A stretch of DNA of 63,756 nucleotides. Origin: Asterias rubens. Lineage: Eukaryota. The DNA is taken from positions 2,914,001-2,977,756 of the forward strand of contig NC_047072.1 of NCBI RefSeq assembly GCF_902459465.1. Direction: 5' to 3'. The notes below the pieces were generated by a model. It ran no database searches and was not told the origin of the DNA. It saw only the letters and a list, made by a program, of their open reading frames with translations. Position numbers and translations under genes: made by a program. This document shows, one piece after another, positions 1-63,756 of this stretch. Positions within the stretch are counted from its first letter, which is position 1, and each line of letters opens with the position of its first letter.

Positions 1-181
1 GACAGGAAAGGGGATGGAGGTCCCTTTGCCCAGGAGTGGATATTCAAGCCGATAGCAGGTCTGATCTTAGGACGAATCTTGACCAGTATGTCACTGATGG
101 AGTCATTCTTAGTAACGGACTGCCAAGATATCAACTTCACTATTGTCAGGCCTCCAGGTCTCAGTGATACACAAGTCACGG
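1..181 (+). CDS. Internal exon (5' end outside window) of flavin reductase (NADPH)/BLVRB-like NAD(P)H-binding oxidoreductase
   Basis: Frame +1 DRKGDGGPFAQEWIFKPIAGLILGRILTSMSLMESFLVTDCQDINFTIVRPPGLSDTQVT; 'FTIVRPPGL' motif of atypical SDR/BLVRB family; phase-1 donor G|GTGGGT at 181/182. Confidence 0.75.
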
Positions 182-304
182 GTGGGTATTATTGCTGGAT
201 ATACATACCATTTATACGTCAATCTATTAAAAGGCAGTGGACACTATTGGTAATTCCTAAAAATAATTTTTACTCAGTAACGAGTAATGGGGAGAGGTTG
301 ATTG

Positions 305-591
305 TATAAAACATAGAAATGGCTCCCTCTGAAGTAACATAGTTTTTGAGGAACAAGTAGTTTTCCACGAATTTGATTTCGAGACCTCAGAATTAGGTCT
401 CAAAATCAAGCTTCTGAAAGCACACAACTATATGTGACAAGGGTTTTTTTTTCTTTGATTAATATCTCGCAACTTTGGCGACCAATTGAGTTCAACTTTT
501 CACAGGTTTGTTATTTTATGCATATAATGTTTAGATACAGCAAGTGAGAAGACTGGTCTTTGCAGTTACCAATAGTGTCCACTGTCTTTAA
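305..591 (-). mobile_element. Truncated copy of TTAA-flanked MITE family A (Kolobok-like), inside BLVRB-like intron
   Basis: Matches internal and terminal sequence of full copy 8141-8526 in reverse; ends ...CCAATAGTGTCCACTGTCTTTAA. Confidence 0.8.
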
Positions 592-831
592 ACATTAGAG
601 GTGTTACAACCAGTCCTGGAAAAAAAAATTCAATGAAACTAAACTAACTTTGTATCAGTATGTAACTGAACTCAACAGCAGCCATTTTGTAACTCAACAA
701 TCACACTAAACAATAACAACCAAGAGAGGGCGCTGTGCAGAATAGAAACTTTGCAAGTTACTAAATTAGTAGGCCCAACACATGACATTTTGTTTTGGGG
801 AAATTTTTTATTCAGATAATGAGCGACTAAT

Positions 832-972
832 TAAAGTTCCATTCATACTTCCTGGAATGCGATACAAATTTTGACATCACAAATTTGTAAAGAATTTAAG
901 TTTGCATCAGTTGAAACATTCGTTGCAAAAACAGCTATGTGCGCATTTGCAGGAAGAATGAACCTGACTTCA
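832..972. mobile_element. Small degenerate TIR element (MITE)
   Basis: Imperfect inverted ends TTCATACTTCCTG...CAGGAAGAATGAA. Confidence 0.35.
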
Positions 973-1093
973 GGCAAGGCAAATCACTCTTCTTCCAGTT
1001 ATGTGGTACTATTTTGTAAAGGGTTGTATTTAAACTACATTTAATGTCACAAATCCTCTGAATTTAATTACAAAATCATGTTTATCTTTGCAG

Positions 1094-1242
1094 ATAAAGA
1101 GTTTGTGACCGAAGAATGCCAGTACGTAAAAAGCCCCTGTGCCACACAGATGGCAAGAGCTGATGTAGCAAGATTCATGTTGTCAGCATTCGATACGTCT
1201 CTCTACGACAAAAAGGCAATTGCTATCTCGCTAGCCAAATGA
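1094..1242 (+). CDS. Terminal exon of BLVRB-like oxidoreductase
   Basis: Acceptor TTTATCTTTGCAG|AT (phase 1, compatible with exon ending at 181); DKEFVTEECQYVKSPCATQMARADVARFMLSAFDTSLYDKKAIAISLAK*; 'RADVARFML' matches the BLVRB C-terminal motif. Confidence 0.8.
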
Positions 1243-1361
1243 GGCTCCAGAAAACAATAATGGTAGACATTTGTTTCAATTCAATAAGACATTTATTTCA
1301 TATTGACATCATCAATGACAGTGAATATAATTGGTATATGAACAATTTTAAACAGTAGTTT

Positions 1362-1736
1362 TTAAAGGCAGTGGACACTATCAGTAATTGTCAAAGACTA
1401 GCCCTCACAGTTGATGTATCTCAACATATGCATAAAATAACAAATTTGAGCTCAATCGCTCATCGAACTTGCGAGATAATAATGAAAGAAAAAACACCCT
1501 AGTCACACGAAGTTGTGTGCGTTTAGATGGTTGATTTCGAGACCTTGAGTTCTAAATCTGAGGTCTCGAAATCAAATTCGTAGAAAATTATTTCTTTCTC
1601 GAAAACTATGGCACTTCAGAGGGAGCTGTTTCTCACAATGATTTATACCACCAACCTCTCCCCATTACCGTCCCCAAGAAAGGTTCTATGCTAATTATTA
1701 TTTTGAGTAATTACCAATAGTGTCCACTGCCTTTAA
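1362..1736 (+). mobile_element. MITE family A, full-length copy
   Basis: TTAA-AGGCAGTGGACACTA...TAGTGTCCACTGCCT-TTAA; TTAA flanks and AG..CT termini are typical of Kolobok non-autonomous elements. Confidence 0.9.
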
Positions 1737-1944
1737 CAGAATATTGGTATAAGGACAATTTTAAACAGTAGTTTTTAACAGAATCAATGTAACATGTTTA
1801 CAGTAATTAATCTTATACTTTTATTGAAGGGCACACTATTGACTGTAAACAAAAACACTTTATATTTTAACATGTAGAAAACAAGGTGAACACGTGACTA
1901 CAGCAACTCTGCAACGACTCTTTTTAATGACTGATAGCTTTCTC

Positions 1945-2331
1945 TAAAAGGAACACATTGCCTTGGATCGGTCGAGTTGGTCTTTGAATAGCTTTTGTAA
2001 CCGTTTGTTATAAAATGCATATGGTTAGAAAGATGTTGTAAAAGTAGAATACAATAATCCACACACATTTGCCCTCAAAATTGCGGGGTTTTCCTTTTAC
2101 TTTGCGAACTAACATGGTCGACCATTTATGGGAGTCAAAAACTTGACTACCATAAATGGCAGACCGTGATAGTCGACAAGGTAAAAGGAAAACCATGCAA
2201 TTTTGAGTGATACTTGCGTGGATCATTATATTGTACTTTTGAAATATCTTTCTTATACGCATTAATAACAAACGGTTATAAACGCTTTTCAAAGACCAAC
2301 TCGGCCGATCCAATGCAACGCGTTCCTTTAA
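1945..2331 (+). mobile_element. MITE family B (AAGGAACAC...GTTCCTTTAA), Kolobok-like
   Basis: Imperfect TIR GGAACACATTGCCTTGGATCGGTCGAGTTGGTCTTTGAA / TTCAAAGACCAACTCGGCCGATCCAATGCAACGCGTTCC; further copies at 22983 and 28618. Confidence 0.85.
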
Positions 2332-2725
2332 CTTCAAATTATCAGCAAGAAGCAATGTGAAAGACACTAATGAACATCTAAATTTAAATGAAATCATTGA
2401 TTGTTAATAATATTATTGTACTTTTTTATTTTATTTTTGATTTACTGTGACTGTGTTTTTCACTATTCTGAGAATATATTTTACATAATATGAGAGCCAC
2501 ACTGTGCACTTTGTGTTTAATTGTTTGTGAATGATTGTCTCTTTTCACAATAGTGTTTATAAAAGTTTTAACAGAATAGTATTATTAAAAACAAGAGTTA
2601 CACAATGATAAACAATTGCCTATGATCGCAATCACAAAATTTAAGGGATTTTTTACTCATTCTCAATATTTCCCTGTGTTGCAAGACACATTACTGAAGC
2701 CATTTGAAGCGACCACCACTTTTAG

Positions 2726-3029
2726 AAAGGCACTGGAGATGGACACATTGGGTACTGGTTGTCAAAGACCAGTCTTCTCACTTGCAATAATATGCATAAA
2801 ATAACAATTCTGTGCAAATTTTGACTCGGTTGGTCGACAAAGTCGCGAGATAATAAAAATTAATAATGAAAGAAAAAACACCCTTGTAGAAAAGAAAACT
2901 ACGTTACTTCAGAGGGAGCCGTTTCTGACAATGTTTTATAATATCGACAGCCCTCCATTTCTCATTACTAAGTAAGTTTGTATGCTCACAATTAGTTTAA
3001 GTAATTACCAATAGTGTCCAGTGCCTTAA
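2726..3029 (+). mobile_element. MITE family A, internally deleted copy
   Basis: Both termini recognisable; internal sequence shared with 8141-8526. Confidence 0.8.
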
Positions 3030-4199
3030 ATACGTGCAGTTAATTAGATAAGTATGGGCGCCACCTACTCAGTGGCGGCCGTCAGTTGTGTGGAAGCGGT
3101 TTTCATATGGACCATTTTCATGTGGATAATTTAATATAGCGCCACCATCGGATATTCATACCGTATTTAATATCCTTCAAGGACATAAAGGGCAGTGTGA
3201 CAGTAACTCTGTTCCCCACCCCCTGAGATTCAGCCCCCCCCCCCCCCCCCCATTAATGGCAAACTGTGTACAAACTTCATCTGATAGTGCCCTCTTTTGA
3301 ATCCTCCTCCTTCCAAGCGCATGTTATTTATTCCCATAATGGGGAAAAAATCTTCGGAGGACGGAATTCCCTGATAGGCAGTAGTCAAGTATGTACGGGG
3401 GACACCTGTGTACCCCAGACCTAAACTACACGAATGTTTTTGGGGTGTCTTTTCAATTGGAATGTTGACAGTGACAAAATGTGATGTTAGGATCCCGCTT
3501 CCAGTCCTGTGGTATCCAATGTTTGCTATCACACTTCAAATCCGAGATGGTGGCCAAAATGGCCTCCAAAAGTGGTAAATGTTAGGGAAAATTGTTTATC
3601 AGCCCAAAACCGTGATAGAGGCGTAAGTGAAATGAATAGATTAATCTACTCCAGACGGCCGACAAAATGGATGCCAAATTTGCCACCAACACGGAAAAAA
3701 TTATAAATTTAATTTTAAGAAAAAAGTCAAAACATAACAAAATAATTGTGCTCTTTTTGTATTGTGATCAGTTTGTATGCCTTCCACTTTGATCTATCAA
3801 TCATTAATTATCAAGACCGCAACAGTCCAATACAACCTCCCATCGATGTTAGGTTCTTGAGTTTGGTCATAAAATGTCGTAACTCAGCAGCATACCATAA
3901 CCAGCCAGAATGGGTGACATTTTCCTTATGCCATGACAGTTGTAGGGATGTTACACAATGTGCAATGGAAGCTTCTGAACCACACCCTGTAGCTCTGCAC
4001 GACTCTTCGATACCTCTTTCAAAGAAGACAGCTATAGATACACTCCTTAACAGGCTAGGTCATTGTGAGAACTATCTGTTTCCTTGGAGTTGGAAAAAAC
4101 AGTTGACGTTGCAATCTAGAACTTACATCAACAATTAATTGTAAAATTCCCAGGGACTTATATTTTGCATTCATAAATACCTAAAACAGTTTATCCATT

Positions 4200-4779
4200 C
4201 TGATTGGCCTAGAGGGCTTAGATAAGCTAGCTAACTGGTCCAATGTCAATGAAATGACTTTCAACATTAGTAAAACCAAGGTCATGCAGGAACCTTGACT
4301 CAATATTGTACAACCTAGGTACTCTTCCAATATAATCTACCAAGTCGTTTCAGTACCTAGGGTTAATTACACTTGATTCCAAACTTTCATGGGCTACTCA
4401 TACCTCCTCAGTAGTTGCCAGAGCCAACCGCATGTTAGGTTTCATCAGAACAGTTGCTAGAGGGTCCTCCAGTTGCGCAATTTTCTCACTGTACAAATCT
4501 CTTGTTCTCCCAATTTTAGAGTATGGTCTCCCAGCATGGCATCCGTTTACATTATCGCAACAAAATCAGCTTGAAAGGGTCCAAAGAACTGCTACCCGGC
4601 TTGCTCTTAAACAAAGGCGCGGAGTAATGTCTTATGAGGACAGATTGCAGCATCTTCACTGGCATCCTCTAACTAACAGGCGTAATTACTTGCTCAGTGC
4701 CTTTGTGTTCAAGGTTTTACATGGCACTGCTCACTGCGAATCCATTCTTACCGGGGTTTTCATTAATCCTCGTCATCTT
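4200..4779 (+). mobile_element. LINE (CR1/L2-group) ORF2 3' fragment
   Basis: ORF 4432: MLGFIRT..LYKSLVLPILEYGLPAWHP..LERVQRTATR..SYEDRLQHLHWHPLTNRR, typical region downstream of the RT domain; degenerate 'W..N.M.FN..KTKVM' upstream; reading resumes after the insertion at 5781. Confidence 0.85.
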
Positions 4780-5780
4780 GACCCCGTTTACACTAGATCC
4801 CGTAAGCCGGATCAGACCCGGATCGAATCCGGCAAGGTGCTAAACGCAAAAATGCCGGGCCAGACCCGGGTCCGTATCCATCAATTTCAATCCACCTTTT
4901 GAGGAGGGTTGAATCCGGCAATTGGTGGATTAAGGTCCGGCAATGTGGATTCAAATACAAGTGTACACGCAAAGGTGGGTTAGACACGGCAATTCGAGGT
5001 GGTCATTTCCGGTTTCGTTAGGAATGGCGCGCTTTTCTCTTCGCCGAATTATTATTTTGTGAGCGTCTTCGTTGTTGTGATGGATGGCATTCACAGTGCA
5101 CATGGGCTGTGCGTGTGTGAAACGTTTTGTTGTTTTTAGCGTCCCTAAAATACATACATTGCTACCTTCGGAGCTTGCCTTGTTGCTGTATTTGGTTAAA
5201 TTTGCTATCTATTGTACCTCCATTGTCATTGTTGACTGAAACATTTACACGTTTTGGGAGTAAATAACATGATTTTCGAGAGTGAACTTTTCAAAATATC
5301 CCAACAATCTTGACAACTATAGCTCGTTTGAGAAGTACACCCGTTCTCATAATTGTGGTCGAACAAATGATTTGCAACGCTACCACGTAACGTGATCGAG
5401 CACATGCACAAACGTTTGGGTACGAAAACTAGATTATATTGATACAACTGAATTGGTGCCAGACTGATTTACTCGACGCTCCGGCCGAGTACAAGAATCT
5501 TCACATAATACTTTTCTTTTTCGCCAATTGTTACAGATCGCTCCGTCATTTATCTTTGTTGATGTAGGCCTACATGTACCTTGAAGAAAGTATGGCGCGC
5601 TAAAATCGTGAACCTTGAGCTATTTCCGAGGAGCGGTGACGTCACTGCCAATAAACAACCTGTTTAAAAGTGTGATCGGAGCCGGATTACTGGTGTAAAC
5701 GCGACAATGGATCGTGATCCGCGGTCGTAAAAAAATGAAGAAACTCAATCCACCTTTCTGGATCTAGTGTAAACGCGGTC
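4780..5780. mobile_element. 1-kb non-autonomous TIR element with 3-bp TSD (PIF/Harbinger-like) inserted in the LINE
   Basis: 21-bp TIR GACCCCGTTTACACTAGATCC / GGATCTAGTGTAAACGCGGTC (1 mismatch); CTT duplicated at 4777-4779 and 5781-5783; subterminal (A/G)TCCGG motifs. Confidence 0.85.
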
Positions 5781-7502
5781 CTTGACTCACTCACATTCCG
5801 CCATCTTTCAGCTCGTACCGACCCCATTGTTCCATTCACCCTCCCATTTATACGTTGTTTCAACATTAAGTTTCTATGCTGAAACAACGTTGAATTTGCA
5901 AATCGTTTTAACGTTGAAATGCCGACGTAAAAACAACGTTAAAATCACAATGTAGAAACAATGGCTCTTTAATTACCTAATTAATTAACTATTTATTTAT
6001 TTATTTATTTCAGGTAATTATCATGACTACAACCTATCAAGGTCAATACATTTATACACACTGTATGTCTTGTATATATGTAGACCAGGATCCCTAAATT
6101 TTCAAGTCATGGTTTTACTCCGTTTTTAGCTAAAAACTGCTTAATTATTAATTTAAATGTTTAAATTACAAATTTTTGCTTGGACTTTTGTTGTTCGTAT
6201 TTTTTTACATTCGAATTAAACACAAAAGTACAGAAACTTCCCTCGGATAACTTAATTATACCAAATTGTTTTATTATCAAAAACACACTTCTAGGCCACG
6301 TGACCCCAAATTTGCATATTATGTCAACGTTAAACCAACGTTGGATCAAGGTATTTAGAAATGCTCCCCATAGAAAACTATATCACAGCGCTTACAAAAA
6401 CTTAATGCACATTAAACAACAAAAACTTAGCGGAAAAGCTACATACACAATGTTCGAAAAAATGAGAAAAAGAGAAAAGCTTAAACAGGGAAGAGATGTG
6501 TTTTCAGAAGTTTGTTTAATTGGTCTGTGGATTTGTCTTAACTTCCATGCTGTGGATGCAGTTACAGTGAATGTGCGATCGCCAGATTGCTACGGGTCCT
6601 ATAGGAATGGTAAGCAAAAATGGATCTCGAGAAGAGCGAAGACTATGGCGAGATGGGGTATGAAATGTAAAGCAACCCTTGATATTATAATGGCGTCTGG
6701 TCATGGAAGGCTTTAAAAACAAACAAAAGTACTTTGAAGAGAATTCTTTCTTTTATACGGGAAGCCAGTGGAGACATTGGAAAGCAACACATTATGCTTT
6801 CCGCTATTGCTTTTGAATCCATTTACAGGAAAGCAGTGATTGTGACATGGCCTTCACAGATAATTTCGCCGGCCTTATCCCGAAATCTCTGCCAGCAAGT
6901 TGTATAATTTTATTCAGAACACAAAAATTGTGTCACATATTTTGGTGAGTGCACGAACCCTTCCCACCGAGACATAAATTTTCCACAAAAGATGACATGT
7001 TCATGCCACAATGATTATAAAATAAACATGGCAATTTGTTAAACTGCCCATTGGAAGGATGAGCATTGATTTTAGTTGGTTATTATGCAATGCAATAACA
7101 ACCTTTATCCAATTTGTGAAACTACCTCGACTTCGTCTCGGTAAAATTATCAAGAACCAGGCCTCGGCGGGGTTAAACCACTAGGTGAAAACCTCTTCAC
7201 CACACATTGATTCCCTTATTGTGTGTTGGACAATTTTTGAACATCCAGCTTCTCACTGAAACTTCATGTTAGGCCTGCCTCGGTTATGAGGAATGACAAG
7301 AAGCTAACACCTGATGAAACACTACCGATCACCCTCACTCCAATCCCCAGACCTAAAAAATGGACCGTTAAACTGAACACTCCTCCTCCGTTGTCAGCTT
7401 ACCACATTTTAACAGCAAAAGCACTATAGGATGATGCCATCAACAAGTACCTGGTCAATTTCAAATTGTGCCAAAAGTGCACGAGCGATATCACTCACTC
7501 AC

Positions 7503-7755
7503 TCTCTACTGCATCTAGACAGCTGGGGTCCGCTGTGCTAAGCTCCTATGTCCACGCTTAGTAGTTAGGTTGCAGAGTATGTCAACCTTGTTTGGTGGAC
7601 CCAGTTCATCAATTCAAGATGTTATCGGGCGGCCTTGTGCTTGTTGGATTCTGCATCTATAGACAGCTGGGGTCCGTTGTGAGGGGGCAGTGGGAACCCA
7701 ACGAGATATGGCCAGGATTTAAGGTTCAAGAGTATGTCAACCTTGTTTGGTGGCA
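7503..7755. repeat. Diverged direct duplication (~145-165 bp offset)
   Basis: CTGCATCTA..GACAGCTGGGGTCCG and AGAGTATGTCAACCTTGTTTGGTGG each occur twice. Confidence 0.7.
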
Positions 7756-8140
7756 ATTTTGACAACAATTTTGGTTTTGAGGCAGCCATTTGTCGGCCGT
7801 CTGGATTTTGGACAAGGTAGCAAAATAAAGTGTAAGAGGGTTAGAAAAATACATTATTCTATTCATTTCAATTTTGCCTGTATCACAGTTTGGGGCTGAC
7901 ATACAATTTTTTTCGTAAACTGTACCATATTTTTGGCGGCCAAATTTGCGCCAGTGGCAACCATAAATTTAGTGGATTTGAAGCATGGACAAGGAAGTGG
8001 AATTTAAGCAAAATTTGTAATATAACAAACATTTAGAATTACGTTTTTATTACTTATTTGTTATCTTGTTCTCAATTATTACTGATTGTCGTAGTTCACG
8101 AGGGGTCCCCCGTATAATTACTCCATACATTGGCAAAGGC

Positions 8141-8526
8141 TTAAAGGCAGTGGACACTATTGGTAATTGTCAAAGACTAGCCTTCACAGTTAGTGTATCA
8201 CAACATAATGCATAAAATAACAAACCTGTGAAAATTTGAGCTCAATTGGTCAAGTTGCGAGATAATAATAAAAGAAGAAAACACCCTTGTCCCACGAAGT
8301 TGGTTGCGTTTAGATGGTTGATTTCAAAACCTCAAGTTCTAAATCTGAGGTCTCGAAATCAAATTCGTGGAAAATTACTTCTTTCTCGAAAACTATGGCA
8401 CTTCAGAGGGAGCCGTTTCTCACAATGTTTTATACCATCAACCTCTCCCCATAATACTCGTCACCAAGAAAGGTTTGATGCTAACAATTATTTTGAGTAA
8501 TTACCAATAGTGTCCACTGCCTTTAA
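8141..8526 (+). mobile_element. MITE family A, full-length reference copy
   Basis: Perfect TIR AGGCAGTGGACACTATTGGTAATT / AATTACCAATAGTGTCCACTGCCT flanked by TTAA on both sides. Confidence 0.92.
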
Positions 8527-8727
8527 ATAGTGCTTAGAGACTGTTATGTTGACTACTTTTTGTTTAGTCCAATGGGTGCACTTTCCATAGCCTTACCCAA
8601 TCTTGATATTTGGATCCACAGCAAGGAAAATGGCGGTTGTTTGAACTTGATCCAGAGTCACAGTTAATGCCCCCCCCCCCTCCCCACGATCCCGATACCC
8701 CTGTTCTATGGTGTCATTCATTGTGCC

Positions 8728-9000
8728 TCAAGACTCGTCAATCATTTCTTGGCCCGTTCCTGGCAACTGTATGACAGCTGGTGCTTGTACATCCGTCACT
8801 CGCTGACTCCTTCGCTTCTGCCATACATTGACCAGCATGGTCCTCCATAGATGTCGTACACTCGCCTTGCATGTGAACACAACCATGAGTGATACACCTT
8901 GGAAGGAGTTGACGAATGCAGCCAAGTACCACACCGGGACGTACTGCAGCCAGTTGGCAAGGGCAAAGAGAAGCCAGGTGACCCCTGTTATCAAGTAAAG
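8728..9000 (-). CDS. Terminal exon (TM6-TM7, C-tail) of somatomedin-B-domain family-B (Methuselah/adhesion-like) GPCR
   Basis: Acceptor CTTCTTTGGTTCCAG|CTT phase 0; LYLITGVTWLLFALANW..WYLAAFVNSFQGVSLMVVFTC matches 7tm_2 TM6/TM7 (G.TW; NS.QG); TGA at 8728. Confidence 0.9.
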   Translation of the reverse strand, partial: LYLITGVTWLLFALANWLQYVPVWYLAAFVNSFQGVSLMVVFTCKASVRHLWRTMLVNVWQKRRSQRVTDVQAPAVIQLPGTGQEMIDES

Positions 9001-9380
9001 CTGGAACCAAAGAAGTATTTGATAAATGATAAATTTAATAACTTTACTCTTGAAATAAAGATGGTTCTCAGAAGAGCAAATTCTGAGCACATTATTGAGA
9101 AACAGAAAAATCAGAAAACATTATGAGATTACGTAGGTCTTTTAGGACGCAAGGTGGCAGCAGACTTACCATTGCTCTCGGTAATTTTGCTGGAACCAAA
9201 GAAGGATTTGATATAAAAAATTTAACAACTTTATTTTTGAAATGAAAATTAATGGTTCTCAGAAGAGCTAATTCTGGGCATATTATTGAGAAACAGAAAA
9301 ATTAGAAATAATAATGAGATTATGTGGGTCTTTTAGGACGCAAGGTGGCAGCAGACTTACCATAGCTCTCGGTAATTTTG
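9001..9380. repeat. Tandem ~190-bp duplication at the 3' end of the GPCR intron
   Basis: CTGGAACCAAAGAAG...AGGACGCAAGGTGGCAGCAGACTTACCA..GCTCTCGGTAATTTTG occurs at 9001-9189 and 9190-9380. Confidence 0.9.
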
Positions 9381-9606
9381 CGCATGCTTAAGCCCTTTTT
9401 GCAACGACGGCTTCGGTTTTGGATTCAGCTCAGGCTAGCTTGGCCCGGCCGGTTGATTTGACAATTTTGCGTGTGCCTTGCGTATGCGCTACGCGCTCAG
9501 GGCACGTTTTATCCAATATCATTGTATCCAATGGAATCACTGGATCTAAATAGCAGGTATCTCTTTTTATCCTTGCGGATAAAGACATGGGCCCATAGTT
9601 CCTTAC

Positions 9607-11936
9607 CTTCACACAAACCAGCAGGTCACTTCTGTCTTTCTCTCGCCTCCCATGATTCCTGACACGATTATTAGAGTACACAATGACGCCGATTGTGTAG
9701 ATAAGGCAAGCTGAGTTAACGGAGAGGATGACGGCTACCGGTAAACCGAACGTGATCAGGGAGTGTTCCAGACTCTCAATCCAACAGAAGGTCCCCCCAT
9801 AGTGCATCCCTGTGGATGGATACAGACTCGCCACGAAGCACGCTGTAACGAAGACGAAGGGGCAGCCCCAAGCATACAGGCTAAGCTTGAATAACACTAA
9901 CCGTTGTTGAAGATTATCACGCCTTCGTGGTACTTGATGAAGCTTGATGGCAAGGCTTCCTGCTATGACGTTCATCCAGCAGAAGACAACCAACCAGGAG
10001 AAGTGAAGAAACACAGCTCTCAATGTACACAACCATGGAGTGGTGGTATTCCCAAGGAGGAGTGTAAAATCAGATATGATCAAGGCCACGACAAGGTGGA
10101 TCACACAGCTACCGGGAAGGGTACGTAGTGATGGGAAGATGCAGTAGGTAACCAGAGTGAAAAGAAGACCTCCTAGTGAAAGAGACTCTCCAATCTTACT
10201 CAACGTGTACAACGACTCAGGGAACAGATCTCGAATTGATTGGCCGGAGTCTGTGAGATTACACACCTTGACCAGATTACCCGGTAGAAGCCAAAATTCA
10301 GTCCAGTTCAGAACGTGACCAGAAGACGTGTGAATAAGTGCTTCCCTTGACTGGTCCATCTGAAAATAACTTTGGTTCGTCACGAAGCAGTCATTCTGGT
10401 CACCTGCAAGAGGGCTGCATACCTTTACAGAAGATGACGTAGATACAAATAATGCATCGTAAATAAAATGGCTATTATTGACTCTGAATGTGGTTTGGTG
10501 AATAAGATCCCTTTGTTTGAATGGCAAGTCATTTTCCAGATATACCGAGAAAGTGTAATTGTCTTCCCGAGACACCTGCTCAAGATTTACGTTTTCAACA
10601 ATGTATCCATCACACTCCGGTATCTCTGGATGTGTTTCGTTGATTGGCTGCTCGGACATGATCAATGTGACGTACGTAATGACGTCATCACTCCCCTCGC
10701 ATTGAAATGCATCCCCTTGAGGGTCGAACCTCTGTTCCAGGAAAGTTTCCAAGGATTCCAAAACGCGCGAAGCTTCCTCATAGTGAGCTAAGACAACCAA
10801 TATAAATGACGGTTTTGCCCGAGAAGGAATCGAGCGACTTGGTGTGGTTCTCGCTATCCACTCTTCCAACCCAATGGCAAATATAGCAATCGGTAAATGC
10901 AGGTTATATAACGTCGTCTCCAAATGATTCCCAAGACACAGACGGGATTCATTGAGTTTTACAGGGCCAAAGGTAGCAACTTCATCGACGGATCTATACG
11001 GAATGGGTCTGCAAAAAAGTTCAAATGGATCAAACAAAGTGTTTGGACCGCACTCTCCATGTCGTTCGATGATGCCATTTGCAAGAACACTTGTATGAGA
11101 CTCGCCACCAGGTATTCCACCAAAATAAAACAGAATCAACAGACTTCGTTCAAGCAATTGTCCAAAAAAGGGTTCTGGTATGCATGAGAATGATGTATTG
11201 GGAAATGCGTTACAGTCGATACATGTAGGGTTTTTCACAGCTAAGCGGTTATTAACGTCAAATAAGAAAGCAGTGATGTCGTGACAAGTGCTTTGGTTGG
11301 TCTGTGGCGTGGAGTTATTTCCAGACGTTGAAGGGCAATAGTCAATGAAATTGGGCTGGCACAGGTGTGGGTCGGCGGACACATCGTCGGGAGGCAATGC
11401 CAAAAAGCATTGACCCTTTTTAGGGCAAAGGTACACACCCGAGGACCACATTTTAAGAGTACCAACATCTACCCCATGACACATGGCACAATAGATGTTC
11501 CTGAAAACAGTTCCATCCGGACCGGATCCGTACAAAGAAAAGAACCTTTCGGAGTTGAGTCCAACGTCCTCACAAAAGCCTCTAACCTCATCCGAAAATG
11601 TCCAATGTTCCGGACATCTTGTGACAGCCCAGTAACTATCGGTAAATGAGTAATAATTATCTTCGCTGTCCTGTTGGGTCAAACAGCTCACATACGGGGA
11701 GTAGACTGAAGCGGTAATGGGTTGCGTTTCACCGACGTCTTGTTTGACACAGTTCTCCCAATAATCTTGACAGCAGTCATTGTAGAGGGCGCATCGGCGG
11801 TCGCAGCGACAACTGTAACGAGGCTCTGTTGGTGATCGGGAATTAATAATGACACCCACATTGTCTGAGATTCTGTCTCCGCAAGACGGTCCACAGAGGT
11901 ATATAGATTCATCACACGGTAAAGTGACTAGCTCCC
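9607..11936 (-). CDS. Large exon (SMB domain, Cys-rich glycosylated ectodomain, TM1-TM5) of family-B/Methuselah-like GPCR
   Basis: Uninterrupted ORF; SMB motif SCRCDRRCALYNDCCQDYWENC; TM motifs LRTLPG, C...AVFLHFSWLVVFCWM, YAWGCP, YGGTFCWI; acceptor TTTGCAG|GG (phase 1) at 11936; donor AAG|GTAAGG at 9607; signal-peptide exon not found. Confidence 0.92.
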
Positions 11937-12899
11937 CTGCAAAGTGCAATGTTAAACACAAGTATATGTAACACATTGATACTTTCTCATAATGAATCTA
12001 CACTTACATTATGAGTGGGATACTTTTAAACATTAGGTGACCTAATTATCCATTATTCAAATATTGGGGCATCATGAGAAACTACTTTTACATATTATTA
12101 ACCGTATTAATTTCTTCGAAATTAAATATTTCTCAAAATTATGTATACTCAAATCCCTCCATTTAATGAACTTTGGTACCAGGTAGTTTTATATGCATTG
12201 CATTGGATGACAACAAACAGTAATGCTTTCCCAAACCCCAGGCAGTGCAGGCACCTCCTGCATAAACATAGCCTTGACCAAGGCTGTGTAGGACTGGCTG
12301 TGTCCCTTCAGGGCCACCATATAAAACCGTTGAGCAACGATAACCCTCAGCCACCTGGATGCTATACACAACTAGTCCCCATCAGACTAACTCTAAAAAT
12401 AGCACACTGCACTCTTCACCCACACACACAGCGCCTGTGTACACACACAGGCATGTTTATGGTGCAGACCGAGGACTTCTTTGTTCTCCCATTTTCCAGA
12501 CGTCCCCATTGGTTTTATACACAAAATCTACCGAGGACTGTTAAGAATATTTGGTCTTTGAGACAGACCGTTGATTCTTTTTTTTTCCTACACGATTAAG
12601 TAACATGTAAACATTCATTTTAAATGGTGGTCGTGTTTTCTTAGACATCGCCACAAATCTGAAAATCTGATCCGGAGAAAAGAACAATCCCTAACTTTGA
12701 ATTGAATAGACAATCTGAGAAGCGTTATCCCAGATTCAAATTTTGGAGCATAGAAACTACTTTTACATATTACCGTAATACTTCGAAATGAAATACTTGA
12801 AATATTATGTATACTTGCAAAAGCTGCTGTAGGCAGGCTTCTAACCCATACTTGTTATTCATTAATCTTTAGAGCGTCCAACAAACGTGTCCCCTCAAT

Positions 12900-13276
12900 T
12901 TAAAGGCAGTGGACACTATTGGTAATTGTCAAAGAATAGCCCTCACAGTTGGTGTATCTCAGCACATGCATAAAATAACAAACCTGTGGAAATTTTAGCT
13001 CAATCGGTCACCGAACTTGCGAGATAATAATGAAAGGAAAAACACCCTTGTCACACGTACAGTTGTGTGCGTTATAGATGGTTGATTTCGAGACCTCAAA
13101 AATCTAAATAATATGAGGTCTCGAATACCAAATTCGTGGAAAATTACTTCTTTCTCGAAAACTACGTCACTTCAGAGGGAGTCGTGTCTCACAATGCTTT
13201 ATATTATCAACCTCTCCCTATTTCTCGTTACAAAGAAAGGTTTTATGCTAATAACTATTTTGAGTAATTACCAATA
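12900..13276 (+). mobile_element. MITE family A, right end truncated
   Basis: TTAAAGGCAGTGGACACTATTGGTAATT start; internal identity to 8141-8526. Confidence 0.85.
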
Positions 13277-13454
13277 AATTGAATGACAAAAACAAGAGTT
13301 AGTGCTTTCCTAATAAGTTTTAAAACCTGATCGTATTTTGACAAAGTTAACAGAATAACATGCGCCATCATGGAAGTGAGTTCATTGTGAAAAGATTTAG
13401 AACATACGTTCATAAAAAAAAATACAACAGAATGAAGGATCAATTATATTAACT

Positions 13455-13610
13455 GAGTCCTGTGAAAACAAACATCACAGGCATGTTACTCGGGTGGGAT
13501 TCGAAACCACGACTCTTGCAATTCTAGAGCAGTGTCTTACCAACTAGACTACCGAGGTTGCCCTGGTAGCTAGAGGAAGTTCGAATATTTTGGCAGCGGG
13601 TACCGCATAA
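13455..13610 (-). mobile_element. tRNA-derived SINE-like repeat
   Basis: Minus strand TAGTCTAGTTGG (A-box-like) and GGTTTCGAATCC (B-box-like); partial related copy at ~55490-55555. Confidence 0.65.
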
Positions 13611-13978
13611 TAATAAGAGATAATGTATTTGCATCGGGGATAAAGATCAACAAAACTAAAATTAATATTCTTTATCTCGATGCAAATTTAACATAAGGAT
13701 CAATTACTTGGAGATAATCTGCAAAAGGGAATGCATCCTTACCCCCAACACGAATTTTAAACAGTTCGAAGTTGGATGAATGTTGTTTTCCCTGTATTTA
13801 AGAAAATTTGAGATTTATAAAGAAATGCATAAGAAACCGCAAACAAGTTGTGCGTCATCGACCCCTTAAGGCTCTCCACGACGGCCTTACAAAAGGCTTT
13901 GGCTATTTATAATAATATGCGTTGTTTGGGACTGGCACCTCCGCTTTGGCACTGGATACTATTGGTAATTACTGTACT

Positions 13979-14465
13979 TATAGAAAAGTTTGCGGTAACA
14001 CCATGTAATAGTAGTGAACTCGATGATGCGTGGTGAAACCTGTTGTGGAGCCTTGGGTGGTGTGTGTGCTCACTGAACCGTGTCAGTAGGAACAAGCACA
14101 GGGGATAGTGAGGGTGTGGGGCTAGGTGACTGAGGGTATAGATGACCCAAAGCAGTCTAATGAGAGCGACATCTGGCTGCCCCTTCTCCTGACCAATGGA
14201 TCTTCTATATCCACGGTCACCCCCTAGGCCCCCACCACGCATCATCGAGTTCACTTCCCGCCTCTATTTCCCGCCTTCATGCATCACCGCTGATCCACCG
14301 CCTTCATGCATCACCGCTGATCCACCGCCCAGTACTTAAGCAGCATGCAGAAGACGATCAGAGCATACTGATCGAAACGTCGAGTTAATCCAACGGTTCT
14401 TTTCAGAACCACCCCAACTCATTTAGAGATAGTCATTACATGGTGTTACCGCAAACTTTTCTATA
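13979..14465 (+). mobile_element. Penelope-like element remnant with inverted terminal segment
   Basis: 31-bp inverted repeat 13979-14009/14435-14465, 22-bp inverted repeat 14014-14035/14233-14254, hammerhead-like motif at 14348-14384; 3' motif CATGGTGTTACCGCAAA shared with 23355-23760. Confidence 0.6.
14343..14386 (+). ncRNA. Degenerate minimal type I hammerhead ribozyme motif
   Basis: CAGAAGA-C-GATCAG(AGCATA)CTGATC-GAAAC-GTC; core deviates from CUGANGA and no clear stem I. Confidence 0.4.
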
Positions 14466-14668
14466 TCTTACTTCCACCATGCAAAGTTTCAAATGCTACT
14501 TAATTACTGTACTGTTGTGTTTGTGTTTGTGTTTGGAAAGAAAGAGCGAAATCATACAGCCTACAGAGACACTTTGTGAATATGGAGTTCTGATCGGGTT
14601 TTTGGCATCAAACAACTTTGGTGATTCGTTCACACGCCGTGATAAAGTTGGGTTACCTCAACTTATAA

Positions 14669-15389
14669 TAGACCGGTTCGGGTTCAACTTTTGTGCCGCT
14701 GAACATGGTGTTCCATAGAGGACAGACTCCGTCGTAGTTGTGAGTTGTCCGTCGGAGTTGTGAGTTGGGGCGTCAGAGTTGTGAGTTGGGGCGTCGGAGT
14801 TGTGAGTTGGGCCGTCGGAGTTGTGAGTTGTGCGTCGTAGTTGTGAGTTGGGCCGTCGGAGTTGTGAGTTGGGCCGTCGGAGTTGTGAGTTGTGCGTCGT
14901 AGTTGTGAGTTGTGCGTCGGAGTTGTGAGTTGGGCCGTCGGAGTTGTGAGTTGGCCGTCGTAGTTGTGAGTTGTCCGTCGTAGTTGTGAGTTGGCCGTCG
15001 TAGTTGTGAGTTGTCCGTCGGAGTTGTGGGCTGCCGTCGGAGTTGTGGGTTGTCCGTCGGAGTTGTGGGCTGTCCGTCGTAGTTGTGAGTTGGGCCGTCG
15101 GAGTTGTGAGTTGGGCCGTCGTAGTTGTGAGTTGTGCGTCGTAGTTGTGAGTTGGGCCGTCGGAGTTGTGCGTCGTAGTTGTGTTTTGGGCCGTCGGACT
15201 TGTGAGTTGTGCGTCGTAGTTGTGAGTTGGGCCGTCGGAGTTGCTCTCCTTGTTATGTCGAAGGGACAAAATGCATCCTATCTCATCGTACGTATAACCC
15301 GCGTCAAAGTAGTGCCGCACCAATCCATCTCTTTCACATTCTGTTAAGTTATTTGACATTCTATCAAAAATTGAACCCGAACCGGTCTA
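14669..15389. mobile_element. Non-autonomous TIR element (TAGACC termini) carrying a minisatellite and an N-terminal ORF remnant
   Basis: 25-bp TIR TAGACCGGTTCGGGTTCAA(C/T)TTTTG with 1 mismatch; superfamily uncertain (ISL2EU/PIF-Harbinger group or TA-TSD type). Confidence 0.8.
14727..15241. repeat. GC-rich minisatellite, ~20-21-bp unit GTCGGAGTTGTGAGTTGGGCC, ~25 copies with variants
   Basis: Directly visible tandem array. Confidence 0.95.
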
Positions 15390-15397
15390 AGTTGAAT

Positions 15398-16026
15398 TAG
15401 ACCAAGGAGGAAGGAAGAGAAGGAGCTCGAACGAATGGACTTCAAAAGTCGAACCCGTGGTACCGCGGACGTTTAACGACACCTCGTAATCAACCACGAA
15501 CATGAAACAAACAATGGGCAACCTGGCGTGTGTGAATTTGCGCGTGCGCACTTGGTTCTTCGCCAAACTATGGCGTCGTATGGATACAACAGAGGAAAAA
15601 CAACTTTTTTGAGACGCGATAACATTTTTGGACGCTACTGTACACCTTGACGGTTAGCACAACTGAATACCAACCACCCTCGTGTGCCTATACCCAAATG
15701 TTGATCCACCGCTAGTGACCGGAATATCACAAAAAATGTAAAAATATTCCATGATGTTTCAGTGAAACACCACAAACGGTAAATGAAAACGTGTATATTC
15801 ACAATTCTTGTCTCCAATGATTCAACTTTACACGAAGGCAACGGTGCAGAGCGGCGGTACACACGTTCTGTACAAAGAGATCTAATCCTGCTCGTTAATC
15901 GGCCGTCCAGCTGGAGGTCTCCTATCTTTTTCCACTGGTCAGACGGTGGCATTGTCGGGGTATTCTTTTGTTACTCTGCGGTTTTGCGGGTCGTTCGAGC
16001 TCCTTCTCTTCCTTCCTCCATGGTTA
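15398..16026. mobile_element. Second TAGACC-terminated TIR element, 8 bp downstream of the first
   Basis: ~37-bp TIR TAGACCAAGGAGGAAGGAAGAGAAGGAGCTCGAACGA / TCGTTCGAGCTCCTTCTCTTCCTTCCTCCATGGTTA. Confidence 0.75.
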
Positions 16027-17040
16027 GACCAACTGTAGTACGGCGTGTGAACGACAATAGTTTAGCGCACTCATTGAAAAATTAAGAGCACTTTTATGGA
16101 ACAGGCTATTCTGTACGGAAGCGTATATAGGACATACCGAAAAAAAAATCGGGCTCCACTATTTCGCCCGGGCGGATTACTATTTCGCCCGGGCGGAAGA
16201 GGGAGACCGACACTACCCCGAAAGTACTAAGGCCAAAGTAATTCTGGAGCGGGAAATTCGAAACCAAATCCGGCGACAGGGGGGGGGGGAGGTGGTTGTT
16301 TGGAAAAGGAAAAGACAAGTAATCTTGTGGGCAGCTCGTCTGGTAGTATGTGCCAAGAAATGTGATCATGTGACACCATCCTGAAGAGTCTTCAGCACTT
16401 TTTTGCGAAAAGCCCCGACACGTAACCGCTCTCAAAACGTCATCGTTGTGAGCTCCAGTTTGTAAAGCCGCTTTTAGTCCAGGAGCTTAATGGTGATCCG
16501 TAGAAAATAAATGATTAGAAGATGCCACCTAGCTAGATACCTTCTTTAGGTCTTACAAAACAAGAAAATACATGTTGGCAAAACTGAAAAAAATCTGGCA
16601 GATGGCGGCCATCTTTGATTTAAAAATGGCCACCATTTAAGTTATATTTACCCTTCATGTTTGGCTGTGAATGTCATAAAACCGTGATTTTTGTGACTAG
16701 AATACCATAAAAGGTGCAACTGAATTGTTTCAGATGGCGGCCATCTTGGACTTCAAAATGGCCGCCTTTTTTTGTATTTGTTTCCAAAACTTTTCCAAAG
16801 AATGGCAATATAGTAGACCAGCCAAACTTTAAAAAGTGCTCTAGAAAAAAAAAACACGGCATAGTTTGTTAATGGCTGGCATCCATGCTAGATGTATGGA
16901 TCATGGGCTCGGGAAGACGATTCGGGTGGATGCCCAGCTTGATTTTGAATTTTAAGGGCATTTTGGGGGAAAAAGGTCAAAAAAGGTTAAAATTTGTGTC
17001 AAATTTATTCACATTTGCTAGATCTATCCATAAAATGTAT

Positions 17041-17700
17041 TTGTAACTTTATGTTGATACTACAAACCTATGTAATTAACGTATAAACTTTGACCTTGTG
17101 CACAAATGTATAGCAAAACGAAGTGTAAAAGTGTGATTATCTTGAAAAGGGTACATTTTGAGTACACCAATTGTTTTTGCACTCCCCATCCTCATTTGTG
17201 CATATATTGGTTTCAAACAACTTTTTTTGAAAGGTAAATATACCCAGGCAGTTTTTGAGAAAAAAAAATAATTCAAATACCACCTTCATGTGGGGTCTTA
17301 AATTTCAAATAAGGCAAAAAATTAGCATTTTTGAAATGTTCACAAAATTTGACCCGAAGTGATAGATCTATCACTAAATTGGGTTTTTACCCTAATGTTG
17401 ATGTGCCAAACGTATGTAATTAACGAATACACTTTGACCTTGTACACAAACGTATAGCAAAGCAAAACGTAAAAGTGTGATTATCTTGAAAAGTGTACAT
17501 TTTTAGTATACCAGCTTTTTTTGCACTCAATGGTGCATTTATATGTTTCAAACAACTTTTTTTTGAAAGGTTAATGTACCCAGGCAGTTTTTGAAAAACA
17601 AAATTACTCAAATACCACCCTCGTGTAAGGTCATATTGAGGTCAAAAAGTGCCAAAAATGTCAAAATTTAATTTATTTTTATTTTTTCGCCAAATTTTTT
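17041..17700. repeat. Diverged tandem duplication, ~345-bp period
   Basis: TATGTAATTAACG..ACTTTGACCTTGT..CACAAA..GTATAGCAAA at ~17070 and ~17415; partial third copy ~17750-17810. Confidence 0.8.
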
Positions 17701-18540
17701 CCCAGGCGGCAGATCTATCCAAAAAAAATAGTTTCATCATCCAAATGACATGCCAAGTCTGTGAAATTATGAGTTAATCCTTTGTCTTGTACACAAAGGT
17801 ATAGGAAAATTAAATCTTAAATTGCAATTTTCTCAAAAAGTGCGTATCTTGAGCATAATTCAGTGTTTTTGCACTTTCTATCCCAGCAATGCATATAAAT
17901 GTTCGAAAACAACTTTTTTGTGAAAGGTTTCAACTAAATTCATATTACACCTTCCTCATTGGTAAATTGAAACAAGAAATGCGTATGCTGATTCATGCAA
18001 TTAGTTTGATATAGTAGTTGTATAGTTTGACGTGCTCAAAAAATGCATGTTTGTATCAAAGTTATTTTAACACTCCCAATCTTTCCAAGTACATGTACGC
18101 AGTTAAATACACAACTTTTATTAGTGAATTAACAAAGTTGAACATTCTTCTTGCAGTAAAATGTTGTTTTTTCCCTAGGTAGCTACGATGGGGGTAGGGG
18201 GTATCGTGCAGTGATACATTGTATACTTTCTTATCTGCAGTGCCATTAGTCAAAGCTAACTCCACAGCTACATGTAACCAGGCACACCAAAACCACTACA
18301 GCTTGATATACTTTTATGCCAAGTTTCTTTGATAAAAGAATTCTCACCACTCTTCAGGCACTAGCAGACAGCAATGACAATCTCATCACTGTGATCAATC
18401 AGTTTGTGGACATACAAAATAGGACAGTGAGGTGAATAAGAATTTTGTAAAAGGTTGAAACAAAAATAATGATAAAACAAAATTGTTTTATTCTGTGAAT
18501 GAAGTGTTATTTTTGAGATTGTTGAGGTATTATTTGGTTT

Positions 18541-19450
18541 TGTTCCAAGCTACGCAGATACTCAGCTACGCTTACGTTCCTACAAGTTACACTATAATAT
18601 CAACAGGTACGTTTTCAAGCCCGAGTCAAGCTACGCTTACGTTCCAAGATATGCTTACGTTCCAAAAGATGTTACGTTCTAAGCTACACAGCTACTCAGC
18701 TACGCTTACCTTCAAAATTTTGCTTACGTTCCTTCAAGTTACGCTATAATAACAAAAGGTATGCTTTTAATCCTAAGTCAAGTTACGCTTACGTTCCATA
18801 CGCAGCTACGTTTACGTTCCAAAATACCCAGCTACGCTTACGTTCCAAAAATATGGTTACGTTCCAAAAGATATGGTTACGTTCCAAGCTACACAGCTGC
18901 TCAGCTACGCTTAATCCAAGATACAATTAGGTTCCAGTTACGCTTTAATAAAAAGGTACGCTTTCAATCCCGAGTCAAGCTAGGCTCACATTTCATACGC
19001 AGCTACGTTTAAGTTCCAAAATACTCAGCTACGCTTACGTACCAAGATATGCTTACGTTCAAAAAAATATGGTTACGTTCAAAAAGATATTGATACGCTT
19101 CAAGCTCCACAGCTACTCAGCTACGTGTTTACAATCCAAGATATGTTTAGGTTCCAGTTACGCTATAATCAAAAGGTACGCTTTCAATCCCGAGTCAAGC
19201 TAGGCTTACGTTTCATATGCAGCTAAGTTTACGTTCCAAAATACCCAGGTACGCTTATCGTACCAAGATTTGCTAACGTTCCAAAAAATATGGTTACATT
19301 CCAAAAGAAATGGTTACGTTTCAAGCTACGCTTATACAATCCAAGGTATGTTTAGGTTCCAGTTACGCTATAATCAAAAGGTACGCTTTCAATCCCGAGT
19401 CAAGCTAGGCTTACGTTTCAAGATTTGCAGTTTCGCTTACGTTTCAAAAT
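18541..19450. repeat. Complex satellite built from AGCTACGCTTACGTTCCAA monomers with ~200-bp higher-order period
   Basis: AAGGTACGCTTTCAATCCCGAGTCAAGCTA block recurs at ~18605, 18755, 18955, 19175, 19380. Confidence 0.9.
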
Positions 19451-19898
19451 ACATTCTCAGAATGACACTTTTGAATCCCTTTATTTACTTGTCCCTATCC
19501 CATCATATTCTGGGTTAGTTTCTTTGTGTTCTTCGTGACGATCTTTGGATGTACGCGAAGCACGAAGGTCTACCTCCATCGTCGAAGGATTTGCCTGATC
19601 CGTTTATGCTGGTTGTATGGATAGACTGGATCCTGGTTGTCTGGATAGACTGGATCCTTATGCTGCGTCATGTAAAACGTTGCTATAAACAAAGCACCAG
19701 TCTACTTACAACATTGTGCGACAATGTCACGAAGATTTGACAGTTGCAACGGCTGGAAAAACGTTTACGCTGGCCTTTTACCGTTTTTTTTTGTAGGTGT
19801 TCGGCCAACAGCCGAACAACTATTGTTATTGTTCTGTTTTTTTTAGGTGTTCGGCCAACAGCCGAACAACTATTGTTATTGTTCTGTTTTTTTTTTTT

Positions 19899-22120
19899 TT
19901 CCTCGCGTTCTTCTTTCCCTGCGAACCTTCTCCAGCAATTTTAAACAAAAGTAAAGCTTGTACAAACTTAAAACTTACTATGTACATAGGCAATAGTGAG
20001 TAGACGAAACCGCCACTTTTTGGGAATGATGACGTCATTGATGACGTCATGGCAAGGTTTTTAAAGTTGAAAAACGACATTTGCTTTTCGCTGTATCTCA
20101 TTGAATATTAATGCTATGATGTTCATACTTGGGCATCAGATAGATAAAGACTTGGACAACATTTGTAAAGTTAACGCCAAAATCGTATGACCTCATCTTC
20201 CGGTCGTACCGGAAGGTCAAACTCTGCCTTTGTGTTTTTTGTGTTTTTTTTGTAAAAAAAGACAATTTGTTGTCATAACTCAAGATTGATATGGAATTTA
20301 ACATTGAAACTCATCAGACAATTGAACCTTAATAATAAGACCACACAAACTTAATGATGTCATGATGACGTCATCAGGTTTTGAATTACAACAAATCAAA
20401 GTTAAATATTTTAAAGAAATCATAACTCCTGAACCACATGGTGGATTTTGACAATCTACATATCATTGGACAGGTCGATCAAACTTCAAAAAACGCTACA
20501 CACAAAATGACCCCATTTGACCTTGACTTCCGGTTCAAACCAAAGGTTGAACAATTTTACAATTTTTGATCTCTAAAACTACGTAACATTTCAACATAAA
20601 TTTTGCATCCCGTTATAGATGAGTGATCCTGCTCAAACTTTCCCACAGAGATGATACCAATTTGACCTGAAACTCTGGTCGAAATCGGACGATAAAGCCC
20701 ACGGATGTGTTGACCCGCGTGATAACTGCGTACACTGCAAAAGCGCTTTGGCTGGCCGTTCCGCTCCATTGATCACACCTTGTTCAGTCCACGAGGCCTG
20801 TGTGTTCTGCTCGGAATAGTGCATCGTTTGACTGTACGCGTGATTTCGATTCATGTTTTGACAAGTCTCAGGTCATTGTACTTACAACGTAGCGCTAGTT
20901 TAATGGTGTACCAACATTTTACAATTGAAGTCCGCTCATATCATATTCGGCGTCAAATTGTTCCCCTGTTCGCCCTTCTCATGGCTTAATTATCAAAACG
21001 GAATTAAAGACGAAGCTTCGCTGAGATGGCCACCTACTGCAGCGATTCGTATGACTTTTAATTATGTGAGAAAATGCAACCAGAAAAAGACGAACATTGG
21101 TTATGTTTTGATCAAACACCGGGAAGCGGATTCGTGACATCGACTCGTGAAGGGTGTTTCTATCCGGCACTCACGGCAGTGTTTAGCGCGCTACACGGTA
21201 AAGCTTTGTGTACAAATCATTGCTTTTCAAAATAAGTGTTTATTTAATGCCTAACAAAATCTAACGTGCATCCCAGTTATCTTAGTTGTATCTGTACCCG
21301 TGTCGTACACTTGCGAAACCTCTGTAATACTTAATAAATAAGTCTTTTACAGTTATTTACTTCACAAGTCTAAAATTAGTAAACTGTTGTTTCGTATAAA
21401 GTTTCCCCAAATCCAGTAAACCTTTTAAGAAGTTTACTCTTGAGTTAAACATCACAAGGATCACAAAACCTTCAAACTTTGCACATAGCTAGCTCTTTAC
21501 TAATAAAATACATCGCTTTAACAAGTATTAAACTTAGCATTTGTTTTCTGTGCAAAGAAAGGTATAAATGTAATAGATTTACACTTTTACTTTCTGTGAA
21601 AATTAAAAAGCTATCAACAATCTGTTCATAGATTTAATTTTCCTCGTGTTCTTCTTTACCTCTGAACCTTCCCAAGCAATTTTAAACAAAAGTTAAGCTT
21701 GTATAAACTTAAAACTTACTATGTACATAGGCACCAGTGAGTTGATGAAACCGCCACTTTTTTAGAATGATGACGTCATGACAGGGTTTTTAATGTTAAA
21801 AAAGGACCATTTGCTTGTTGCTGTATCTCAACGAATATAAAAGCTATGATGTTCATACTTGGGCATCGGATAGATAAAGACTTGGACAACATTTGAAAAG
21901 TTAACGCTAAAATCGTACCATCTTAACTTCCGGGTCGTTACCCTGGGTCAAAGTTCGCCTTCGTGTTTTTTTCATAAAAAAACAACTTTTGAGCTTATCT
22001 ACGGCATAACTCAAGATTGAGAGCGATTTGAACCTTGAAACTCAATAGATAGTTGAACCTTAGTATTTTTAAGACAACACAGGCCTAATTATGTCATAAT
22101 GACGTCATCAGGTATTGAAT
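19899..22120. repeat. Two diverged ~490-bp direct repeats (19899-20395, 21639-22120) flanking a 1.2-kb core; 50-bp tandem duplication at 19795-19895
   Basis: Shared CAATTTTAAACAAAAGT..AAGCTTGTA..AAACTTAAAACTTACTATGTACATAGGCA..GATAGATAAAGACTTGGACAACATTTG blocks. Confidence 0.8.
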
Positions 22121-22982
22121 AACAATAAAATGTGTAAAAATCATATGGCGCGAAAGTTTGTGGTGGAATTCCCAACAGCGCTCTCTTTTTGCCCACCAAA
22201 GAGGGCGCTGTTGATTATCAAATCTGTGTACAGCATCCAGTGCAGGAGTGAGCTAGATTTTTAAAGGGCTTTCATAAGTTGCAAACAAAAAAACTGATGT
22301 CAATCTCACACAAACATATTGCATTTGTGAAGAAACAAGGCGTTCAAAAGTGTGATACAAGCTTAACTATAAAATAACGACGCATTGTATAAAAAACATC
22401 TTTATGGTTCAATGTTTTTGAACTACGTCATCACGTAACGTCCAACCGAACACCGTGTTTTTGTAATTAACAAAAAACACTATGTCTAGTTTTTTTTTTT
22501 TTTTCGCTAAATACGTGACATTTTAATGATTTTTTTTTTACAGCAACCATCTATAAAAACATTATTTATGATTCTACAACCCTAAATTGCGTAAACGGTG
22601 AGCCGGTGTGTCCCTTTAATAATAATGGCGGGGGAAACAAAGACAGAGCCTAATACACCCCTTCCGAATGCCATCAATACGGAATCTTCAAGTCACCTTT
22701 AACACATAACTAGAATCATACATTAAAGGTAGACTGGAGGAGTTGTCCAAAACACAAATTAAAATAATGGCATCAAATATGACTCGAGCAGAACGTATCG
22801 CACTGACTGGCCTATAAAGAAAAAAAACAAAAAATTGTCAGGGCAGGGGTGTTTGCGCTTTTAATAAGTCAGATTATATTCACAAGGGGAATAGGCAACT
22901 ATATCAGTTTCAAATTTCCCGCACACAAGTTTACGCAACGTTAATTGGCCGGACTGTTTAAGCAAACCTACGGCTGGGCAAT

Positions 22983-23354
22983 TTAGAGGAACACGTTGCC
23001 TTGGATCAAACGAGTTTGTCTATAAAAAGCGTTTGTAACCGTTTCTTTTTTATAAAATGCATTTGGTTGGAAATATGTTTTAAAAGTAGAATACAATGAT
23101 CCACACAAATTTGCCTCGAAATTGCGTGGTTTTCCTTTTACTTTGCGAACTAACACGGTCGGCCATATATGGGAGTCAATGGCCGACCGTGTTAGTCGAC
23201 GAGGTAGAAGGAAAACCGTACAATTTCGAGGCATGTTTGTGTGGATCATTGAATTGTACTTTTACAACATCTTTCTACCCATTATGCATTTTATAACAAA
23301 CAGTTACAGACGCTTGTCAAAGACCAACTCAGCCGATCCAATGTGTTCCTTTAA
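22983..23354 (+). mobile_element. MITE family B copy
   Basis: Colinear with 1945-2331; ends GTGTTCCTTTAA. Confidence 0.85.
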
Positions 23355-23760
23355 CTCTGTCTGTCTTTTTCCCCCGGTCCCCAACCCCATCTTCAAGTAA
23401 ACCCAACCATCCGACCTCCAAAGTCAAATAAACGAATCGTTGCATAAGAACTAATGCCGAACCAACAGTCTCCTGACGATGACTAGAGCAAGCTAGTCGA
23501 AACGTTGAGACCAATTTAATAACTGACTCCGCGGTAGTACAGAATAATCACGATCCTATAAGCTAAAAGTAGTCCCAGCCTATTTTTTATACCATCCGCC
23601 CGCGGGTAATAGTTAAAAAGCAGGACAGTTCTTTTTAGAATTGGGAAGTCTCACGAACCCCCGAACATCTACTTCGCGGTAGTAGAATAAAGCAAGACAG
23701 TTCTCTAAGAACAAACTCTACCTGCAAGTAGATACACACATGGTGTTACCGCAAAGCAAA
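23355..23760 (+). mobile_element. Penelope-like terminal repeat fragment
   Basis: Contains minimal hammerhead and 3' CATGGTGTTACCGCAAA motif shared with the 14-kb copy. Confidence 0.6.
23468..23511 (+). ncRNA. Minimal type I hammerhead ribozyme (Penelope-type, dimer-dependent)
   Basis: Stem I GTCTC/GAGAC; core CTGACGA; stem II GACTAG(AGCAAG)CTAGTC; GAAA; palindromic ACGT helix III; predicted cleavage after GUU at 23506. Confidence 0.78.
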
Positions 23761-24319
23761 TAATGCCTTGCACTTCTCTGACATATAACATTCCGGCATT
23801 AAATTGTACGCAATTATTATCACATATATGATATATCACACGTTTTGAGGAAATGCACTATCTTACTTGGAATGTTTTTAGGCATACATCGTAAATATGG
23901 TAAACTTCATGGAAGGTGTTGTTCCTCACCACACTTTCACCCCCCTCCATTACCCCCACCCCCACATCATCAAACGCCCTCCCCTCTCTTTTTTATCCAC
24001 ATTTTGGTTTCAGACGAAAATACGCCTCCAATGGTTTCAAAATAGCCTGTCCCATAAGAGTGCTCTTCACTTTCCAATTACTACACCTAAACCATTACAG
24101 ATTTCTGAAACATTGTGAATGTGTACCGTTTTTTAAGTTTTCTGTTTGTCTTATGGCCTCTACATACACTAACAAAGTTGTTTGATGCACCTATGTCCTG
24201 GGGGGAAAACCAATCAAAACTGTCTTCGTGGGTACACGGTCTTCCCTGTCAAAACATTTCTCTGCAGGCTACATGTATGATTTCGCTCTTCCTTTCCGCA
24301 CAACAATTGTTAGTATAAA

Positions 24320-24659
24320 AACTTACTTGGTAAACAAGCAACGGAAAGCTGTTAATGGTATAAAACATTGTGAGAAACGGCTCCCTCTAAAGTAGTGTAG
24401 TTTTAAAGAACAAATTGATTTTCCACAAAAATATTTGAATTTGATCTCGAGACTTAGATTTTGAGGTCCCGAAAACAAGCATCTGAAAGCACACAACTTC
24501 GTGTGACAAAATGTGTTTTTCCTTGCATTATTATCTCGCAACTTCGACGACCAATGAGTTCAAAATGTTCACATGTTTGTTATTTTTCTGCATATGTTGA
24601 GATACACCGAGTGAGGAGACTGGCCTTTGAAAATTACCAATTGTGTCCAGTGTCTTTAA
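24320..24659 (-). mobile_element. MITE family A, reverse copy
   Basis: Ends AATTACCAATTGTGTCCAGTGTCTTTAA; internal similarity to the reference copy. Confidence 0.8.
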
Positions 24660-25251
24660 CACAGTTCTCTGTTTGGGTGACAGAATCTCACGCCACACCG
24701 GCACGTTAATTCGTAGGTTTAATACATTTACTTAGACCTAAAATAAAAAAAATCACATACCGTGAAGCAAAATCATCAAAGCTGAAAGATGAACCAAAGT
24801 TGCCGATGAAAATGTAGTTTTCGCAGTCATTATGATGTAGAGTTTTCTCTCTGCGTCATGAAAATAACAAAACATACCTGTTCAGCTTCACTTTATACTG
24901 AACGAGTCCAACTCACTTACAGTATCCTTACACCCACAAGAAATAGATCCTATTGTATAACTGACATACAGACCCTTGTCATTTGATTGGTGGAACTTAC
25001 TTCACGTGACATTCACTTGTATTCCCATCCGCACCGGCGATCAAAAGACCTATTCGCCCATGGGGAATAGCATTTCCCACTCAACAGTTAGGATCATCCT
25101 TGTTCCCAATGTTTTTGAGCAGTACAGCGCCGCCGCGCCGCTGCTAAAACAAAGGAGTACCTGAAAAATATGACTTTTGGTTGTCAGTAATTTGTGTGAT
25201 TTTTCATAATGTTATACTTTTGAAATACATCAAAATGACAAGGATCTGTAT

Positions 25252-25422
25252 GTCAGTTATATAAAACAAATATTGAGTGGCTTTTATTCGTGGAATGGAA
25301 GGAATATTATCGCTCGGTAAAATTATTGCCTCGTGAAATGGAACAGTCCAAATTTTACCTTGCGATAATATTCCTTCCATTTGCACTCTGAGCCACTCAA
25401 TATTTGTATACTATATATTGAC
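25252..25422. repeat. ~170-bp imperfect palindrome (hairpin MITE)
   Basis: ACAAATATTGAGTGGCT..ATGGAAGGAATATTATCGC..GGTAAAATT / AATTTTACC..GCGATAATATTCCTTCCAT..AGCCACTCAATATTTGT. Confidence 0.8.
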
Positions 25423-26235
25423 CTTCGCGTGAATGCTATAAGCATAGTTCAGTCAGTTAGTCTTGTATTTTTGAATGATCTCTTCTGGGAGTGTTTATAT
25501 AAAAGCTTATAAACGAGCCATGGTTTTAATGGGTGCTTCTTTTACCTCGCCCGTTCTGTTCCATCAGGTTTTCAAATGCCTACTGATCACGTGGCTATTA
25601 AGGGGCAGTGTCGTCATGATCTAAGCAGGCCTGTGGCTGTGCATGAACTATAAATCCAGCCTTTGCATATGACGCAACACTCTCAAACAGCCCTGCCCCC
25701 CCCCCTCATTTCCACTCATTTTCCACTCCCCCCTGCATTTGCATCATCAACACCTTTCACCCTCGAGTCATTATTGGTGATAATCGCTTCACCATGAGTC
25801 TATCAGCAAACAAGAACTCTTTCCAAAATCGTTAAACTTGACAATTATACTTCATCATTTCATTTTAATGGTGATCAAGAGGTTTTGATGGGTCATCTTC
25901 TTTTATTTATTTTTTTTTTTATTTTTTTCCAAGCATACTTTATAGCACATTTTGTCCATAACGATACAATTAAGTCACCTTTGGGAGGTATAAGTCACGT
26001 TGAATTGCTGGCGAGATGACATTGGCCAGCGGGTACCAACCGCATAATTATGGCGTTAGCATTCACAAACGGTCACCATGGAATTTAGAATCTGAACTAA
26101 AATGCGATCTTTGCATAATCAAACCTTTCGCGACATCGAAGAAGTTCAGGAGTTGCCAGGCGAAGTTGTTGTTCTGCAGTTTTATAAGCAGTGTTGAAGA
26201 AGCTTCCTTTTGTTTAATCTTGCCTTCAGGGCATA

Positions 26236-27220
26236 TGCGTCATCAGACCAGCGGGACATATAATTATTCAGTCGAGTGGGTAAATCTGATGTGGTCTCAT
26301 TATATCATAATATGATATAATGAGGTACCGCATCAGGCAAGGTTGTCCTCGGACATTGGTCTCGGCTATTGTTCCTCAAGTGAACCGAACGCATAATTGA
26401 GAGAATCTTCCCGAGAAGCACACAACTCATCAGCAAAACTGAATTGGTTTTTTTTCCGTTCATCAACTCCGATAAATGATTTTAGTCAGAACTCTCAAGA
26501 TTTGTTTCATTTTGTTCATGCATATGTCGGGATACACAAGTAAGGATGGTCTTTGACAATTACCAATGATGTATCATCATTTATTAGCCAAGTCTATGTT
26601 AATCCTGCCTTTTATTTGCAAACTTGTTCGTTTATGCTTTATTTTCCTTTCTATTTTCTTCAAACATGATAACGCTTTCATTTGTCAAAGAGTCGAGATA
26701 ATGTTATCTCATTAAAAGGACGTTGTTATGTAAACTACAAATGAGTGTTTGCTGCCCGATGATTTGTTACTTATCATTAAAGGGTCTATTCTATGTATTT
26801 TTCCCTAACACAAAACACAATGTCCACAGATTTACATTAAAGTCACATATTGAGCCAATGCGTCATCAGACCAGCGGGACGTATACTTATTCAGTCGAGG
26901 GAATGAGACCACATCGGGCAAGATGGTCGTCGGACATGTTGTCCATCATTTTGTTCCTCAAGTAAACATAATACATAATAGAAACGCTTCCCGGGAACCA
27001 AACAACTCATCAACAAGACTGGGTTATTTTTCCGTTCAATTCGGATGACTGATTTAGTCAGAATTTTCTCAGTTTTGATTTTCATTTGATCATGCATATG
27101 CTGCCGGGCTCCACTATGTAGGATAGTCTTTGACAACTAATGATGTACCACATTTATGAGTCAAGTCGATCTTAGTCCTGCCTTTCTTTTGCCAATTTAG
27201 TCGTTAAGGTTTTTATTTTC
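26236..27220. repeat. Diverged tandem duplication, ~623-bp period, each copy containing a decayed MITE A core
   Basis: TGCGTCATCAGACCAGCGGGAC.TATA.TTATTCAGTCGAG at 26236 and 26859. Confidence 0.75.
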
Positions 27221-28499
27221 CATTTATAATGTTATCTCTATGTGAAATTAATTTAGGTCAAAGGTGAAGATGCACGACGGCCGGAGGCCAGTTTCTGGCA
27301 TTATTCACAAGCCTCGAAATGTGACGTCAGATGTTCATGCTAGAGTAGACTGGGTCCCTGTCTTTATCCGCAAACACACAGTCGGGTACTTGCTTGTCAG
27401 AACCAGTGATTTCATTTGATACAATCGTTTCATGGGATAAACGTGCAGTGACTAAAGCTATGTGTTTTGATTGGTCCGAGGTGACGTTTGGCAGCTGCAC
27501 TTGCGGTTGTCTGCAATCTAGGTAAAAGGTACAAATAGACAGGGATTGACCGAGGCTAGATAATAATAATAATAATAATAATTTGTTGCAACGTGGAGGT
27601 ATAACGAAGCAAACTCCCACAAATGACGCCAGCGGCATTGTCCTCTGACGCGCCGTCAACGGCAGAAGTGTTTTTAGTTTTTCAAAACCTTTAGGATGAT
27701 TTTTAATCGATAATTACGAAAAATTCAGAAGTGTACACATGTAAAAGTTACATTAAAGTCTCCTGGAAATGGTATTTTTTCAAAATAAAGCTTTTGTCAC
27801 TAAGACATGTGTTTTGGACTGAGTGGAATGTGAATAAACAAATAACTAAGGTTCTAAAAAATTAGTTCTCATTTTATTTACAAATTTAAGAGTAGGCCCC
27901 TGTGTTTACTCCACGCATTGCAGCCAAAAGTCTGCCTCGATTGACGTCACAAAGGGGGTAGGCGGAGTCAGCCCCAAACAACTTTATCTGTTTTTTAAAC
28001 ATATAAATCGTGAAAAACAATTACTAAAAAATTGTTTTATTGTTCACAAGCATAATATACTCTTATGTTTGAAAGAAAAAAATATATATTTTTAGGTGAC
28101 TATAAAATTGTGAACAAGTGCACTATAAACAAGTTAAAATATCATTTTCGTTGAAAACATTCCGCTCAGGTAGCTGTTTAAGAATAATAGCACGTCCTTA
28201 AAATGTACACAGTGTGTCATGCAGGTTGTTTTTCTTCTCACATTGCTTGTAAATGCTCCAACAAGTTTGACCTTGTTGTAGACAAGGCACTTTTTTCAGA
28301 TATCAAATCGGTGACTTTTTCACAACATTAATTTCAGCAAACTTAGTTGACCATAATGATTTGACTGCCCTTACAGGATGCACCTCACTAAAGATTATAT
28401 CACGCAAGATTATACAATAAGCATGCAGCTTCTTCAACACTTCTTGTCAAAACTGCAGGAAAAAAACTTCGCCTGGCAACTCCTGAACTTCTTCGATGA

Positions 28500-29515
28500 A
28501 TAATAGATAAGAGGATTTGTCTAACTCATTGATATACATAGAAAATATTAAAGGACCGCGAATTGATCCTTGTGGGACACCGTGGGAAATTCCCACAGGA
28601 GAGGAGACACAACCATATAGGGACACGTTGCCTTAGGTCTGGCGAGTTGGTCTTTGAAAAGCATTTGAAACCGTTTGTTATGAAATGCGTAAAAAAAAAT
28701 TAGAAAGATGATATGTTAAAAGTAGAAAATTATAATGATCCAATGGAAGTGTCGTGGAAGAGCACCGAATTCAAACTCTAGTGTTTCTGATCAGCAGAGT
28801 GTGGGTTAGAATCCCAAGCGTGACACTTGTGTTCTTAAGCTTGTGACACTTCACCATTGCTTCATCCTTCGGATGGGACGTTAAGCCGTCTGCCTAATGT
28901 GTTATGTAACGCGTAAAAGAACCCATGAGCACTATCGAAAAGAGAAGGGATCGCCCCGGTGTTCCTGGTCCGATCGGCAGCAAATTGCGCCACAGCATCT
29001 TGTGAAATATTATGGTGCTATCAGAATTAGGTCTCATCATTCAAACGTAGTCCCACATCTTGCAGGAAAATACTGCATGTTACAGCGCCAGGAGTGTCAC
29101 TGTGTGACGGACATGTGCGCTATATAAGAAGCCACAATCATTACTACTAAGATCATACAAAAGCATCGAATATTACTCAAAACACGGCACACCAATTTGT
29201 GAAGTCAAAATTTTGACTCCATAATTAATGGCCGGCCGTGTTAGCAAAGTATAAGAAAAACCGTGCAATTTTGAGGCATTGTGTGGATCATAAATTCTAC
29301 TCGTCCCTAGAATGGAGACAAATTGGAGATGTTTTAGTGAAAGAAAGAGTCCTGGAACATTCGAGTGGTTCACGGGTTAACTCTTTAAAACGTCTCCAAT
29401 TTCCACTGAGGCAATACCTAACACCATACTGAGTCAATGTCAAAAGAATCGGATTAACGGTATCAAATGCCTTGGAGAAATCCAGGAATATCGCAGTGTG
29501 TGAGTAGAATCATTA
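28500..29515 (-). mobile_element. LINE RT fragment interrupted by nested MITE B (~28618-29305) and SINE
   Basis: Minus strand IFLDFSKAFDTVN (~29450-29500) and GISHGVPQGSIRGPLIFSMYINE (~28530-28600). Confidence 0.75.
28749..29155 (+). mobile_element. tRNA-derived SINE
   Basis: GTGTCGTGG..GAGTGTGGGTTAGAATCCC..CGTGACACTTGTG head, shared with the 63322-63671 copy; A-box partly deleted. Confidence 0.75.
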
Positions 29516-29892
29516 ATAAATGTTATCGAGTAATAAGTATGTAGGTATGGGAGGTTGAGTGCTTCTTACGAACTGACTAAGTTTGGAGTCAGATGTGCGG
29601 GTGACGAACAAAACAATTTATTCTACTTTCATCGTTTTGGAGGATTGTTGTACACTAGCGGGATGCCGCGCTTCGCGCGGCAACCGAAGTGTAGCGTTGT
29701 GTACAGGCGACGGTAAAAGTGGCTGGGCAGGGTCACAATACAAATTACTGTGGCAAACCACCCATCCAAAGTTAAGACGAATCTTAGTGCTTTGTGAAAT
29801 CATATATTTGTCCGTATTTTTTCCGTTGCGGGATTGATCACCCCCCCCCCCCCCTTCAGTTTAATATTTTCCTGTCCTATGTCCCATATATA

Positions 29893-30823
29893 TGTGACAA
29901 GTAGAATAATTCACATCCGGGTACTTTTCATTTATTCATACTGACCTTTTTAAATACACCGGTTAGCGCGCCCTCATCGGCCGCAAGACGTCAGAGGGCC
30001 ACTCTTTCCTTTGACGGCGGAGACTTAACATCACATTATTTTCTCCGTCTTCAATTCAGGTAATTAGCATTCTATTTTCCATCCATTCTCCCCTAGATTT
30101 CATATAAATTCCTCTTGTATAAATTATTCGTAGAGTTTAGCCTATTTTATGACATGTTTCTTTTTGACAAGAGAACGGTTTTCTAGAGTTAATTTACTTA
30201 GTGTTTAGTCGGGAAAGGAAACTCCCGTTATAGATATATTTCTTTTGGATTTGAATATCCTCAAGTCTCCTCTCTTAGATTTTGTTTCTAGTTCTGCATT
30301 ACTAGAGATCTAAAGTAATGCTGTACTTGTTTTCTGATTTAATGATGTAAATATTGCTGATTTTGCGGAGTTATCCTCTAATTTTGGTACAATTCCAAGA
30401 TGGCGGACGCCATTAAACTTTTGGCGGGAACTTTAATTATATTATTTAGTTTGCCGTTATTTATGCTTTTCTGTTTGCCATCCATTTCCAATCTTTGGCA
30501 AATCGTTTATTATAGATAGTCTTTATCCAAGTTCACGGATTATTTCATTTATTTGTTTATTCTAAAATACATAATTTCTAGGCTGGAAAACAGCAACACT
30601 CTCGCGTCTTTTAAGGATTTCCTAATTAATTGTAAATAGTATTTGTGACTGTAAGTTTTATTCTAAATGTTCTATTTAAAGTATGTTTATTTAATTAGAC
30701 TCTTTCCTTTGACGTCGGAGACTTAACATCACATTATTTTCTCCGTCTTCAATTCAGATATAAATAAAAGTCTGGAACAGCGAAGATTGTGTCCCACAGG
30801 ATCCTTTATTTAAGCCGGTCACA
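29893..30823 (+). repeat. 5' LTR (931 bp)
   Basis: TGTGACAAG...CCGGTCACA; by eye differs from the 3' LTR only by one T indel near 30552. Confidence 0.95.
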
Positions 30824-30825
30824 AA

Positions 30826-30836
30826 TGGTGGAGAAT
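30826..30836 (+). promoter_or_regulatory. Primer binding site, probably tRNA-Ala
   Basis: TGGTGGAGAAT 2 nt after the LTR; complementary to the ...ATTCTCCACCA 3' end of eukaryotic tRNA-Ala (recalled). Confidence 0.75.
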
Positions 30837-32070
30837 CCGGTCTGCGGAAACTACACTTACATCTTCGCTGCAAGAAATCCACTTCACTGATGAGCTGTAT
30901 AGACTTCAACAAGAATCTACTGGTCCTACCCATGGTTTGACACCCTACCCATGGTTGGACATCTTTGGCCATGGTTGGACATATTCGCTACCCACCCCCA
31001 CCGGACAACAGACGCTGAAGAAACCTTGATCGTCGTGTGCACCGTCGTTTGAGGCCCAGTCTTCACGTCCCTTATTTTGCGGGTAGCTTCCTCCATTGCC
31101 GAGATCCTGAACCCCCCTGATGAAACAGTAGCCCAGCCTTGAACAACTGCTTCCTGAAACTCGGTAGCATTTTCATCACAAGTCAAGAGACATTAACAAT
31201 TGTTCACCGTCGGGTCTTCAACAACGGCCGAAATACCTCTCCATTTATTTTTGAACGACAAGGAAATCGGGACACTAAGATAATCACCGTGACGTCTTTA
31301 AACGATCGGGAAAACCTCACCATAGACTTCTTCGAACAGTAAGGAAAACACTACAATAGGCAATCACCGTCGGTCTTAACAATCCGTCGGAATGCCTCCC
31401 CATGGACTTCTCTCTGAACAATGAGGAAACCTGAACAATCCTACTCAACTGTTTAAAGTTGAAAGGAAAGACTCATGTGCTTGAACGGGTAAATCACTGT
31501 ATTAACAAACAAAACAGGTGTATTTTAAATTCCAGAGTATTTATAGATTCTTTGAAGTTGTATTATTGTGTAATCCCCATGAGTTTAGCTACTGAAGAAT
31601 TTGTGCTTTTGTCAGATCACTTGTTTGCAAAACACTTTCATTGTATAGATTTGCTTTAAGTTCACTCACCTTTGTATTTCTATTGAGTTTGCGTTCCATT
31701 GACAGCTTGCAGCTCCATTATAGTTTTGTTTTTCTAGAACTACGAGAATTTTGGTTGCGAGTCCAAAAAAGTACAAATTTCGGTGTGAAGCATCAAAGTT
31801 TGTCTTGAGCGCCAGAAAGTCAATTGCTGCGTACGATTTTATGCTAGCCCTGGCTTGTGCTGCATAAAATTGGGTGAAGATATATATACGTTTTGTTTTG
31901 CATTTTTTTAATCACCTGCCTTTTTGAATTTGCATATCGTGTTCAATCCAGATGTGTTTTGATTTGCGATGCTAATGGTTGATTTTTGACGCATTTTCAG
32001 AAACTGAATAGCAGTGTGAATTTCTATTGTTGTTTGTAATAACAAATTTCAGGTCAACTTTGTTCTAGTC

Positions 32071-33507
32071 ATGGCAAACGCTAGCGACACTCCTGCTGAA
32101 GAGTACCAGTTTAGGAGCGACCATCCTCCTACATTAACTCCACAACGCCCAATACAGTCTTCCCTCCCTCCACAAAGAACACGTCGACATCCAACCTCGC
32201 TCCCAGAAGAGTTTTTGAGTGATCTGGTTGAACTCCGGAAACGTGTCAGCCAGAATTTTACCGACACATTTCGGCAACAACCACAACTGCAACCACATCA
32301 AAACGCTGTCAGAAGTACTCCCCAACGACACTCTTCTTCATTCATGGAACTACCAAGCACGCCAAAACCACCACTAGTGCAAACACACTACCCATCACAT
32401 GTCAATGATTCTCCTTCAAACCCTGTCAACAGCAGTGGAGCAATGCCAAGACGATATTCTTCTTCCTTCACAAACTTGCCAAGAACGAGACACAATCCTC
32501 CTAGCCCTTCTTCTCACCAACCCAGACGTCTCTCTTCATCTACTTCAAACCAACAATCTCAACATCTCCAGTTGATGCCTTCCCATCAGGTGAAAAACAT
32601 TCCTACCTTCACTGGAAGTGAAAAGAATACATCAGTTGACGATTGGGTGCGAGATGCGGAGTACTTGCTGGACACAACAGCTATTCCAAAAGAGCTTCAG
32701 TTCTCAACAGTTGTGCGGTACCTGGGAGGCGCAGCCAGAAAACTCATCCTGAACCTACCCAAAGAGCTACAGAATCCGACAGATGCGTTTGCTGAGCTCA
32801 AAGCTCAGTTTGGCGACTTATTGTCCGGAGGAGACCCTTTAGCAGAGTTTTACGAGAGAGTCCGCCGCCCAAACGAGTCAGCAAGCATCTATGCTGTTGA
32901 ACTGGAAGCAACCCTACGACTCACAGAGGAGCGCATGTACAGACAAATTTCCCCGCCAGACCGAAACCGAATGCTAACACAGCAGTTCATGAGAGGAGTG
33001 AAAGACGACAAGATACGACAGAGACTCGCCCCAATGAAACCTCGGGACATGGCATTTCGTGAGATGCAAGCAGAACTCCGACTCATAGAACGGGAACACA
33101 GACTGGACTCTGCTCTAACTAACAGACCATCAAGAACCCAAGCACAACCACAAACATCGACATCACCCATCCAATCAGCCTTTCCTTCAGAACAGAAGCC
33201 TCTCCTTCGTGAACAGATAGCTCGACCACATTCTGCTATCAGCCAGAAACCAGAGTATAACCCAGACCTGATGCAAGATGTCATACTTCAAATGCAGCAT
33301 CTGACCCGACAAGTGGACAACTTCACACGACAACGTAGGGCTGTTCAACCCACAGTACAGCCAAACCTTCAGAACCAGAACAACAGAGTGTTTGTGTGCT
33401 ACAAGTGCGGTAATGAAGGCCACATCGCAAGAGGATGTCGTAGCCCCCCTTTAAACGACCAGGGCCAGCGGTCACAGGGCACACCGCCAGAGCCCCGCAA
33501 CCACTAA
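32071..33507 (+). CDS. gag: Gypsy Gag (PNMA-like capsid + CCHC knuckle)
   Basis: 478-aa ORF; PTFTG..VDDWVRDAEYLL capsid-like region; CYKCGNEGHIARGC zinc knuckle. Confidence 0.92.
   Translation: MANASDTPAEEYQFRSDHPPTLTPQRPIQSSLPPQRTRRHPTSLPEEFLSDLVELRKRVSQNFTDTFRQQPQLQPHQNAVRSTPQRHSSSFMELPSTPKPPLVQTHYPSHVNDSPSNPVNSSGAMPRRYSSSFTNLPRTRHNPPSPSSHQPRRLSSSTSNQQSQHLQLMPSHQVKNIPTFTGSEKNTSVDDWVRDAEYLLDTTAIPKELQFSTVVRYLGGAARKLILNLPKELQNPTDAFAELKAQFGDLLSGGDPLAEFYERVRRPNESASIYAVELEATLRLTEERMYRQISPPDRNRMLTQQFMRGVKDDKIRQRLAPMKPRDMAFREMQAELRLIEREHRLDSALTNRPSRTQAQPQTSTSPIQSAFPSEQKPLLREQIARPHSAISQKPEYNPDLMQDVILQMQHLTRQVDNFTRQRRAVQPTVQPNLQNQNNRVFVCYKCGNEGHIARGCRSPPLNDQGQRSQGTPPEPRNH
33450..33495 (+). promoter_or_regulatory. 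-1 programmed ribosomal frameshift signal (T TTA AAC + predicted H-type pseudoknot)
   Basis: Heptamer 33450-33456 in gag frame; pol frame is -1 and open from here; S1 GCGGT(33468-72)/ACCGC(33483-87), S2 GGGC(33477-80)/GCCC(33492-95). Confidence 0.8.
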
Positions 33508-36500
33508 GCCCTTCTGCATCTGTAAAACCTCAACTAGCCCATTTCAAGCCAGAATACCAGAAGCTGATTGGACCACAAAATGAAGAGACAATCAAGATAC
33601 ATGGAACAAAGTGCAGAGCTCTCATCGACTCAGGATCACAGATCACATCCATCACATCCGACTTATGGAAGTCCCACCCGAGCCTTAGAAACCTAGAACT
33701 GACAACAGCTGACGTAATCATAGAAGGAGCAAGTGGATCGGCAGTTCCGTACCTGGGTGTAATTCCTATCACCTTAGAAGCTATGGGGTTCATCTACCAA
33801 GACGTACCTGCATTTGTTGTGCCTACCGATCCCTACAGAGCACAGGTTCCACTCCTTATAGGTACTAACGTGATACGAGCATCCAAGAAAGATCAACAAC
33901 AAGAAAGAGGTCAATCCTTCATGAAACTTGTACAGGAAGAGAGTAAAGCCTGGCACACAGCCTACGTCAATTTATCTTCTTCAAATCAGGACAGCCAAAG
34001 CGGAAAGATGGGATATGCTATGTATACTGGAAGCCACTCCCGATGCATCCCCGCTGGAGAAGAAGTTGATGTCATGTGCCAAGCTCCACCAAATCCAGCA
34101 GGCGGCTCTTACACGGCTATCATCGAAGGTGCCCAAAACAACCGCGCATCTTGTCTGAGAATTGGCTGCACTGTAACTGACATCGGTCCTGACCGTCAAC
34201 TCCCGGTCAGGGTACACAACATCTCTTCCAAACCAATCTCCATCAGAAGAAACTGCAATCTGGCACAAGTTTCGTATGTCCTCGCTGTTGAAGATACGAC
34301 ACCAACTCTTCATCCAACTACCACTCCTCTCCTTCATGGCGGGCCGGCTGGTAGAGTGAACTCCATCTCATCCATTATTTTGGATGAACTGATTCCATCA
34401 CTCGACTTAGCCAGTTCTGCCTTGCAAGATGACATGAACAAGAAGAAGCTCGCTGATCTCCTTCATAAGCATAACAGCATCTTCTCCAAAGACTCTCTAG
34501 ATTTTGGCTGTACATCTACTGTGAAGCACTGCATACCACTCGTCGACAATAGACCAATCAAACTTCCGTACAGACGCATACCACCGAGTCAGTACCAAGC
34601 TGTCAGGGAGCACTTGAAAGGCATGGAGCAGACCGAAGTCATTCGATGAAGCAGCAGCCCGTACGCCTCCCCATTGGTCATTTCGCACAAGAAAGACGGT
34701 TCTCTCAGGATCTGCATCGATTACAGGAAGCTCAACAGCAAGACCATTCTTGACGCCTACCCACTCCCAAGGATAGAAGAAGCCCCCGACGCTCTTGGTA
34801 ACGCCTCTATCTTCACAACCCTTGACTCAACGTCAGGCTACTGGCAAGTAGAAATGGACAAAAAGGACAAAGCAAAGACCGCGTTTACCACTCCGATGGG
34901 TCTCTACGAATGCAACCGCATGCCATTCGGTCTCCAGAACGCTCCTGCTACTTTCCAGCGCCTAATGACGATGTGCCTCGGTGAGCTGAATTACTCAACT
35001 TGTTTGCTCTACCTCGACGACATCATCGTCTTTTCATCCACATTTGACGAGCATATTGAGCGCTTGGATCAGGTCTTCACGTGTCTCCTTCAACATGGAC
35101 TGAAACTCAAGCCTCAAAAGTGCCACTTACTCCAGTCAGAAGTCAAGTATCTGGGACACATCGTCTCTTCGAAAGGTGTGTCCACTGACCCTGAAAAGAT
35201 CGAACAGGTACGGGAATGGCCAACTCCAACCACTCACAAAGAACTACGAAGCTTCCTAGGGTTCACTGGGTACTACCGTCGCTACGTGAACGGCTATGCG
35301 AAGATAGTTGCACCACTGTACAAGCTCACGGCAGGCAACCCGACACGACGAAAAGGAAAACAGGCACCTACCAAACCACCCCCTTATATCTGGACAAAAG
35401 AGACACAAGCATCGTTTGACCAGCTGAAACAAGTGATGATTTCAGCCCCCATCCTCGGTTACGCTGACTACAAGAAGCCTTTTCTTCTTCAAACCGATGC
35501 TTCTGGTGTTGGGCTTGGAGCGGTCCTCAGTCAGATCCAAGATGGACAAGAACGCGTCATAGCCTACGCCAGCAGAGGTTTAAATCCAGCAGAGTCGAGA
35601 TATCCAGCACACAAGCTAGAATTCCTGGCAATGAAATGGGCAGTAACGGATAAGTTTAGAGACTACCTTCTCGGCAGTACTTTCACTGTGTACACCGACA
35701 ACAATCCGTTACTCTACGTCACCACCACAGCTAAGTTGGACGCAACAGGCCAACGGTGGGTTGCTGCCCTTTCTCAGTTCTCCTTCACTGTGAAGTATAA
35801 ACCTGGTAAGAACAACGCAGTCGCAGATGCTCTCTCCAGAAAACAACACCCAGTTCCATACTCTACGTCAGTCTCCTTCACAACACAACCTGCTGATGAT
35901 GTCCCAAAACCCCTCTCCTTCACAACAGAGATTCCAACCGATGTGGTCAATGCCATATGTACTGGTCACCCCAATACAGGCCAACTCTTCATAGAGCCCG
36001 CAAACTGTCAAGTCACAACCAGAGGACAGGCAAAGCTTCTCAATCCCAAACCAGTAACCAATGAGACAGACGAAATGCCAAGGCTAACTACCAAGCAAAT
36101 TGCCCTTGCACAACGTGATGATCCAGATATATCACGAGTCCTATTCTTCCTCGAACACGGTCAGAAACCAAATCAACAACAGCGAAGCAGAGAGACAACT
36201 GAATGTAAGATCTACTTCAGACAGTGGGACAAGCTAAGTCTTAAAGAAAACATCCTCTACAGAGTTCGTAAGACAACCGACGACACACTCTCACACCAAC
36301 TTCTCCTTCCTAAGTGTTACCGAGCAACAGCCATGTCCGGTCTACACGATGACATTGGCCATCTGGGTTTTGAACGAACGCTAGATATGATCCGTAACAG
36401 GTTCTTCTGGCCCAGAATGGCTAAAGATGTCAAAGACTGGTGTGTGAAGTGTAAACGTTGTTGTCTTCGAAAAACATCTCCTTCAAAAGTCAAAGCTCCA

Positions 36501-37511
36501 CTCGTCTCCATCTTCAGTACAGAACCCCTTGAGCTCATCTGCATCGATTACCTCAAACTAGAACGGAGCGAAGGTGGTTTCGAAAACGTACTTGTCATCA
36601 CAGACCACTTTACCAAGTACGCTCAGGCATTTGCGTCACGAGACCAGAAAGCGGAAACAGTAGCAAAAATACTTTGGGAGAACTTCATCTTACATTATGG
36701 CTTCCCTACTCGCATACACTCCGACCAAGGCCGAAATTTCGAAAGCCAGCTCATCCAGGAATTGTGCAAGGTCTCTGGCATAAAGAAGAGCAGAACAACA
36801 CCGTACCACCCTCAAGGAAACGGCGTTACGGAGAGGTTCAACTCTACTCTCCTTAACATGTTGGGCACACTGGAAGAGGAACAAAAGAGAGATTGGAAGA
36901 AGTATGTGGGCGTCATGACGCATGCGTACAACGCGACGCGTCACGACACCACGGGGTACGCACCATTCTTTTTGATGTTCGGACGCCATCCCAACTTGCC
37001 GATAGACCTCTTGTTTGGTTGCCACTCACCAACTGATGAAGCGCCAGAGTATGACGAGTACGTGGAAGAGTTCAGAGAAAGATTACTGTTTTCATATGAC
37101 CAAGCCAACAAAACTTCACATCACGCAAAAGCCAAACAGAAACGCATCTATGACAAGAAAACCCAAGAAGCCCCACTCCGAGCAGGCGATCGAGTCCTTG
37201 TGCAAGTGAAACACTTCGAAGGAACACACAAATTAGCAGACCGATGGGAATCTAACCCCTACACGGTCGTCACCAAACACGAAAACATTCCTGTCTACAA
37301 GGTACGCTCACTAGGGGATGGAAAGGAGAGAACAGTACACAGAAACCTTCTCACCCCGTGTATGTTCTTCCCCATGTCTTCTTCAGAAAACTCTCCTTCA
37401 GAAAACTTTTCTTCAGCCACGTCTCCTTCATCAGACAGAGAAGAGAAACTGGAGAGAGGGAGGCAGTTGTTGGCAGTATGGAAGAGTCGCCAGATGACTA
37501 GAACAAAGTAG
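33450..37511 (+). pseudogene. pol: Gypsy Pol (protease, RT, RNase H, integrase) with one in-frame TGA at 34647-34649
   Basis: ALIDSGSQIT protease; YLDD at 35010-35021; QTDASGVGLGAVL RNase H; HHCC zinc finger and D-D-E (ICIDY, HSDQG, VTERFN); ORFs 33783 and 34674 are in the same frame. Confidence 0.93.
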
Positions 37512-37912
37512 ACAATTTGCCCGAAATTTTAACTTGTATATTTCCCCCGAGTGCTTAACAAGTTTTGTGTGTATTTCTAATTTCAGCCATAGTTCACCAG
37601 ATAGTCATTTTTACCCGTTAGTTTACATCAGATGACTATTGGTAATAATGGTATAGATTGATTTTGCATTGTTTTATGTTCACCATGAACAAAGATAACA
37701 GTGGTGCTCTCTAAAGTAAAATGAGCATGTAGTGAGTAAGATTTACTTTGCCTACTTTTCCCCCATTTGATGTGTATAAATATCAAATTAATGTATTTGC
37801 AAGGTTTAGCAGAGTAACTAGACTATTGCGATTGTATACATTTTTGTCAATGTGCATAATTAGTTTGTGTGCAGCTGTAAGTAAACACTATGTCGAGGAC
37901 GACATTTTTTTT

Positions 37913-37926
37913 AAAGCAGGGGAGGA
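37913..37926 (+). promoter_or_regulatory. Polypurine tract
   Basis: AAAGCAGGGGAGGA immediately before the 3' LTR. Confidence 0.85.
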
Positions 37927-38856
37927 TGTGACAAGTAGAATAATTCACATCCGGGTACTTTTCATTTATTCATACTGACCTTTTTAAATACACCGGTTAG
38001 CGCGCCCTCATCGGCCGCAAGACGTCAGAGGGCCACTCTTTCCTTTGACGGCGGAGACTTAACATCACATTATTTTCTCCGTCTTCAATTCAGGTAATTA
38101 GCATTCTATTTTCCATCCATTCTCCCCTAGATTTCATATAAATTCCTCTTGTATAAATTATTCGTAGAGTTTAGCCTATTTTATGACATGTTTCTTTTTG
38201 ACAAGAGAACGGTTTTCTAGAGTTAATTTACTTAGTGTTTAGTCGGGAAAGGAAACTCCCGTTATAGATATATTTCTTTTGGATTTGAATATCCTCAAGT
38301 CTCCTCTCTTAGATTTTGTTTCTAGTTCTGCATTACTAGAGATCTAAAGTAATGCTGTACTTGTTTTCTGATTTAATGATGTAAATATTGCTGATTTTGC
38401 GGAGTTATCCTCTAATTTTGGTACAATTCCAAGATGGCGGACGCCATTAAACTTTTGGCGGGAACTTTAATTATATTATTTAGTTTGCCGTTATTTATGC
38501 TTTTCTGTTTGCCATCCATTTCCAATCTTTGGCAAATCGTTTATTATAGATAGTCTTTATCCAAGTTCACGGATTATTTCATTTATTGTTTATTCTAAAA
38601 TACATAATTTCTAGGCTGGAAAACAGCAACACTCTCGCGTCTTTTAAGGATTTCCTAATTAATTGTAAATAGTATTTGTGACTGTAAGTTTTATTCTAAA
38701 TGTTCTATTTAAAGTATGTTTATTTAATTAGACTCTTTCCTTTGACGTCGGAGACTTAACATCACATTATTTTCTCCGTCTTCAATTCAGATATAAATAA
38801 AAGTCTGGAACAGCGAAGATTGTGTCCCACAGGATCCTTTATTTAAGCCGGTCACA
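37927..38856 (+). repeat. 3' LTR (930 bp)
   Basis: Copy of the 5' LTR. Confidence 0.95.
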
Positions 38857-39099
38857 TATATTATGATAGTCCCTTTTTGGTTTTTTGGGGTTTTTTCAAT
38901 CCATACCCCAGCCATGTTCATTTTCCCCGGACCGTAATTTTATGTTTGCCGTTCCCCAGTCCCCCGTTCCACAGCCGTACCCCTTTGTGCCCCTTCCTAC
39001 TGTCCCCGTCCCTAATCTAACTCGTGCCTCCTTCCCGTCATACCGCCCGTGAATTGTTCTTTGCACTTTTTGCCGGCCCATTAGGGATTTGACTCATTG

Positions 39100-39900
39100 A
39101 CATCAGTATGGGCTGTGGTTCTGAGTCACCATGTACCCATCCATTGTACATGGGCACAGGAAGCTCAGGTATGAAGCACTGAACATTTCACCAAATAATG
39201 ATTGATATGAAGTACGCATCAATTTGAAACAGGGAGCATCAATCTTTCATAGTTTACACCTTGAATCAAATCAAAGAGGTGCAGACTCAACTGAAGCCAC
39301 AAAAAGAAATATATTGGTGTTGTTGGTCAGACCAGATCTCTTCCACACACACTCGCCAATGCCATAATGAAGGGCCTTCCATTCCAAAGAGTTCCTCACT
39401 TTTATGTCGCTCAATCCATCCTATTAGGGCACCAAGGTACTTGAACTTCTCAATGACGGAAGCGCCATTTAGTCCTTACCGTCTTTCGAGATGAATGCCA
39501 TCGCCTAGGTATTCCTTAAGTTTGACTGAAGTTTAACATCTTAACTTGTTTTATATGACGTCACACTCTGCTAAATTGGAGCTGCAAGTAATTCTCGTGC
39601 CAAGTCCGCCATGTAGAAGAGGATGCAATCAGTGCAGTCGAGGTCAGTGATACCCATTGCTGGCACTCTCCGACTTCAGCAATTTGTTTTGCTCATTGAC
39701 ATTTTCCAGGAGGACATTTTGGTAGGTTCAGCAAAGTTTGTCTTTAGTAAGATCATCTCCTTATTCAAACTTTTCAGCAAATGAAGTGGATTTGGCAGAA
39801 GCCCATGCTTTAGGACAACCGGCAAGTGAACTGGACGACCTGCTCTCTATCATAAACTCTGCTGTGGTCTCTGCCTCAGCATCTCTCATCAGGACAATGA
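39100..39900 (-). mobile_element. Decayed LINE reverse-transcriptase remnant
   Basis: Minus strand VIEKFKYLGALI and degenerate N..KT..M.F / LFY.ADLA motifs with stops. Confidence 0.6.
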
Positions 39901-39916
39901 CAAAGCTCAACCTCTA

Positions 39917-40560
39917 ATGTGGTCTCTAATCACCTGTCTTTGTAGCATTGAGTGGAAGTTCTTGTGCCTGGACTGTGGTGTTAAAGAAGAGACCGATGTC
40001 ATCAGCAAAGTCAAGGTCGGGCATGGCTACTACGGGATAGAGACTCGATCTCCTTGGCATCAATGTGAATCAAAGATCCACCTTGTGTCTGCCGATAGAT
40101 CGTCTGAGGGCGAAGTCACTGATGAAAATGAATTGAGGGGAGGGTATCCCCTTCATGACTTCTGCCAAGATCACTGCACAATGGTCCATATCCCCGACCC
40201 TCGCATCCTTCCTCACTGTGTTTGTTGAATGTAGCCATAATGAGCGGCCTCCTGTATCGCAGATCGCATTGGACTTTGGACTGTCGTCGGATGAACTCCT
40301 CCGGGAAGGGGGGTGGGGGCAATGCCATTCTGTCAGGCCAAGACCTGGCCAGCACACCTGTCTGCATCATCGATCCTGTCCACTCTCGGGACTTGAAGTA
40401 AATGCTTTGCCATTGGATTTACCATTAGCTTCCTTTAAAGGCTATAATAAGACTTGGGGGCACCACTCCTCTCAGGACTACCCTGGTTGCTGCCCTTGTC
40501 CGCACTAGGATGTGAACGTACGTTAGTTACGTAACGAGCTCTACCTGCAAAACGGAGTTT
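39917..40560 (-). mobile_element. RTE-like LINE 5' part (AP endonuclease N-terminus, frameshifted)
   Basis: RPLIMATFN/NTVRKDARV..HC resembles the APE start of RTE-clade elements (recalled). Confidence 0.55.
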
Positions 40561-40564
40561 GCAG

Positions 40565-40990
40565 TCAGAGAGGTCCTTCTCCTAGGTATACTACCAATCT
40601 AGGCTGAGAAGTTCTACCTACTCTGGATGGTGATCAGAGAGGTCCTTCTCCTAGGTAGACTACCAATCTAGGCTTACGTGTTCTACCAACCCGGGATGGT
40701 GGTCAGGGAGGTCCTTCTCCTAGGTATACTACCAATCTAGGCTGAGAAGTTCTACCAACCCGGGATGGTGACCAGAGAGGTCCTTATCCCTGGTAGACCA
40801 CCAATCTAGACTTAGGAGTTCTACCTACCCAGAATGGTGGTCAGGGAGGTCCTTATCCTAGGTAGACTACCAATCTAGGCTTATAGGAATTCTACCTACC
40901 TACGATGGTCAAAGAGGTCCTTCTCTTAGGTATACTAGCAATCTAGGCTTACGGGTTCTACCAACCCGGAAGTGTGATCAGAGTTTTTCT
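40565..40990. repeat. ~61-bp tandem array x7 abutting the LINE 5' end
   Basis: CAGAGAGGTCCTTCTCCTAGGTAGACTACCAATCTAGGCT..GTTCTACC unit. Confidence 0.92.
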
Positions 40991-41189
40991 TCTCCTAGGT
41001 GGCCTGTCTACATAGCTGACGAGCCTAACCTGCTCGGAATGATCTGGTTTTTCGGCACCATTTAAAATTGCCTATTACACTTCTGCCAATCAGTTTAAAA
41101 CAGGGTTTGGCGCATCAAACCAAGCAGTAGGAGTCTGTTTAGAAGAGGATAGTTTTCCTGGGTTTGTCTTTACTGTGGTTGCAAAAACT

Positions 41190-41445
41190 GCATACAGAGA
41201 TGCAAATGTTTTGCAAAAACTCTATTGTAGGAACACATCGATTGAGCAAAAAGTGCATCAGAGATGTAAATGCTTTGCAAAAACTCTATTGTAGGAACAC
41301 ATCGATTGAACAAAAAGTGCATCAGAGATGTAAATGTTTTGCAAAAACTCTATTGTAGGGACACATCGATTGAGCAAAAACTGCATCAGATATGTAAATG
41401 TTTTGCAAAAACTCTTTTGTTGGGATGCATCGATTGAGCAAAAAG
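41190..41445. repeat. ~62-bp tandem array x4
   Basis: GCATCAGAGATGTAAATGTTTTGCAAAAACTCTATTGTAGGAACACATCGATTGAGCAAAAA unit. Confidence 0.92.
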
Positions 41446-42999
41446 TGATGAATGATGAAATTTATTGGTAGTCAGACTAGCTGATTTGCACAAATATAAG
41501 CATGTGTAGCTATACCAACTCATTTGCATAAGCATCTGGCTTCCCAATGAACACACTACATGCATTGCTTGACCCTCAGAACATAGGTAAAAACATTTCT
41601 TTATCATGGTTATTTGCCTAGTTTCAGAGATATTGGAGAAAACTCATTTTTCTGCTACGGCTGCCACCAATTTGCATATACTATTTTGTTGAAATTACTT
41701 ACCACTAATAATAACTTCTTAAAAAAGTTAACCGTTTTATGAGACCTTAAAAACATGGGTATAGCACTTCAATTGTCATCTTTGCTTTCCTAGTTACCGA
41801 TATATTGAAGAAAAATGATTTTTCTGTAATGGCGGCACTAATTTGCTTATTATGATTATTAATTACCACTTATTACTTTGGAAATGTTTTAATCCTATTA
41901 TGTGACCTTTAACATCTAGTTACAGACTTATCGCTCGTCATTTTTGCTTGCCTGGTTACAGGGGTTTGCTTAAAATGGTTCAAAAAGGTCAAAAATATGA
42001 TTATGCAAATTAGATGGTCAAAAACTCAAAAATTCGCTAGGGAACCATTTTTTTTCGGATTCAGCACACCAACAATGTGTTAAAAAGTCTGGTTTTGCAC
42101 TTTTACACCAAAATGCCTCAATCAGTCACTTTTTCCAGAAATCCGCCTAGACTATCAACGCTTTTGTACACTATAGGGAAATCCTTACAAAAAAAATCAC
42201 GGAAAAAGTAATTTCTAAGCAAACTTAATCGATAAAATTGCATACGGAATATAAAGGCATTATAGCCCATAGGCCTATGAAGACCTACTTGGCTGCAGGA
42301 TGTCACTTTCTAAGCTTTTGTGTAATTTTTAAATGTGTAAAAGAAGAAGAAAAATATTTTCACCTTAAAATGTAGGATAACCTTTCGTAAAAGTTCCATA
42401 TGGCCGCTTGCTTAGGCGTTGAGGTTTAACCGCTGAAAACGTCATTTATGTGACTTAATTTTCGGAAATTATCCACCAAACTCACCCTATAACGAAAGTC
42501 CCCTCTTTGACCGCCTTGATGCACGCCTTCGGCACTTCGGCGTTGGCTCGCGTTGACTCAGATCAGCACACCAAACGAGAACCGTGTGTATCAGTAGCAC
42601 AATATCCTGTAGATATAGAATGATATTATTATTCTGTCATCATCATCAAAGCGCTTTTGTCAACAAGTGCATCTGACAATGCGCACTTGGTAAGTTTCCT
42701 TCGCTGTAATTTTTTAAGTGTCCATCCAGGTATGTCGGTTATTGTTGTTCAGATCCGTAACTGCCAGGTCTTCATTATTCTTTTCAGCCGTGTTGTTCTC
42801 TAATCTGCCATGATCATCGATGGATGTCATCAACCCCGCACCACGAGCACTTTGGTCGGAAAGTTCAGTTCAGTTCAGTTGTATAACATGTTTTCGACAC
42901 ACACCATTACATGCAATGTTATACAGCAATAGCAAATACAGCAGCTGTATATTAAGGGTTAGATATACGCCTCTCTAAATACTCATGCATGACGTCATA

Positions 43000-43560
43000 A
43001 AACCTTACTTGGTAACGAGTTATGGGGAGAGGTTGGTAGTATAAAACATTGTGAGAAACGTCTCCCTCTGAAGTGACATAGTTTTCGAAAAAGAAGTATT
43101 TTTCGAGGAAATTTATTTTGAGACCTCGAAATCAAGCATCTTATGAAAGCACACAACTTCGTGTGACAATGGTGTTATCTCGCACCTTCGACGACCAATA
43201 CTGAGCTAAAAATAGTGTCCATGTCTTTAAATAACAGAGTGCCTAGATTGACCTAGTGAGGTATTGGGGTCACGGTATAATAATGTCTTCACAGTAATGT
43301 GTCTAAAATAAAAAAAAACTGTGAAAATTTGAGCTGAATCGGTCGCTGAAGTTGCGAGATAATATTGAAAGAAAAACACCCTTGTCACACGAAGTTGTGT
43401 GTTTTCAGATGCTTGATTTCGAGACCTGTCAAATTCTAAATCTGAGGTCTCGAAATCAAATTCGTGGAAAAATCACTTCTTTCTCGAAAACTACATTACT
43501 TCAGAGGGAGCCGTTTCTCACATTTTGTTTTATACTATCAGTTAAGGTTTTATGCTAATA
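43000..43560. mobile_element. Two partial MITE family A copies in opposite orientation (~43000-43230 minus, ~43305-43560 plus)
   Basis: Internal sequence identity to 8141-8526. Confidence 0.75.
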
Positions 43561-44149
43561 TGCTTTATTAAATTTATAAACTTTTTTTTTTTTTTTTTTT
43601 TTTTTTTGGGGGGGGGGGTGTGCTTAATTATAATGTGGTAACCCATTGTGCAGTAGCATGACCGCAGTTGAAAAAAACGCCAACAACGAGGCAACCGTCC
43701 GGAAAAGTGACTACCGATTACCCGGTTGCCACTTGTTTGTGTTGTAAAGTGGCTCAGGTACGAGAAAACTCTGTTAAAATAACAGTGGTCGTCATACGAC
43801 GGCATACAACCCTTTTGTGTATGTTCGGTCATGGAAGTAGAAGTGTTTATGTTCGATGTTATTAGTGCTATCGGTGCTAAACCGATTCTGAAATGAACAG
43901 CCCCCCTCTTGTGACAGACGGTCGTGAATCAAATCTGTGCATGCGAACCACAGCGACAGCGTTCTATATCTTGGAAAGATAACCAGGCTGAACTCAGCAC
44001 TAAATTTAGTGCTAGCACCAAATTTGTTGCTGGCGAGAAATTTGGTGCTGGCACCAAATTTCAAAACAACCTGTCAACACACCGTCATGACGAAGCAACG
44101 GCGGCGCGACAACAACCGTTACAGGCAGTAAGAGGTAATATGGTATGTT

Positions 44150-45972
44150 AAATGTTTTCAAAGTAAAATCGATAAATCTTAAGATTTTTCTTCACAGATG
44201 TCTTCCTAGATCCCAAACCATCACACCTAGGCGCCCCTAATGAATACTTTGGCTAATTAGCTCAGCCCAACTAATTAAACATTTGCATAATATAGCCTGT
44301 ACGCACATTCTGTATACGAAAAAAGCGCAAGTATCGAATAGAACCAATTTTAATTTGAAATGTTTTCAAAGTAAAATCAATAAATCTTCAGATTTTTCTT
44401 CACAGATGTCTTCCTTAGATCCCAAACCATCATACCTAGGCGCCCCTAATGAATAGATTGGCTAATTAGCTCAGCCCAACTAATTAAACATTTGCATAAT
44501 ATAGCCTGTACGCACATACTATATACGAAAAAAGCGCAAGTATCGAATAGTACCAATTTTAATTTGAAATATTTTCAAAGTAAAATCGATAAATCTTAAG
44601 ATTTTGCTTCGCAGATGTCTTCCCTAGATCCCAAACCATCATACCTAGGCGCCCCTAATGAATAGATTGGCTAATTAGCTCAGCCCAACTAATTAAACAT
44701 TTGCATAATATAGCCTGTACGCACATTCTGTATACGAAAAAAGCGCAAGTATCGAATAGAACCAATTTTAATTTGAAATGTTTTCAAAGTAAAATCAATA
44801 AATCTTCAGATTTTTCTTCACAGATGTCTTCCTTAGATCCCAAACCATCATACCTAGGCGCCCCTAATGAATAGATTGGCTAATTAGCTCAGCCCAACTA
44901 ATTAAACATTTGCATAATATAGCCTGTACGCACATACTATATACGAAAAAGCGCTAGTATCGAATAGTACCAATTTTAATTTGAAATGTTTTCAAAGTAA
45001 AATCAATAAATCTTCAGATTTTTTTTCGCAGATGTCTTCCCTAGATCCCAAACCATCATACCTAGGCGCCCCTAATGAATACTTTGGCTAATTAGCTCAG
45101 CCCAACTAATTAAACATTTGCATAATATAGCCTGTACGCACATTCTATATACGAAAAAAGCGCAAGTATCGAATAGTACCAATTTTAATTTGAAATGTTT
45201 TCAAAGTAAAATCATTAAATCTTCAGATTTTTTTTCGCAGATGTCTTCCCTAGATCCCAAACCATCATACCTAGGCGCCCCTAATGAATACTTTGGCTAA
45301 TTAGCTCAGCCCAACTAACTAAACATTTGCATAATATAGCCTGTACGCACATTCTAACATACGAAACAAGCGCAAGTATCGAATAGTACCAATTTTAATT
45401 TGAAATGTTTTCAAAGTAAAATCGATAAATCTTGAGATTTTTCTTCACAGACATCTTCCTTAGATCCCAAACCATCATACCTAGGCGCCCCTAATGAATA
45501 GATTGGCTAATTAGCTCAGCCCAACTAATTAAACATTTGCATAATATAGCCTGTACGCACATTCTATATACGAAAAAGCGCGCAAGTATCGAATAGTACA
45601 AATTTTAATTTGAAATGTTTTCAAAGTAACATCGATAAATCTTAAGATTTTTATCACAGATGTCTTCCTTAGATCCCAAACCATCATACCTAGGCGCCCC
45701 TTATCAATAGATTGGCTAATTAGCTCAGCCCAACTAATTAAACATTTGCATAATATAGCCCGTATAACGCACATTCTAATATACGAAACAAGCGCAAGTA
45801 TCGAATAGTACCAATTTTAATTTGAAATGTTTTCAAAGTAAAATCGATAAATCGTCAGATTTTTCTTCACAGATGTCTTTCTTAGATCCCAAACCATCAT
45901 ACCTAGGCGCCCCTAATGAATACTTTGGCTAATTAGCTCAGCCCAACTAATTAAACATTTGCATAATATAGC
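44150..45972 (+). repeat. Left arm array, ~209-bp unit x9
   Basis: CCTAGG at 44226, 44435, 44644, 44853, 45061, 45270, 45480, 45689, 45902. Confidence 0.95.
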
Positions 45973-46174
45973 GCCCTCTTGTGATCAACCTTCGTCATTT
46001 TGCCTACGAAGCAACGGCGGCGCGATAACGGCCGTTACTGGCAGTAAGAGATACTATGGTATGTTAAATGTTTTCAAAGTAAAATCAATAAACCTTCAGA
46101 TTTGTCTTCGAAGATATCTTCCTTAGCCCCAAGGCCGCCATGGTACTGGAGAACCATATACACAATACACAGAC

Positions 46175-48118
46175 ATGTTCAAATCATTGAAAAAATCTAA
46201 ACATCAAAATATTTCATCAAACAATAGAACGCAAGGAATAATTGAAAAAAACATGGGTGAGGTCAAACGGGTTAAACTGCAGTATGACAGATGTAGTAAA
46301 CTACATGTTCTTGTTTCAATTTTCCAGAATGATTTGTTACCACTACATCGAGAATTCGCAGAAAGCTTTTGCAAGGCTCGTAACAAGAAAACAAAGTCTC
46401 AAAAATTAGCTTCCGAAAAATGGCTCAAGAGGGTTCGCCGACCAGGAAAAGAGGGAAAATACCTGACACCCCCAACCAAAAAAATGAAATTTAAAGAAGG
46501 ATCATGTGAACAAAAGAAACAGGTTTCAACACAACAATTTCCACAAACAAGCACACCAATCTTAAGAAAGGACAATAACAAACAGCGAAACAAAATGACC
46601 ACAACAAAAAATAATTCTGATTATCGGCCACTTTTTCCACTTAGGAGAGGAATATCAAATAATTCATATTCTTGTTGGTGGATTGCATCTATTCAAGTGC
46701 TCTTATCTCTGTACCTACAACTTCGTGGAACTGCTAGTCAGATACCTAACTTGAATGAGTTCAAAAGAAGTCTCATGTTCATATTTAATCAACTGAAAGA
46801 TGAAATAGGGCATTCAGTTCCCTTTCATTCGGTTAAAAAAAGTATCGGTCTATGTGCCTCGTTCCTTTCTGTTAGTGTCCAACGACAGCAAGACGCAGCT
46901 GAATTTCTAACTTGTGACGAGGTATGCAGTTTTTTTCACGATGCAGGATTATCGCCACGTTTTGTATTACAGAAGACATCACGATGTGCGTTGTGTGACA
47001 GAGCCTCAACTAAATCAACTGTCTTGACCATTCCTGCAACAAATTCATGTTTAGATAATAACATCAACAGTTTTTTCAGATGCGTGCGTCTGCCCGACGA
47101 GTTGTGTACGCATCGTGTAAATATTGGAGTGAAAACGGTAACTACCAAAATATTACACGCACCTTCAGTGTTACTCATTCAACTAATGCGTTTTCGTTGG
47201 AGAGATTCAAGAGCCGAAAAAGTTACGACCACAATCCAGGTTCCCGATACTGTGGACCTCACACAAATGTGCATGACTAAAAACGAACCAACTAAATATC
47301 GCCTTATCTCAGTAGTTGTACATGTTGGGGGAACTGTTGAAGGTGGCCACTACGTGACATATGTGAATGACAGAAGCTACAAAAGAAAGCTGTTGTTCGA
47401 TGATCACATAGTTCGTCAAGTAACTGACGAAGAATATAACAAAGCTATCGATGAGGGAGCATACATACTGATATACCAAAAGCACAACGATTCATCAGAG
47501 AGGCACACAAAAACACAATCCAGATTGTCTCCAATAACAACAGAGAGCTCTGAGTTGAGAGGAGATCCCAATTTCTTCTACAATTTTGATGAAAGTTACA
47601 TTTCCCCAAACGAAGAGGACCCTTTCGATCAAAGTAATACTTTCACAGTAAAAAAAAATGAGAAGATCTTCGTAGAAAATGTTTGGGGTTACATAGATGA
47701 GAGCCTAATAAACAAACAGGCAGTAAAGTTGAGGTCTTCGAACGAAATTTTGACATTCGCCCATATTGCCATGCTAAATGTACACATACCGGCCGCTGTG
47801 TATCAATCCTTCATAAAACTGTCACCAAACTTCAACCGGGGACGGATTAGTGATTTCTTTGTAGATTTCTACACGCAACAATTGGCTGAAAGTGAGGAAG
47901 TAAGTCAAACATGTGCTGCACTATTGTGCTGTGAAACAAGTGCAATTCTCACGGGAGATGTGACAGCCGCGACATACCGTTCGGTGCAGAGAAAATGTTT
48001 CGTCAGCGGTCATTGGTGCGACATCATCTATTCATTAGGGGCGACTAGGTATGATGGTTTGGGATCTAGGGAAGACATTTGTGAAGAAAAATCTGAAGAC
48101 TTAGTGATTTTACTTTGA
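46175..48118 (+). CDS. USP (peptidase C19) domain protein with transposase-like N-terminal remnant and truncated Ulp1/SENP-like C-terminus
   Basis: GISNNSYSC(167)WWIASIQVL Cys box, QQDAAEFL, YRLISVVVHVGGTVEGGH(392)YVTY His box, LLFD(409)DHIV; then ISDFFVDFY...SGHWC; last ~30 codons are read-through into the right array. Confidence 0.88.
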   Translation: MFKSLKKSKHQNISSNNRTQGIIEKNMGEVKRVKLQYDRCSKLHVLVSIFQNDLLPLHREFAESFCKARNKKTKSQKLASEKWLKRVRRPGKEGKYLTPPTKKMKFKEGSCEQKKQVSTQQFPQTSTPILRKDNNKQRNKMTTTKNNSDYRPLFPLRRGISNNSYSCWWIASIQVLLSLYLQLRGTASQIPNLNEFKRSLMFIFNQLKDEIGHSVPFHSVKKSIGLCASFLSVSVQRQQDAAEFLTCDEVCSFFHDAGLSPRFVLQKTSRCALCDRASTKSTVLTIPATNSCLDNNINSFFRCVRLPDELCTHRVNIGVKTVTTKILHAPSVLLIQLMRFRWRDSRAEKVTTTIQVPDTVDLTQMCMTKNEPTKYRLISVVVHVGGTVEGGHYVTYVNDRSYKRKLLFDDHIVRQVTDEEYNKAIDEGAYILIYQKHNDSSERHTKTQSRLSPITTESSELRGDPNFFYNFDESYISPNEEDPFDQSNTFTVKKNEKIFVENVWGYIDESLINKQAVKLRSSNEILTFAHIAMLNVHIPAAVYQSFIKLSPNFNRGRISDFFVDFYTQQLAESEEVSQTCAALLCCETSAILTGDVTAATYRSVQRKCFVSGHWCDIIYSLGATRYDGLGSREDICEEKSEDLVILL

Positions 48119-50030
48119 AAACATTTCAAATTAAAATTGGTACTATTCGATACTAGCGCTTTTTCGTATATAGTATGTGCGTACAGGCTATATTATGCAA
48201 ATGTTTAATTAGTTGGGCTGAGCTAATTAGACAATCTATTCATTAGGGGCGCCTAGGTATGATGGTTTTGGAATCTAGGGAAGACATCTGCCAAGAAAAA
48301 TCTTAAGATTTATTGATTTTACTTTGAAAACATTTCAAATTAAAATTGGTACTATTCGATACTCGCGCACTTTTTCGTATATAGAATGTGCGTTCGGGCT
48401 ATATTATGCAAATGTTTAATTAGTTGGGCTGAGCTAATTAGCCAATCTATTGATAAGGGGCGCCTAGGTATGATGATTTGGGATCTAAGGAAGATATCTG
48501 TGAAGAAAAATCTGAAGATTTAATGATTTTACTTTGAAAACATTTCAAATTATAATTGGTACTATTCGATACTTGCGCGCTTTTTCGTATGTAGAATGTG
48601 CGTTATACGGGCTGTACTATGCAAATGTTTAATTAGTTGGGCTGAGCTAATTAGCCAATCTATTCATTAGGGGCGCCTAGGTATGATGGTTTGGAATCTA
48701 GGGAAGACATCTGCCAAGAAAAATCTTAAGATTTATTGATTTTACTTTGAAAACATTTCAAATTAAAATTGGTACTATTCGATACTCGCGTTTTTTTCGT
48801 ATAAAGAATGTGCGTTCGGGCTATATTATGCAAATGTTTAATTAGTTGGGCTGAGCTAATTAGCCAAAGTATTCATTAGGGGCGCCTAGGTATGATGGTT
48901 TGGGATCTAAGGAAGACATCTGTGAAGAAAAATCTGAAGATTTAATGATTTTACTTTGAAAACATTTCAAATTATAATTGGTACTATTCGATACTTGCGC
49001 GCTTTTTCGTATGTAGAATGTGCGTTATATGGGCTATATTATGCAAATGTTTAATTAGTTGGGCTGAGCTAATTAGCCAAAGTATTCATTAGGGGCGCCT
49101 AGGTATGATGGTTTGGGATCTGGGGAAGACATCTGCCAAGAAAAATCTGAAGATTTATCGATTTTACTTTGAAAACATTTCAAATTAAAATTGGTACTAT
49201 TCGATACTTGCGCTTTTTTCGTATATAGAATGTGCGTTATATGGGCTATATTATGCAAATGTTTAGTTAGTTGGGCTGAGCTAATTAGCCAATCTATTCA
49301 TTAGGGGCGCCTAGGTATGATGGTTTGGAATCTAGGGAAGACATCTGCCAAGAAAAATCTTAAGATTTATTGATTTTACTTTGAAAACATTTCAAATTAA
49401 AATTGGTACTATTCGATACTCGCGTTTTTTTCGTATATAGAATGTGCGTTCGGGCTATATTATGCAAATGTTTAATTAGTTGGGCTGAGCTAATTAGCCA
49501 AAGTATTCATTAGGGGCGCCTAGGTATGATGGTTTGGGATCTAAGGAAGACATCTGTGAAGAAAAATCTGAAGATTTAATGATTTTACTTTGAAAACATT
49601 TCAAATTATAATTGGTACTATTCGATACTTGCGCGCTTTTTCGTATGTAGAATGTGCGTTATATGGGCTATATTATGCAAATGTTTAATTAGTTGGGCTG
49701 AGCTAATTAGCCAAAGTATTCATTAGGGGCGCCTAGGTATGATGGTTTGGGATCTGGGGAAGACATCTGCCAAGAAAAATCTGAAGATTTATCGATTTTA
49801 CTTTGAAAACATTTCAAATTAAAATTGGTACTATTCGATACTTGCGCTTTTTTCGTATATAGAATGTGCGTTACATGGGCTATATTATGCAAATGTTTAA
49901 TTAGTTGGGCTGAGCTAATTAGCCAATCTATTCATTAGGGGAGCCTAGGTATGAGGGTTTGGGATCTAAGGAATATTTCTTCGAAGAAAAATCTGAAGGT
50001 TTGTTGATTTTACTTTGAAAACATTTAACA
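48026..50030 (-). repeat. Right arm array, inverted ~210-bp unit x10
   Basis: Reverse complement of the left unit (TTAGGGGCGCCTAGGTATGATGG) repeated ten times. Confidence 0.95.
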
Positions 50031-50879
50031 TACCGTAGTACCTCTTACTGCCTGTAACGGTTATTATCGCGCCGCCGTTGCTTCGTCATGACGGTGTGTT
50101 GACAGGTTGTTTTGAAATTTGGTGCCAGCACCAAATTTCTCGCCAGCACCAAATTTGGTGCTAGCACTAAATTTAGTGCTGAGTTCAGCCTGGTGAAAGA
50201 TAGCAGTAGGCTTACCGCTACGATTGTTCGTACTTCTAACCAAATATCGTATAGCGCCGCGTAGCGGCGCAAGATAGATAACTCAACGCAGACGCAGTGC
50301 AAATACGTGAAGTAATCGTGGGGGCCAGCGGACGCCATTCTGGCAAGGTGAGACATGTGAAATGTCCCGGATGTTGATGTAAACAAACGCGAAGAGTGAC
50401 CGGGTGCATGTGCACGATCATCTGATCTCACTCCTTTTTTTCACATCAGATGGCCAATAAGTACAAATGATGATTGTTTTTTAAGGTAAATGTCAACTTC
50501 TCGGATTCATTAATGACTGCCAAGATTATATCGCCATTTTATATCGGCATTTTATATTATGCTTAGATTTAGAAGAATTTATGACAATTATGACTATCCT
50601 ATTGTTGTGATAAAACTCAAACGTTTGAAAAGAACTACATCAAATTGGGGCTTGTTTGTCCCTGTTGTCCCTTTTTACAGCTCCATCCATTGTTTAAACA
50701 ATTACAATACAATGACAAGCCTGCCTGCAACTATTTTATTTACAAAATTGTTGTCAGTTGTCACAACAGAGACTAAGATAAGACTACACTGTAAAAATGG
50801 ACTGCACATCATGCACTTGTGGGACAGCAGATATTTGTCCCAAAATCATGAACACTTGAGGCACTTATTTCATGCACCT

Positions 50880-51400
50880 CATGTGTCAGTTGTGTTGACT
50901 AGCACATAATGACTAGCACATAATGACTAGCACCACTTTTGTCCCAGAATCATGAACACTTGAGGTGCTTCTGTGCCTCATGTGGTACAGGTATTGATTT
51001 GGGCCCACCTCAGGTGATAGTAAAATTTGGAACTAGCACCTGCTGACTAGCACCTGCTGACTAGCACCTGCTGACTAGCACCACTTTTGTCCAAAAATCA
51101 TGAACACCTGAGGTGCTCCTATTGCCTCATGTGGTACAGGTAATGATTTAGGCCCACCTCAGGTGATAGTGAAATTTTGGACTAGCACCTGCTGACTAGC
51201 ACATAATGACTAGCACATAATGACTAGCACCACTTTTGTCCCAGAATCATGAACACTTGAGGTGCGCCTATTGCCTCATGTAATACAGGTATCGGTTTAG
51301 GCTCTCCTCAGGTGATGGTAAAATTTTGAACTAGCACCTGCTGACTAGCACATATAGCAACACCTTTGCCCTGGGATCATGAACACATGAGGTGCTAGTT
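50880..51400. repeat. Left subterminal repeats of the EnSpm element (TGACTAGCAC triplets within ~150-bp units)
   Basis: Visible nested tandem repeats with AGCACCT motif. Confidence 0.85.
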
Positions 51401-53262
51401 TCACATCTCGGAGGAGAACGAATGAACAAATTTGGTGCGTGAGTTACTTGAGGTGATGTGTCCTTAGTGCATAGTTTAAAACTACTGCCATATCATGCGC
51501 TTTAGATGCTATCACTGGATGGTGTCAGACAGGTTTTCAGATGCATTCTAAAAAAAACAAAAACAGTGACAATTTCAAAATGAAATATCAACTCTGAATA
51601 TGATTTATTAGAAAAAAATATATTGTATACTTTACATTGAAATCTGGTAAATCACTTATTAGATAACAAACAATGTTCGAATACAGAACACCATTTGCAT
51701 GTCATAATTATACTGAAAACTTTAACAACACAACTTGAAATTCAAAGTAAAAAGTTACAATTGTTCTTGATTAAATTACGACTTTTAAAAAGACACCTTA
51801 TTATCAAAATTTGCAAATGATCACTTTTTCTAATGTCATGAAACATTCTAAAAACATTTGAATGCTCATAAAACACGATAAAATAACGTTTAGGCAGGAA
51901 AAAGAAAACGTTTGATGGTTCCAAACGTGGCTCATAAAAAACACACCTTAATTTCAGTTTTACTAGTGATGGTACATGTCTATGTGTTAGAAGGTCATTG
52001 TTGTCACTAATATGCCCACTTTTATTTTAAAAAGAGTTGTTGAAATGTTTGTGTGAACACAAATTGGCAAGATTAAATCCTTTAAATATAAAGTGATGAG
52101 GAAATTGTTTTATCTTAAGCTTTCTGAATCAAGATCTGTCCTAGAAATATTTACCAAAAATTACCCAAAATTCTTTGAACCATTAATATTGTGCTCTTTC
52201 AGAAATCTGTCAATAAGTTGGTTCCTGTCTACTCTAATGATTAATTATCATTGAATTAATGGTTTGGGTTAGGTGCTGAAAAATGGCACGTTGTTCCAAC
52301 TTTTTTCTGTTGTTCCAACGTTTTCTATTAAATTAACCCTCCTATATACTGTTGGGTGTGCGGGTGGAGGAGTTTGTTTTTTGTAGGGGGGTGGTGTAGG
52401 ATTGATTGTTTTTGGTGTAGTTTTTTAACCAAATAAGAGCATGGGGGTGGGATGGGGAAGAGGATGGGTCTGGAAGGGTGTTGGGGTGCAAGATTGACTG
52501 GTTATTTTTCCAAGCCAGGACACCTGGGGTGACAATATGGGTGTGGTTGGGGTGTAGGATTACCTTTTTTTTTACCACACCAAAAAACCGGGGGGGGGGG
52601 GGGGGCAGAGTGGGGGGGGGTGTAAGATGGGGGTTAGGGCGGGGGTGTAGGATTGCTCTTTTTTTTCGGAAAAGTTTTGGCATGTCAAACAACTTTATGA
52701 CAAATTGTACTGTACTATACATAGCGACACATTTAGTCGACCTTTCAAAACCCTCCAACCCAGAAAAATTGAAGGGGTCAAACAACTTCTTAACAAATTG
52801 TACTGTTTACAAAGGAGGGTTAAATTAAAATACCTATTGCATAATCCTCAGTTTCAAAGTTCGGTGAACATAAAGTATTGGCAATTAAGATAATTGTACA
52901 GAAAGAGTACAGCCTATAAACAGCTATACATCGGGAGACTTTTTGAAGCAAGGTTTGGGGTAGCACCAAGTGAAAATATTAGCAAAGCACATCAACGTAT
53001 CAAACAGATTCAACTCCCTTACTGTCGATGTGTCAAGAATATATATGCACCAAAAATCCACGGCAAAATTATGAAAAATATTTTTTTTTGTCATTAATTT
53101 GTTCATGCAGCATTCGGGAAAGTTAGTTTAACAAATGTTCTTGTCCGAAATTGCTCCTGGTCGAAACTTTGAGTGACACACACTCAAGAAATGTTCACAT
53201 GGCACTACCCCAAACCTTACTTCTACTTAACCACCAAGCATAGCTTTGTCTCACCCAACCGC

Positions 53263-56200
53263 TTAATCCACACTGTTAGCCACTCCAGCCTTGGAGCACA
53301 ATGTTTTGATCGACTTGGGGATGTCCTTCACTATCCTGCCCATCAGGTAGTGCTGTATGAATTTCAGCATCATCGAGTATCCTGGAGGATACTCGAAATC
53401 AAGGATGTAGTAGGTTGCCATAAGCGACCGCAGTCCCCTCTTCAACGCACCTTCCCCCTGCATCTCAACAAGGGTCCGCCCAAAACCCACGACATGAGAA
53501 GATGTAACAAGGTTATCATCAGTTGTAATGACGAGGCTAGGTGATGTCTGGCCATTTACTTTCGAGTCCATGGAGTCCGAGTTGAGCTGCAGGATGAGAT
53601 AAAAAAATAGAGTGAATATGTTTGATTCAGTAATTGAGCAGTGGCTTTCTTGTTTGTTAGTCTGTTTTTCCGGTTGTTTGTTTGTTTTTGGAGATGGCAC
53701 TTGAGATGGCAGAGGGGAGGTGGGACAATATGTTCGTTCAAGTATGATTTAACTCGTAACTGCTGAAGCACAAGCCCAACCTGCTACTCCAACATGTCAT
53801 TAATGTTATCAGTACCTTCAAGACCTTGATGACCTCTGTTTTTTTGATGCGTTTATTCAGGCGCACTTCCGTCTCCTTAAGGACTTGAACATGGTCAAAG
53901 TCGGTCTGAAAAATAAAATGGAAATTTGTTAAAAGGAGAACATTTTATTTCTATGATTCCTGGGAATGTTCAGAACAAAATCTATAAGTTCCTGATGCCT
54001 ATCTGATCTGCTGATTTACTCCTTATGGTTTTGACAACAATATTTGTGTTATACTCCTTTGCATAAAATTACACTATCTCCATCTCAAAACTGTAAACTA
54101 TTTCCACAAGACAGGACTCGGTCACCAAAATGACTCCACTTGGCTCTCAAGTCTAAAAATCTGTGACTGCTTGTTAATCTGTGACTGCTGTTAATCTGTG
54201 ACTGCTTGTTATGCAATTTGTTGAAGTTAGAGCTATGCATCAGAGAGAAAACTAGTTTGATCCAATTCAATACATAATGATTGTATCAGTAATAAGCCCA
54301 TAAACCCACACATTACAATTATTGTTTTCATTAATCTAATTATAATCTGCATTTTTAGCTGTTGGATCCAATAATTCCAAATTGTTTGAGTAAAATTTGT
54401 AAAAAACAAAAAATCAATGCAACTACACTTACATCGTGTGGAATATCATACAGTTTACCAAGGTTCTCCAGCACACCCAAGTAGTTGTCATTGTAGTATG
54501 TGTCAAGGTGTATGTCACAACGTCTGATCTCCTGCATTAGCTATGAAAAGAAACAATGGAAATAATGAAAACTGCTTGGAGTGGCTTTTACAGGCCCCCA
54601 CAGCATTGGACAATTATACTGATTAAAATGCCTTAATTATATCCAATCTGGAATTCTATTGAGGTGTAAAGAGACTGTACTATGAAATTTTGAGCTCAAT
54701 AAGTGTCCTACTTGTCAGTGAAAACTGCAAAATTGTGACCTGCATCATAAAAATAGGGGTTTGATTAATTAAGAATCAAAGTACATGTATTCTGAGGTAT
54801 TTTCAATGACTTTAAAAGATCCCTGACCAGCGAGCTTTTAAAAAATCGATTTGTCCAACATGTTTTAAGTTGTTTCTTTTGAAAAATACAACACACTTAT
54901 AGATGGAATAATTTCATATGATATTTTGTACCATACTACATTACTATCTTTGCCACGAGTCTGCCTTTGGATTGAAACTCAATCAGTTCGCTTTTGGATA
55001 ATTGAAAATTGTATTGACATTTAAAGGGATTTGTGGGCTGGGGGTGTGACACAGCCCCCATAATCCTGTCTCTTTCAGGGTCAAGGGGGTAGAAGAGAGC
55101 TATTAAGTAAAGCATTTAATGGAATGGAGAAAGGTGGAGAGGCCACATTTTCAATTATATATATACTTACGCATGTGTCATTTTGAAGGCATGGGAAATC
55201 TTTCCAAAGCTTTTCTACTAGTTCTGATGTGTCCATGTTGTCTGGGGCCAGTATTAGCTTCCTTCTACGTGGGAATGTCTCCTGCATTAGGTTGTCCAAG
55301 TGGGCCATCACTGTGGGTGTCATGTCTGTCTTACGAGTGCCTGTAAACACTTTCTAAAAGTCCAAACAAATTGTGTGCAATGGTGTGATTCTTGCATCGG
55401 GAACAATTTATATTTGAATTTTTCCAATTACACCAACGTTGTTACAAGCACTGTGTGGGCCTACTCAGTGCTTTTGAGTTCTGCAGAAAAAATACACTGC
55501 AACTCGGGTGAGATACGAACCCACAACCTTTCTCATTCTAGAGCAGATGTCCTATTATTCTAGTGCTCTTAGCCCTAAACTGGTTTATAGGCCTGTTTAG
55601 TTCTGAATTTGAGCCCTTTTGTCCAAAATATCAAAAGTTTTAGATCGAGTGTTGTAGCATTACAACAATCAATGGACTCCCCCCCAAAAAAGAGAGAAAA
55701 TAATATAATAAATAAATAAATAATAACAATACATTTCAAAAATGGGCAGATGCAAACAAATTGTACAGCAAGGTACTTAAATTTATTTGTAGAAACGCGA
55801 CCCTGATTGCTTGAATTTCATGCTTTTTGTTTATCCAAGTTGGTCATTGTCAATCAACTTGGCATGGAATGACCTACCCACTTCCTTGCCTGTACTGATG
55901 CCATGACCCAGTAAGTCCAAGTATTTACAGCAATAAGTTTTAATACAATTAATTTAACAACTGTTGTTTGTAAGTATGTCTGCTAAGAAAGTGTTGCTTA
56001 CTTGAATTTCTTTGATGTGTGTAGCATACACTGTTTCGCTGATCAAAGGCTCTTGAATGGAAGGGAGTGCTAGTGGTGGGGGAGATGAATTTGTGCAAGG
56101 ACGTTTACTTGCTGCATCAGGGTCCTTTGGGCTTTCTTTGCGTTTCATCACTTTGAGTCGCTTCTGTCTCTCCCATCGTATCTTTGAGCTTAAGCATCTG

Positions 56201-57292
56201 TTGAAGTGAGACTGAAAACAAGAGCCAAAAATAAAAAAAACATGTGACTGTGATATGCACAAATGGATGTTTGTGGACATTAACCTGTGTGGTCAACTTT
56301 AGATGTAGAGGTTGTTGATTCATGGTTGAATCAACTCCTAAACTAGAGGGCTTTTCAGACTCCTGGACTGTCTTGATTATAACTTTGCAAGTAAAGTTTC
56401 ATTTTTGCACACCCTGGCTGCTATAAGTTTGCAGCATCCTTGTAAGCAGGCTGCAAGCTTCCAGACCAAAACAATTTAACAAATTTCCATAGTGTACTTA
56501 CCCAAGCATTTTGTCCAGCACTGGCAATACAAGGAAACGCATCGAACATGGATCTACCGATGCTATGGTAAGCAATCCGAGCTAATCCATCAGAAGCTGG
56601 CATATCTGGCAAGTAAAAAATTGCTGATTCTCTGACGAATTGATCCCATTCCTTGTAGACACTTCCTGTCTGCAGAGCCTTGTGCACAACCTTGGAAACC
56701 TTGGCAGTTCACAGGGATAGGACAACTTCACTGTATCAGAGATGTCCCTTTCAATCAGAATGATTGCATCATCTGCAGTTTTTAAAGTGATCAATCATAT
56801 TTTAAATAAATTAGTCACTTGATGAGCACTTCTATAAATTGCTTGTACAAACGATAGGCATATTGGATTATTCAGTCATTAGCATCAGTCTTTCTGCAAA
56901 ATACACATGGTTGATTGCTTACTTTTGCAATTACTGGGCTGCTTGCTTTTACTGAGTTCAGTGCTTTTGCAGTTAACTGAAAAACCATTAACAAACTATT
57001 GTTTTAAATTGGGAAAAAAAAAATCAAATACATTAAACCCCCTATGATACAAGAGAATCAGCACACTTGTATCAATGGTGTACACCACAGAATTACCACG
57101 TACCTGATGATTTTCCAGCAGAATCAACTCCTGCACTGCTGGAGTTACCACATGTGCTCTCCTTACTACATGTACTTGCTGTGCTCTGCAGACTACTTGC
57201 TGTGCATGTGCTCTGGTCTGCCAAAGTAGAACCTTCAGAAGAGGTGATGTTCTTCTCATAAAAAACAGCAGACGTGTCATCCAATTCTGCAT
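53263..57292 (-). CDS. Second EnSpm gene (TnpA-position, SAMD3-like C-terminus), 7 exons, two apparent -1 indels
   Basis: Exons 57292-57104, 56772-56502, 56211-56002, 55353-55171, 54540-54433, 53905-53816, 53586-53263 with GT-AG sites and compatible phases; C-terminal LMATYYILDFEYP..LKFIQ motif recalled from animal EnSpm second ORFs. Confidence 0.72.
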
Positions 57293-57312
57293 TCTATTGA
57301 TGGGATTGAAAT

Positions 57313-59808
57313 TTACAACTGCTCTTCATCAATATCACCTTCTACAGTGACAAACCACTTTGTGGAATTTTTATAAAAGATAATGGGCCATGGGTACCAT
57401 AGCCTTTCTGGCACAGGATAAACACATACATCAGCATTTGTAAATTTTACCTCATAGCTGTTTAAATGCGAATTAAACTGAACAATTTCCAGCTTGTTTA
57501 AGATTAGGTACTTTTGCATGTTTCCAACGATAATTGCAATGACTTTTCCAAACTGCCGGTTGTCATTTTCTCTTTTATAGTATAGAACATCCCCAATTTT
57601 GTAGGTAATTGCATTGATAGTAACACTCACTGTAGACATAACAACTACAGGTGCAATCTCCTCAATTTCAGGATTTGCGGCCACAAGGGAGGGATAGAAA
57701 TGATGACTATTATCTAGTAATTCATCTGTCCCTTCTGTCACCTTGTCTGCTTCTTTTATGAAGTAAGGAAGACTGTTTCCATCACCAGATGTCATTCTAC
57801 CACACATCCACTTTTGATAATGCACACTGACTGAGTATGGCATATTTCTGAAATTTTTCCATTTCCTCCCCTTGGCCTGTGAATGTTTTGCCTCCATTCG
57901 CATAGCCCACAAATTACGCAGAGGTCCAAACTTCTGCATTTGTTTTGGTAGGTGCACACAGTAGTGCATTTTTGGAGTGACATTCTCTTCAGGATATAGA
58001 TGCGTATATTTTAAATGATGAGTGGCAATTAACTGTTCCAATGACGCAACTGTTGAGGCATCAACACGATGTGAAGTACATAGTGTAATGATTTGGATAA
58101 GACGGATGAAGTTCTTCCATTTTTCATCACGATTGGAACCATGTGACCTATAATATGTGGTAAATGCAGAACCAAACACCATATCTGGGTTGAATCCTGC
58201 CTTAACTGATGTCCAGGCTGGATGGTCTGAGGGGCTATGTCACAAGGCTTGTTTTTGGACCACCTGCTCCCAAAGTTGAATGATTTTACATATCTGTTGA
58301 ACTGATGAAGTGTAAAATACCCTTCAGATATACAATGACGAAGAAGAAGTGTCAATTCACGTGGTGCTAAACCTTCAAAAAAAATATGCATAACATCATG
58401 CATGAGGCATTCAGTCACCTTAAAGAAGGGAAACTTAATGAGAATACTGGAAGTGTTGATTCCATAATGCTTTGACCCAGTACACTTGAGCATCCTTGCT
58501 CAGAGTTCTCAGTGTCTCACATCTTCTAATGTGATCATCTTCCTGTCGCAGAGTAAATTCTGACTCGGTGAATCGCTGGTGTCATTTCCTCTCCAGTACA
58601 TTCACATGATCTGCACTTTTTGTGGGCAAAAGAAACACCTTCCTTAAATCCACCAATAACATGGAGAGCTGGTGTATCTCCAAGCACTGCTAAAAGTCCC
58701 CCTCTCTTCAGGTACTCATTGTTGCCATGTAAGAATCGTATTCCTCTGTTCCAAGCCTATGTAGGGCCACTTTAAAATCTTCAAGCAGCTTACGTAATGC
58801 CGGTGAGTCACTGTGAAAAGCTGCAACTTCATTCTTCAAATCGACTGACTTTGCAACAGCAAGTAAGTAATTGTAGACAACTTTGATCTGCACGATGGAT
58901 GTATATTTGTGAGGGACCAATAAAACATTGAAAGCTTGTGTTTTTTAACATGTTGATCCTATAGGGTTGACTATTTCGATGTCATCGTTGTACATCAAAA
59001 TTTGAATGCCACAATCATCATCTTGAAAAAGTGGATGATGGGAAAAAGTATGATCCATCACAGATGTCATACATATACCCATCAGCAGATGCATGTCCTT
59101 TCACCACTTCTTCAGCAATTTCACTGTGTTGCAAAAGACTCTCAAGAGATTTCCAAAATGGAATGTAATAGCCAAACACAGCCTCTGAGAACATTGAACG
59201 TTTGTTGTTTTTTGTTCTTTTTACAACATATTTGTTCCAATTTCAACTGCTTCTGGTGCGATGTAACCCATTTTGATTCAAAATACTTGTCTTGCTTTGC
59301 CCTGGTTTCCAGACCAGTAAATGGGTTATCTGTGAAAATACCTTCAAGGTCAATATTGTCTGTGTTGACACCAACTGAATGAAGATGTTCCATAACTTTC
59401 TGACAATTGACATCATTTATATTTGAGATAAGTTCTTTGGTGTTACTAACAACTACATCTACAGCAGTCTGTGATACATTTTTAGAGGTATGTAACTGAA
59501 GAATGTATGATGCACATTGCCCTATTGATGATGGGCCCACCGGTGGTTTCGTTGTCAATATGATCAACTTCATCCATAGGATTTCCCTATCACTCAAGTC
59601 ATCTTCAGAAATGTTCCTCTCTAGTGACAGCTCATTTTGATGTTTGCGATACATGTGTTTCCGAAAGGAATCATATTTCACATATGTGGCTTCACAATAA
59701 CCACATTTGATGATGAACCTGCATCATATTTGTGTTTTTCTATAAGGTGCTTAGAAAGCAGACTTCTAAATTTGTCCTAAAAGGACATAACAAACACTGA
59801 TGTGGCAT
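57313..59808 (-). pseudogene. EnSpm/CACTA transposase (N-terminal C2H2 fingers), split by about a dozen +/-1 indels
   Basis: MPHQCLLC..; YNDDIEIVNPIGS..KKHKLSMFYW; LGDTPALH; HDVMHIFFEG; TPKMHYCVHLPKQMQKFGPLRNLWAMRMEAKH. Confidence 0.88.
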
Positions 59809-61257
59809 AATTTACAATCAGTGATTAAATAATAACTGTTACCAAGTATCCAAGGAGCTGAGGGATTCGCTTCTGCAGTATTCGACGTGGTCCGATACGA
59901 GGTGCCAGTTCCATCAATTCTGCCAATGATAGTGGTAGAACTTCACCACAAATTCCCTCACCTGTACATATCAAACATGCATTGCATTTTTAATGTTTTA
60001 ATCTGCAGGTCTGGAATACATACCATATTTTTAAATATCTGTGTACTTAAAATGATAAAAGCTTATTTTAAAAAAACCAAAAGAACAGAACACCACAAAA
60101 AAACTTTTTTTTTGTTTACACATAAATATCTCCTGCAAGTAGATAGTTAAAGTAGGCCTAGTAGAGAAAATGTATTTTGTTTGACATGATTATCATTCAA
60201 TCAGTGTACTGACCCAAATTATGTATCTATGCCTCTTTCATGTCATGTTGAGTCTAATTTTCCACAAAATCCAAACAAAAAATATGTGTTTGTAATGTAA
60301 ATTTTAAAGAAAAGTAATTTAAATTCGGCGCGCTAGAGTTAAAGTTTTATGTTTACGCTATATAAGGCCGCCCGCTGGTTGTCAGGGAATATTGCTGTAC
60401 GTACGCCGAGTTACAGTACGTTAGCTGCCGTGTACCAGCGCGCTGGTCAATGGGAACGACCAGAACGTACGCGACTTGATCCCGTTTTCGGGTAAAAATA
60501 CAAACCAGACATAAACCTTAATTCTGCATCTCTCCCCAGCAAGTACAACCAGAACATTAACACTTTATAATAGGCCTATGGCTATAGAGAATAGTACTGT
60601 ATGTATGACCTATCAATCATTCAATCTTCCTCATCATGCCCATTCATCATGCATGTCGTCATGACAATGACATTTCTGTACTGTCAACATTGGTGACTGT
60701 GCAAGACAATTTGTTTATTACTTGGGAACAATAATTTACAACACCAGCCATACTATTATACTTACTCTCAAATTTGTCAACAACGTCCTCCGGAATTGAA
60801 GTGTTCGCAGAAATTCACACAATTCACTAGTTGACTTCAGCTGTAGCTCAGAAAGTTCAACACTGCTACTGGACGCCATGCTTTGCTATAGCTATTATCT
60901 GACAGGGCCGCTACAACACTTCCAAACTAACTGCGATGTACATTACACACAAAATACACATGTACATTACACACACCACACACACACGCAGCATTCGCGT
61001 AACGCGTTTACATGTTAGGACATGTCGACACAGCCGCGTAGTGAAGTGTGCCGTGCGCGCGCAGGAGGAAAAATAATCAAGTTTTTAAAATAGTTCATTA
61101 TTTAAAAATGGTGATGCATGCCAGCAGAAACTACTTTATTTTTATACATAATCCACATAGTCAAAATGGTAGTTCTATAATTTTATAGAATTTTAGGCCT
61201 ACTGGTTATTGTAAAATAAAAGTATTGTAAACGTCTTGTAAAAATTAATACACCAAT

Positions 61258-61623
61258 AAGACCCTGGTAATCAAAAAGGGCGGGATATTGCTTCAGGTTG
61301 CTTCAGCCACATTGTAAGACCTGTCATGTGATCAAAAAGGGCGGGATATTGCTTCAGGTGCTTCAGCCAAATTGTACGACCCTGTCATGTGATCAAAAAG
61401 GGCGGGGATATTGCTTCAGGTGCTTCAGCCAACATTGTAAGACCCTGTCATGTGATCAAAAAGGGCGGGATATTGCTTCAGGTGCTTCAGCCAACATTGT
61501 AAGACCCTGTCATGTGATCAAAAAGGGCGGGATATTGCTTCAGGTGCTTCAGCCAACAATTGTAAGACCCTGTCATGTGATCAAAAAGGGCGGGATATTG
61601 CTTCAGGGCTTCAGCCGACATTG
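61258..61623. repeat. 62-bp tandem array x6 (right subterminal region of EnSpm), each unit with a GGGCGGG box
   Basis: AAGACCCTGTCATGTGATCAAAAAGGGCGGGATATTGCTTCAGGTGCTTCAGCCAACATTGT unit. Confidence 0.93.
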
Positions 61624-61879
61624 TGATATTGGTATACGCGGGCTCTAGATTTCTGACGGCATGAAGTTTCGTGAAGGAATCATGACCACCAGCCCTGATC
61701 CCCTTGCCCGGCCCGCCCATGCACACACAAATCCTTTTTATACTCCCATGACTCAATACATCAGGTGCTAGTCCTTGCCACCTGATGCAACCATAGTAGG
61801 CTACATCAGGTACTTATATTGGTACCCAAGGTAGCCCTACTTCACTTCTTTATAATCGAGGTAGGCCTATTCATAATAC

Positions 61880-62480
61880 ATCAGTGCTATACCTTGTTAC
61901 CTGAATACTTTATGGTTGTGTTGTTTTATAAGCGAGGTATTCATAGTGAATCAGGTGCTACCAATTGGCACCTGCAATACTTCAATTCTGATGTGTGTGG
62001 TTTTTTTAGGCGTAGTGCATCATGTGCTACCGTCGCCTGAGGTACTTCCCTTTGTGGTATATTTTTATAAGCGTGGTATTCATAGTGCATCAGGTGCTAC
62101 CTTGTTGCCTAAGGTACTTCACCTTGTGGTGTATTTTTATAAGCGCGGTGTTCATAGTACATCATGTGCTACCTTGGCGCCTGAGGCACTTTAATTATTG
62201 GTGTATTTTTACAAGTGCGGTGTTTATAGTGCACGAGGTGCTATCTTGGCGCCTGAGGTACTTCAATTATTTATGTATTTTATATAAGCGCGGTATTCAT
62301 AGTGCATCAGGTGCTACCTTGGCGCCTAAGGTACTTCACTTCTTGTCTATTTGTGTAAGTAGGGTATTCATATAGTACATCAGGTGCTACCTCGTCGCCT
62401 GGGTACTTCACTTTGTAGTGTATTTAATAAGCGCGGTATTCATAGTGCACCAGGTGCTACCTTGGCGCCTGAGGTAGTAC
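61880..62480. repeat. ~60-bp diverged tandem array (right subterminal region of EnSpm)
   Basis: TCATAGTGCATCAGGTGCTACCTTGGCGCCTGAGGTACTTC unit; AGGTGCT is the inverse of the left-end AGCACCT motif. Confidence 0.88.
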
Positions 62481-62847
62481 ACGTTTGGTGTGTTAAATAC
62501 ATGATGTGCTTCAGGTGTGCCAGAAGCTGCTCAGCTGAAGGCCGTTGGCTGAGGTTGAGAGTTTTAAACACGTGAGTTATGAAAATGACACCATACGCTA
62601 ATCCTAAGTACCTCAAGTGCCCTTAAGTATAGTCAAAATCTGTATTACTATCACTTCAGGTACATCACTGCTTCAATCAAGCACATGAGGTGTTGCTCTT
62701 CCGCTATTTCAACATCGCATCAAGCTTCTCAGGTGTCAATATGCAACTACATGCACACTTCATGTGCAGCTTGTACCAATTCCCATGCACCTACAAGTGC
62801 ATGAAGTGCGGCCACTTTTTACAGTGTAGTCTTGAGGGAAACTTACC

Positions 62848-63100
62848 CTTGAAATGGCATTCCTAATGGTCGTGTATCTCCTCTTGGTCATTTGTGAAGA
62901 TTGGTTGATCAGTGTAGATGGGTTTAGTCTTTCTCATTGGAGCTTCTTTAAACAGCCCTCCTGGTCGGATAGAGGTACATGAGCACATAATCCTCAAATG
63001 GTTGGATCCATCGTAGTCGGTTCCCTTCATCTGGATCAGGTTCTTGGGTCAAGTAGCAAACTTTAGTACCAGCTGCTTCACCGACATTCAGCAAATAAAC
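62848..63100 (-). other. Exon-like segment of unidentified gene or pseudogene
   Basis: Acceptor TTTCTTTTGATGCAG and donor AGG|GTAAGT; VYLLNVGEAAGTKVCYLTQEPDPDEGNRLRWIQPFEDYVLMY then stop or frameshift; no family recognised. Confidence 0.3.
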
Positions 63101-63321
63101 TGCATCAAAAGAAACAAATCAGTAATATTTGTTTTGCTGTTGGTTTAAGTCCTGTTTTGTTTTATGGACAGAGTTCCCAGGCCAAGGTAAGACACTGTTT
63201 CAATATAAAGCTGTTTGGGATTAAGATACGAAGCTGCTTCACTGGCACTCAAAACGTTAAACTATAACAAAAGAGACAACTAATTAATATTTCGTCTTTG
63301 CTGTTGGTCTAAGTCCTGGTT

Positions 63322-63671
63322 TATAATAATAATAACTTTCGATTTATATAGCGCCTAATAACTAACACTTAATTCTCTAAGCGCTTTAACATTAGTGCCC
63401 TGGTCATAGGGCCAATAACATCCCTTTTTTAATGTTTCTCAGCTCCCTTGGGAGTATACAACCTGGGCAACAGTTTATATCGCTCCAAAGGCTTTTTCAT
63501 TCACAATATCAACCTCTACCCTCGCAGGTACCCATTTATTCCCCTGGGTGAAGAGAAGCAATTATAGTAAAGTATCTTGCTCAAGGACACAAGTGTCACG
63601 ACCGGGATTCGAACCCACACTCCGGTGAAAACGCACCAAAACTTGAATTCGATGCCACTCGGCCATGACAC
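63322..63671 (-). mobile_element. tRNA-derived SINE with conserved central domain and (TTA)n tail
   Basis: Minus strand GTGTCATGGCCGAGTGG..GGGTTCGAATCCCGGTCGTGACACTTGTGTCCTTGAGCAAGATACTT..CACCCAGG..AAATGGGTACC. Confidence 0.8.
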
Positions 63672-63756
63672 TCCCCATTTTGTTTATGGGCAGAGATCAT
63701 AATCATACGCAGCCAAAGTTTATTCAGAATTTACTGAGCTTGACATAAAATCGAAG

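Follow-up and report, generated by a model that had tools for sequence, protein, structure and literature searches.

A repeat-flanked, intron-like stretch inside the LTRs of a young Ty3/Gypsy element of the starfish Asterias rubens

Canonical Ty3/Gypsy (Metaviridae) retrotransposons carry long terminal repeats (LTRs) with a U3-R-U5 layout, and retroelements normally lose introns because they pass through spliced RNA. Some retroviruses (HTLV-1/BLV, foamy viruses) have their major splice donor inside R, downstream of the start site, but the acceptors lie far downstream, outside the LTR, and there is neither an intron wholly inside the LTR nor a flanking direct repeat. In engineered split-intron retroviral vectors (Ismail et al. 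2000, as described in PMC3182074), reverse transcription is used to place a splice site such that an intron exists in the integrated copy, giving spliced, better-expressed RNA; here the donor is copied from the 3' LTR to the 5' LTR, the acceptor lies outside the LTR, and no repeat serves as a landing site. Two further processes generate or resolve direct repeats. Introns can be created by duplication of an AGGT-containing segment, which leaves direct repeats at both intron ends and a single copy after splicing, but this requires adjacent tandem copies and a single event. In retroviruses, template switching by reverse transcriptase deletes one of two direct repeats together with the intervening DNA, which can account for LTRs that have lost such a segment, but not for GT/AG signals at the repeat edges or for long-term retention of the segment. 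Full-text literature searches found no description of an LTR-internal intron flanked by repeats.

The complete element described here resembles the canonical type in its TG...CA LTRs, 4-bp target duplication, a primer-binding site (PBS) 2 nt after the LTR, a polypurine tract, a gag with a CCHC knuckle, and a pol in the order RT, RNase H, integrase. By contrast, its proposed R is interrupted in the DNA by a 639-bp module, and a second, uninterrupted copy of the first 59 nt of R lies at the end of this module.

Anatomy of the LTR

The window analyzed comprises 63,756 nt of A. rubens DNA (GCF_902459465.1, contig NC_047072.1, positions 2,914,001 to 2,977,756, forward strand), and all positions given below refer to it. 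An earlier note, made from the sequence alone, had described a 698-bp intron-like module bounded by a 59-bp direct repeat in each LTR, with a donor after copy 1, an acceptor at the end of copy 2 just before AATAAA, and YY1- and E2F-type motifs within the module. This observation is confirmed. The 59-mer occurs exactly four times in the window, without any reverse-strand copy: the two first copies (r1) are identical to each other, and the two second copies (r2) differ from them by one mismatch (G/T at unit position 17). r2 ends in TTCAATTCAG and is followed by ATATAAATAAAAG, which leads into the only AATAAA of the LTR, 5 nt after r2. Removal of 30060-30757 would leave an LTR of 233 bp. Coordinates are collected in Table 1 (a slash marks a boundary).

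Table 1. Features of the element, all on the plus strand
Positions	Feature	Observations
29889-29892	Target-site duplication TATA, 5' copy	3' copy at 38857-38860; flanks read ...ATATA/LTR and LTR/TATAT...
29893-30823	5' LTR, 931 bp, TGTGAC...GGTCACA	Matches the 3' LTR with one 1-nt indel at LTR position ~662 and no substitutions
29893-30000	Region A, proposed U3, 108 bp	AGCGCGCCCTCA at 29965-29976, GACGTCA at 29987-29993, initiator-like CCA/CTCT at its 3' edge; promoter role inferred
30001-30059	r1, proposed exon 1 and first part of R	Folds into a stem-loop (hairpin z = -3.2)
30060-30065	Donor-like GTAATT	Context CAG/GTAATT; GT kept in 31/31 family LTRs
30060-30698	Unique module M, 639 bp, body of the proposed intron	Present in every LTR of the family that reaches this region
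30395-30406	YY1-type motif CCAAGATGGCGG	
30419-30430	E2F-like TTTTGGCGGGAA	Noted in this family
30699-30757	r2, proposed 3' end of the intron and uninterrupted copy of R	Branch-like CTTAAC, pyrimidine tract, CAG; 76% pyrimidines in the 25 nt before the AG, against 58% in M
30763-30768	AATAAA, proposed poly(A) signal, used in the 3' LTR	CA about 11 nt on; TTGTGT at 30787-30792
30758-30823	Start of proposed exon 2 (end of R) plus U5	R/U5 border inferred
30826-30840	PBS TGGTGGAGAATCCGG	Without an identified tRNA match; same or near-identical PBS after the LTR in loci L039, L052 and L086
32071-33507	gag, 478 aa	PNMA-like capsid region below the Pfam cut-off; CCHC knuckle (zf-CCHC)
33783-37511	pro-pol frame	RVT_1 (residues 5-164), RT_RNaseH (240-369), Integrase_H2C2 (546-601), rve (616-713)
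34647-34649	In-frame TGA cutting the pro-pol frame in this copy	Four other genomic copies have a continuous 1355-aa frame
37913-37926	Polypurine tract AAAGCAGGGGAGGA	
37927-38856	3' LTR, 930 bp	
38035-38093	r1 of the 3' LTR	
38094-38731	Module of the 3' LTR	
38732-38790	r2 of the 3' LTR	
40545-41000	Array of 69-bp tandem repeats just downstream of the element	Units 78-87% alike

A search of the genome with the LTR found 30 full-length copies at 95-100% identity, one at 88%, and several truncated ones. All 31 full-length LTRs carry r1, the module and r2, and all keep GT after r1. r1 and r2 are identical (59/59) in 19 of the 31; the rest differ by private changes, and the G in r1 of the window copy is private to this element and present in both of its LTRs. 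The existence of short-LTR relatives had been named beforehand as a test of the intron reading, and the two proposed exons were searched separately. Every hit of region A plus r1 that reaches the end of r1 (36 LTRs) continues into the module, and every hit of the stretch from r2 to the LTR end is preceded by the module in the full-LTR alignments; no 233-bp LTR was found in this family among the best 40 candidates scored.

Related families and concerted evolution of the repeat

A Pol search of the genome gave six further families with the same layout, named here by their Pol identity to the window element, with L numbers designating the loci read. The Pol-78% family has a 59-bp repeat with a start-to-start spacing of about 706, GTAATG after r1, and AATAAA 9 nt after r2, then GGTCACA and the same PBS. 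The Pol-66% family (L039) has 54 bp, a spacing of 531, GTAATA after r1 and GAAATAAAA after r2. The Pol-52% family (L045; 164 bp, spacing 1256, CTCTAG/GTGAGT), the Pol-51% family (L046; 153 bp, spacing 995, GTAAGC) and the Pol-47% family (94 bp, spacing 1079, GTATGT) have no canonical signal after r2. In the Pol-46% family (L041; 75 bp, spacing 900, GTATGT) there is none either, and AATAAA lies just before r2. LTR borders were confirmed for three of these families from the extents of genomic hits. Gag relatives on contigs of other assemblies add three more: L052 (NCBI GCA_014845345.1; 61 bp, GTAATT, AATAAA 11 nt after r2, PBS TGGTGGAAGATCC), L060 (GCA_002003405.1; 23 bp, TAG/GTAAGC, ATTAAA 5 nt after r2) and L061 (ENA ERZ28620936; about 30 bp, AAG/GTAAGC, AATAAA about 28 nt after r2). 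Two other contigs reached by protein look-up (P0001 and P0002) end 834 and 373 nt upstream of gag and do not reach the LTR. In four sampled families (L040, L047, L048 and L049) no repeat was found in the 2.2-3.7 kb fetched, which, the extents of their LTRs being undefined, is not evidence of absence.

In all ten families, including that of the window, r1 is followed by GT(A/G) and the repeat ends in AG (CAG in seven, TAG in two, AAG in one), the two copies being separated by unique sequence throughout. The 25 nt before this AG are 68-76% pyrimidine in eight of nine scored families, against 52-60% in the modules. In L061 a long pyrimidine tract, and in L060 branch-point-like CTAAC and CTGAC, lie in the module just before r2, where these acceptor-type signals are independent of the duplication. 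The LTR DNA is otherwise unalignable between families, and that of the more distant families does not align with that of the window element at all. Since the families share ancestry, this is conservation under selection rather than ten coincidences, but it is still strong evidence that the two edges act as splice sites, although splicing itself is inferred from DNA sequence alone.

The repeat unit is not conserved as such. It differs by about 30% (by eye) between the Pol-66% family and that of the window, and at 8 or more positions between an older subfamily of the latter (subfamily B; L031, L032 and L034) and the main one, and in each case both r1 and r2 carry the states of their own lineage. 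Yet within every family r1 and r2 match at 98-100%, for example 153/153, 94/94 and 75/75. A single ancient duplication followed by independent decay cannot give this pattern of concerted evolution; something re-copies one unit onto the other during the life cycle of the element. Two LTRs on different chromosomes (L027 and L028) do share a variant in r1 only, which would need a special pedigree if overwriting were obligatory.

Precise module-less LTRs (region A, r, downstream part) exist in three sister families, as checked by sequence for the Pol-52% and Pol-51% families and for four solo LTRs of the Pol-78% family, three of which have clear 4-bp target duplications. The latter family has a 59-nt repeat, which ruled out the idea that short LTRs appear only when the repeat is long (153-170 bp). 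In the Pol-52% family there are elements with two short LTRs, and one element (C13:16185219-16194153) with a full 5' LTR and a module-less 3' LTR whose shared parts are identical; the loss probably arose during reverse transcription rather than long after insertion. On a tree of 10 long and 7 short LTRs of this family, built from two alignment blocks of natural copies set side by side, the short ones are scattered singletons (5 changes, of which only 2 are forced by well-supported branches). In the Pol-78% family, however, two short solo LTRs share a variant of r, so short forms may sometimes spread. Splicing of the 3' copy, template switching by reverse transcriptase and DNA recombination all give the same collapsed product; the short forms thus confirm the relatives predicted by the earlier note, but do not prove splicing. 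An odd insertion in the Pol-78% family (L089; C4:11545600-11546120, minus strand), flanked by the target duplication GGTA, consists of a module-less LTR followed by 13 nt resembling the end of the module, a partial r (from about position 19) and a second copy of the LTR tail, and looks like an aberrant reverse-transcription product. Two further copies of this family (L043:1251-1655 on C60 and L044:1237-1641 on C15) share a large insertion in the LTR module that begins with about 7.5 tandem 54-bp units; r2 of the C60 copy lies about 12 kb further on, and the expected 5' LTR region of that copy (L038) gave no match.

A proposed intron within R

The best reading, to which we assign a probability of about 0.5, is that this very young element carries a spliceosomal-type intron inside the R region of its LTR. 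In this view transcription starts at the first base of r1 (30001), r1 is exon 1, the intron runs from the GT at 30060 to the AG that ends r2 (30757), and exon 2 starts with the AATAAA region. The cap-proximal intron would be spliced in the 5' LTR, so that the RNA begins with r1 plus exon 2, whereas at the 3' LTR the RNA would be polyadenylated about 20 nt after r2 with its module retained. Minus-strand strong-stop cDNA, the complement of r1, the exon-2 start and U5, would then find a contiguous landing site of about 80 nt on r2 plus exon-2 start at the 3' end of the RNA, and be extended through the module, r1 and U3. Every progeny LTR would thus regain the intron, and r2 would be overwritten by a copy of r1 in each such cycle, serving as both the acceptor region of the intron and an uninterrupted R. 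Overwriting need not be obligatory, as occasional use of spliced templates would already homogenize the copies, and mis-landing on r1, double splicing or repeat deletion would give the short LTRs. What the sequences themselves establish is the anatomy, its conservation in about ten families, the concerted evolution of r1 and r2, the promoter-like context at the 5' edge of r1 and the existence of precise module-less LTRs in sister families; the start site, the splicing, its 5'/3' asymmetry, the poly(A) site and the strand-transfer step are all inferred. The model explains why the repeat begins at a start-site-like position, why it ends exactly at YAG/GT, why r2 must carry acceptor signals, why r1 and r2 evolve in concert, and why the module survives retrotransposition.

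The 5' edge of the repeat in its r1 context reads like an initiator and coincides with an initiator-like YYA in most families: CCA/CTCT in the window, TCA/T in two families (L039 and F78) and CCA/TACT in the Pol-47% family, although the match is imperfect in L052 and L045. In the Pol-51% family this edge lies 30-31 nt after TATAT and about 75 nt after CCAAT. The base before r1 is C. The base before r2 is G in six families including that of the window, which would fit copying of the cap, but may simply be inherited. The motif AGCGCC(C/T)(C/T)C recurs 30-50 nt upstream of r1 in several families (the window, L039, L052, L043 and L048, twice in L048; upstream of copy 1 in three related families), and in the Pol-78% family it reads AGCGCCCCCAGCGGTGG, which resembles a CTCF-type site. 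AATAAA or ATTAAA lies 3-29 nt after r2 in six of ten families, whereas four families show no canonical signal there; in the window the following CA and TTGTGT make a good poly(A) context. r folds into a hairpin whose 3' arm covers the pyrimidine tract, with z from -2.5 to -3.2 in five families including that of the window, as R hairpins do in retroviruses. Covariation in this hairpin did not hold up: one compensatory pair was found between families (GGAGA with TCTCC against GAAGA with TCTTC), but subfamily B has an uncompensated A·C, and only the fold z-scores are therefore claimed.

Several points weigh against this reading. It rests on no RNA evidence at all, the GT/AG signals are conserved characters rather than independent events, and the CAG at the end of r2 follows automatically from duplicating a donor-flanking exon end. 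Why the 5' copy of the intron would be spliced and the 3' copy not is argued only from general principles: cap-proximal donors are favored, the terminal exon would be about 20 nt with AATAAA 5 nt from the acceptor, and the donor in the 3' LTR has no upstream acceptor or cap. The YY1-type motif, in the sense orientation, could mark a start site inside the module. Somewhat more tentatively, a whole clade of deuterostome Ty3/Gypsy elements, found in this starfish and on contigs of other assemblies, may keep an intron inside the LTR through retrotransposition, with a retro-copied exon 1 at the 3' end of the intron serving as both splice acceptor and landing site for strong-stop cDNA. This would be a natural counterpart of split-intron vectors and a new twist on the U3-R-U5 scheme. 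An LTR that keeps an intron, and the regulatory DNA inside it, by means of a built-in duplicate of exon 1 would be a new solution to the loss of introns by retroelements and to the problem of ignoring the poly(A) signal in the 5' LTR. It would also change how such LTRs are annotated, both in their U3/R/U5 borders and in 'internal repeats' now treated as noise, would explain the recurrent short-LTR derivatives, and offers a natural model for intron-carrying retroviral vectors.

Alternative explanations

The alternative that survives best, although unlikely, is that there is no splicing. The module would then simply be U3 enhancer/promoter DNA, and r1 and r2 a cis-acting repeat, for example a U1-binding site that damps the nearby poly(A) signal plus a structured R-like unit, kept alike by frequent template switching or by DNA recombination between the copies, with the module-less LTRs as ordinary direct-repeat deletions. 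Such deletion during reverse transcription is well established for retroviruses and gives exactly the collapsed LTRs seen, including the element with a long 5' and a short 3' LTR at zero divergence, which splicing alone does not explain, and the terminal CAG of r2 would be a by-product of duplicating the donor context. However, unequal switching deletes or duplicates the module rather than converting one copy into the other, and this view explains neither the acceptor-type signals in the modules of the short-repeat families L060 and L061, nor the coincidence of the repeat boundary with YAG/GTR, reported for all ten families.

The interpretation given in the earlier note is only partly supported. 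The intron itself is supported by its sequence signals: the predicted donor (CAG/GTAATT) and acceptor (CTTAAC, pyrimidine tract, CAG) are present, and the same signals are conserved in nine other families. Intron gain by duplication is not supported, as the copies are not tandem and are kept identical over time, which a one-off duplication does not explain. Nor is the inference that the promoter lies inside the intron, so that splicing in the 3' LTR would yield promoter-less, self-inactivating short-LTR progeny or separate mRNA from genomic RNA. In this less likely model the start lies near the YY1-type motif or at r2, U3 comprises region A, r1 and the module, R begins in the module or at r2, and the GT after r1 is used only in the 3' LTR part of the RNA. 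It draws some support from the conserved YY1-type motif, from AT-rich, TATA-like strings before r2, and from the scattered module-less singletons of the Pol-52% family, as expected if losing the module ends a lineage. It gives no reason, however, for r1 and r2 to stay identical while diverging between families. The YY1-type motif (AAGATGGCG) lies 322-341 nt after the end of r1 (382-396 nt after its first base) in four families, although the surrounding module is hardly alignable, while its distance to r2 varies from 94 to 302 nt; this fits an intronic enhancer as well as a promoter. Sequence context favors a start at r1, since it is the r1 edge, not the r2 edge, that has the TATA(-30)/CCAAT/initiator context. 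No short LTR was seen among 36 in this family, and the shared variant in two short solo LTRs of the Pol-78% family hints that short forms can spread.

Two related readings were considered and rejected. A start site at r2 driven by the TATTTAAAG string about 25 nt upstream is at odds with the variable position of the TATA-like strings, which lie at -9 to -28 in different families. An internal U3 duplication with TATAAATA after r2 as the TATA box was dropped because the CA plus GU-rich context fits a poly(A) site and R would be under about 10 nt. Finally, a chance repeat or an assembly artifact is refuted by the presence of the same repeat in both LTRs and in 31 full-length LTR copies on many chromosomes, and of analogous repeats in assemblies of other organisms.

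What the first reader, a model, noticed from the sequence alone, without database searches (positions are those of the whole stretch)
43982..50194. Foldback-type transposon carrying an intact ubiquitin-specific protease (plus a truncated SUMO-protease-like domain)
Seen: an exact 8-bp TSD and ~2-kb inverted arms made of ~209-bp tandem units enclose a stop-free 647-codon ORF. Its USP domain keeps the Cys box (C167), QQDAxEFL, His box (H392) and Asp (D409). Downstream it runs into ISDFFVDFY...SGHWC, which resembles the N-half of a Ulp1/SENP (C48) protease, and is cut by the right array 7 bp after HWC. The frame extends upstream to 46133 (GRHGTGEPY..QNISSNNRTQGIIEK), which I recall as resembling NOF/Foldback-like (MULE-related) transposase C-termini. 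Known: C48 proteases are carried by Rehavkus/NOF-type MULEs and by Zisupton (8-bp TSD). Inference: the parent element encodes a transposase-USP-Ulp1 polyprotein, i.e. a transposon able to remove both ubiquitin and SUMO (for example to stabilise its transposase or counter silencing). This deletion derivative lost the catalytic transposase but kept a translatable deubiquitinase.
Basis: partly seen in the sequence, partly recalled or inferred. Interest (0 to 1): 0.88.

Follow-up and report, generated by a model that had tools for sequence, protein, structure and literature searches.

The report
Foldback transposon remnant keeping a deubiquitinase
This is a real, internally deleted Foldback-type (Mutator/NOF-like) jumping gene whose longer relatives encode one protein joining a transposase to a ubiquitin protease and a SUMO-type protease, a combination I could not find described, although this particular copy is a decaying leftover.

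Summary
An exact 8-bp target duplication (GAAAGATA), 226-nt terminal inverted repeats and two inverted ~2-kb arrays of ~209-bp units enclose a 647-codon ORF with a Pfam-significant USP domain (Cys167, His392 and Asp409 present).

Near-identical longer copies (98%) continue upstream into a DDE transposase core and downstream into a complete Ulp1/SENP (C48) domain, and are flanked by the same arrays. One copy has 1087 uninterrupted codons. At least five more divergent lineages (about 25-49% identity) carry a USP with the transposase and/or C48, one in the order transposase-C48-USP.

The transposase has no Pfam match, but its predicted fold is closest by far to the Drosophila NOF-FB protein, then to MULE-derived FAR1/ZSWIM proteins and IS256 transposases. 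It is therefore Mutator/NOF-type, not Zisupton or hAT.

Deep dN/dS is 0.22-0.54 in all three domains, so the USP is a maintained part of the element and not captured cargo.

The window copy lacks both catalytic Asp of the transposase and all C48 catalytic residues. It also has changes at conserved sites, including a USP zinc-ribbon Cys.

Unexplained: 38 of 40 coding differences among young copies are nonsynonymous.

The scan has noted this family elsewhere in this genome.

The parts
43974..43981 (.). Left target-site duplication, GAAAGATA
   Evidence: Identical 8-mer on both flanks.
43982..44207 (+). Left terminal inverted repeat. It consists of a unique flanking domain (43982-44149) holding about 3.7 copies of a palindromic 18-mer (43996-44061), followed by the first array unit.
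   Evidence: 226 nt, 94% complementary to 49969-50194. 18-bp repeats from TRF. The terminal 26-mer is found only at the two ends.
44150..45972 (+). Left arm: tandem array of 8.7 units of 209 bp, with a 417-bp higher-order period
   Evidence: TRF score 3221, 94% matches. Nine hits of the unit core motif on the + strand.
45973..46131 (+). Inner end of the left arm: a second direct copy of the subterminal flanking-domain segment plus a partial unit. The left deletion breakpoint lies at 46131/46132.
   Evidence: Aligns to 44085-44215 and to the right-end equivalent. Homology to the long forms starts at 46132. Long-form contigs have loose ends exactly at 46132.
46132..48027 (+). Retained internal segment of the family's single gene, 98.1% identical to the long copies
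   Evidence: BLASTN against L002, L003 and L004. X1 contigs bridge both junctions.
46175..48118 (+). 647-codon ORF. It starts at an internal Met and ends at a stop codon inside the right array.
46133..46540 (+). C-terminal tail of the transposase (GRHG...NRTQGIIEK motif, which holds the putative catalytic Glu). Both catalytic Asp lie upstream and are deleted here.
   Evidence: Aligns to the transposase tail of L001, L004 and fish proteins. USP-less relatives match only this part.
46649..47476 (+). USP (peptidase C19) domain with the Cys box (C167), QQDAAEFL, His box (H392) and Asp (D409). The fourth zinc-ribbon Cys is changed to Arg.
   Evidence: Pfam UCH 2.3e-29. Nearest solved USPs are USP8, USP18, USP15 and USP7. 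USP fold of the long form, E=1e-23. C314R.
47660..48027 (+). Non-catalytic N-terminal half of a Ulp1/SENP (C48) domain, cut off just before the catalytic His
   Evidence: In the long forms the same sequence continues into a Pfam C48 match and aligns to SENP1, including His, Asp and Cys. There is no Pfam hit in the window copy itself.
48026..50026 (-). Right arm: 9.5 units of 213 bp, inverted relative to the left arm
   Evidence: TRF score 3320. Inverted-repeat pairs at 92-97%. Ten motif hits on the - strand.
49969..50194 (-). Right terminal inverted repeat
50195..50202 (.). Right target-site duplication, GAAAGATA

Best explanation
The 6.2-kb element is a non-autonomous, internally deleted copy of a cut-and-paste DNA transposon. 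It belongs to the NOF/Foldback-like branch of the Mutator (MULE) superfamily.

Shown:
- It inserted with an 8-bp target duplication. Its arms are Foldback-style: a terminal domain followed by about 2 kb of 209-bp tandem units in inverted orientation.
- The family carries one long gene. In order, it encodes a WRKY-like zinc-finger DNA-binding domain, an RNase-H-fold DDE transposase, an alpha-helical tail, a USP (C19) domain and a Ulp1/SENP (C48) domain.
- The window copy keeps only the transposase tail, the USP domain and the non-catalytic half of C48. Two deletions with breakpoints in the arms removed everything else.
- The USP is a long-maintained, selected part of the element. It is not captured host cargo.

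Inferred:
- The copy can move only if a full-length transposase, supplied in trans, recognises its termini and probably the repeated arm units.
- In autonomous elements, the two isopeptidases remove ubiquitin and SUMO (or related modifiers) from the transposase itself or from host chromatin, repair or silencing proteins. This would protect the transposase or blunt SUMO- and ubiquitin-dependent repression.
- In this copy the 647-codon USP ORF is most likely a young relic that has begun to decay, not a working gene.
For: Structure of the element.

Long forms:
- L002, L003, L004 and L010 match window 46132-48027 at 98%. They extend upstream to the first DDE motif (YLDATGS) and downstream through a complete C48 domain. 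The same array follows on the right, and an inverted array lies on the left.
- L004 has 1087 uninterrupted codons.
- Public runs hold both forms. X1 contigs bridge both window junctions. X6, X8, X17 and X14 continue into long-form sequence exactly at 46132 and 48027.

Same architecture in divergent lineages:
- L001, L008 and L009: DBD, DDE, USP, C48.
- P0002, P0032/L006, and P0006 plus P0013 on one contig.
- L005: a 2078-codon ORF ordered transposase-C48-USP.
- USP-less relatives with transposase plus C48, with or without PHD, in fishes.

Superfamily:
- AF2 model with pLDDT 71. The best reviewed fold match is the Drosophila NOF-FB 120.7-kDa protein (E=7.5e-22, residues 20-705). FAR1/FHY3/FRS, ZSWIM and IS256-family transposases follow.
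- In the PDB the best matches are the ISCth4 transposase (IS256 family) and WRKY DNA-binding domains.
- ESM Atlas features point to MULE.
- Invariant D, D and CxxH columns in the core alignment.

Selection: L004 against L007 gives dN/dS of 0.36 overall, 0.22 for the transposase, about 0.54 for USP and 0.43 for C48.

Decay of the window copy: private changes at conserved A175, C314 and W557, plus a 4-codon deletion.

Literature:
- Foldback elements are grouped with Mutator, with TSDs of 8-10 bp (PMC3169594).
- Tetris has about 220-bp repeats in its TIRs and 8-9-bp TSDs (PMC4079207).
- Ulp1 is known in Mutator elements (PMC2836005).
Against: - No Pfam transposase family (MULE, KDZ, hAT) matches any family member, even at E<=10. 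The superfamily assignment therefore rests on predicted structure and motifs.
- No demonstrably autonomous copy of the window's own family was recovered. All four long copies lack the N-terminal ~340 aa (DNA-binding domain) seen in L001, because the left array abuts the first DDE motif.
- Activity and substrate of both proteases are untested.
- RNA evidence is only low-depth fragments in metatranscriptomes, which could be DNA carry-over.
- The near absence of synonymous differences among young copies does not fit simple neutral decay.
Confidence: 0.85

Rival explanations
1. The short form is not a relic but a functional derivative. It would express a stand-alone protein (transposase tail plus USP), either a regulator of the family analogous to truncated repressor-producing deletion derivatives of other DNA transposons, or a deubiquitinase that benefits the element or the host. 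This protein would be evolving under positive, diversifying selection.
For: - The 647-codon frame is open, with the catalytic Cys, His and Asp intact.
- The same short form is present in an independent run, X1.
- A window-type fragment lacking the 12-nt insertion occurs in a metatranscriptome.
- All 31 coding differences in the shared segment are nonsynonymous. For 29 of them, a spectrum-matched neutral simulation gives P(0 synonymous) of about 3e-4. Fourteen of the 19 window-private changes arose on the window lineage.
Against: - Window-derived changes hit residues conserved across all divergent relatives (A175V, zinc-ribbon C314R, W557R), which looks like loss of constraint.
- There is no promoter evidence, and RNA depth is only 2-8 and may be DNA.
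- The count of sites is small, and the comparison copies are metagenome consensus contigs.
- The control family shows ordinary neutral ratios.
Confidence: 0.1
2. The USP is host cargo captured by a Foldback or Pack-MULE-type element, or a host retrogene trapped between two arrays. On this reading it has nothing to do with the transposon's own biology.
For: - MULEs are known to capture host gene fragments (PMC6446971, PMC8277862).
- The ORF is intronless.
- The window copy alone shows no transposase domain by Pfam.
Against: - The USP lies in frame between the transposase and C48 in the long copies.
- It is present in at least six lineages that are about 25-49% identical to one another.
- It is under purifying selection between species.
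- The nearest non-element USPs are only about 30% identical.
- The TSD and TIRs bound the whole unit.
Confidence: 0.03
3. The element belongs to Zisupton/KDZ or to hAT and not to Mutator/NOF, because both of those make 8-bp TSDs and Zisupton is said to carry a Ulp1 domain.
For: - The TSD is 8 bp, and Zisupton makes 8-bp TSDs (PMC12730594).
- Relatives occur in fishes.
- D...D...CxxH motifs also occur in hAT (own knowledge).
Against: - No hit to the KDZ, SWIM or hAT-dimerisation Pfam profiles.
- The fold search ranks NOF at 7.5e-22, followed by 11 FAR1/FHY3-family, ALPHA3 and ZSWIM proteins and IS256 transposases. Among hAT-type proteins, Hermes appears only at E of 0.05-0.3 in the PDB and ZMYM1 only at 6e-4.
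- The N-terminal domain is WRKY-like, as in MULEs (PMC1702500).
- Foldback and MULE TSDs range over 8-10 bp (PMC3169594, PMC4079207).
Confidence: 0.04

Closest known systems
FB-NOF of Drosophila melanogaster (Foldback arms plus the NOF 120.7-kDa protein; MULE-NOF group)
   Same: - Long inverted arms built of tandem repeats around a single large ORF.
- The transposase part of this family is by far the closest reviewed fold match to the NOF protein (E=7.5e-22 over about 690 residues).
- The TSD is in the 8-10-bp range typical of Foldback and Mutator elements (PMC3169594).
   Different: - Sequence identity to NOF is only about 16%.
- The arm unit is 209 bp. From memory, the Drosophila FB arms are built of much shorter repeats.
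- The TSD is 8 bp here.
- This family adds a USP domain. Whether NOF itself has a C48 domain could not be tested (one search returned only USPs).
Rehavkus (MULE-related group known from Repbase)
   Same: - Subterminal minisatellite arrays.
- PHD finger in relatives: fish P0005 and P0191, and P0023.
- Single ORF.
- MULE-like core (PMC6446971).
   Different: - Rehavkus is described with a 9-bp TSD and a minisatellite before the 3' TIR only (PMC6446971).
- The window's own family shows no PHD finger.
- No USP is reported for Rehavkus.
- A direct sequence comparison was not possible because Repbase was not available.
Tetris, a Foldback element of Drosophila virilis
   Same: - Almost the same arm plan: an outer flanking domain, then a variable number of about 220-bp tandem repeats, then an inner domain.
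- TSDs of 8-9 bp.
- The repeat units also form satellite-like arrays (PMC4079207). Here the array depth is far above the interior depth.
   Different: Tetris has no known coding capacity or transposase. Here the coding partner is identified.
Ulp1-bearing Mutator elements (KI-MULEs of plants; hydra and lancelet MuDR) and protease-bearing Ginger1 and Helitron elements
   Same: A ubiquitin-like-modifier protease is fused to or carried with the transposition enzyme. Known cases are Ulp1 in Mutator and Ginger1, and OTU or VTD deubiquitinases in Helitrons (PMC2836005, PMC9741609).
   Different: - Those elements carry one class of protease. This family carries a USP (C19) and a C48 protease together in one reading frame.
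- The only USP-transposase fusion I found mentioned is a Trichomonas protein with an IS5-like transposase_11 domain (PMC2836005).
Zisupton
   Same: - 8-bp TSD (PMC12730594).
- From memory, a Ulp1 domain.
- Presence in fishes.
   Different: - No KDZ or SWIM signature.
- The fold is closest to NOF, MULE and IS256 proteins.

Membership tests
Mutator superfamily, NOF/Foldback-like group | RNase-H-fold DDE transposase of MULE/IS256 type | tested here: met
   AF2 model of the L001 transposase. NOF-FB protein E=7.5e-22, followed by FAR1/FHY3/ZSWIM and IS256-family transposases. ISCth4 is the top PDB hit. Invariant D, D and CxxH columns. This holds for long relatives; the window copy keeps only the tail.
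Mutator superfamily, NOF/Foldback-like group | Match to the curated MULE sequence profile (Pfam PF10551) | tested here: inconclusive
   No Pfam transposase family hits at E<=10 or E<=1. Absence of a profile hit in a very divergent branch does not exclude membership, but membership is not shown at the sequence level.
Mutator superfamily, NOF/Foldback-like group | N-terminal WRKY/GCM1/FLYWCH-type zinc-finger DNA-binding domain | tested here: met
   WRKY DNA-binding domains match the N-terminal beta-sheet of the L001 model with probability 0.97-0.99. This feature of MULE transposases is described in PMC1702500. The domain is absent from the window copy and from L002-L004.
Mutator superfamily, NOF/Foldback-like group | TSD of 8-10 bp (most often 9) | tested here: met
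   Exact 8-bp TSD. The range is taken from PMC3169594 and PMC4079207.
Foldback-type architecture | Long terminal inverted repeats composed largely of internal tandem repeats | tested here: met
   Two inverted arrays of about 1.8-2.0 kb made of 209/213-bp units, inside 226-nt TIRs.
Rehavkus | PHD finger in the transposase protein | tested here: not met
   No PHD finger in the window's family (P0001). One is present in relatives P0005, P0191 and P0023.
Rehavkus | Sequence similarity to Rehavkus consensus transposases | not testable with these tools
Zisupton / KDZ | KDZ-type transposase and SWIM zinc finger | tested here: not met
   No PF18758 or SWIM hit in any member. The nearest folds are NOF, MULE and IS256. 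Only the 8-bp TSD agrees.
USP / peptidase C19 | UCH/USP profile above the curated threshold, with the Cys box, His box and catalytic Asp | tested here: met
   Pfam UCH 103 bits against a cut-off of 23.9. C167, H392 and D409 present. Aligns to USP8 through the His box and Asp. USP fold E=1e-23 for the long form.
USP / peptidase C19 | Isopeptidase activity on ubiquitin | not testable with these tools
   Needs an enzyme assay. The fourth zinc-ribbon Cys is lost in the window copy.
Ulp1/SENP, peptidase C48 (window copy) | Catalytic His-Asp-Cys triad with the Gln oxyanion residue | tested here: not met
   The window sequence stops 8 bp after HWC, before the His, and gives no Pfam C48 hit. The window carries only a non-catalytic fragment.
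Ulp1/SENP, peptidase C48 (long forms of the family) | C48 profile match and catalytic His, Asp and Gln...Cys | tested here: met
   Pfam C48 at 2.8e-9 (L001 ORF2), 1.1e-15 (P0032) and 9e-5 (P0001). L004 aligns to SENP1 with His, the Asp of YDSM and the Cys of SCG in place.
Pack-MULE / captured host gene | Cargo is a fragment of a host gene with a parental copy elsewhere, not part of the element's conserved gene | tested here: not met
   The USP is in frame within the element's ORF in at least six divergent lineages and is under purifying selection. The nearest other USPs are about 30% identical.

The most novel reading that the evidence does not exclude
A branch of NOF-like Foldback transposons has built a two-enzyme module, USP plus Ulp1, into its transposase to strip ubiquitin and SUMO from itself or from host silencing or repair factors. 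In the window's family this module would be in a current protein-level arms race with the host. That would explain why 38 of 40 differences among copies that are 98-99.5% identical change the protein, while long-term dN/dS stays well below 1. The short form could then be a selected stand-alone deubiquitinase or regulator and not debris.
Probability: 0.12. Interest if true: 0.85.

Novelty: new variant of a known kind. Interest (0 to 1): 0.6.

Why it matters
Several transposons are known to carry a single protease for ubiquitin-like modifiers: Ulp1 in Mutator and Ginger elements, and OTU or VTD in Helitrons. What these enzymes do for the element has never been shown.

This family carries a ubiquitin-specific protease and a SUMO-type protease fused in one frame to a cut-and-paste transposase. 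Both are kept under selection across lineages from echinoderm-like marine animals to a Tara Oceans eukaryote. USP-less sister lineages in fishes provide natural controls.

That makes the question [quoted passage not shown] directly testable by mutating each catalytic Cys in a transposition assay. It also gives Foldback elements, whose transposases are mostly unknown, a clear coding partner. Finally, it links a 209-bp satellite-like repeat to its transposon of origin.

For annotation, fish "uncharacterized proteins" such as medaka LOC105353816 can be recognised as relatives of this transposase.

Tried and rejected
- Pfam on the window protein and on all transposase parts found no transposase family at all, even at E<=10. 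The superfamily had to be assigned by structure.
- The word-indexed profile search with the transposase alignment found only 10 proteins and no named NOF or MULE.
- The metagenome scan gave only one extra locus, L007.
- Three contigs could not be read as DNA because their files were too large: P0001, P0002, and the contig holding P0013 and P0006. No complete element with both termini and the N-terminal domain was obtained for the window's family.
- I tried to see whether Drosophila NOF has a C48 or USP C-terminus by fold-searching the tail-USP-C48 model. The list was filled by cellular USPs, so the question stays open.
- Rfam found nothing in the element.
- Literature searches for a USP in MULE, NOF or Zisupton elements returned nothing specific. 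The library lacks many subscription papers, including the original Zisupton description, so 'not described' is provisional.
- The idea that the all-nonsynonymous pattern was a script bug was checked site by site and rejected.
- The idea that the pattern is general to such families was rejected by the L001-family control.
- Host-gene and Pack-MULE capture, and hAT or Zisupton membership, were considered and rejected (see the rival explanations).

Full report
**1.

- The 8-mer GAAAGATA lies directly outside both ends, at 43974-43981 and 50195-50202. Neither possible 9-mer matches.
- The ends are 226-nt inverted repeats at 94%. Their first 26 nt occur nowhere else in the window.
- Inside them lie two inverted tandem arrays: 8.7 units of 209 bp on the left (44150-45972) and 9.5 units of 213 bp on the right (48026-50026).
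- The terminal domain contains about 3.7 copies of a perfectly palindromic 18-mer.
- The ORF at 46175-48118 has 647 codons. It scores 103 bits on Pfam UCH against a cut-off of 23.9.
The junction with the right arm is 8 bp after HWC, not 7.
- The window protein itself has no Pfam match to C48 or to any transposase.

**2.

A protein search found a 985-aa protein 96% identical to the window ORF but longer at both ends, and a 438-aa relative carrying both UCH and Peptidase_C48. I fetched DNA for four near-identical long copies: L002, L003, L004 and L010.

- Window 46132-48027 aligns to them at 98.1%.
- On the right they continue for about 1.9 kb (the rest of C48 and a non-coding stretch). Then the same array begins in the same orientation as the window's right arm.
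- On the left they continue about 920 bp further into coding sequence, up to an inverted array.
- L004 has 1087 uninterrupted codons, running from the first DDE motif through USP to a complete C48 C-terminus. L002 has one stop and L003 has one frameshift.

Public runs show both forms.
- Contigs of run X1 bridge both window junctions.
- Runs X6, X8, X17 and X14 have loose ends exactly at 46132 and 48027. These read on into the upstream transposase and the downstream C48 sequence.

The window copy is therefore an internal-deletion derivative.

- Its left breakpoint lies inside arm sequence, next to a second copy of the subterminal segment.
- That breakpoint differs from the breakpoint of the L002-type copies. 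Those copies are themselves deleted, since they lack the N-terminal ~340 aa found in L001.
- I recovered no demonstrably autonomous copy of the window's own family.

**3. The architecture is conserved in divergent lineages**

- L001, L008 and L009 (34-39% identity; 7.6-7.9-kb contigs whose ends are inverted copies of each other) encode DBD, DDE, USP and C48, with one break inside the USP His box.
- P0032/L006 (about 25% identity) has the tail, USP and C48 (Pfam 1e-15), followed by 38-nt and 177-nt arrays.
- P0006 and P0013 lie on one 20.9-kb contig as DBD+DDE followed by tail+USP.
- L005, a Tara Oceans scaffold, has one 2078-codon ORF. It holds a PHD finger, the transposase, a C48-like domain with His, Asp and Gln...Cys, and then a USP. 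The protease order is reversed there.
- Relatives in fishes (medaka LOC105353816, Triplophysa LOC130559383, Pogonophryne) and P0146 have the transposase, tail and C48, often with a C-terminal PHD finger, but no USP.

C48 thus looks like the older partner. The USP appears to be an addition in part of the clade, at two different positions.

**4. Superfamily**

- No Pfam transposase model matches.
- An AlphaFold model of the L001 transposase part (pLDDT 71, core 80-95) matches the Drosophila NOF-FB 120.7-kDa protein at E=7.5e-22 over residues 20-705. Next come FAR1/FHY3/FRS proteins and the yeast ALPHA3 protein (1.8e-10 to 6e-5), ZSWIM proteins and IS256-family transposases.
- In the PDB the best matches are the IS256-family ISCth4 transposase, and WRKY DNA-binding domains for the N-terminal sheet.
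- The alignment shows invariant D (YLDATG), D (xDGS) and CxxH, and a conserved N-x-TQGIxE motif.
- ESM Atlas features also point to MULE.
- This places the family in the Mutator superfamily, nearest to NOF. Zisupton and hAT are not supported.
- The literature groups Foldback elements with Mutator and gives them 8-10-bp TSDs (PMC3169594). Tetris has the same arm plan with about 220-bp repeats (PMC4079207). Rehavkus combines a PHD finger with a subterminal minisatellite (PMC6446971).

**5. The proteases**

- The USP domain aligns to USP8, USP18, USP15 and USP7 through the His box and Asp. The long-form model has a USP fold (E=1e-23; TM by hit 0.56-0.65 to compact USPs).
- The long-form C48 aligns to SENP1 and SENP2, with the N-terminal W-x-D...FY motif, His, the Asp of YDSM and the Cys of SCG.
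- The window copy retains only the N-terminal, non-catalytic half of C48.

**6. Selection**

- Between L004 and L007 (a decayed copy from another genome, 84% nucleotide identity), dN/dS is 0.36 overall. By region it is 0.22 for the transposase, about 0.54 for USP and 0.43 for C48. All three domains have been maintained, which excludes recent cargo capture.
- The window copy has 19 private substitutions relative to the long-copy consensus (23 amino-acid differences from L004) and a 4-codon deletion. Three of the changes fall at family-conserved positions: A175V, C314R (the fourth zinc-ribbon Cys) and W557R. This points to decay.

**7. An unexplained pattern**

- Among the five young copies, 40 coding sites vary. 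Thirty-eight change the protein (one to a stop) and two are synonymous. In the segment shared with the window the count is 31 to 0.
- A spectrum-matched neutral simulation expects about 24% synonymous changes. It gives P(0 of 29) of about 3e-4.
- Every third-position change is a transversion in a two-fold codon.
- Polarised with L007, 14 of the window-private changes arose on the window lineage and 5 on the master lineage.
- The L001 family, used as a control, shows 10 nonsynonymous to 4 synonymous, as neutrality predicts.
- Caveats: there are few sites, and the comparison copies are metagenome consensus contigs.

I cannot explain this. Diversifying selection is possible but sits oddly with the hits on conserved residues.

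**8. Expression and abundance**

- Two metatranscriptomes and one probable RNA run hold low-depth fragments of the interior (depth 2-8), including a window-type fragment. DNA carry-over is not excluded.
- Array units are tens to hundreds of times deeper than the interior in all DNA runs. This suggests many coding-less copies or satellite arrays, although this depth measure is not a copy number.

**9. Novelty**

- Ulp1 in Mutator elements of hydra, lancelet and plants is known. So are Ulp1 and OTU in Ginger1, and OTU and VTD deubiquitinases in Helitrons. One Peptidase-C19 fusion to an IS5-like transposase in Trichomonas has also been noted (PMC2836005, PMC9741609).
- I found no description of a USP in a MULE or NOF-type element, or of USP and Ulp1 together in one transposase. 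The library is incomplete.
- I rate this a new variant of a known kind.

**10. Earlier scan notes**

Earlier notes on other DNA of the same genome describe a USP-Ulp1 fusion ORF, and a 16.3-kb satellite-armed Foldback with a 9-bp TSD. A follow-up agent read the Foldback as a deleted Mutator-superfamily element. My results agree with these and add the domain series, the NOF fold assignment and the selection data. One note implies that the host is a sea star; I did not test this.

**11. Context**

The window also holds an intronless adhesion-GPCR-like ORF and a Gypsy element. Nothing links the USP ORF to a flanking host gene.

Noticed in passing
window 46132-48027; L002, L003, L004, L010: Among five copies 98-99.5% identical, 38 of 40 variable coding sites are nonsynonymous (31 of 31 in the segment shared with the window). 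A neutral simulation expects about 24% synonymous (P about 3e-4 for 0 of 29). The L001 family control is neutral at 10:4.
   Followed up: partly
L005:4483-10716: A Tara Oceans scaffold carries an uninterrupted 2078-codon ORF of the same transposon clade, with an N-terminal-half PHD finger. Its domain order is transposase-C48-USP, the reverse of the window's family. The USP was therefore either acquired twice or moved.
   Followed up: partly
P0191, P0104, P0005, P0087 (fish proteins): Medaka LOC105353816, Triplophysa rosa LOC130559383 and a Pogonophryne protein are annotated as uncharacterized host proteins. They have the layout DBD, DDE, tail, C48, often followed by PHD. They are USP-less relatives of this transposase, either active elements or domesticated copies.
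   Followed up: no
window 44150-45972 and 48026-50026: In four DNA runs the 209-bp arm unit is tens to hundreds of times deeper than the coding interior. The unit probably also exists as coding-less Foldback copies or as satellite arrays, as described for Tetris/TIR-220.
   Followed up: no
window 43996-44061 and 50115-50179: Each terminus holds about 3.7 tandem copies of a perfectly palindromic 18-mer (AGCACCAAATTTGGTGCT). These are candidate transposase-binding sites.
   Followed up: no
window 45995-46126: A second, direct copy of the subterminal flanking-domain segment sits at the inner end of the left arm, next to the deletion breakpoint. This suggests template switching or a nested rearrangement during the deletion.
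   Followed up: partly
P0008, P0014-P0018, P0025: The nearest non-element USP hits include predicted proteins with 2 to 10 tandem USP domains. These are either tandem gene clusters merged by gene callers or true multi-USP proteins.
   Followed up: no
window 9430-11976 (-): Intronless 848-aa ORF with a Somatomedin-B domain and a secretin-family 7TM domain (adhesion-GPCR-like).
   Followed up: no
window 32071-37511 (+): Gypsy-type LTR retrotransposon with Gag (zinc knuckle, PNMA-like) and Pol (RT, RNase H, integrase) ORFs.
   Followed up: no
L006:2748-3094 and 5385-6138: A distant family member has 38-nt x9 and 177-nt x4 arrays downstream of its tail-USP-C48 ORF. Subterminal arrays of unrelated sequence therefore recur across the clade.
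   Followed up: no
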